A DNA stretch of 63,715 bases, filler included, from Kipferlia bialata (Eukaryota), in NCBI GenBank assembly GCA_003568945.1. It is 7 parts of 7 records of this genome, joined end to end, with 100 filler letters (N's around TTAATTAATTAA, not from the genome) between each part and the next. Parts side by side here need not be neighbours in the genome. Positions count along the whole stretch, not along the records: positions 44,402 to 55,391 come from BDIP01001318.1; 6 more parts are not named here. One strand, given 5' to 3'. Below, in pieces: positions 1-63,715 of this stretch. The notes below the pieces were generated by a model. The model did no database searches. It was not told the DNA's origin and saw only the letters and a list, made by a program, of their open reading frames with translations. A program made the translations under genes and the position numbers. The number at the start of each line of letters is the position of its first letter. The first letter of the stretch is position 1.

Positions 1-14100: not shown

Positions 14101-16240
14101 ATCGAGATTAATATATCGTGGTCATTGATGGAATGGGGGCATACAGAGAGTAGTGGTCGAAAGATAAAGAGCCGGCACGTACAATAGTTTTTCAGCATCG
14201 AAGTTTTCATAGGATATCCCCATAGACGTCGTGTATACATACAGGCATAAGACTATCAAGTTCACAATGTCTTACAAGTACCTTAGGTATATGTACTAAC
14301 ACCAATACCTGAGGGTGGCTGCAGTGCCGGCATAGCTGAAGGATGCGACGCTAGAAGGGTTGAGGGCTGGGTGAGTGGTACGTGTGTAGCAGAGGGGATG
14401 GTGTATGGTAAGGCGAAGCACAAGAGTACTCCTCAACATGACCAGCTGTTCACATCATTAAGACTCATGAATTCATACCATGTAATAATGACTATTAAAC
14501 TACCACAAAGTGAAAGTATCGGGGAGTATGAGATGCCTCTCCGCCCCTGACCTGTCTGCTCTGCCACGGAAGAGGGGTCGTGACATATCAGATGCAGCCC
14601 CATGTTGACAGGCAGCCGGTCCTCACTGCCCTGGGGGTCGGTGGTGTCCTCGGCCTTGGGTCGCGCAGCAGCTGCCTTGGGCGGCTTGCTGTCCTTGCCC
14701 TTTGCCTTGGGGTCAGACCCCTTGCCTGATGTCAGATACACATGGGAGAGGTGGAAGACAAGTGGTCTCCTTGGATTGAGCCATATTACATCACTGAGGA
14801 ATAATAACACGTATAATCACCTTGGTGCCGTGTCTTGCTGTCCTTGTCTGCGGCGCCTGTCTCAGTGCCTACTGCCTGGGGGGCAAGGTCAGACATGTGC
14901 CTGGTCTGAACGTCTACCGTGGTCTTGATGTACCTGGAGGTCATAACGGAAGACGTGCAATTATAGGTAAACCGATCAGAAAGACATCCTATCTGACCCA
15001 GATGGCACATGTATTGATATGTTCATGAGTGACATGCCACACCTGCTGCAGTTTGTCAGGTCCACCAGTGGGAACCTGGCCAGCCCCACCACCTCAGTCG
15101 GGTCCCCAAGGGCTTGGGGGTCGGTATCCGTAGCACTGTCACACTGTGACTGAGATTGGTCCCCAGACATAGAAAGGCAGCGCCTGGAGTCAGAAAGGGA
15201 GGAAGGAAGCTGAAAGCTACTGAAGAATTGGTAATACACCAATGGGAGTTATCCTAAATGCTATACGATGAACATAGAAAAAGAAGGGAACTCATACCAT
15301 CCCACCTCAGCCTGTATGGCCTGAACACCACGCTAACGTGGCCCTCCCGGCAGTGGTACCACAGCGAGGTGGGGCTCAGCTTCCCAGCAAACAGCACACA
15401 CCGGATGGACACGGGAAGGTCCACAACCGACACGGTGGAGAGGCGGTGACAACTGTGACGCCTGAGGGAAGAGACCCATTGACAGCTAGAAAGCTACTTG
15501 CGAAATACTTACGAGACCTCAATTTGGGGGATAACAATGACTAGATATACAGTGTGATGCATTATTATCAGGTGATAGTACATACCTTGCACCCTGAATA
15601 AACTGGGAGTGCTTAAGGGGGGCTGCAGCGTATGTCTTGCCAAACACCGTAATCTCGACACTGACGGGGTGGAACACTGTCTCAAGGGTGACTGGGGGTA
15701 GAGACACGGAGGGGGGGGGGGGGGGGGGGGGGGCCACAAAACAAAAAAAAAAAAACAACACNNNNNNNNNNNNNNNNNNNNNNNNNNNNNNNNNNNNNNN
15801 NNNNNNNNNNNNNNNNNNNNNNNNNNNNNNNNNNNNNNNNNNNNNNNNNNNNNNNNNNNNNNNNNNNNNNNNNNNNNNNNNNNNNNNNNNNNNNNNNNNN
15901 NNNNNNNNNNNNNNNNNNNNNNNNNNNNNNNNNNNNNNNNNNNNNNNNNNNNNNNNNNNNNNNNNNNNNNNNNAGAGAGGGGGGGTGGGGGGGGGGGGGG
16001 GGGGGGGGGGGGGGAAGGATACTATACTAACCTGACTTTGGCTGCAGCCACTGGTACTCATAGCCCCCTGTTGCATGGGTAGGGCAGATGTAGGTGTCAG
16101 GTTCCAGTCCAAAGCTGAGTGTCAGAGATATATCACGCGACTAGTCAGGGAGGCAGTGCCTCCCGGAGGCACTCGAGAGAGAGACCCACATACATCTGTG
16201 CACACACAGAACCTGGAAATACAAATCCTGGTAACATAAT
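11190..16240 (-). CDS. Multi-exon protein, tentatively CFAP92/KIAA1257-like flagellar protein (boundaries approximate)
   Basis: Exons VTLETVFHPVSVEITVFGKTY, EVVGLARFPLVDLTN, TLFERAYLIMCQSDRTALTDILAHVAHTN, VTGWRIVTAGMCVLYLEA and VLHSSEILYRSR occur in an order that recalls CFAP92-family motifs (PYGxAxxxLxDL; xTGFxxxDGxxxLFVLEG; KVLYNSxLxFxxRLY). Recognition is from memory only. Confidence 0.35.
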
Positions 16241-17467
16241 ATCATGCTGTCAGAAAACCATGATGTCGCGTTGTAGTGTCGAAATGGATTTAGAGTGTAC
16301 TAATGTAGGGCCAAACCAGCTACCTTACATCAGCGTTGGGGCACGAGAAGGTCGATGCACTAGCAGCGAACAAGCCTAATAGCACCAGGTATATGCATAC
16401 CCAGTGACGCATCTGAGACAGAGAGGCTACTGTGCACAAGAGACTCGAGTCAGTTGAGCATATGCGTAATTTTTGGGTTGCCCCCCTTTTAGTTTTCTTT
16501 ACTACTCAGAACAAGACAGTCGCTCGTTCCACCGTCTATGGTACTTAACCAGGGAGGGCGGCTAGTCACAGCCGTTTATATCATTCATATATCAAGTTGC
16601 TTTGCGTAGGAATCCGTATTTGGACCCTTCTTTCCAGCAGAGACTGTCGCGCAGTGAGAAGCAAAGGTTTGACCCGTGAAGTCATATCCTCGGAGGCAGC
16701 GCAACTAGGCAGGATATGTGGAGTGCGTGGTTTCTAGCCACTGAGCAATGAAAGGTCTAGCTCCACGCTACAATATGTGAGAGTCCGATTTCGGCTAGTA
16801 GAGATAGCCTAGCACTGTCACTGTCAAGGAGCTTTCCGATTGAGGAGATGAGGTCTCTTCATCATGAAGTGGAGTAACACATACATCGTCCATGATAAGG
16901 AAGCCGAGCCAATAGGCCATTTTGCCTACAAGCAACACCCCATTCACACCTCAATATATGAATACATCTCAAGTATTATTCTTGGCTTGATAGCCGCCCA
17001 TGACATCGATTCTCAGTCTCGTGTACGGTCGCCGGTGAGTGACTGGCGACCTGCTGTCCCATCATGTAAGAACATGATTCATGCTCTATGCAAGAGACTC
17101 TACGACGCCAACAGCTCTTCGATAAGATTGTAATATACAACAAAAATGCATATATATACCATTTGAACACATGGACTGCCAGTTCCCTGAGCTATCGGTG
17201 GTATATCGAGTATAAGTCAGTCTACTATTACAGGCAACGTCTACTAACACCTTGTGACTGAACGAAAAACAGAAATGCAAAATGAAGAGGTCTCTTATAG
17301 AGACCCTGTCCTACTGACGTAACGTGAACAGTATTTCGGCTCTATTCCTATCAGAGATATACTGCAATGAGTATGATCAGATAGACTACTCTATTAGTTC
17401 CCATTGGTCAGCCAATACCATGCAAATTCAAGTGCTCCACAGAATGTAACACTATGTCAGTGGGGTC

Positions 17468-18545
17468 TCACTCCTTCTGCCCCAAGATGGCGTTAGGTGG
17501 AATGATGCCCCATCTCATGTCTGGGTGTGGGTACACCAGGCCAGGGTCTAGATAGTGCAGCTGATAGTGCTCACCTGGCCTGCCCGACCAGACTGCTAAG
17601 GAGGGGAAGAAGACACCGTCCTCACACTCGAAAGTTGTACTGTCATACTGTGTGATCTCGCCAGATATGGTGTCTAATCCGTACCAGTCCCATTTGCCAG
17701 AGAAAGTAGTCGATAGAGTGACTATCAGGAGGAAGTGGCCAACGGCCATAGTCTGGCATCTGTATACATGCCTTGGTAGTCTAGCCTCCTCAACCCACCC
17801 AGTTCTCTCGGAAAACGAGACTATCCTACTGTCTCGAGTGAAAACATATGCACGGGAACCCAGACAACATGAAGGCGTACTAATATCGCTATCCACTGGG
17901 ATCCTAAGTAACTTCCACTCCTCGTACCGTCTGTCCGGATCAAAGGTCCACATCTGCACACTATTCCCTGATGCACCTCTGAACCAAACTCGCATGAAAC
18001 AGCGGTCCTCAAGTGCAAACACGTCCCGACGTATCAACTGATCCAAATCAAAGGGATGTAGCGTGTGTACTCGAGAGACTTCCATAGAGTCCAGCTCTAG
18101 CTTCAGAAGGACACGGTTACAATCGCACGCGTACAACACGCCCCCTACTGTAAATGTAGAACGTGGTGCCTTGCAGAATAGGGCTGTGTGGTGCTCTATG
18201 ACGTCAGATGCCCTCAGAGTCAGGGTGTGCATGTCTCCCGATACCACATCTAGGTAGGCCAGCGAGTTGGCACCAACCGTTGTGCCTTCGACTCGAGTAA
18301 TTTCACACTCTGGTACAACTTGAGAGGTTGTGACATGTGCGCAGAACAGAGGGTTGTGTGGCATGTAACGTCCAATATAGCGACTTAACTTGTTTCTGAG
18401 AAGGAACAGTGGTGTGTCTTGTATCTACTGCCACACACAATACGATATCACTCACGTGACGCCATCTTTCACCGAGTACGGTGACCCTCAGTCGTTTCAA
18501 AGCTTGGATCCACTGCTGTAAAGTACAATTGGGATAGGTTGGCAT
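17468..18545 (-). CDS. Kelch/galactose-oxidase-like beta-propeller protein (nearly intronless; start uncertain)
   Basis: 298-aa ORF with blade-like segments TFTVGGVLYAC, MWTFDPDRRYEEWKLL, CCLGSRAYVF, TMAVGHFLLIV, WYGLDTISGE and the C-terminus LDPGLVYPHPDMRWG. Confidence 0.55.
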
Positions 18546-18979
18546 GGCTCTAGAGTGCTACACTGTAGATTCATCTGAATGTGACATAGGACTGAGTATA
18601 CTGTTTTTATATTTGTTATGTCTCGCTGACTGTCAAACAACTCTGGCAACTGATAGTGTACAACAACAGACAGGCCAGCAAGAGAATTCCCAACTCCTCG
18701 ACTAACGCGGAACGACATACAGCAACACTGTCGCCCCACCAACACAAAAGACACCACAACATAGCAACCGCCCTCTTCCCGACCCAAGTCCATAAGGGGA
18801 GGGGCTAATAAGTAGATACCGCCCTCTGACGGTAACGGGTCCGCCAACTATCGTTGAAGGACACCCCAAAAGCACACAAAGCTTGGTAATAATGATACAA
18901 AATCGTCACAACGCAGTGCAGAAACGAGGGGTAGATACACCCCATCGCTATGCGCCACGGGACTCTGTGTGAATATAGT

Positions 18980-21900
18980 CTACAGCCACCTGTCCTGCTG
19001 TGACAGGACAGAGCAGCACCGGGGAGGGGGGGTGCCGCCTGGGGTGAGGGGATTGAGTATGAGAGAGAGTACATATATACTAGTATGTGTGTGAATACCT
19101 AGGCCTGTCCCCCCCACGAGGTCCTCTGTGAACTGGGACTCATCGAACACAGTGTCGCCATGACCAGAGTACACCTGGAAGGTCTGGGGTCAGAGGGGGT
19201 ACTAATATACACATATTCATATGCAGTGTAAGACCCAGGTGTATTCACACACATAAACATAAGCATACATTGTACAGTAGCGTGTGTACCTCCTCGGGTG
19301 CCTTGGCCCCTGTGTCCCCCAGGAAGTCAGAGGGGTGGGGGTGGTCGGCTGAGGGTCAGAACAGAGAGTAGAGAACTTGTTTGGACATATCAAGTGTGGC
19401 ACATAACTCTAAAAATGTAAATATGTATAGTGACTATCGTGTACCTGTCTCGAGGTCCTGTAGGGCAGCTAGGCCATCCTCCACTGGATGTAAGAAAGGT
19501 GATAGTGAGGGGGGACAGTGATATAAGACACAGAGTGAGAGTCACTCAGAGAGAGACATGGCTTCACTCACCCACGTCACCGTCAGGGAAGATGTCGGCG
19601 GCTCTCTGGCCAAGGGCAAGTCTAGGAGTAAGCAATAGGGTAGGGGGGGGGGGAGGGGGATAGAAACAGAGCATCCCAGTAGAGTGGTGACATAGTACAT
19701 AATGACGCGTCTGTCGTTGCCCACCTTGAGTCTGGTCTGTCGACGAGTATACTGGACACTGCCCTGACATCGAGGCCGTCCAGCCCCACCCCTCTCCCCC
19801 TCCCTGCCCCCTTTCTCTCTCTCTGCCCCATGGTCAGCATAGATACCCCGGCTATGGACAGACCGCAGATGGAGGCACGGCGGGCCCTGTCTCGGTTGGG
19901 GCCAGTGCCGATGGTGTTCTGGGGTCAGGCATAGGTAGATGGATATACAAATACAGGTGTACATATAGAGGTGAGACACATACAAGTGAATGCTGTGCTA
20001 CACACATAAAACAGGTGTAGTTCTAATAGTCACTCAGATATACCACGCACCCTTCTGTTTAGTGCCGGTGTGGGGTGTGCCGTGACTGTCCTGGACACGG
20101 CAGGGCACTTGCCAACCTGCGTCACACTGCCTAGGGGGTCAGACGGAGAGGGAGAGAGAGAGGTGTGTGAGAGAGAGAGAGTAGTAGGATTCACACTCCC
20201 AGAAGAATGAGGAGACGGAGAGGACTGTTCAGTTACGAGTATGCTTGTATGTACATTTGTCTATGTGTCTTCCCTACCTGGGACAATGCCGTACATGGCC
20301 TTGGACTGGTTGGACATGGATGAGGATGGTCTGCGGGAGGGATCAGCATCAACGGCAGAGTGGTCTATCAGACGGCGGCTGGGGTGAGGGGGATGGCAGC
20401 ATGAGAGAGAGAGAGAGGCAGGCCACGTACCGGCGAGTGTTGAGTGAGCGTGTGAGCCTGACACCCGTGTCGTGTCTATCTCCATGTCTGTGTCCATGTC
20501 TGGACCCTACCCTGCTGGAGGGCCGGTCGTGGCTGCTCTCCTGGGGGTAAGGGATAGTCGTATGTATATAAATCAATATATACTGACACTGATACTATAT
20601 GAAGTTGATCGTGGCTGCTGTCCTAGGTATTAAGTACACATACGTGTATATATATACACTATATATATAGTGTACCTTAGTGATGTTGGCGCAGCACCGC
20701 AGCTCCCTCTCCACCTCCAGGTCCAGCTCTCGGTCCTTGTCCTGCTTGTCTCTCTCTCTCTCTCTCTCCCTGTCTCTCTCCCTCTCCTCCTCATCTACCA
20801 CAATGCTGTCTCCAAACCCTGACCCGATACTGCCAACCAGGCTGTCGCCGTCTCTCTCTCTCTCTCTCTCTGTCTCCATGACACTATCATCTGCATCGCC
20901 TAGGACTGACCCTAGCAGCACAGACTGGAACCCACTCGAGTTCAGGGGGGCAACACCGCTAAAGGAGAACTGACTGGGGGTAGAGAGGGGAGAAGAGTAT
21001 AATACGCAGTGTAGGGAATAAGGATGCCTACCTGCAGTTGATGCTCTCTGTGATGCTCCCGTCCATGTCGCTCTCCCTGCCTCTCTCTCTCTCTCTCTGC
21101 TTGCCTCTTTCAAGGGAGGTCAGACGCTGGAGTGAGGGTGTGTGGGAAGTATATGAGAACACATACTATACACACACATACATCTACTAGCATACCTGGC
21201 ATATAGTGGACGCCGGCCTGACCACGTGTGTCCTCTCCCTGTTGAATGACCCACTGTCAGCCATGCCGACTGCAGTGGAGGGAGAGTAGAAGGGTGAGGG
21301 AGGGGGCAGGGGGGACCCAGTACCGGGGGGGAGGGGGGACGCAGGGGCGGCATCTGGGGGTGAGGTTGTGACACGTACTCATACCATATACATACATATA
21401 TATATATACATATGTCACCATGCCCCTCACCCTCCAGCCCGTCCAGGCTCTGATGGCTGTGTGTGTTGGACCTGACTAGGAAGGGACTGGCCACAACAGT
21501 GCCCTCGCCCAGGCTCAGCTAGGATGAGAAACATGCACTATACACTACTCTGAAGAGTATAGCCACTTACTTGTAGTACACTAAAAGAGTGTAACACACA
21601 GTACCTGGCTTGTCCTCCCCCCCTCAATACCAGAGGCATAGAGACCAGACTGGGCCTGGGGGTCTGCCTCATTGTCCCCCTCCCCTGCCCTCTCTCTCTT
21701 CCTGCCCAGTGCCATGGCCATCGAGATGTCACCCACACTCTGGGGGTCAGAGAGGGAGGGGAATACATACACACCCACCCATATATATACTCATTGACAG
21801 ACACACAGAGAGAGAGAGTGTGTGAGAGTGTGAGGGTGTGGTACCTGTGAGCGTGGCAGTGACTGAGACATAGACCTCTGTGTGTCTGTCCCTCTGTGGT

Positions 21901-22050
21901 ATGAGGAGGTGGAGCCCATGGCAGAGGCAGCGGCCTTGCCTGACAGTTAGTCTCTTTCTCTCTCTCTCTCTCTATCTATGTATACATATATACACACACA
22001 CACACATATATATATATACCCCACCTGATATGGCTGTGTTCCACATCCTA
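18980..22050 (-). CDS. Multi-exon low-complexity (RE-rich) protein of unknown function, 5'-truncated
   Basis: Spliceable exons such as FSFSGVAPLNSSGFQSVLLGSVLGDADDSVMETERERERD and VYSGHGDTVFDESQFTEDLVGGTGL; terminal ...CCSVLSQQDRWL* at 18980. Confidence 0.55.
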
Positions 22051-22055
22051 CTCTG

Positions 22056-22107
<52 letters not shown>

Positions 22108-22207
22108 NNNNNNNNNNNNNNNNNNNNNNNNNNNNNNNNNNNNNNNNNNNNTTAATTAATTAANNNNNNNNNNNNNNNNNNNNNNNNNNNNNNNNNNNNN
22201 NNNNNNN
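22108..22207. other. Artificial contig spacer
   Basis: N44-TTAATTAATTAA-N44. Confidence 0.97.
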
Positions 22208-22259
<52 letters not shown>

Positions 22260-22267
22260 GACCCCAG

Positions 22268-25200
22268 ATCTTTGACGTTGCTCCCTTCAGCCCCGCTGTG
22301 CAGTGCTCAGTCATCATGGCCATGAGCGTGGACTACTCCCTGTTCCTGCTGTCCAGGTTCAAGAGGGAGATACAGCTGGACGCCAGTCTCTACAAGGTGT
22401 GTGTGATACACATTGTGTACACTCCCATCCCTATCCATCTATTGTACCCATAGCATCCCCCCCCCCCTCTCCCCCCAGGCCATGTGCCACATGATCAGAT
22501 ACTCTGGCAGGACCATCCTGACCAGTGGCCTCACCCTGGCTATATCATTCGCAGGTAGGCAGAGAGTATGTATTCGATACACTGTTCTTTGTAATTCCCT
22601 TCCCCACCCCAGGTCTGATGTTCTTCAAGGTGGACATGATCTCCACCATCGGCATGTGCAGTGCCATATCCCTCGTTGTCATGATAGCGGTGTCCACCAC
22701 ACTCACCCCGGCGGTGCTGGCAATGGCACCAAGGTTCTTCAGCACATTCAGGTGAGGGGGATGAGGCATCATCGTTTATACACATATATTGATATTGCTA
22801 CGATGTATTTGTATGCCGAGGTTCTTCAGCACATTCAGGTGAGAGGGATGAGGCATGAACATGAACTATTATTATATGTATCGCTGCATGAGGTATATGT
22901 CCAGGTTCTTCAGATCACATTCAAGGTCATGGTGTGACTGGTGTATTCTATTGTACACATATACTGACATACATATATGCCTCTACCCCCCTGACCCTCA
23001 GATTCAACAAGGCCCAGCGCAAGCAGATGTCTGTTACACAGGTGATGCAGTCCCTAGGTGCCGTCATGGCACAGGGAGGGGGAGAGGGCATCCCCTCTGA
23101 CGACACCCCCTCTGCTACCCCTACCCATGCCAAGACCAAGTGGGTGTGGATACCAGAGGCATGTGCCCCTGGGACAGGAGAGGCCGAGGCAGAGCTGCGG
23201 GAGCAGAGAGAGGAGGAACAGGAGGAGAAGGAGAGACAGACAAGCATGTTCTTCAGGTCAGTGTCTATTATATGTGTGTAGTTCTCCTAGCACCCCCAGC
23301 CCCTTTTGACCCCAGGTTCAGTGCCTTCATCCACAAGAAGTGGCTCAGTGCCACCATCATAGGTGTGGCCATAGCAGCCTGCCTCCCCCTGGCATATCTG
23401 GTGGTGGTATCCCCCGGCATAGTGTGGAGTGTCGACATGAACCAGCTGCTGCCCAAGGTACATATGTCATTGATGTCTGTGGTGTGATGAGTCTGTACAA
23501 GTGTCATCCATCTGCCACATTACTATGGAGACACACTCATTATTTCTGTACCCCACATTTTGGCCTCACCCCCAGGGAGGTGACTCGGTCGAGACCCTCA
23601 ACAAGTTTGGGGAGAACTTTAGTACGGGCCTGATGCTGCCCTTCTACATTGTGCTGGAGCCCACCGACCCTAGACCTGTCTCCGAGGCCAGTGACGTAGT
23701 GTTCAACCAGGCCATGTGGGACCTGCAGAGGGTGGGTGGTAGATGTGTATACACGTGTGTATAGGAGATGATGCAGTGTGCTCTATGTTTACATACTGTG
23801 TCCACAATGCATGGCTTCTCACCCCTAGGAGATTGCCACCCAGCTCCTAGACTCCGATGAGATCAGTGACATCCTGACCAGAGGGAACATCATGGTGGGT
23901 GGACATGTACAGATGTGTACTGTATACATGGACCGTCCCCCTACCTCTAGTCCTTATACTAGGGTGTCTCCTGGGCAGGTGTGGAGGTGCCCCTGGACAT
24001 GGCGTCCAAGTGGTACAGTGGGGAGTGCCCAGCCAGGCCAGACAAGATGAAGGAGATGTGCAATGCATACAAGTACGCCCTGTCCCTGACCCTCTCCCCT
24101 GTCTACTCTGCATGCACTATGATGCTGTCCCCCAACCTACCCGTCGATGGAGTAAGAGTGCCACAGTTCTCACAAATCACACACGCAGTGCTCGAGGTAT
24201 GAGGGATTGTGTGTGCGTGAGTGTATTCACTCCTGTGTACACATAATCATCGCAATCTCACCCCCAGAGTGACACCGTTGTGTCCCTATCTGCAGCTGCC
24301 GGTGTGACCCCTGTTCTATCCTCGATGGTCCTGGACGAGATGGACACAGTCAACTACAGTACGTAGGGGGTGGTTCAGAGTGTATGACAGTAGTGTAGTT
24401 GGGATGATAGTGGTAACAACCCATACTAGCCGTTGTCTCTCCCTGACCCATTCCGTCTCTATATATTCCCCCTCACCCCAGTGGGCGATGTGTTCCCCTT
24501 CATGGTGGTCATTACTAGTATGGCAGTCATGCTGGTGATTGTGGTGTCCTTTGCCGGTGTTGTCCCCCCCCTCCGGCTAGTGGTGTGTCTGCTCATCCTG
24601 ACATGCATCACATTCGGCACAATGGTACGGGGTGTGTTACGCACAGTGGATATACGTCTCGCCCAATGTGTATTGATGAGCCACCCCTGTCCCTGACCCC
24701 AGATCATGTCGTACCAGATCTTCTCAGACTACGACGGCGCCTACTGGTCTGTCCCCTTCATCATATGGCCCATATGCATGGGGCTGGCCGCAGACTACGA
24801 TATCTTCTTCTATGTGGCTGTGAGGGAGCACAGGGAGAGAGGGTGCACCACGGTGGTGGCTGTGAGAAGGGCCCTGCACTCTGTGGGTACGTTGTAATCA
24901 CTGTGTAAATGTATATATATACCATCCACCATCCATCACTCATCCCCTCACCCTAGGCCCCACCATCATTGCCGCTGGTGTTGTCATGGCCGCGGCCTTT
25001 GCGGCTCTGATGACCTCCTCCATCCCCATGCTGGATGAGTTTGGGGTGCTGTTGCTGGTGGACATTGTGGCCAATGACCTGTTGATGGTGATGCTGGTGA
25101 CACCCGCCATGATCAGCCTCCTAGGAGGTAGGGGGCTAGCATTGAGATATCACCCTGTTACACACTTACATACCCACCACCCCTTACCCCAGAGTCCAAC

Positions 25201-25353
25201 TGGTGGCCCTCCTCCTCCAAGATGCCTGTGCTAACTGAGGCTGACAAGGCGCTAGAGGCTGAGCTGGCCATACAGGGTACTAAGGGATCAACATCGGAGC
25301 CCCTGCTCACGTCGAGGGAGGAGGATACCCCTCAGTACATAACGGTGAACTAG
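22268..25353 (+). CDS. MmpL-family (RND superfamily) membrane transporter, 5'-truncated, ~13 exons
   Basis: Spliced peptide AMSVDYSLFLLSRFKRE...YSGRTILTSGLTLAISFAGL...TTLTPAVL, and second repeat MGLAADYDIFFYVAVRE...SVGPTIIAAGVVMAAAFAAL...LVTPAMISLLGESNWWP. Both Asp-Tyr motifs and the LLGxxNWWP MMPL C-terminal signature are present. Stop TAG 25351-25353. Confidence 0.88.
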
Positions 25354-25650
25354 AGATATATACACGGTGTATAGTAGCCAGGTCACTGCAACTTAACTCG
25401 GATTCGAATAGAAAATGATAATCATTGGAAGGGCTTTGGTTTGTCAGATCTTGAGAGTAGCTGATGTGTGGTGGAACACCTTCAAAACCGGCCATATGAA
25501 CGACTTGGGTTGTCCACCAGACACACATTTACACATTGTCAATGTGACATTGACTGTACAGCAAAGACACACACACGTGACGCTAACTCCACAACTACTA
25601 GTATACCTACTACCCTTCTCCACCTCTGTCTACCCTGTCTCATGCATCCT

Positions 25651-27302
25651 CTACACCAGGATGACAGTGGCAGCGGCTGCGGCTACAGCCACACCTGCGC
25701 ACATGGCGATGGTCTTGCCATGCCTGAACACTGCCCCGGCCATCTTCTGGCACAGGGGCATCTGGGGGTGGGGGGGGATACAGATACTATATATACTATC
25801 ACATGCACATATATCATTACACACACCCATACCTCGGCGTAGTGCTGCAGCCACAGCTGGCCCACCCTGCCTGTCAGCCATCCCACGGTGGGGAAGGAGC
25901 CCTGCCTGAAGGCCAGCTTGTGCATCCTCATGCCTAGGGGGTGAGGGGGAGGAGAGACGGAAGGGAATACACAAACACAATAACAGCTATACAGCCGTAT
26001 CACACTGCCTCACCCCATGTCATCATAAGACTGAGCTCGTTGATGCACTCCCCGCTGTGCACACCCACCACCAGGGCACCGTAGATCTTGCCAAGGGGGG
26101 AGCAGTAGATGGAGATCTGGCCGTCCTTCAGGCCCTGTGCATAGGTGGCCCCATAGGACTCAAAGCTGGGGTCAAAGGCAGAAAGGGGAGAGAGATAGAG
26201 AGTGTGGGTGGGTGTATGTGTGAGAGAGAGAGAGAGAGACGTACGTCTGTGTGAACTCGAGGTACTTGATGCCCTTNNNNNNNNNNNNNNNNNNNNNNNN
26301 NNNNNNNNNNNNNNNNNNNNNNNNNNNNNNNNNNNNNNNNNNNNNNNNNNNNNNNNNNNNNNNNNNNNNNNNNNNNNNNNNNNNNNNNNNNNNNNNNNNN
26401 NNNNNNNNNNNNNNNNNNNNNNNNNNNNNNNNNNNNNNNNNNNNNNNNNNNNNNNNNNNNNNNNNNNNNNNNNNNNNNNNNNNNNNNNNNNNNNNNNNNN
26501 NNNNNNNNNNNNNNNNNNNNNNNNNNNNNNNNNNNNNNNNNNNNNNNNNNNNNNNNNNNNNNNNNNNNNNNNNNNNNNNNNNNNNNNNNNNNNNNNNNNN
26601 NNNNNNNNNNNNNNNNNNNNNNNNNNNNNNNNNNNNNNNNNNNNNNNNNNNNNNNNNNNNNNNNNNNNNNNNNNNNNNNNNNNNNNNNNNNNNNNNNNNN
26701 NNNNNNNNNNNNNNNNNNNNNNNNNNNNNNNNNNNNNNNNNNNNNNNNNNNNNNNNNNNNNNNNNNNNNNNNNNNNNNNNNNNNNNNNNNNNNNNNNNNN
26801 NNNNNNNNNNNNNNNNNNNNNNNNNNNNNNNNNNNNNNNNNNNNNNNNNNNNNNNNNNNNNNNNNNNNNNNNNNNNNNNNNNNNNNNNNNNNNNNNNNNN
26901 NNNNNNNNNNNNNNNNNNNNNNNNNNNNNNNNNNNNNNNNNNNNNNNNNNNNNNNNNNNNNNNNNNNNNNNNNNNNNNNNNNNNNNNNNNNNNNNNNNNN
27001 NNNNNNNNNNNNNNNNNNNNNNNNNNNNNNNNNNNNNNNNNNNNNNNNNNNNNNNNNNNNNNNNNNNNNNNNNNNNNNNNNNNNNNNNNNNNNNNNNNNN
27101 NNNNNNNNNNNNNNNNNNNNNNNNNNNNNNNNNNNNNNNNNNNNNNNNNNNNNNNNNNNNNNNNNNNNNNNNNNNNNNNNNNNNNNNNNNNNNNNNNNNC
27201 ATTCATGATGGCCACCATGCCTGGGCATTAAGGGTGTAGAGGGAGAGAGAGAGACAGGGAGATACGTACCCTGGTGCATGGCTGCGTGGGTATTAAGGGT
27301 GT

Positions 27303-27339
<37 letters not shown>

Positions 27340-29313
27340 GAGAGAGAGACAGAGACAGAGAGAGAGAGAGAGAGAGATAGAGACGTACCCTGGTGCATGG
27401 CTGCGTGGGACAGGAGGAAGTTGCCGTTGGCGTCACCTGGAGGGTAAGACAATGAATATTTATATATATATGTATATATATGTGTGTGTGTATTTATATG
27501 TATGTAAGAAGGGAACTCACCTGGGAGGTAAGACGAACCTTGGTAGATAAGAATTCACTACTATGGTCTATGTATGTGAAATATGAATATACAAATATTT
27601 TACAAATACTATATATATATTACAATTATCAATACTATTGTATATATACACATATACTAACACGTACCAGGTGCGTAGATGTTCTTGGCCTTGGTCCTGA
27701 GGTACTTGTCAACCTGGGGGTGGGGGAGATATGAATGATATATATATATATATATAAATAAATGAACTCGATGTAGTCTATGTATATATCACTACATACA
27801 TCACTATACACACCTCGATGTATCCTCTGGCGTTGGTGGTGACACCGGCAGCCCTGGGGGTGAGAGAGTGTGTGTAAGAGACAGAGACATACTACACTAA
27901 CCCTCATGGATACACAGTACACAACACTCCATTTCTATACATACACTTATACATACTTGAGGTTGAGGGAGTCTGCCACTGGGGTACGGCCACAGGCCAC
28001 AAGCACATAGTCACACTTGATGACCTGGGGTGAGGGACACATAATATATTATACTAATATAGTAGATTATACTAATATAGTAAATTGTTACATCAATAAT
28101 GTAACGTAGTCACACTTGATGACCTGGGGGGAGATGGGTATCTTATAAATACTAAATGTGTATACCGATACAATAATGCTCACATACATATACATACCCC
28201 TCCATCTGCCAATGTAGTCAAAAAGAATAGCTAGATATATTGAACGCACGGTATATCCACTATATATACATATATACACATATAAATTTATACACACTAT
28301 GTACCTGTCCATCTGCCAGAGAGCACTCCAGGGAGCAATCTCTCTCTATATCTCGGCAATAAATGCGTCTATCTACTGCATATATACATACATTTATATA
28401 CTATACACACCTGTCCATCTGCCAGGGAGCACTCCAGAGAGTGGGTCTCGGGGTCCTGGGGGTCAACAGTGTTTGGGGCTGGGAGATGTACGAGGGTACG
28501 TGGGTAAAAATATGTGTCTGCATCTTGCAGGGATACATACATAGTTGTAGTATATGACAAATACAGTATACAGTATATATATTCCCATGTATTGCATATA
28601 CACACCTGAGTCCACTGGAGCATCTTGCAGGGGTGGATCACCCTGACACCCTTCTCAACAAGCTGGGGATGAGGGGCTAGAGGGGGATAAGGTTAACTAG
28701 GCTATGTACAACATATACATCTATATACATATACATCCACCCACCCTGGCCTCCATGAGGTCAGACACACCACTGAATAATATGCAATAACTAATAGTAT
28801 ATATATATAGAGAGAGAGAGAGAATTATATAGTATAGACATACCCTGGCCTCCATGAGGTCAGACACGGCCTGGGGCACACCCTTGCCAACCCTGACAGT
28901 GAGAAGACAAATAGAGACTATTAATAATTACTAGTATATACTTTAGATAGTAATTGAATAGAGAAAGTAAGTGGGTTGAGGGATGGATACTTAAGGGTAA
29001 AGGCAGAGAGAGAGAGAATCTTGGAGAAGGTGATAATGGTGTGGAGTGAGAGATGGCGTACCTGAAGTCTGCACTGCGGTGGAGGATGGTGGTCTCACAG
29101 TCTGGAGGGTTAGGAGAGGGAGAGGGAGAGAGAGATGACAATATATCTCTATTATATATACAATATAGTACTCTTCGTATGGGTGCAGGATAGTGGTCTC
29201 ACAATCTGGGGGGTGAGGGGGGCAGATAGGCCAAAGACAAACACTCATATACGACATAGTACACAGAGAGGAGGATGCAGAGAACAGGAATCTCTGACGC
29301 ACCCCCACCTCTA

Positions 29314-29351
<38 letters not shown>

Positions 29352-30783
29352 CATAAATGCGTGGATTATGTATATCTATAGTGTACCTAGTGAGCAGAGT
29401 GCCTCACTGAGCTCCATGGAGATGACACCCCCACCTCTCTCTCTCTCTCTATATATATATATACATATATATATACTTATACATATATGTATGTATCATA
29501 CCTAGAGAGCAGAGTGCCTCGCTGAGCTCCATGGAGATGACACCCCCACCTCTCTCTCTCTCTATCTAGATATATACATATATACATATATACATAAATG
29601 CGTGTATTATGTATATCTATAGTGTACCTAGAGAGCACAGTGCCTCACTGAGCTCCATGGAGATGACACCCCCACCGATGACAGCTACGGAGAAGGGGGG
29701 CTCAACGTGGAAGATCTCCTAGATATTAAGGGTGTAGAGAGAGAGAGAGAGAGAGAGAGAATAATAGCAACGGAGAAGGGGGGCTCAACGTGGAAGATCT
29801 CCTAGAGATTAAAGGGTGTAGAGAGAGAGAGAAAGAGAGAGAATGAGAGTTCAAGGCCGAACACAAAGAGGCACCTCCATGCAGATAGGAAAGAGAGAGA
29901 GAGAGAGAGAGAGTCCCAGTTACACCCACCTCGTTGGTAAGGAGACGTCCGTGCTCAATGTCCCTGAAATAAGGGTGTAGAGAGAGAGAGAGAGAGAGAG
30001 AGGGAGGGAGAGAGGGAGGGAGTACATGGATGAATAATGAGAGAGATACTGTGTGGGGGTGGGGGGAGAACTAAGGGTGCAGAGAGAGAGAGAGAGAGTA
30101 CCTGAGTCCGTGGCAGTCGGGGATGTAGGGGGCAGTGCCCACACCGATGAAGATCCTGGGAGTTAATAAATCATAGATACATATGCACTCTAAATATGCA
30201 TATATACTATATATACTATATAGTGCCCACCCCGATGAAGATCCTGGGGGTGAGATACACATGTACATGAACATGTACATGTATATACTCTGAGACAAAC
30301 TTAGGGACAAAATTTCCTATATGTACACTATATATACCTCTGAGCTGTGACGATCTCGCCCTCGTCAGAGCAGAGCTGGTAGGAGGAGTTGACATCCTGG
30401 GGTCAGGGTATTACAACAAGTAAGCACTGCATATTCCAGATTCTGCACAAAAGTATCATTGCAACCACCTCTCCGAGCAGGCAGATACATTACTCTACTA
30501 TATAGAGAATGAATATATCCATATATAACCCACCTCGCCGTGGTTGGCTGGCAGGAGGCGCAGGCTGAATATGTATTCCATATAGCTATTATATATGTAT
30601 ATATTTATATATATATATAATAGTATAAATATACTAATAATACCTCGCCGTGGTAACTATCGGGTATGAATATATATATATATATTCATATACATATCTA
30701 ACCCACCTCGCCGTGGTTGGCTGGCAGGAGGCGCAGGGTGTGGCGGTCAATGAACTCGGCCCTGGGATAAGGTATATATATAA

Positions 30784-30819
<36 letters not shown>

Positions 30820-31146
30820 TTGATGAACTCGGTCCTGGAATAAGGGTGCACAGAGAGAGAGAGAGAGAGAGAGTAGGAGAGAGACTGTGCAGTACCTTGT
30901 GTTCCACCTCTTCTCCACACCCTTCAGCATCTTGTCCATATATATGTATATATATACACTATGTATACAATCTATATACACTATATATATACACTCTATA
31001 TACTATATATATATCTATATACCTTGTGTTCCACCTCTTCTCCACACCCTTCAGCATCTTGTCCATCTTCTTGCCGGCAATCTCTGAGGGGTAAGATTGG
31101 GATAACGAATATGTATTATATATTCATTCACTATATATACTAAAGA

Positions 31147-31184
<38 letters not shown>

Positions 31185-32194
31185 TCTTCTTCTTGCCGGC
31201 AATCTCTAGGGGGTAAGATAGGGAATATAATATATATATTATATAATAATGAATATATATCATATATATTCCCCTATATATATTATACTTCTTGCTGGCA
31301 ATCTCTAGGGGGTAACGTAGGGAAAATACGTCTATATATTATATACTCATTCACTATATATTTAAACTTTGTACCCTACCTGTAAGATCCTCCTGGAGAG
31401 CCTCAGTAACAGGATGTATAGTTCTATGGTATATAGTATTGTATAGTATAGTAGTATCTAGTATATGTACTGTGCTATATTACACTACCTGTGAGATCCT
31501 CCTGGAGAGGCTCAGTGACTGGGTGCCTGATGATGGAGTCCCACATCTCCTGGGTGTTAGGGGTGTACATATTGATACATATATATGTATAGAGAGAGAG
31601 AGAGTCTTGTTATATAGATTAAATATATACATTGATTAAATTATGGGTGAAGATATACTGGGTGTCTGATGATGGAGTCCCACATCTCCTGACAATAAGG
31701 GTGCAGGGAGAGATGGCGAGAGAGAGAGAGAGAAAGTATGATGGAGTCCCACATCTCCTGGGTGTTAGGCGTGCAGAGAGATTATGATGGAGTCCCATAG
31801 GGTCTAGAGAGAGAGAGGGAGAGAGATATACCTCGGGGATGTGCTCCTTGACGTGCCTCATGATCTCACCCTGCCTGGAGGTGAAACAAAGGGTGTAGAG
31901 GGAGAGGGAGAGAGGTGAAGGGGGGAGAGATTGGACAATGATGATGAATGTCGAGGGGGGAACACAATAATAGGTTTAGAACACATGTGTATAGTCCTGT
32001 TCCTACACATACATATACTCTATACACATGTATACCCTCGTACCTGAGCTATGCCTTGGATAGTGCATATATATGTGTATATTCATATGTAGGGTGTAGT
32101 GTATATATACATATATATTTACTATACCTGAGGTATGCCTTGGATGGGATGCATCCGCTGTTCATGCACTCACCACCACTCCTGGAGTGTGAGG

Positions 32195-32234
<40 letters not shown>

Positions 32235-32646
32235 TGGGGACTGATGTGTGGGGGAGGAGACAGCAAGGGAGATATACCTACATAGATACAGTACCAGAGG
32301 GGAGATGAATGGGAAGACACTTGGAATGATACACAAAGTAGGGGAATGGAAGAGAGAGACACAAACAGTAAGAAAGCGTGTGAGCACAGTGTGAGAGATG
32401 CTTCATACCTAGGGCGCATATCGACAACAAGGGTCTTCAGGCCTGGTGTAAGGACTAGAGGCACAGTAGAATACTCGGGATTTACCTCCATATGCACTGA
32501 TATGCACCAAATGTATTAGTGTAGACTGGACAATTGGAGACTGCACCAAAACTCAACCATCTCGTACCCATGGCTCCTCCGAGGCCTCCCACGCTGATAC
32601 CGGCGGGACCGCATCCGATAGAAATAACATCGTAGTCGTATCCCAT
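25651..32646 (-). CDS. Class-I pyridine nucleotide-disulfide oxidoreductase (dihydrolipoamide dehydrogenase/mercuric reductase-like) with hydrophobic C-terminal tail
   Basis: MGYDYDVISIGCGPAG (FAD binding), GGECMNSGCIPSKA (redox CxxxxC), IFIGVGTAPYIP, VAVIGGGVISME (NAD(P) binding), VLVACGRTP, GDANGNFLLSHAAMHQG, IYGALVVGVHSGECINEL, GSFPTVG. An N gap lies at 26277-27199. Confidence 0.92.
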
Positions 32647-33163
32647 TGTTATACAGTGCCAACTAGCAAGAGAGGGGCAGCACAATCAGATTCACCTTAA
32701 AGGATCGATCTGCAAAAGGGTTTAGATAGAATCAATGAAAAACTTGAACTCACTGTCGACCGCTCATTTCATCTTTACGCTCTTTCCTGACAAACAAGTC
32801 AGTGGCGGTTCCGATAGTTCCTGTATTGCGTCGCCGTCTGTGTAAAGTAAGCCCTGATGCTGAGGGCCCCAGGGCAGCGGTACTTTGAGACGTACCTGAC
32901 CCGGAAGAGGGATATCCTGAGCCGGCTGGGGGGACCAGACACCCCTGAGGGCAGTGGGGAGGGGCAGTCAAAGACAGGTATTCAGTGAATATTAATTGAA
33001 TATATGGTGAATAGTATCGTAAAGTATAGTATAATGATAGATAGAGGGTAGAGGGTCAGACACCCCTGAGGGTAGTGGTGAGAGACAGTCCAAGACAGGT
33101 GGGTAGAGTGCACTAAATCATATGTGTACCATGGTAGTACATATATTCTATGCACACACCCAA

Positions 33164-33194
<31 letters not shown>

Positions 33195-33205
33195 ACCCCC
33201 CCCCC

Positions 33206-33305
33206 NNNNNNNNNNNNNNNNNNNNNNNNNNNNNNNNNNNNNNNNNNNNTTAATTAATTAANNNNNNNNNNNNNNNNNNNNNNNNNNNNNNNNNNNNNNN
33301 NNNNN
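33206..33305. other. Artificial contig spacer
   Basis: N44-TTAATTAATTAA-N44. Confidence 0.97.
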
Positions 33306-33479
33306 CTCTTTTTTCTCTCTCCCCCCCCCCCCCCCCCCTCTCTCTCTCTATGATCGGTCATTTTCTGTCTCATTAAGACTCTTAAACGCTGGCATTATGT
33401 GGTGTCAGGTATACTTGTCACAGTCATTACTCCCTTGCTGGAACAGTAATGCTTATGCGTCAGTATGCTGATACCCCAG

Positions 33480-34581
33480 GTTGTGTCAGTTCGTGGCAGT
33501 ACTGGAACTTCCACAGGTACTTACCACCCTTCCTGTTAGACTGGCTAGCGCAGTACTATATTACTATAGTTGTATAGAAGTGTAGTACTGCAGTTGTATG
33601 GCGTGTCCCCTCTCCCCCCAGCCTATGCTCCCTGGATGAGGCTGGTCAGGAGTGGGTCACCCTCTCCCCCCTCATATCATGCCTGGCAGCAGGGGTAGCA
33701 GGCCTCACGCCACTTCCACTCAGCACACTATACGTCAAGGTATGGTCAGCAACTTGCTGACAGCAAGATAGGAGTCTCAATCCTGAATAGCCTGAGTTAT
33801 GACGAGGGCTGTATGAAGTAACGACACTCTGCCCCTCCCTACCATAGGCCTTCAAGCGCGTCATATCCCCTAGCCTAATTGGCAACCCACACACTGTGGC
33901 CAGAGTGCATAGGTGGGTTACCCACCATGGGTACACATATGTATATATGTGGGCATCGTTGGTAGACAGGTGTCAAGGGGATTGGTGTGTCAGTCATGTA
34001 TGTCAGAGATAGTATCGCTAACCACCAGCATTATTACCGTAGCATGTGTCCTGTGCATCCTGGCCTGGGACACATGGTACTGTATGGCACTTGACACAGA
34101 CTCCTATAGTGCATACACCTTGTGTTACAGTGAATACATGGCACACCGTAGCATTGTGTGGCACCTCTACATTGAGGGTGTGCTTGGGGTTGTTGTGAGT
34201 CCCGGTCTGATCCTGGTGCTGGAGTGGGTGACGATAGCAGTCAGCAAGAGCATTAGGCTGAGCAGGGAGGGCAAGGGTGGAGGAGGGGTGCTGTCCCAGG
34301 AGAGGGGAGGGGAGGAGTATCTCAACCGTAAGAGAGGCTCTGTGGGCAAGGCCTTGCTACTGACTGTCACTGTGTCCATAGGCCTGCCCCTGTCTATGCT
34401 CTATGCACCCTCCATATACACTGCAGAGACTGGCATAGCTATATGGACATGGATAGTCTCAGTCACATCCATACTGCAGGGGGTGGCACTCTGCATCCTG
34501 TACCTCCCACCCAAGAGGCCTGCCAAGCCGTCTGTGTCCGATATGGTAGCTGCTCTCTCTGCGGTGGTGGACACGGTATGA
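33480..34581 (+). CDS. Multi-pass membrane protein, 3' part, function unknown
   Basis: The terminal exon carries about 4 hydrophobic segments (IITVACVLCILAW; VLGVVVSPGLILVLEWV; LLLTVTVSIGLPLSML; IAIWTWIVSVTSILQGVALCIL), with stop at 34581. Short upstream exons have GT-AG boundaries. Confidence 0.55.
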
Positions 34582-35039
34582 GTGGTGGGATCACTACTAG
34601 TATGTGATGCATCGTCAGGTGGTGCATTGACGAAGACTAACGGGACTTTCTGTTGGATCTAATACGAAGGGCGCATACCTTCTGGGTAGCAGTTCTTTGT
34701 TGTTTTCAAGAGAAGGGGAAGAAGGGTATTGTACTTAAGCTTTCTCGTCATTCATGGTGGAATATATGACGAGAATTGTTCTATTGTTCATATATTGCAC
34801 TCCAAGATACTATATATTATAGTATCTTATAGTCTATAAGTATCCCCACAATAGGGTTGTAAACAAACAGCGTTCATCCAGAAAGTCGATCATCAAGTAA
34901 AGACTCTGACTCCGTATCAGTATGTGCTACATATAATCCACATAGAGTCGCTATGGAAGGAACAACAGGGAGCCAAGCATATACTAGAGCAACTAAAGCA
35001 GAGCATGTCACGTTCCCCAATGAGTATCCGGATATGCGT

Positions 35040-37933
35040 CTCACTGTCCCTGCATCTTGGCGAGCCTGTCTGCCAACTCCTGGGGGTCCTTCTGGGTATC
35101 AGTACTCATGATAGTGTAGTACACAGTAGTGGTACTACTACTGGTTAGGTATCCACCTCCAAGGGTCCCAAGATAGTATAGACACACTACCCAGCCCTAC
35201 CTCCTCCATGGGGTACTGAGCCCAGCCCAGGTGGTATCTCTCTGGCATGGCCTCCTGGCACAGAGAGAGGACAGCGGCATCAACCTGGGGAATAGGAATA
35301 TATACGCAAGGAAAATACTTGTATAGAGAATACATCAGACCACCCCCCCTAACCTGAGTTGTGTCACTACTATATACATATGTAGTACACAGAGAGATAT
35401 ATACATGTATATCCTCCCCCACCTTGTGCCTGAGCCCTGTGGCCATCTCCTCCAGGACAGATGTGCCCAGAGACAGTGTCTCAACAGAGGTGGCACATGC
35501 AGGGAGGGTGCCCACAGTCAATGGAGGCTCAGAGGTCAGGGCCTCCTGGGACACAAGCACGGTGTACAGGAAGGGGCCTAGAGTGGGTGGGGAATATATA
35601 GGATATATATGACAAAGGTATAATCCAAAACACCCTACACCCCTACCTGGCAGCTGTGTCTCAGAAGCATCGTAGCAGTTGGAGGGCAGGCACCTGGGGG
35701 GAGGTACATGGAAATCACTTAAACATATGCATATGTACTCCCTAAATGGAGTTATAACAACAGACTGTCTCCCCCTATGTACCTGTATGTGTCTCTCTGC
35801 ACCCCCTGTCCCACCACCACCCTGCCCAGCACTGATGCCATGGACAGGTCAGGGTGGGCAGAGAGGGTGTCAGAGATGAGGGTGTCCACAGTCTCGTACA
35901 GGGTGATGCCCTGGTTTTAGGGGGGGAGTTGGGATTATGTATATGGATACTAGTTGAGATACACCCTACCTGGTACTTGTAGCAGGATAGTGAATGTAAG
36001 AGTATTCATGTATATGAATGGTATATATACATATACACACTCCAACCCACCTGGTACTTGAATGACATACATGCATATATACTGTATACTATACGCGATG
36101 TGACCCCCTAACCTGGTACTTGTAGCATGACCCTATGAGCTGTGTGAATGCCTCCTTGAGCACAGGCACCTCACACTCATCAACCTGGGGTGGGTACATA
36201 TACTTAGGCATAAAAACAAAGGGAATACCCATATTGCATATTCTATACATCCACATACTCCCACCTCCGCCTTTGGCAGCTCTGTCACCTCCACACTGGT
36301 GCACTGTCCATCCTCCATGACGGGTATGAACTTCTGTCTCATCGGGAACAGGTTACGGATGGACTCGCCTAGCAGGGAGCCTCCACTGACGGGGTGAGAT
36401 GGGGTTATAAGAATACAGGGATCGAGAACAGTCTGACGAAGATACGTACAGACTGACGAGGAGTGCCTCGAGGGATATGAGTGCACCCATGTGGAGTCTG
36501 GGTACCACCCCCTCCCCCTCCTCCTTGACATACACACCATGGGCAGAGAGGGCAGAGGCATAGCGGTCTGGGGGTTAGATAGGGGTGTGTGGAGGTGGGT
36601 ATACATAAGACATATATAGTATGCCCTCACCTTCGAGTGAGGGTGTGTCCTCCCCGTTGAGAGATGGGACCAGGGTCTGTGCCTCTGTCTCTATATCAGA
36701 CACGGCAGAGACGGTGGTGGGGGGGATGGCAGTGATGCACCTGGAGTGAGTATCGCATACAGCATATGTGCATGTATAGAGTTATAAACACCCCACCTGT
36801 ACATGGCAGGGCTGGGCATGCAGTTGAAGGGGCTGGTCTCATGCTTGAGTCTGTACATCTCCACATCGATGCGGATGCACTCCTGCCTCTGGGGGGCCAG
36901 ACAAAAGGGGGGGGGGGGTCTATCGGGGAATATCAATACCAATACTAATGCGTACACCCTACATACACCCACCTTGTGCTCCTCTGGGATGTCATCCCTG
37001 GCCAGGACCTCCTCCCTGTAGAGTGAGAGAGGGGGAGAGGCCATCGTATTGATAGTGTACACTACATACTTCCACTATACCATACCTAGCAGTGGTCAGC
37101 TCCTGCAGGGTGGGACCGGGCTGAACGGCATCGGCCTGGGGGTGGGGAGGGGGATAGAGACACACACCTACACAATGCACATATACATGATGAGGCATCG
37201 GCGTAGGGGGTATGGCTGTGGTGGTGGCAACAGTGTATCTAAGAGAGACAGGAGTAGGTACCACATATATACATGGTATACATGCATGTACCTTGACCTG
37301 AGCACACACATCTGCCAGAGTTGTGTCTAGGGGATAGGGGGTCAAGGGGGGGATGAAGGCTACCAGGCTGTCTCCGGCACCCTTCCTGAGAGATAGAGAG
37401 AGGGAGAGGGAGACATAACAGTATGAAGAGACTGTGTGTGTAAGATACAGTAGAATACACCTCCTCATGGACTTCCTCCACTATGGCATAGACATGATAC
37501 TGATAGTGATGTGTGTATAAGTGCCATGGAGTATGTGTGTGCATGGGTACCTTCTCATTGACTCCTCCACTACGGCATATACATGGCGATACTGAAACTG
37601 ATACTGATGGGTATATATTATAAGGTATATATTGGTATATACCTCCTCATCGACTCCTCCACTATGGCATAGGCTGCCTCAGGGCTGAGGTTGTGGAAGA
37701 AGGCTAGCCTGGGGTGGGACACATACAGAGGGTTAGAGACTATATGCACACAGCACTCCCAGTCGATATACAGACATGTCTCAATGAAATGAGAAGTCGT
37801 GTACCTTGCCTCGTCATCCAGGCATAGCACACTATCCCAGTCATTATATACAGAGGCATATCGAAATGAGAAGTCTTGTACCTTGCCTCGTCGTCTAGGT
37901 CACAGTACTCGGCCTCGTACACCTCCTCCAGGA
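35040..37933 (-). CDS. Multi-exon protein of unknown function (5' end lost at a poly-G tract)
   Basis: Exons ILEEVYEAEYCDLDDEAR, LAFFHNLSPEAAYAIVEESMRR, RQECIRIDVEMYRLKHETSPFNC, VDECEVPVLKEAFTQLIGSCYKYQ; terminal KDPQELADRLAKMQGQ*. Confidence 0.6.
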
Positions 37934-38174
37934 TCTAGGGATGAGGGTAGGAGAACGGGGCAGCGAAAGGTAGGGGGGGGGGGGGGGGGGGGGGGGGGGG
38001 AGGGGGGGGGGGGGGGGGGGGGGGGTGGGTGACTGTGGTAGGGGGGGCTAGAGCCGGTAGCAGACAGTAATATATTGATGGTAACTGCAATGTGAGGCCG
38101 GAATTCACAACCATACAACAGCACTAAAGAGCAGAGAGTGAATAGCCCATTACATGTATGAGAGAGGATACCCA

Positions 38175-38580
38175 CCAAGGACACTGGCGCCTGCTACGTA
38201 TCCGTCACCCTAGGATTAGACATAGGGATACGGGGGAGGGGTTGGGCACTTACTGGTCACTCGCTCGCTATCCATGAATACAAAACTGCACATATGCACA
38301 CTACTTATACCTTCATCACCAGTGTCACATAGCAGTGTGGGGTGTGCACAAAGTCAGCTGGGAACTGCCACTTGCTAGTACCCCCCTCAGTGTCTGGGGT
38401 GTCACCAAAGTCGAGGAACATGTACTATGATGGGTGAGGAGAAGGAGGTGGCGTTGAGCCGACAGATTCGGAATCTCACACTTCTCCTATTTTCGCGTAG
38501 AGCAGGGATTTTCTATAGACACCCCTTTTGGGAGCTGACTCATCAATCACTACCACTCTCACAACAACATGAAGGAATCT
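38175..38580 (-). CDS. Fragment with glycogenin/GT8-like N-terminal motif
   Basis: Spliced HCYVTLVMK|GDGYVAGASVLG matches the GT8 beta1-alpha1 motif (AYVTL....xYxxGAxVLxxSL). Confidence 0.5.
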
Positions 38581-39198
38581 ACTATTAATGATACTAGTAT
38601 GAGGTCTCTCTATTGTCCGTGACGTGTGTAGGTCCCTCAAAGTAGAAAGACACCTAGTGTTCTTCACATGCTAATCTTTGGTAGGTATGACGTAGGACAT
38701 GACTGTTGATTCCTCTCTCAAGGCACCAATGAGTGTAGGTGTCACGAGATAGGAGCTGCCATGGCAGGGGGAGACGGCTGAGGCGTGTCCTTCTGGGAGT
38801 GGCATACGCGGCCTCCTCTCTGCTCATCCACCTGCATGCATGAATCACATACAGGAATGACGCTGAAGAAGCCATGTCCAACAGGAGACAAATATCCACC
38901 TCAGGGTCAGGGATCAGGGTTGTTCTTTCCCTGTTGTCTCCTCTAGTCCGACCACTCAGGTAGTGTGGTGGCCACAGTGACCTCTAGACCCCCACCCTGT
39001 ATGTCAGTATGATCTGCACACTCATATGATGATATGAGGAGGGTAAGAGGATACACATACACATACCTGTACATCCACCACCAGGGTGGGTGTGGACGTG
39101 TCTCCATCCCCATGATATGTGCACTGGAACCCATCCAAATCCTGACATGTGAGATAACCATATACAGATAGACATGGTGTGACTAGAAGGGTACTTCA

Positions 39199-41660
39199 TC
39201 AAGCGGGGGGACAGTTAGAGATACGTACATCTTCCTCCATGTCTGCAGCAATGAGGGCAGCATACTCATCACTGGTGGTGTCAAGGCCATCGACCTGGGG
39301 GGTCAGGGGGGATATCATACACCAATATACTCCAAAACACATGATACGCCCAAGGAAACTCACCTCGGTATCCCCCCATATAGTGTACACCAGGCTGCTT
39401 GTGCACACATTACTCTTCCACACATTGGACGAGTCATCGCTGGTCAGAGAGAGAGACATGCGGTTACGGGCGTTGTCTGCCACACTGGCATTCAGGTCAA
39501 GAGAGGTCTGGGGGTCAATGGCAGTCAAGAGACATAGAGATACATGTATAGTGATAGAGACACCCACCTGCACGTCTGATGCTATTGACACAGCTGTGGC
39601 ACCACCCACTACTGTGATGGACCCAGAGTCAGACACGTAGTTGTTGTAGAAGCGGACTGGGGTAAGGGGAGGGCACTATACATAGAGAGTGGGAGTACAT
39701 ATATGTCACCCTCACCTGTGTCGTACTGTGTCTGCATCTCCAACTCCTCCATGGTGCATCCATACACATCAACGGAGCGGAACCTGGGGGGTTAGACATG
39801 TAGATAGGTATGTGTCATATACACACTGAAGAGTACCTCCCACTCTCCGTTGTGATTGTGACGTCGTCTATGGTGGAGTCTGCCAGGGTGATGTGGCCTA
39901 GATGGCCATTGGAGGTGGCAGATAGAGACTCTGGGGTCAGGAAAGGGCAAATATACACATACACATGGAGCTGACCGGGTAATAGATGCGGATACACCAG
40001 ATCAAGTACTCACTTAGAGAAGTGGTCCCCAGATTGACATCGATGCTGCCACTGTCGGTCTGTAACACCAGCTGGGGTCAGGGGGAGTGAGCGTATCAGG
40101 AAGGGGGGGCATCGACTATGTAGTACATGTACATACCGACGTGGTGCTAAGAGCCACTGCCGCTGGGAGGTAGAGTGTGATTGAGTAGGCCGGACATTGG
40201 ATGGCGGTCATCAGGGCAGAGAGACCAGGCGTCAGAGAGGACAGGGGGAGAGAGAGGGAGGTCTACAGAGCTGTCCAACGATACTACATATCTACATATA
40301 TATGTAAATAGTCAACCCCCGTACCCAGGTCTGTGCCTGTGATGGAGTATGTCCTGTAGATGGCACTGTAGGAGTTGGTCACCTCCATGCCACTGAAGGC
40401 ACTGCTGGGGGGGTGAGGGGTGTGTGAGAGAGAGGAGAGAAGTACGTGCAAGGACACTGAAGAGTATTGATTACTAAGATACCTGCTCCCTGCCTGCCAG
40501 GATGGGTGCATGTATGCAGACGAGATGGTATCGTCAGTCTGGGGTGAGGGGGTGATAGAGGCATATGTATGTGATGCACCCACTGCCATCAAGCATATAT
40601 ATACATATCCATGCACCGTACCACCACTGATATGTCTCCCACAGGTATACTGATGTCGATGGTCATACCAGCCATCTGGATAGGGGAACCTGGGGGTAGA
40701 GAGAGAGGGGGAGAGGATCTGTGCCCCGACACGTATAGGGAGTATATCAATAGGGAGTATATCAATAGTCAGCAGAGGTACCGCTGATAGACAGTAAGAG
40801 ATACCCACCTAGCACTAGATCATACGTGGCCGCATCCAGGGAATACAGGGCATATGTGCATCTGAGGGCGACAACACCAACGGCAACGGCAGCTGGGGGT
40901 GAGGTAGAGATAGAAGGGCGTCTTCCCACGAGACATCTAACCAAATAGTGTATTGACAGAACAACTCAAACTGGCATACACAAAGATACCTGCTGCTAAC
41001 AGTATGACTATGGCCCAGCAGGACAGACACAGGATGCGCTTGCCAAGACCTGAGGTGGGACATGAAACAGGACATGGGAAGAGACTAACGTACAAGACAC
41101 CGAATCACTAATCAAGTAGAGAAGTCTCCACAATATACACATACACTCTCCCCGCACCTGGGAACCGCACTGTCTTGTACTTGGCTGCCATCTCTGTCAT
41201 CTCGGGGGGCAGACGCCGGATCTCATACGTGTCAAACTGGGACTCACCAACCTGGGGTGGGGGGGGGGGGGGGGGGGGGGGGGGAGGGGGGGGGGGGGGG
41301 GGGGGGGGAGAGAGACAGAGAGCGAGAGAGAGTGAAATATGCTTATCAATAGGGGTAGAGGCATTCCGACCATCTCTCCATTCTTAGGCAGATATACAAA
41401 TATAGGACGACAGAGTGAGATTGCGATAGAGTGAATACACAGCTGAGTATATATATAGAACACGCTATAAAACCTTGAGTTACAGGGCACCCTGGAGTGA
41501 ACACAACACACATACCAACTGGGAATCTCTTCAGCCACGTGTAGGGTACCCCCTCCCACTAACACCGTATACATAAGATAGAGACAGTACTACTCACCTA
41601 CTGCCAACACTCCTCGTCTGAATGGGGACCATGCTGCACTGGAGACTGTAGCAGCGAAGG
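39199..41660 (-). CDS. Type II membrane protein with Ser/Thr-rich beta-solenoid (DUF4097/adhesin-like) ectodomain
   Basis: Single TM (ILCLSCWAIVILLAAAAVAVGVVAL) followed by repeats IDISIPVGDISV, YSITLYLPAA, LVLQTDSGSIDVNL, VTITTESG, SDSGSITVVGG. Stop at 39199; start uncertain. Confidence 0.55.
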
Positions 41661-42369
41661 AGGAGAGCACACGGACCACATGTGGAGTGGGGGACAGGGA
41701 GAGAGTGACTACCGAGAAGGTGGACAGGTATGAGCACAGGTTGGAGAATGGCTGGATGCCGAATACCCCATTGGCCCAGTCCTAAGGTTAACACACAGCA
41801 CATAAACAGTGACACACGTATGTTACGGTATGTGGGAAGGGTATGAGGGGGAGAAGGGGGTTCACAGGGAGTAACAGCTTCAGTAATGTGACAGTCATAT
41901 TGTATCACTCGAAATTACTCATCCACACCTGGACACCAGGGAGTATTACACCCGTCTGCTCCATTCAGATGTGACCTCTACACTCAAAGAACGGCTTGAG
42001 GAGCGCAAGTCTACACTGGGATATTACAGACTCCTCTTGTGGGGGATATTAGTACTGAGTCTATAGTAAGGTGGGTGAGACCCACACCGTTCAAGTTTTT
42101 GCCAAAAGGGTTTCATCACGACAATGGCCACTGACTGTCACAGACGGTGACACACAGTGTTGGGTGTGTATGCGACCCAATGAGTACCGGAAACTCATTT
42201 GAAAACTATTACTCGGAACTTTGATAATCACTGACCACTACACACACACACGTTAATCTATGTAAGGACTAATAACTGGGACTAAGCTAGGTAGAGATGG
42301 TATCAGACCACCTCAGGACAACAAAGGTATGGATCAGACAAAGACACAAGCACACACTCCACCTCCCCC

Positions 42370-44232
42370 TCAGTCCTCAGGCAGCTCTGGACTGGCCTCT
42401 GTATCATGAGAGTCCTCGTCCTCGGGGTTGTGCCTTCTGACCAGAGATGCCATGTGGCTGTCCAGGGCTATGCGGCCATCAGACCCGTTCCTCTGCATGC
42501 CGGGTAGACGGTCTCTGTTGATGGACCCCGATACACCAAGCAGAGAGGGCCGGCGCTTCCTCTGCCTCTGCTGCTGTGTCATCATGGCCACGTCTCCATT
42601 GCCTATGCGTGCATTGACACTCGCCTCAGGGGTGGGGGACTGGCTGGGGTCTGAGGGGGCCTTGGCGGCAGGGGTAGATGTACCATCTACAGCGGGTGTC
42701 GCTGTATCGTCGTGGGACCTGGCCAGCTTGCCAATCTGCTTCATGACCTGCCGTCTCTGGTGTTCCACCTCCCGTCTCTTCTCCACACTGCTGGAGTGGT
42801 AGAGCATGATCCTGTCCCCCACTGCCCCGTTGTCACGCACAGGGACTAGCTCTCTGTCCCTCATCAGATCCCGCACCTTAAGGGCCTCGACAGGGCGTAG
42901 GGTGGCACGGAGAGAGGACGGGCTGGCGTGGGTGGAGGCCCTCTGCCTCTGCTCCTCCTCCCTCTCCCTCTCCCTCTCTCCCTCTCTCTCCCTCTCCTGG
43001 TTGCCGAACCCTGCCATCGATGACGCTGCCTGTGGCCTACTGGTCTCAGATGATGCTCTAGCAGACACACTGGCAGACAGGGGGAGGGGCCTCTGCCTAT
43101 CCCTCCCTCCCTGGTTGCCAATGGGCATGGGCAGGTCTCTCTCTCTCTCCCTCCCTCTCTCCTCTCCCTCAAGGGTAAGGTCTACCACCCCAGGCGCAGG
43201 GGAGACAGAGGATCCACCCTCCCCGGCAGGTCTCTTGGCCAAGGGGGGGTTGGGCGTGGAGGGGCGGGGGGTGAGGGACGGGTTGTCACGGATCGTGTTG
43301 ACATGCTCAGACGCTGGTGGCACCTGGTCTGCCTTCTCCCGTCTCTTGTGCTCCTCCTCCAGCCACCTAGTCTCTGCCTGGGCCAGTGCCCTAGCCTGTC
43401 TGTCCTGCAGACGCCTCACCCTAATGTCAATCTCCCTGTAGATCAGGTTGTGCTGGGGCACACTCTTCCGCCCCAGGATGGTGGCCTCTATACCCAGTTG
43501 GGTGGCCATGGCAGACAGGAAGCGGACCTGGGGTGAGGGGTGGGGGGGGGATTCATAACTCATACTCTCATCACTATAGGAAATATGTGGAACACCACAC
43601 ACACACACCTGGCTTCCGAACCCGTTGCTGAAGCAGTCCACCACTATGCTGGCCCTAGAAGGGGCCAGTTCGGAGGCCCTCTCCAGGTATCTGACGCGTC
43701 TGATCTGGATAGAGGACCTGACGGCCAGAGAGACAATCTGCTGCAGCTGGCCTGGGGTGTTGTTGAGCTTGAGCTGAATGCTGAACCCACTCCCTAGGGC
43801 CCTGGCCCCGTACTTGAGGCACTTGAGCAGGGCCTGGATCTCGATGTTGCCACCAGTTACCACCACGGCAACCTTCTCATCAGGCCTCACCCTGGGGTGA
43901 GGGAGTGATTAACAATAGGAGTATATGAATACGAATATGTATTCACTGTGAAAGTATACCCACCTGACCAGTCTAAACAGGACAGCAGCCAGTGTCAGAG
44001 CACCACTGCCCTCCACAAGGGTCCTGAGGTAAGAGGGATCAGATACACTGAATAGTAGAATAACATGGCTTTCCGAAACCCCCATACATATACACACAGC
44101 ACACCCACCTTGTGGCTACTAGGGCATGTGCTGCCGTGGCTGCAATGAGCTCCTCCGGTACTGATATGTACTCATCGACTAGGGAGTCTAGCACCCAGGC
44201 CAGAGAGGAGCTGGGTCTCTTGCAGTCACAAC
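42370..44232 (-). CDS. Threonine/serine dehydratase (PLP fold II) C-terminal half, ACT-like domain and long disordered extension
   Basis: LVDEYISVPEELIAA..., RTLVEGSGALTLAA, KVAVVVTGGNIE, then ACT-like IQLKLNNTPGQLQQIV. About 350 aa of low-complexity tail follows to the stop at 42370. Confidence 0.85.
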
Positions 44233-44301
44233 TGGGGTCAGGGGGGGGGGGGGGGGAGAAGGGGGGGGATAGTTCAAGAGATTGAATAGACTTATACAAC
44301 A

Positions 44302-44401
44302 NNNNNNNNNNNNNNNNNNNNNNNNNNNNNNNNNNNNNNNNNNNNTTAATTAATTAANNNNNNNNNNNNNNNNNNNNNNNNNNNNNNNNNNNNNNNNNNN
44401 N
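44302..44401. other. Artificial contig spacer
   Basis: N44-TTAATTAATTAA-N44. Confidence 0.97.
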
Positions 44402-44476
44402 CAGGTCATGGCCTCAGCATCGGCATGGGTGACCCAGGCTGAAATCAGATACATTTGTATATATATATATATATAT

Positions 44477-44507
<31 letters not shown>

Positions 44508-44568
44508 CCATGGCCTCAGCATCGGCATGGGTGATCCAGGCTGGGATGAGGGGTATATATATATACGT

Positions 44569-44601
<33 letters not shown>

Positions 44602-44908
44602 CAGGTCATGGCCTCGGCGTCGGCATGGGTGATCCAGGCTGGGATGAGGGGTATATACATATATACATATATATACATACATATATACATATATATACAT
44701 ATATTTACAGACATATATTTACATACACACTAGTTACTGGCAGCTGTGACCCATCTCTGGCTGTCTGTCCCATGGCAGCAGAGGATATATATATATATAT
44801 ATACTACCTCATATACTATCATATATACTATCTATACATATAATAGTAAGTGTATATACCCGGTAGCTGTGACCCATCTCTGGCTGTCTGTCCCATGGCA
44901 GCAGAGGT

Positions 44909-44941
<33 letters not shown>

Positions 44942-45092
44942 CATGTATGTATACTCTATATATACTAGTAATATATACACTACCCATACCTGGCAGTTGT
45001 GACCCATCTCTGGCTGTCTGTCCCATGGCAGCAGGGGGAGGGATGATGGCAGGGAACAGGGCATCCTGACCCCTAATATAAGGATATATATG

Positions 45093-45127
<35 letters not shown>

Positions 45128-45183
45128 GGAGAGAGAGATGATGATGATGGCAGGGAACAGGGCATCCTGACCCCTAATATCAG

Positions 45184-45234
<51 letters not shown>

Positions 45235-45757
45235 TGATGCACTCATACCTCTGGTCCTGTTCCCCCTGCTTCTTCTTCTTCTTCTCCCTCCCGTTGTTGT
45301 GCATGCCGTGTCGGCCTGGAGTCAGAGTTAGTATATACATATACATATTAACATATATATATACTAAGTGTGTCTAGAGATGAGAGATATAGAATGGTAT
45401 ATATAGTCCTCTCTCCCGTTGTTGTGCATGCCGTGTCTGCCTAGAGATGAGATTGACACGATAGACACCTCATACAGTATATATCTACTGTATATTAAGT
45501 ATTAGTATATATACATATAATAAGTACTATTCTTCTCTCTCCCGTTGTTGTGCATGCCGTGTCTGCCTGGAGTCAAGGTAAGAGAGATGAGACAGACACA
45601 TATAGTATATATACCTATTATACATACCAGTGTCAGGGAATTAGTCCTCTATCTCCCTCCACCTCATCATTAGTACATATGAATCTCTCTCTCTCTCTTC
45701 GGACTATACCCACACTCACCTTCATCATCGATCGAGTCCCTCGAGCTCTCCCCCACC

Positions 45758-45790
<33 letters not shown>

Positions 45791-47078
45791 ACAAACCCTT
45801 TGTATATATACAACACACCTGCATCATCGATTGAGTCCCCCGAGCTCTCCTCTGCCATCTCCCTGTTCCACATATCCTTCTCCTCCGCAGTCTGGCCCTG
45901 CTCCTGCTCCCCCTCCTCGTCTAGGTCATACTCCACACTCTGATAGTTAGATATATCGTGTAGAGAGAATTGTCTAGATGGTCTAGATGCTCTAGAAAAC
46001 ATACCTCCTTGGAGATGCCACTTCCAGAGCACAGGTTAGACTTGTGGCCCTCTCCCTCTGGCCTGTTCCTCTTCATGGCCTCAAAGTGACTCAGCACAGA
46101 GGCCAGCTGGTCCTCAATCTGGCGTGGGTTCGATTCTCGTCACTGATATATATTGCAGTATATATATACTTGTTATTGCAGTGGGATATACCTCAGTAGG
46201 CTTCTTCTTGTACACCGCTAGGAGCTCCTTGGCTAGGGCAAGGACCTGGGTGAGGGATAGGGGGAGATTGAGAGAGAGAGAGAGAGTGGGAAGTATCACC
46301 CATATTAGAGTGATATAACCAACTTGCAATATAACATAATTACATGTTGAGAGATATTACACACCTTCCCCACTGATGCCCTGATTGTCCTCTGCTCTGG
46401 GGTGTCACCTGTCTCCTAGGGGGTGAGATGCATGCATACATTCACATATATATACATACATATAGATGGGTCCTATCCTGCTATATAAACACACAGTCAT
46501 ATAGATATATATACTTAGCTACCTTGACATTGGACCTATGCAGCTGGGTCAGACACCTGTTACAATATATAGATATACATATACATAGATAGATATACAC
46601 TACACTATACACATATCTACCTTGACGTTTGACCTGTGCAGCTGGGTCAGACACCTGTTACAGGCATAGCATCCCCTGGAGTCAGAACAACTCTATCAAT
46701 AATATACCACAGAGTATCCTTTCATTATGCATACCTAGCCGAGTCGTATAGGGTGATGCTCTCACTCTGGGGGAACACCCTCTGACAGCCAGGACAGGTC
46801 CAGCCGGCATCCTGGCGTGAATACTAGAATTATTATGTGCTAGTAGAGACACTAACAGAGACAAACATATCAAGATGTCAATGGAAGAATAGGGCAGGTC
46901 CAGACGGCATCCTGGGGTCATAAAAGTACATAGTATATATACGGGTAAAGAATTAATATAGAATATCCCAGGGTCATTGTAATATACTGAAACCAATCAA
47001 CAATAAGGAGGATTGGGGCATGAGGCGAGGATGTAGCGTGGAGAGGACCCATACCTTCTGGCCCTCCTCCTTCATGAT

Positions 47079-47116
<38 letters not shown>

Positions 47117-47951
47117 TATGCATACTAGAGTGACTGGATATCGACATTGCCCCAGTGTAGCATAACTGTATTCCCTACCTTCTGTCCCTCCTCCTTCATG
47201 ATGATCTCCATACGCTTCACAACGACAAAGAGGAACCCTGAAATGAGAGAGAAAATGATGGTATACTATCAACAGATATTATGCCACTGTAGCAAAGAGC
47301 AGCAGATACGTACTGCCAATGTTTGTCTCATCCAGCACAAACTCCAGGACAGGGTGGCCCTTCTCATCCCTGACGTCAGAGGGAGGGAGAGAGAGATAAA
47401 GGGGGGAGGGAGAGAGAGACTCACTGAGAGAGTCACACTGCAGAGAGGTGATATACACATACACTCACCTGGACTGCTTAGTGACCAAGTGGTGTGAGAA
47501 GAACAGAGCCAGCGCAGACTCAGCCTGAGGGTTGGAAGAGAGAGAGAGATAGAGAGAGCCAGTACAGACTCGGCCTGAGGGTAGGAAGAGAAAGAATCAT
47601 GGAGTGTGTGTGAGGCAATGTAATAATTCGGGGGAGAGAGAGACAGATAGAGAGAGAGGAAGAGACCGGTACCTGGTTCTGACTGAGTCTGCTGTGACTG
47701 GAGATCTTGTCAGGGGTGGCCCTGGGATTAGTATATACATAGAGAGAGGGGGGGAAAGTAGAGACAGACACATTGAAGGTTGCTGATGGGGTGGGTCAGG
47801 GAAGAGAGAGTGGTCTCTCTACACACTACACAGTCCCTTACATACATCAGACAACACGCAATCACCTCCCGTGGTTTAGCAGAGCCAGCAGGATCTCGTA
47901 CTGAGTCCTGTTGTAGAAGATGTAGCCGATGTACCGGACCAGCAGCTCAAT
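44402..47951 (-). CDS. TFA1: Transcription initiation factor TFIIE alpha subunit (both ends truncated)
   Basis: Winged-helix start IELLVRYIGYIFYNRTQYEILLALLNHG (compare LAKYVIRGFY..EHALALDIL), FLFVVVKRMEIIMKEE, C4 zinc ribbon WTCPGCQRVF...LYDSARGCYACNRC, IEDQLASVLSHFEAMK, and SQLPAWVT (compare the LPxW motif), all in TFIIE-alpha order. Confidence 0.72.
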
Positions 47952-48099
47952 CTGGGGTGGGTATGTATCATCATAGAACAGGCAAAATAATAGGGTACCA
48001 ATAAGGAAGGGGGGGGGGGGGGGGGGGGGGGGAAAAAAAAAAAAATAAACCCCCCCCCCCCCTTCCCCCCCCCCCCCCCCCCCACCCCCCAACCCCCAG

Positions 48100-49763
48100 A
48101 TCTCCACTGATGCCTCTGCCCCTGCTAGGGACAAGGACACCTGGGACGGACTGGTGGCAGGGTGTGCGGCAGTCCCAGGGGTCACGCTGCAGGGTGCGTG
48201 TTGGTGTGGTGATCTCTCTGGTTGTTTGTATTCCATGCCTTGCTCCTCTCACCTCAGGTGTCCTGGCTGTGTGTGCTGTTGTGCTCCACCTAGGCAACGT
48301 CAGGTACAGTGGTGTGGTAGTATCCTAGTATTATTAACATCCCCCCCCCCCCTCCCACCCTAGGTTCAAGCAGAAGAGAGGACGTGTGGACCTGGTCACC
48401 TCCAAGAAGGACCCCACCATCCTGCACCTGACCAACCTGCTGAGGTGTGACACAGGCTCTCTGGCCACCCTTCTGACTAGGCAGCAGGGACCCCTCCCCC
48501 CAGACGTGACCTCGGCCCCCCACCTCACTCTGATGCAGGCAGAGGTCCACAGGGCAGGTGCGGCAGATACACTCACTCTCTTGATGTATATATAGACTAT
48601 ACTCACGCCAGGTGTGTGTGCCGCTCTCTTCCATGGCCTGGCCTCCGAAGTCATTGTGGGTCTCAACGATGCACAGCCCCTCCTGTCCCCACTGGTGCAG
48701 GGCAGGCCACAGACACCCCCAGTCGGCATCACCCTGCTGCTGTTGCCGTCCCCCCCTGTGTCGCCTGCACCCCTATCCGCTGCACTACTGAGAGATGCGG
48801 CACACAGACTAGCAGCCAGGTGGGTACAATATATATGTATCCGCTTACTCACCTGCCCACTCTCTTCTGACCCTAGGGACACTGAGAGGGGAGGCAGTGC
48901 CTCTGTAAGGGCCCTTCTAAGACAGGAGGGGGTGAGGGGGTTTGAGATACCCCCCACCCAGGAGGAAGTCCCCCCCCTCTGCCACCTGTGGGGAGGGGTG
49001 GCCAGCATACTCTCAGACATAGGTGCGCGCGTTAACAAGGGTGTACAGAGTGGTACCATTGTAACTGGGTATCTTTTCCACATGACATCTAACCCTTAGG
49101 CCACAGCGTGTCCTCGGGCAGTACCTCTGACGCTGGGGTGCCTGCATCCCTAGCCAGGGCACTCGACAGCCTAGAGACCAGGTGGGGGTGGTATACGAGA
49201 TCCTGAGTCCTAGAAGACAATACATCTACAGTCTCCTCTTCTCTCTCTGACCCCCAGGTACTCGTCCCTCCTAGGCCCCATCGATGCGTGTATAGAGGGA
49301 GGGTGTGTGGATAGGGCAGGGGACGATGCCGCAGGGGAGTCCCACATGCGCATGGTGGTGTCATTTGACAGGGAGGAGGCCCCTGCCACCAAGAGGCGCA
49401 GCAGTGACGCCGCCCCCATCACGTCCAACCCCCTTGCCGCGCTGAGCCAGCCCAAGGTGATGCCGCCCCTGCCACCTGTGCCTGTCAAGGAGGGCACGTA
49501 CACCAAGGCGAAGGAGACAGACAGGGAGGGGGAGGTGGATACTGCCCTGGTCCTGGGCCCTGATACTGTCACCCTCCCAGGCCTCGACATGACCACCCCA
49601 GTGCCCCCCCTCGCCCTCAAGCTAGTCAACCTCTGCAGGGGGGAGACAATGTGGGGGGCGGGGCGGGACTCCCCCGTGACAGCCTCTCTGGCCACTCTAT
49701 ACAGACTGCTATCTGGTAGGGGTCTAGAGGGGGACTCAGACGTGTCCAGCCCAGCCAGCCCAG

Positions 49764-49803
<40 letters not shown>

Positions 49804-52800
49804 GTATATAGATCTACCTAGACTCTCCCTTCCGTTCCAATGCTATATCGACTCACTACGTGTGTCTTGACTGACCCCTAGGATGCGTGGCCGGCGTCAC
49901 AGCTGATCTCTCTGTCATCAGAAGGGTGACTGAGGGACATGCAGTAAGAGGGCACCTGCCCTTGGGCATGCAGGGGTTCGGTCAGGTACTTGGGATGTGT
50001 GTTATCTATTTGAGTGCTACCTGTGCGTATCGTACATCATCTTATCTTCCTGACCCCTAGGAGATGTCGGATCCTGAGTCCTCCGACTCCCCTCTCTTCA
50101 CAGCTCGTGCCCTCTCCGATATGGACGCGCTCTCCCTGGACACACTCTGTCAGGTATCAGCTGTCACTCGTGTCTGTAGACTGTGCATATTCTATTAAGT
50201 GCCCCCCCCCCCCCACTCCCCTCACCCCTTAGGGCCAGGCCCCCTGGGGTGTGTGCCGCATACCGGATGTATTAGCCATCCCCCACTCGCAGCAGGAGAG
50301 GGATGCCACGAGGAGGGAGACTGACTGTGTGCTGTGTGTGTCTGCCGGTGCCACCTCTGCACCCCCTGTGCACGCCATGCCCCACCCTCTCTTCCTCTCC
50401 CAGTACAGTCTGCTGTTACAGAGGCTGCAGCGGCTGGTGCGGGATGGGTCTGTCAAGCTGCACCCCTCTAGGGCACCCGGTGCACTGAGTGCGGCTGTGA
50501 CCAAGGCCCTGGCCACCGACCCCGTCACACCCACCTCGGGTGTGGTGTCTGCCGTGCTGGGGCACCTCCCGGACATAGCCATAGTCACAGGCACAGTGGC
50601 CGTGGGGTCCACCCTCTGCTTCGTCACACCCAGTGGCACAGGGCATCTCGACAGGTATGAAGTGCAGATATATATATATATATACTCCTCTCTCCTCCAT
50701 ATCCCAATGTGTGTCTCTCCCAGCGTGATACCCACCGCAGGGCCGTGTCTCTGGAGGTGACCAGAAGGGTGTCCATCATCCAGGCCCACTTCAGAGGGAG
50801 GAAGGACCGAGTGGAAGTGGACAGACAGGTGGGTGTGGTACACGGAATACATAGGATATTCCATTCACCCCTCCCCCCCCCTCCATCTCCCTCCCACCCC
50901 CAGGTTGTCAATATCATCAAGGTACAGGGTATGGTCAGACGCTTCCTGGCCAACCTCAAGGTGTGTACACATACGTGTTTAGTGACCTCAGCTCTTCTGT
51001 CTCCTCTCCCCACTGACACTGATACTTGACACTGACGCTGACCCCCAGGCCAATAAGGAGAGGGCCGTCAAGGAGAGAGAGAGGCGCCGGATAGCTGCGC
51101 TGGCCCAGTGGGGTAGGGGGGTCACGGTCAGGAACACCCAGGTACCATGGTAGATATGATGGGATACGTCTTACACAGACACTCACCGCTCAGCTAGCCA
51201 GACGCACCTTCCTAGCCATGCGCGATGCCCTGGTCTGTGCCAGCAGGGCAGACCAGCAGTACAGACAGCACCTCATGGCCACCACGGCTAGGGAGTGCTT
51301 CGCGGCATGGCAGGTTAGTGCACATATGTATATACTGTCCCTACATTGTGTGTGACCCCATGTTATACTATATATTATATTTTATTATTCCCCACCCACC
51401 CCAGGCTGTGTCAGAGAGACATGCCAGGGGAAGGGCCCAGGGGAGGCGCCTCTCGCACCGGCTGGTGTACAGGGTGCTGTCTGTGTGGCGCAACGAGGCC
51501 TCTGCCCTGTGTGCTGCCAAGGCCTGTGCCGCCATGGGTGTGTGTGACGAGGAGGGGCATGTCTGCAGAGAGCAGTGGGGCAGAGAGGTGATGCTGCCCC
51601 TGTACCTAGCCGTGGCTGCTGAGTCTGCTCTGGCCAGTGAGACCAAGAGGGATGCAGTCACCCTGGGCTACATGGGGGAGAGGCAGGCCATGCGCAGAGA
51701 GGACCCCAGGCGGCAAGGGCTGGTGGTGGGGGCTGATCATGAGCAGACATCGCTGACAGGGGTTGTGGGTGTTGGTGCTCCACTAGGATACAGGTCACCG
51801 TCCCTCTCTGCATCTGCCTCTATGGTCGGATGTGTGGGTGTGGGAGAGGGAGAGGTGCAGACCCCCAAGCCCAGACGCATACCACGCAGAGACCCATCTG
51901 CTGTCAACCCCAAGTCTACCATCAAGGTACACCCTGTATTCATGTAGTAACACACTGTGTATGCGTATTGTCTCCATTTATTCCCCCTCACCCCCAGACG
52001 TCCCTTGCCAGACAGACCCTGGATAGACAGGCCACGGCCATGAGGCTGGGGGAGACACGGGTGCCCTTGTCAGAGGAGGGGGAGGGTACCACTGAGGCAC
52101 GTGCATGTGCATACCCTACCCAGGACACCCCGACCCCCCTGCACCGGAGGGTGACCAAGCTGCAGCAGAGGTGTGACGCCAATAGGAAGGCGGGTAGGCA
52201 GCTCGGAAGGTTCGAGGCCCAGGTGAACGGGGCTGTGTATGGGGGATCAGGCCCAATCGCATCGACAGAGGGAGAGAGAGAGGGCGGCGTCGAGGAGCAG
52301 CAGGAGAGAGAGAGAGAGCTTGCAGAGCAGTGGGCGGAGGGGCGCCATCTGTTTGTAGCGTCTGGGAGTGCATCCCCTGAGGCGGAGAGAGAGAAGGGTG
52401 AGTATGAGAGAGGGCCCAGCGTAGAGTCCTCTCTCTACTCCCTAACCGCACCCCTAGACAGTGAGGGTACCTGTATGGATACCTATCAGAGTGGAGTTGA
52501 GGCTGCTGGGGTGGAGGCAGATGCGGAAGAGATTGGTGCTGAGTCGGCTGAGGTTCCTCCCGATGGTATCCCTGCTGTCGCAGATATGGCTGTGGATATG
52601 CCCGAGCACCCGGAGACTGACGCTGATACAGACATACATGTTGAGGAGGGGGTCCTTGGGTCCAGTGAAGAGACGGCCCATGTTGGCGGGTCAGTCTCTG
52701 CTGTACAGACAGACACCCCTGAGACACATGCCCTGGATATGAATATGGATGTGGATAGGGGTATGGATATGGATATGGGTATGGGTATGGGTTCACAGAC

Positions 52801-54598
52801 CACCCCCAGTGCCCAAGTGGCCTCTGTCACACCTGACACGTCCATACACACACCCGGTGCTCAACAGTCACAGGCTGCACCCTCCCCAATGTCCCCTAGT
52901 CACTCTCTCCCCTCTCTCTCTCTATACACCAGGGAGGAACAGGGTATGGGGCACACCTCTGTGGGTCTGTCCATGGGTGACCTATGCTCATCAGAGGGTA
53001 TCAGTATGTTACAGACAGCACCCCCGGTATCAGGTGTCATTGTTCCAGAGACACAGCCCATGGGTAGTGACAGGGATGGAGCTGTTGGCGTCACATTGGG
53101 AGAGACTCAGAATGGCGTTGGGTCAGGCATTGAGGGTGTAGGGGAGGTGGCCCAGACTGAGAGGACAGGGGGACTGGAGGGTGTGCTGGCCGGTGTGAGG
53201 GCCAGAGCCAACAGCTACTCCCCCTCCCCCTCCCCCTCCCTGTCCATGACCCAGACGGGGGCACCTGTATCCACCCCCCAACAGTCTGCCTCCCCTGTCC
53301 CCTCCCCCCTGGCCGTCGTCCCACCCCCCTCTGCCACCAGTCCCCACATGGCCAGGATACAGTACATGCTCTCCCTGGCCCAGAGGAGAGAGAGGGGGAC
53401 ACGCGTGGCAGCCCCTAAGGTGGACACTGGCAGTAGGGCACCCCCACCAAGTAGTCTCAATGGCAGAGAGAGGTCTAGTGGCAGAGGGAGGGTGGGTGGG
53501 CAGAACATCAACCCCCAAAGGGCCTGTGACCCCACCCCAGTGTCAGTGTCTGAGTCAGGGTCAGTGGCAAGAAGGGGTGCAGTCCGCCGTGCCTCCCTTG
53601 GCAGTGCTAGGAATGGGGTCAGGTCCCCTCACATTGCACAGAGTATGAGAGAGCATGGGATAGGGACACCTACCAGAGACAGAAGTGTGGTGGGAGGTGG
53701 CAAGAGGGATGCTGTTCACCATGTCCCTAGTGTGGATGCCCCTGTGGATAGTGACTCCATGTCTGCCAGTGAGTATGTGGAGGCCCTGGTCAGAAGGACA
53801 AGACAGGAGGTGAGGAGGGAGAGGGGTGTGCTATCGGGTGAGAACGCCTCTCCATCTACAATGTATGTCCCGCGAGTGGCAGGGTCAACGAGAGAGGTCG
53901 AGAGAGAAAGAGCAGAGAGGCGCCAGGTGTCGAGAAGGGCTACCCCCTACATGGGTGTGACTGAGGCAGAGAGGGCAGAGTTCAGACGCAGCAGACATGG
54001 GTCCCTCCCTGGCCGCCCTGTGTCTGGGGTGGGTGTTGGGGATAGGACCCAGGGGTACCAGGCCTCAGGGGGGGTGGGGGGTATCAGTAGGCAGACACGT
54101 GACTATGTGACGCCAAGCGTGGCAGCATACGCCCCTCAGACACCCTCTGCCGTGTCCGTTGCCACTAGGAGAAGGGCCTCTGCGTCACCCACCGTGGCCT
54201 ATCCCATGGGCCACGGTGTCAGTGGGTTGGCCCATGCCTCCCCCTCCCCCCATGTCCCTACCCCTACCAGACCCCACGACCTGGGCCAGAAGGGGCACTT
54301 TGGGTATGTCCCCGGGGCCTGTCTAGGGGGGGAGGTACCCGTCGCCGGGGTGGTGTCTCCAGGGAGGAAGCCCAAGGTGTCGTCCTACTCCTCCCTCCAC
54401 AGCACAGACAGAGAGAGACACAGAGAGAGGGGTGTCAAGGGACGGGGCCCGGCCAGGGGTGCCGGGTCTGGGTATGGCCAGGTCCACAGGGCACAGACAC
54501 AGCGGACACAGCGGAGACGGTCTGCCCCAGGGCCAGGGGCCTCCGCCTCCCCCTCCGCCTCCTGGTACTCTGCCAACCACAGCCTGGCAGGGGACTAG
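48100..54598 (+). CDS. Highly divergent myosin-like protein: C-terminal part of motor, converter, 2 IQ motifs, Sfi1-like repeats, ~870-aa disordered tail (5'-truncated)
   Basis: In-phase exons ARDKDTWDGLVAG | VLAVCAVVLHLGNVRF | HLTNLLRCDTGSLATLLTRQ...LTLMQAEVHRA | GVCAALFHGLASEVIVGLN | LRQEGV...GVASILSD | HAMPHPLFLSQYSLL | VAVGSTLCFV...HLD | RAVSLEVTRRVSIIQAHFRGRKDR | IIKVQGMVRRFLA. These are collinear with myosin head landmarks. Stop TAG 54598. Confidence 0.78.
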
Positions 54599-54846
54599 CC
54601 GGGTTGGCTTGTGGTTGGGTGTGGGAGATTGTTGTATGTATTCTATGTGTATTGTATTTATGTGTAGTTTTGATGTTGTGTTTCGGTGTGTTTCGGTGTG
54701 TGAGGATCCTTCCAATAGAGTGCTCAAGAGAGTTGGTATTTGTTCTTTCTAGGGGTTCAGCAGATCTCCCGGTACCCTGGCCATGGCTCTTGCATCCCCA
54801 CCTGCCCACACACACACACCTACCCTCTCTTGCAGATACACCCTGT

Positions 54847-55226
54847 ATGATAGCTCTAGGGATCGAGGGGTCTGCCAACAAGCTGGGCATAGGCATTGTG
54901 ACAGAGACCGGCGAGGTGTGTGTCGATAGTATTCATACCCCTTTTTCCTATATCTACCTATGCTCATCCTCTAGGTTCTTGCCAATGTGCGTGACACATA
55001 CGTAGCCCCTATGGGCGAGGGCTTCATGCCCAGGGAGACAGCCGAGCACCACAGACAACTGGTCATCCCACTGGGTGGGTGTATGTGTATGCCCTATAGT
55101 GTATCCCTCTCTCCCTCTCTTGCCTCACCCCCAGTTAAGAAGGCACTGGCAGAGGCCAAGCTCACCCCTGCTGACATCACTATTGTATGTTACACAAGAG
55201 GCCCGGGGATAGGGGCCCCGCTCCAG
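54847..55226 (+). CDS. KAE1: KEOPS t6A threonylcarbamoyltransferase Kae1/OSGEP, N-terminal exons (3'-truncated)
   Basis: [45 protein letters not shown]|...[15 protein letters not shown]; exons 54847-54915, 54975-55074, 55135-55226. Confidence 0.95.
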
Positions 55227-55353
55227 GTAGATCCTAAGACACTTCTCAATCTCTCTTATCTTTGCCTCTGGGCTCACACTTACCGCTACGGGATCAATTA
55301 TCATGCCTACTGTCAATAGTTGCCCTTGTTCTAGCCGTCTCTCTCTCTCTCTC

Positions 55354-55391
<38 letters not shown>

Positions 55392-55491
55392 NNNNNNNNN
55401 NNNNNNNNNNNNNNNNNNNNNNNNNNNNNNNNNNNTTAATTAATTAANNNNNNNNNNNNNNNNNNNNNNNNNNNNNNNNNNNNNNNNNNNN
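55392..55491. other. Artificial contig spacer
   Basis: N44-TTAATTAATTAA-N44. Confidence 0.97.
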
Positions 55492-55501
55492 GCCCGCGAC
55501 A

Positions 55502-55544
<43 letters not shown>

Positions 55545-55576
55545 AGCTTCATATATATATATATATATATCCCGAC

Positions 55577-57311
55577 CTGTGTGTCCGTGACCCGATGCCA
55601 CAAGGGTAGACCCCTCCCCTGACTCACTGAGCTCGTGGATCCTCCACACACAGTCATCACCTCCAGTCAGCACACAGGTGCCCCTGCACGGTGAGACAGA
55701 GAGAGAGAGGGAGAGAGACAGTGAGAGAGAGTCAGCCTATGTGTCTGTGGAGGTATGTTACAGTATATGATACCACCACTATACCTGTTGGGGTGGAAGC
55801 ACAGGGATGTGACAGGTGCAGTGGATGCCGCAAATGTGGACTGCTGGGTGAAGGACAGGGACACGGGGTCTGAGCCCTCAACGTACACCCTGGGGGGTCA
55901 GTATGGCATAGAGAGAAGTAGAGAGTGTACACTACAAACACACCTATCGAGCACACTGGCCCTGGGCAGTGCGTCCATGGGGTACTGGGAGGGGGGAGGC
56001 CCAGACAGAGTCTCCTCCTTCTCTCTCTTGGCCTGCCTCTCTCTCTCCCTCCTCGTCCGAGTACTCCTGGCCCTGGTGGCGGGTGTCCTCTCTCTCTCCC
56101 CACCCCTCTCCCTCTCCTTCTCCCCCGTGTTGGGGTCATGCCCCAGTGACCTCAGCATCTCCTGGCTGGACTCCAGTCGGGTGCGCATCCTGTCAACCTG
56201 GGGTGAGGGGGGGGGGGAGAGAGAGAGAGAATAGTATCTCCACAGACAGAGGGTGAGAGTGTAGAGCGGGTGTCTGCACCAATACACACCTGCAGCTTAG
56301 CGAGCATCTTCTCCTTGAGGGCTGTCTCGTACTTGGTCTGCCACTGCTCAATCACAGGGGTGTATCCCTCCAGATGCTTGTTCAGACGCTCAATCTCCTT
56401 GGTCAGACGCTGCCTGTCGTGCAGCACCCTGGGAGTAAGAGAGAGACGGGGGGGGGGGGGGAGATTACTAGAGGGGGTATACGAGTAACTGCTGACAGCA
56501 AGAATACTGGGAAAGGAGCCTTGAGAATCACAATGGTTGAGAAGAGGGTATCTGTAGGCGTCTCACCTCTTGTGGTGCATCCTGTGGAAGTCTCTCTCCC
56601 TCTTGAGACGGTCAAAGGTAGCTGGAAGTGAGGAGAACACTGACAAGAGAGATAACAAATGCATCCAGAGAATAGACATTACAAATACACTATCACTCCA
56701 CCCCCACCTGCTGTCTTCTCGGCCACATCTCTGAGTCTGGCCATCTCGGTGTCAGTGTCAGACAGCTCATTCCTAGACAGTGAGGGACAGAGGGAGGTGG
56801 GGGATGGATATGTATCACTGTGGAAATATGTGAGTGTGAGGGAGATGACATTGGGAGGGCGGGGGGGGGGGGGGGCTGTACCTCAGTCTCTCCACCTCTG
56901 CAAAGCCATCAGGTACAGCAGCCTCTGAGGGGACCTGGGAATGAGCATGGCGCACAGAGAGGGAGACAGTGCACAGAGACAAAGAGAGACACTAACGCAT
57001 ACTCACGGGAATCACCACACACACACTGCCCCACACACCTTGCCGTTGGCCTCCAGGTCTCTCCACTCTCCCTCGAACTTGTCCAGAGTCCCATACATGC
57101 CCAGAGACCGAAGGAAGTCACGGATAAATACACTCGCAGACACAGGCCGCCTCACTACCTCTGGAGAAGGAATACGGTCTCCAATAGCAGCTGGGGTCTC
57201 CTTTGCTGCAGCAACACACCTGCGTGTCGTCTCGAAGTCCTCAGAAGACTCATCCGAGCTCTCATCTGAGGAGGGAAGATCCACAAACTCAAACTCGTCT
57301 TCGTTCGACAT
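55577..57311 (-). CDS. SPAG16: Central-pair WD40 protein PF20/SPAG16, N-terminal part
   Basis: MSNEDEFEF...FIRDFLRSLGMYGTLDKFEGEW, VPDGFAEVERL, HDRQRLTKEIERLNKHLEGYTP, KYETALKEKML, then first WD blade VTSLCFHP...DDCVWRI. Confidence 0.88.
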
Positions 57312-57622
57312 CTCTACACCCTACACTCTCCCAAACTTGCTTTTACGCTCAAGGTACCCTATAACCTGTGTGTGCAACTCTTCCACTGGCTCTAGAGTGG
57401 CTAAACAGGCCATTCCCAACTCAAAATCCAGTGGTTCTGCCCTACACCCTCTGTCGTTTTTGCTTTGCCACCGATCTGAAGTTCAGATTCTGAAGTCACC
57501 CTCTCTCTTCAAGTGCGCAGCCGTCCACCGTGCTACGAGTCGGATTCATCAGGAGTAGGAGCTTGAAACCAGGAGGAGAAGTCGTACTGGGGTCAGGAGA
57601 AGGATGTCGTTTAGGGGCCAGG

Positions 57623-58886
57623 ATGCCATCCACAGCATCAGGTCAGTATCGGACTGTCACGTACATGGTGTCACTGTTTGTCTCCTATATATATGTCCTG
57701 ATAGTCTGTCCCCCATATATTCATCCTGTAAGTGAATATATGTGGTTATATCCCACTGAATGCCCGTGGTGCCTCGTTTAGAGAGGTTGAGTATAACGGT
57801 ACCGGTATCGCTCTCTCATTCATATTGTGGTTGTACCCCCTGTGTTCTGTGTCTCTCCCTCACTCACTGCAGGTTCAACCAGGAGGGTGGATGCTTCAGT
57901 GTGGCCACACAGTGTGGGTTCAAGGTATGCATAGTGCACCCCTCCCCCTCTCTCTCTCATGTTACCATACCTCCAAGACTCCTCCAATGACACTGCTCCT
58001 CCCTCTCCCTCTCAGGTGTACAACGCAGACCCCTTTCTCCTCATAGAGCACCGTAACCTCCTCTCGGGGGCTGCCTTCCCCCCATGCACGGCCTGTGAGA
58101 TGCTGTACAGGTGGGTGGTGTCATCTCTAGGCTGCCCCTCTACATAGTCCTCATTCTACACTCCAGAGACACCCATCCAATGTCAGCCTCCTGACTCCAC
58201 CACTCTGTATTTCCTCTCTCTCTCTCTCTTCCTCCCCCTCATGCCAGGACCTCTGTGCTTGCCCTCATCTGCAACGATGCCGCAAAGGGCATGGATGGGT
58301 CAAAGGTGGGTACTACTATATACACACACACTATACCCCTTTGTAGTGAACTAACCTGCTAGGTCATTATCTGGGATGACCTCAGACGGCGTGTGCTGAC
58401 GTCCCTACCATTCAATGAACCAGTCAGGGCAGTCAGGGTCAGGACAGACAGGCTGGCCGTTGTGCTGAGCCGCAAGACCCTTGTGTACTCCCTGTCCGAC
58501 TTCAAGCTGCTGGACCACAAGGCAACTGCCGCAAATGAGGAGGGTGTGTGTTTCTTATCATATAGATACTATCTGTTTTGTATTCACGCCATCTGCTTGT
58601 TTCCCTCTCACCTACCTCCCTCACCCCCTAGGCCTTGTTGCACTGTCTGCTGGTGGTCGGTGTGTGCTGGCACTGCCGGGGGTCAACCTAGGTGGGGACT
58701 TATCCGTCCGATGTGCACATAGCCATTAGGGTTATTGATATGTAGTCCTATTGTCATATATAGTCCTTCACTGACCCCAGGCACTGTCAATGTGGAGACA
58801 TACCCACCGGGTACAGAGAGCTCGCAGGTAAGGACACAGCATATAGTATATATTCATGGATGCTTTCATCCCAACTGTGTGTGTAA

Positions 58887-58920
<34 letters not shown>

Positions 58921-59049
58921 CCCAGTCTGGTTGCACCCACTTCCTTGAGGCACATGCAGCCAGCATACAGAGCCTGGCTCTCAGTGAGGTATCTACACAC
59001 TCTATACTCACCCCTTTAGCTCGAGAGAGCCTGGCCCTCAGTCCTCCTG

Positions 59050-59090
<41 letters not shown>

Positions 59091-59960
59091 TCTCTCACCC
59101 TTACCATCAGGACAACTCCCTCGTGGCCTCTGCCTCTCTCTCTCTCTTATCCCTAGGACGGCTCCCTCGTGGCCTCTGCCTCTGCCAAGGGCACTCTAAT
59201 CAGGGTGTTCGACACCCAGACTGGGGCACAGCTGCACTCACTGAGGAGGGGGTCTAAGGTGGGGTATAGTCTCTACACCTCAGTCAGTGCTATCCTCTGC
59301 CTCACACCCCAGGAGGCCAAGATTGGCTCGATGGCCTTCAGCCCCGACCACAACTTCCTGGCAGTGACTAGCAGCAGGAAGACCATCCACATCTTCAGTC
59401 TCATGCAGGGGGGTAGGGAGGGCGACGGGCCTAGGTACGCACCTTCGAGTAAACCTCCGTCTCTACAATATCAAACCTCTTTTCTTCACTCAGATTTGTG
59501 TGCTATCATTGGTGTATTTGTGCTAGAGCTTCTTGTTCCTAACCTCCCAGGGGCTCTGCCTTTGACTCCATTCTGAGTGACACAGCTGTGGTCAAGATAG
59601 ACATGAAGCTCAGCAAGGGATACGATAAGGTGTGGCCTAGTAGATAGTATCTCTCCCTCCACCCCCCCTCTCTCTCTCTCTGTCTGTCTGTCTATCTTTC
59701 TTTCTGTCTCTCCGCCTCTCCTCATCTGATCCTAGGTTGTGCGGTTCGGTGTTGTCCCCAACACCCTGATTGTGCTGGCATACATACCAGGTGGGTGTAC
59801 GCTATGTATACGCTATATACAGAGTATGTACATGAGTATTTACTCTGTACAGTATCAGTATCAGTATCGATTATATATGTGCCCTCCCTCTGACCCCCAG
59901 GCCAGGCCGGGTTCAAGTACCATGCCTACTCCTTCAACGCAGAGACAGGGGCTGTGATCA
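57623..59960 (+). CDS. ATG18: PROPPIN (Atg18/WIPI; WIPI3/4-Hsv2-like LRRG type)
   Basis: FNQEGGCFSVATQCGFKVYNADPF, EMLYRTSVLAL, VIIWDD, AH..IQSLALS.DGSLVASASAKGTLIRVFDT, LRRG, AVTSSRKTIHIF. Start and stop are approximate. Confidence 0.92.
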
Positions 59961-60506
59961 TAAGGGACAAGCAGGATGCATAGGGAGGGAGAGAGAGAGT
60001 CGTCAGGGACAAGCAGGACGCGTAGAGAGGGGGAGAGAGAGAGAGCAGAAGTGTTGTTACTATAACTCTGATCAGTGTATATAAGTATAAGTGTGTGACT
60101 ACCAAATAGAACGCGTGAAACCATCAAGCAAGACCATTCTGACTTCATACCCAATCATAATGCAATGCTGCTACGCTCATTTAGTAACTGTTGTCTGGGA
60201 CACACACTTACACATAGTGTGGATAGTTAACGAATCTAACAACACAAAACAATACAAACACTGGCTCTGGCTACCCGCAGAACGAGCTAGGCAAGAACCA
60301 AGCTATCGAGTAGATAGGACTGATGGCGATGGACAATACCTCAATCAGCCATCACATATAGACACAAAGAGATAGAAGAAGGGGAGGCCAAAAGAGCCTC
60401 TAAGGCAAGAATGGAGAAACACCCACATAACACGGAAAGAACGACCCTGGGGTCACACTGTAACACTCACTGACACACTGTGTGGCTAGATACACCCCTC
60501 ACCCCC

Positions 60507-60609
60507 TCACTGCATGATGCCCAGTTCCATGTCCATGTCTGGGTGGGTATCGAGGTCGGAGGGGTAGTCCACCTCAGAGGCATCGCCCTCATCGGCCGAG
60601 GACATGGCC
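60507..60609 (-). CDS. Terminal exon of an unidentified gene
   Basis: CCACCCCAG|AMSSADEGDASEVDYPSDLDTHPDMDMELGIMQ*; an echo of its acceptor lies at ~60680-60705. Confidence 0.45.
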
Positions 60610-60781
60610 TGGGGTGGGAGATATGTATATGTATAGATATAAAGAGAGAGAGGGAGAGGGAGAGAGAGAGAGAGAGAGACATCGGCAGAGGACATGGCCT
60701 GGGGCGGGATATATGTATATATATATAGAGAGAGAGGGGGGGGGGGGGGGGGAGACCAAGATTAGTAGTGAAATTACACTT

Positions 60782-60881
60782 NNNNNNNNNNNNNNNNNNN
60801 NNNNNNNNNNNNNNNNNNNNNNNNNTTAATTAATTAANNNNNNNNNNNNNNNNNNNNNNNNNNNNNNNNNNNNNNNNNNNN
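60782..60881. other. Artificial contig spacer
   Basis: N44-TTAATTAATTAA-N44. Confidence 0.97.
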
Positions 60882-61601
60882 GGAGAGGGGGGGGGGGGGG
60901 GGGGGGGGGGTGGGGGGGGGGGGGGGGGGGGGGGGATCTGATATATTGATGGATGATGCGGCATTATGTCCCTTATGACTGATATATACGGGGAGAGTGG
61001 GTGGGGAGGTGCAGGGTACTAACACAAAAGGTGTACAAAAGTAGTGGTACCAAATCGATTAGGTCAAGGATAGTCATAGCCATATACACCAGGGGGACAC
61101 TTAACCATATATTTAACATGGCCCTGCAGAAGAAAATACACCAAAAGTGGAGAGTGTTAACGACATTAGCCAATGGTAGATATGATGTGAGATCTCTTGA
61201 CTTACCTATACACACTGTGTGACAACATATTTTCCCTGTCACCGCTTTCATCGTTGACACGGCTATCAGACCATGCCATTTGGAAGCTCCCACAGACCAG
61301 GGAAGACCAAGGCGGAGGCTTCAATGAGAGATGAAGGACGAAATGGAGTTGACTATCAAACCACGGGACCCTTTTGTGTTTTTGTTGCTGGTCCAACGCC
61401 GCGTCCAATCACGACCCATAATTGAGTTACTGCAGGTTTTTCTTGTAATCCTTCTCCCTACCTCACAAGGCGTTGTCTAAATGCTACTAGTAACAAGTAC
61501 ACGTATATTTGGTTGTTCACGCTTAGCAGCTAAGGCCGTGATGATCTTGGCACCATATGACACGATGTCACAGGATGGATGGTTGGACTGGGGTTATGTC
61601 C

Positions 61602-63664
61602 TTAGGAGCAGTTGCCTGGGAGACCGACATCCTCTGCAGACACACCTCCTAGACCCATCCAGCTCCTAAGCATCAGTAAGTTATCATAATGTATCAAGGG
61701 GTGATGGATGGTGAATCGAGAGGGAATGAGTGTATGTGTGTGAGAGAGTCCTTTGGCACCTCATAGCATTGACAATGGACATGTCCCTGTGCACACGGGT
61801 CCAGGTGGGGCCCTCGTAGCCACACTTGTCAGCCTAGGGGTGAGGGTATAGCCCAAGGATAGCGTGTGCGTGAGAGAGAGAGTACCTGGAATGCAGGGGT
61901 CTCGAGGACTGTGTTGCAGGTGTTGTCTGTCTGCTTGAGGGTACAGTCACTCCACCTGGGGGTCAGACACATGTATACATTTGTAGATGGATACACTGAG
62001 AGAGAGAGAGAGAGAGAGCCGTACCCATCGGGAATGGCCACAGCACCGTTGGGGGCGTAGTAGTACCCAGAGAGGACCAGACGGATGGGATAGTCGTGGG
62101 AGTTGTCAGACACGGCGTAGGGGTCGTTGAACAGCTTGGTCTCGAAGCCACGGTGCTTGGGAATGTCCATCTCCTGAGGTCAGAGGTGGGGAAAGCAGTC
62201 ACAATGTCAACCACTCAGCCATATATACATCCCCACACCCATCCCGACCTTAGTGAGGATGGACCCCTCTCCCTGCATGTCCCTTGATGATGACCCACTC
62301 CCGTAGGACTGGTCGTGGTCATCGTTCTGGATGGCCTGGGGGTGAGGGGGGTAGTGTATATACAGAGAGTGCTGTCTATATATATACATGCAACCGTACC
62401 ATTCTGTGGGACCCGATGTTGTAGTCGCTGCAGTCTCTGGGCTCCACAGGGTACCCGGAGTTCCAGATCTTGACCTGGGGTGAGGGAAGAGAGAGAAAGA
62501 GAGAGAGAGAAGAAGAATATGACGAGGTATAAGACAGTAAGGCCCCTCACCATGTCGACCTCTGCGTCACTGAAGCCATGGGCCTTGAGGGCATCGGTCA
62601 GCATGTAGGAGAAGCTGGGGGTCAGGCAATTACATACTAGTATGTCACTTGTAGTACATACAAATATCATATACGCTATATACTATGCCACACCTGTATG
62701 GGGACGACTGGTCACACATGAGGAGGCTCTTCTCCCCTCCCAGCAGCACCTCCAGCCAGGATATGTAGTCCTCAGGCATGGACCCGCCCATCCTGTCACG
62801 CACGTTGCCTGGGGTGAGGGTATATATCTATTTATACACACACATGTACAGTGAGAGGGGTATATGGCATGTCGCACCCAGGATGGCACCGATGTCGTTG
62901 GGGTGGATGTGCTTGGCGGCATCGATTCGGTGGCCGGAGAAGCCAACAGAGAGAAGGTCGACAATGTAGTCGGCAATGCGCTCCTGAGGTTAGAAGGGGG
63001 GAGTGTAGTGACTGACACAGAACGAGGCAAGGTCTTTGAAAGAGCTTTGTAAATTCATACAGGATGGAACATTCGCACCTGCACGTTCTGTCTCTCAGTG
63101 TTGATGTCGGTCAGACCCACGAGCCAGCCTGGGGTGAGGATACATCTAGACATATATATGCTCCACTACAAAAGAGAGTACCATTAGGATACAGAGTAAC
63201 CACACCACTCCATCCATCCCAACCCCTCAGTGATATATATATACCCACCTGCGTTCAGGTCCAGGGGGTCTGTCCAGCTGTTGAGAGCCCTCTCGCAGTG
63301 GAAGTCCAGAGGTCCATAGGGCACGCCGGGGTACTCCTGGATGGGGGGCAGGAAGGTGTTCTCGTTGGCCTGGAAGTTGAACCCCTGTGTGTAGTAGGGG
63401 CTGCCTCCAATATCGTCGTATAGGGCACCGGATGATGTCTTGCCAGGCCAGTACACGCAGTTGGAGTCCCTGAAAGTGAGGAGAATGTGGGAAGACTCTC
63501 TTGGCTCCATGATGTCAACTAATATCAACGTAACACCACTAATACATGTAAAAACAACATACACACTACAATCACTGGACTGTATACCACCCCCACCCAC
63601 CTGTGCTCCATGATGTCGTTGCCACTACCAGACATGTGGTTGAGAACGGCATCGGCATAGGCCC
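61602..63664 (-). CDS. Alpha-amylase, glycoside hydrolase family 13 (5'-truncated)
   Basis: Conserved regions AYADAVLNHM (I), LVGLTDINT (V), GHRIDAAKH (II, nucleophile), WLEV (III), QNDDHDQ (IV); TRVHR near the end; stop TAA 61602-61604. Confidence 0.93.
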
Positions 63665-63715
63665 TGGGGTCAGAGGGGGGGGGGGGGGGAAAAAAGGGGG
63701 GGCCAAACACACCAA

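What the first reader, a model, noticed from the sequence alone, without database searches (positions are those of the whole stretch)
48100..50960. Cryptic, probably catalytically degenerate myosin in an apparent metamonad
Seen: in-phase spliced exons reproduce the ordered landmarks of a myosin head. These are VLAVCAVVLHLGNVRF (consensus LAAILHLGNIxF), LLRCDTGSLATLLTRQ (LLGxxxxxLxxxLTxR), QAEVHRAGVCAALFHGLASEVIVGLN (QAxxxRDALAKALYxRLFxWLVxxIN), LRQEGV (YxxEGI), GVASILSD (GILSLLDE), PHPLFLSQYSLL (FxEFxxRYxxL) and converter VAVGSTLCFV (xxGxTKVF), followed by IQAHFRGRKDR and VQGMVRRFLA. At the switch II position (IGVLDIxGFE) the sequence reads GITLLLLPSP, lacking the Asp, Gly and Glu. Established: Giardia and Trichomonas are standard examples of eukaryotes with no myosin. 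Inference: if this genome is a fornicate, this is a relict pseudo-motor, perhaps structural, that standard searches may miss. The P-loop and switch I exons are not in the window.
Basis: partly seen in the sequence, partly recalled or inferred. Interest (0 to 1): 0.9.

Follow-up and report, generated by a model that had tools for sequence, protein, structure and literature searches.

The report
Eroded myosin relic in a fornicate
A free-living relative of Giardia, from a group described as having lost myosin entirely, carries a spliced gene that still matches parts of the myosin head and neck but lacks the motor's core motifs, so it is likely a non-motor relic, predicted to serve as a scaffold for centrin- or calmodulin-type proteins.

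Summary
The gene is Kipferlia bialata (Fornicata) KIPB_005576. Sixteen exons (48100-54598) give 1791 aa without a stop; an RNA contig confirms the six introns tested. A head-only profile from 81 myosins matches aa 31-121 (P 2e-8; 0 of 1000 shuffles come close). A converter sits exactly 30 residues before IQ1, as in 138 of 146 myosins, here (P 9e-4) and in a paralog, KIPB_004240 (P 1e-5). Between them, aa 133-490 match nothing: no DxxGxE (present in 239 of 239 myosins), and 10% proline. Three Sfi1-like repeats and a long low-complexity tail follow the two IQ motifs. The deposited gene model omits the 103 residues that carry the signal, so Pfam misses it. The P-loop is untested: the scaffold appears mis-joined at 48009-48098, but the RNA contig runs 591 nt further. 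Myosin descent about 0.9; non-motor about 0.85; centrin-type scaffold role inferred.

The parts
48009..48098 (.). poly-G / poly-A / poly-C stretch; probable mis-join of the scaffold, cutting off the 5' exons of the gene
   Evidence: no in-frame start upstream of 48100; the DNA contig ends 32 nt upstream of 48100 while the RNA contig runs 591 nt further; a minus-strand gene points away from the same place, also starting with an intron 3' end; scaffolds in this window begin or end in such tracts. Mis-join is inferred.
48100..54598 (+). KIPB_005576, 16 exons in the window, 1791 aa open frame, 5' end missing. Exons: 48100-48193, 48258-48303, 48364-48557, 48612-48819, 48877-49022, 49100-49181, 49258-49763, 49882-49985, 50061-50153, 50233-50654, 50741-50828, 50904-50960, 51049-51141, 51194-51313, 51405-51926, 51998-54598
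   Evidence: first six introns RNA-supported; aa 104-1791 identical to the deposited protein
48127..48673 (+). upper-50K part of the myosin head (aa 10-132; LHLGN at 48284-48298 through helix O), the best-kept head remnant
   Evidence: HMM 18.8 bits, P 2.3e-8; HHalign probability 88.75; Z 9.7; aa 32-135 alone P 1.3e-9
48100..48532 (+). 103 codons left out of the deposited gene model, which starts at the Met at 48533
   Evidence: the deposited head alone is not reported by the same HMM
48722..48754 (+). switch II candidate 1 (VGITLLLLPSP, aa 149-159): fits spacing from LHLGN, lacks D, G and E
   Evidence: spacing 112 against 91-111 in 126 myosins; no significant score
48929..48949 (+). switch II candidate 2 (GVRGFEI, aa 199-205): keeps GFE, lacks D, needs a 50-residue insertion
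   Evidence: HHalign register; best place for that segment but Z 0.8 or less
48674..50153 (+). aa 133-491: eroded and expanded middle of the head (relay, lower 50K, loop 2); about 190 extra residues overall between LHLGN and the converter
   Evidence: no significant segment; proline 10.1%, aromatic 2.5% against 0.5-4.9% and 9.3-14.1% in the 200 residues after switch II of myosins; spacing
50380..50654 (+). converter (PHPLFLSQYSLL 50380-50415; VAVGSTLCFV 50596-50625)
   Evidence: anchored test P 9e-4, best of 13 registers; three-stranded sheet in an MSA-guided model, pLDDT 77-86 (circular)
50775..50951 (+). two IQ motifs (50775-50807, 50916-50951)
   Evidence: Pfam IQ E 0.0043 for the first, below the curated cut-off; Z 11.0 against myosin IQ pairs
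51106..51497 (+). three Sfi1-like repeats (F/L-x2-W/M ending at aa 720, 750, 779; spacing 30 and 29; no proline in aa 641-790)
   Evidence: 6 of 10000 shuffles, region chosen after seeing it; consensus from PMC2173958 passages; no Pfam Sfi1 hit
51639..54595 (+). low-complexity G/S/A/R-rich tail, about 960 aa, probably disordered
   Evidence: composition; no Pfam family

Best explanation
KIPB_005576 is a spliced Kipferlia gene likely descended from a myosin heavy chain, which has kept the upper-50K helices, the converter and a two-IQ neck but no switch II or relay motif, so it is probably no longer a motor and is predicted to act as a rod-like scaffold that binds calmodulin- or centrin-type EF-hand proteins. 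Shown: the gene structure, the three myosin-like parts in the right order, the absence of DxxGxE, NExLQ, HYAG and RCxKP. Inferred: without switch II and the relay helix, ATP hydrolysis cannot be coupled to a lever swing (established myosin mechanism, from my own knowledge); the proline-rich middle is probably unfolded; the converter caps a long helix carrying two IQ and three Sfi1-like sites, which would load about five EF-hand proteins; the basic disordered tail would tether it to the flagellar-root or basal-body cytoskeleton. My odds: myosin descent 0.9, non-motor given that 0.9, EF-hand scaffold role given both about 0.75.
For: Head-only HMM from 81 myosins, P 2.3e-8, no shuffle near it; a second HMM from 30 mostly viral myosins hits the same residues, 6.9 bits, 0 of 1000 shuffles. 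Converter at IQ1 minus 30 in 138 of 146 myosins, and in both Kipferlia paralogs (P 9e-4 and 1e-5). ESM Atlas features put myosin head + IQ first for both paralogs (0.90, 0.91), and 9 of 10 structure rows for the paralog's alignment-free model are clusters carrying Myosin_head (all under the naming bar). Motif loss: DxxGFE 239 of 239, NExLQ 233, HYA[GD] 227, RCxKP 222 of 239 fetched myosins; none in aa 1-640. Intact 1791-aa frame and spliced RNA contig. The paralog keeps the same converter-IQ-repeat block at 33% identity.
Against: Pfam Myosin_head does not hit the deposited protein or single exons. phmmer over 1.84 billion proteins finds no myosin, nor over PDB sequences. The alignment-free AlphaFold model is poor (pLDDT 39.6) and finds no myosin. 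ESM shared-feature counts (137, 149 of 256) are under the 170 typical of same-family hits. The P-loop and switch I were not seen. Sfi1-like repeats are few, degenerate and picked after inspection. No binding, localisation or activity data exist.
Confidence: 0.6

Rival explanations
1. It is a myosin-derived pseudo-motor of the myosin-18 type: the head still folds, binds actin and perhaps nucleotide, and acts as an actin tether rather than a centrin scaffold.
For: By eye, collinear traces of SH2/SH1 (PWGVCRIP, LFLSQYSLL) and of the lower 50K survive; myosin-18 binds actin without ATPase activity (PMC7900500 passages).
Against: The lower 50K, which carries most of the actin interface (own knowledge), is the least conserved part and is proline-rich and poor in aromatics.
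Confidence: 0.17
2. It is an extremely divergent but active myosin motor, with switch II at GVRGFE after a 50-residue insertion.
For: GFE occurs once in the head, followed by LC at near-canonical distance and by LDxxE...LLxxID; the P-loop is unseen and could be intact; the lever is well kept.
Against: The Asp of switch II is present in 239 of 239 myosins and absent in both registers; the relay motif is absent; this register scores no better than shuffles.
Confidence: 0.08
3. It is not a myosin descendant: an IQ/Sfi1-type helical protein whose N-terminal helices resemble the myosin upper 50K by chance.
For: No Pfam, PDB-sequence or large-library myosin hit; the locus was picked from a very large scan because it looked like myosin.
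Against: Two independent signals in the right order: upper 50K (E 0.0015 with default filters for 17,389 proteins) and the converter register in two paralogs.
Confidence: 0.09
4. It is a real myosin relic but foreign to fornicate ancestry: a contaminant or a late transfer, for example from a giant virus or another protist.
For: No homologue outside Kipferlia was found; giant-virus myosins exist.
Against: Intron-rich, with the same short introns and C-rich acceptors as the adjacent KAE1/TsaD gene; a diverged paralog in the same genome; the genome came from a culture with one food bacterium (PMC5874029 passages); cellular myosins score higher than the mostly viral set (18.8 against 6.9 bits). 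A transfer long ago is not excluded, and no tree could be built.
Confidence: 0.06

Closest known systems
Myosin superfamily, motor domain PF00063 with IQ neck PF00612
   Same: Upper-50K helical stretch, converter at the canonical distance from IQ1, two IQ motifs, in the canonical order.
   Different: No DxxGxE, relay, HYAG or RCxKP motif; about 190 extra residues in the head; under Pfam's detection; tail of Sfi1-like repeats and a long low-complexity region, an architecture I did not meet in the papers searched.
Myosin-18A/B (ATPase-dead myosins; PMC7900500, passages read)
   Same: Myosin descent, two IQ motifs, motor activity lost or predicted lost, structural role.
   Different: Myosin-18 has a few active-site substitutions in an easily recognised, actin-binding head and a coiled-coil tail; here whole elements of the head are eroded beyond profile detection.
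Sfi1p / hSfi1 centrin-binding repeat proteins (PMC2173958, passages read)
   Same: F/L-x2-W repeats spaced 23-35 residues apart in a proline-free helix; that paper itself likens them to myosin IQ necks.
   Different: Only three degenerate repeats (two clear in the paralog), no Pfam Sfi1 match, and they follow a myosin converter and IQ motifs.
KIPB_004240 (GIQ83001.1), Kipferlia paralog
   Same: Converter, two IQ, Sfi1-like repeats and short tail motifs; 33% identity over aa 509-673 of the deposited protein, E 2.9e-10.
   Different: 701 aa as deposited, beginning near the SH1 region; whether it is truly headless or another cut gene model was not testable.

Membership tests
Myosin superfamily (by descent) | Sequence homology to the motor domain | tested here: met
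   aa 31-121, P 2.3e-8 with a head-only HMM, shuffles at most -0.2 bits; partial only, Pfam itself does not report it
Myosin superfamily (by descent) | Converter followed by IQ lever at the canonical register | tested here: met
   G at Q-30, F at Q-25, L-D at Q-16/-15; P 9e-4, paralog P 1e-5
Myosin motor (functional member) | P-loop GESGxGKT | not testable with these tools
   expected 157-173 residues before LHLGN, i.e. upstream of the window's first exon; no genome held; the RNA contig's upstream 591 nt could not be read
Myosin motor (functional member) | Switch I NxNSSRFG | not testable with these tools
   lies in the same missing 5' part
Myosin motor (functional member) | Switch II DxxGxE | tested here: not met
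   no D..G.E in aa 1-640; 239 of 239 fetched myosins have it; one GFE at aa 202 without the Asp
Myosin motor (functional member) | Relay helix (NExLQ), HYAG strand, RCxKP and SH2/SH1 motifs | tested here: not met
   absent as motifs; profile segments no better than shuffles
Myosin motor (functional member) | Complete motor-domain fold | tested here: inconclusive
   single-sequence model pLDDT 39.6; MSA-guided model confident only from the converter on and misaligned N-terminally; Foldseek rows all myosins but E 0.016 or worse; VIA best Z 8.3, rmsd 3.6, 111 aligned, tied with coiled coils; both circular
Myosin motor (functional member) | Actin-activated ATPase and motility | not testable with these tools
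   needs protein
Sfi1-repeat centrin-binding proteins | Repeats A-x7-LL-x3-F/L-x2-W-K/R, 23-35 apart, low proline | tested here: inconclusive
   three relaxed matches at 30 and 29 spacing, 0% proline; none is a full consensus match; no Pfam hit
Sfi1-repeat centrin-binding proteins | Direct centrin binding | not tested

The most novel reading that the evidence does not exclude
Fornicates did not delete myosin but converted it: the motor eroded while the converter and lever were kept and extended with Sfi1-type repeats, giving a family of centrin-loaded structural proteins of the flagellar apparatus, with head-less converter-IQ-repeat descendants still hidden in Giardia, Spironucleus and other 'myosin-free' metamonads.
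Probability: 0.25. Interest if true: 0.88.

Novelty: new variant of a known kind. Interest (0 to 1): 0.7.

Why it matters
[quoted passage not shown] A spliced myosin-derived gene with a paralog in a free-living fornicate suggests loss by erosion and change of job rather than deletion, shows a motor domain caught far along that path, and gives a query (converter-IQ-Sfi1-like block) for finding remnants in the parasites. It also shows how the gap arose: short exons, a cut scaffold and a gene model that drops the informative residues. The claim is limited by not knowing whether other free-living metamonads have ordinary myosins.

Tried and rejected
No whole genome is held, so the upstream scaffold and other Kipferlia myosins could not be searched. 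Pfam on 10 single exons: only a sub-threshold IQ and a weak DUF6812. phmmer of deposited aa 1-693 over 1.84 billion proteins: 3 hits, itself, the paralog and one repeat protein that I reject as chance. PDB sequences: 0 hits. Metagenome contigs: 597 pattern matches, none confirmed. Six-frame scan of 2430 unspliced pieces of the window: best E 1.5, at the LHLGN exon; no P-loop piece. One global alignment over the whole head failed to cross the insertion (Z 3.0). MAFFT misaligned the partial head to full-length myosins; alignment A4 was therefore not used. Runs X3 and X4 showed no contig on the stretch, which is no evidence. No class assignment or tree: the fetched 239 myosins are mostly giant-virus and MyTH4-type, and only about 120 residues align. 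Earlier findings of the scan: none returned. Paper searches for a report of this gene or of fornicate myosins (listings only, except the papers cited) found none; the genome paper's text and 3 supplements do not mention myosin. Subscription papers and unseen supplements may bear on this. Pseudogene rejected: intact frame, spliced RNA contig.
Full report
Identity. The window is seven scaffolds joined by linkers; the finding lies on 44402-55391 (10,990 nt). The exon 50233-50652 matches one protein at 100%: KIPB_005576 of Kipferlia bialata, 1688 aa, on a contig of 10,990 nt. Kipferlia is a Carpediemonas-like fornicate, Metamonada. A KAE1/TsaD gene starts at 54847 on the same scaffold.

Gene structure. 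Sixteen exons from 48100 to 54598, separated by 15 GT-AG introns of 52-118 nt, give 1791 codons and one stop. One 6109-nt contig of run X2 (RNA by guess, spliced in fact; one sample) skips all six introns in the stretch laid, 48100-49760. The deposited model starts at an internal Met and drops 103 residues. The RNA contig continues 591 nt upstream of 48100, whereas the DNA contig stops 32 nt upstream, in a poly-C tract. No in-frame start precedes 48100, and a minus-strand gene leaves the same spot, also beginning with an intron end. I infer a mis-join at 48009-48098, so the 5' exons lie on another scaffold.

Is it a myosin? Routine searches say no: Pfam gives only a weak IQ, PDB sequences 0 hits, 1.84 billion representatives 3 hits and no myosin. 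I fetched 239 myosins and built head-only profiles without IQ. From 81 of 124 mainly cellular sequences, the HMM matches aa 31-121 at 18.8 bits, P 2.3e-8; the best of 1000 shuffles scores -1.4 and of 1000 local shuffles -0.2; HHalign gives 88.75%. A profile from 30 of 120 mostly viral sequences hits the same residues more weakly (6.9 bits, 0 of 1000 shuffles). With default filters and a proteome of 17,389 the corrected protein scores E 0.0015, while the deposited head is not reported at all. Unspliced six-frame pieces reach only E 1.5. This explains why it was missed.

Second, independent signal. In 138 of 146 myosins with a recognisable converter, the Gln of IQ1 lies exactly 30 residues after the converter Gly. 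Scoring only the 26 positions before the IQ, at that fixed register, KIPB_005576 is reached by 87 of 100,000 random draws and its paralog KIPB_004240 by 1 of 100,000; in both it is the best of 13 registers, though far below true myosins (1.7 and 9.3 against 29-57). Unanchored, the converter was not significant. ESM Atlas features rank myosin head + IQ first for both paralogs (0.90 and 0.91, with 137 and 149 shared features, under the 170 typical of same-family hits), and 9 of 10 structure rows for the paralog's own Atlas model are clusters carrying Myosin_head, all under the naming bar. AlphaFold without an alignment was uninformative. With myosins as alignment it built a converter sheet and a long lever that matches myosins weakly; that test is circular and I give it little weight.

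What is lost. DxxGFE is in 239 of 239 fetched myosins, NExLQ in 233, HYA[GD] in 227, RCxKP in 222; none occurs in aa 1-640. Profile segments for switch II, relay, lower 50K and SH2/SH1 score like shuffles, also when confined to the expected region. Two registers compete. I cannot choose between them. Residues 133-490 hold 10.1% proline and 2.5% aromatics against 0.5-4.9% and 9.3-14.1% in the 200 residues after switch II of myosins (aromatics are also low, 2.3%, in the well-matching aa 1-132, so proline is the better sign), and the head is about 190 residues too long. A folded lower 50K is doubtful. The P-loop is expected 157-173 residues before LHLGN, inside the unread 591 nt; its state is unknown.

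Neck and tail. Two IQ motifs (Z 11.0) are followed by F/L-x2-W/M at aa 720, 750 and 779 in a proline-free helix (6 of 10,000 shuffles, region chosen after inspection). This resembles the centrin-binding Sfi1 repeat, A-x7-LL-x3-F/L-x2-W-K/R spaced 23-35 apart (PMC2173958, passages), without a full consensus match. The paralog shares the block (33% identity, E 2.9e-10) with two such repeats. About 960 low-complexity residues end the protein.

Mechanism. Shown: gene, splicing, three myosin-like parts in order, loss of the core motifs. Inferred from the established myosin cycle (own knowledge): without switch II and relay, hydrolysis cannot drive the converter, so it is probably not a motor. What selection kept in both paralogs is the converter-capped helix with EF-hand binding sites, so the most likely job is a calmodulin/centrin-loaded strut in the flagellar or basal-body cytoskeleton (0.6). 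Rivals: myosin-18-like actin tether (0.17), chance likeness (0.09), active motor (0.08), foreign origin (0.06).

Against the literature. Passages read: PMC3942036 (complete loss in metamonads, by Pfam gathering threshold), PMC5583752 (absent in Giardia, Trichomonas, Spironucleus; breadth open), PMC6759080 (absent in Monocercomonoides; Kipferlia not compared), PMC5874029 (no mention of myosin in text or 3 supplements; about 35% of BUSCO hits fragmented at scaffold edges), PMC7900500 (myosin-18), PMC9010356, PMC11285859, PMC10846614, PMC8422661 (nothing on this gene). Nine listing searches showed no report of it. I recall, without a call, that Anaeramoeba (Metamonada) protein records may carry myosin names; if so, the novelty narrows from Metamonada to Fornicata. 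Whether Kipferlia has ordinary myosins was not testable.

Verdict. A real, expressed, myosin-derived gene in a lineage held to be myosin-free; it fails the membership test for a functional motor on switch II and relay, and passes for descent. New variant of a known kind; interest 0.7.

Noticed in passing
window 44402-47951, minus strand: A multi-exon gene whose first visible exon (47951-47866, IELLVRYIGYIF...) follows an intron 3' end and points away from the poly-G/poly-C tract; its 5' end seems missing too. Exon-intron units near 44402-45570 are repeated in near-identical pairs.
   Followed up: partly
window 54847-55391, plus strand: 5' part of a KAE1/TsaD gene (Pfam TsaD E 2.8e-6 on one exon), starting 249 nt after the stop codon and cut by the scaffold end in a poly-C tract.
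   Followed up: partly
P0002 (KIPB_004240, GIQ83001.1): Paralog annotated as hypothetical; its first 50 residues resemble the myosin SH1-converter junction by eye (KGGLVNR...THSAFASKWYVL); only P 0.027 by HMM.
   Followed up: partly
whole window: Seven scaffolds, most beginning or ending in poly-G, poly-C or dinucleotide tracts; intronic homopolymers seem to fragment this assembly and hence its gene models.
   Followed up: no
L003, L004, L007, L008, L009, L014: Viral contigs with intronless myosin genes whose P-loop to switch II distance is shortened (226-248 residues) and that lack the LxLGN motif.
   Followed up: no
aa 920-945 of P0001 and aa 581-615 of P0002: A short motif (E/D-x-W-A-E/D-G-R-x-L) is conserved between the two otherwise unalignable tails; a possible binding site.
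   Followed up: no
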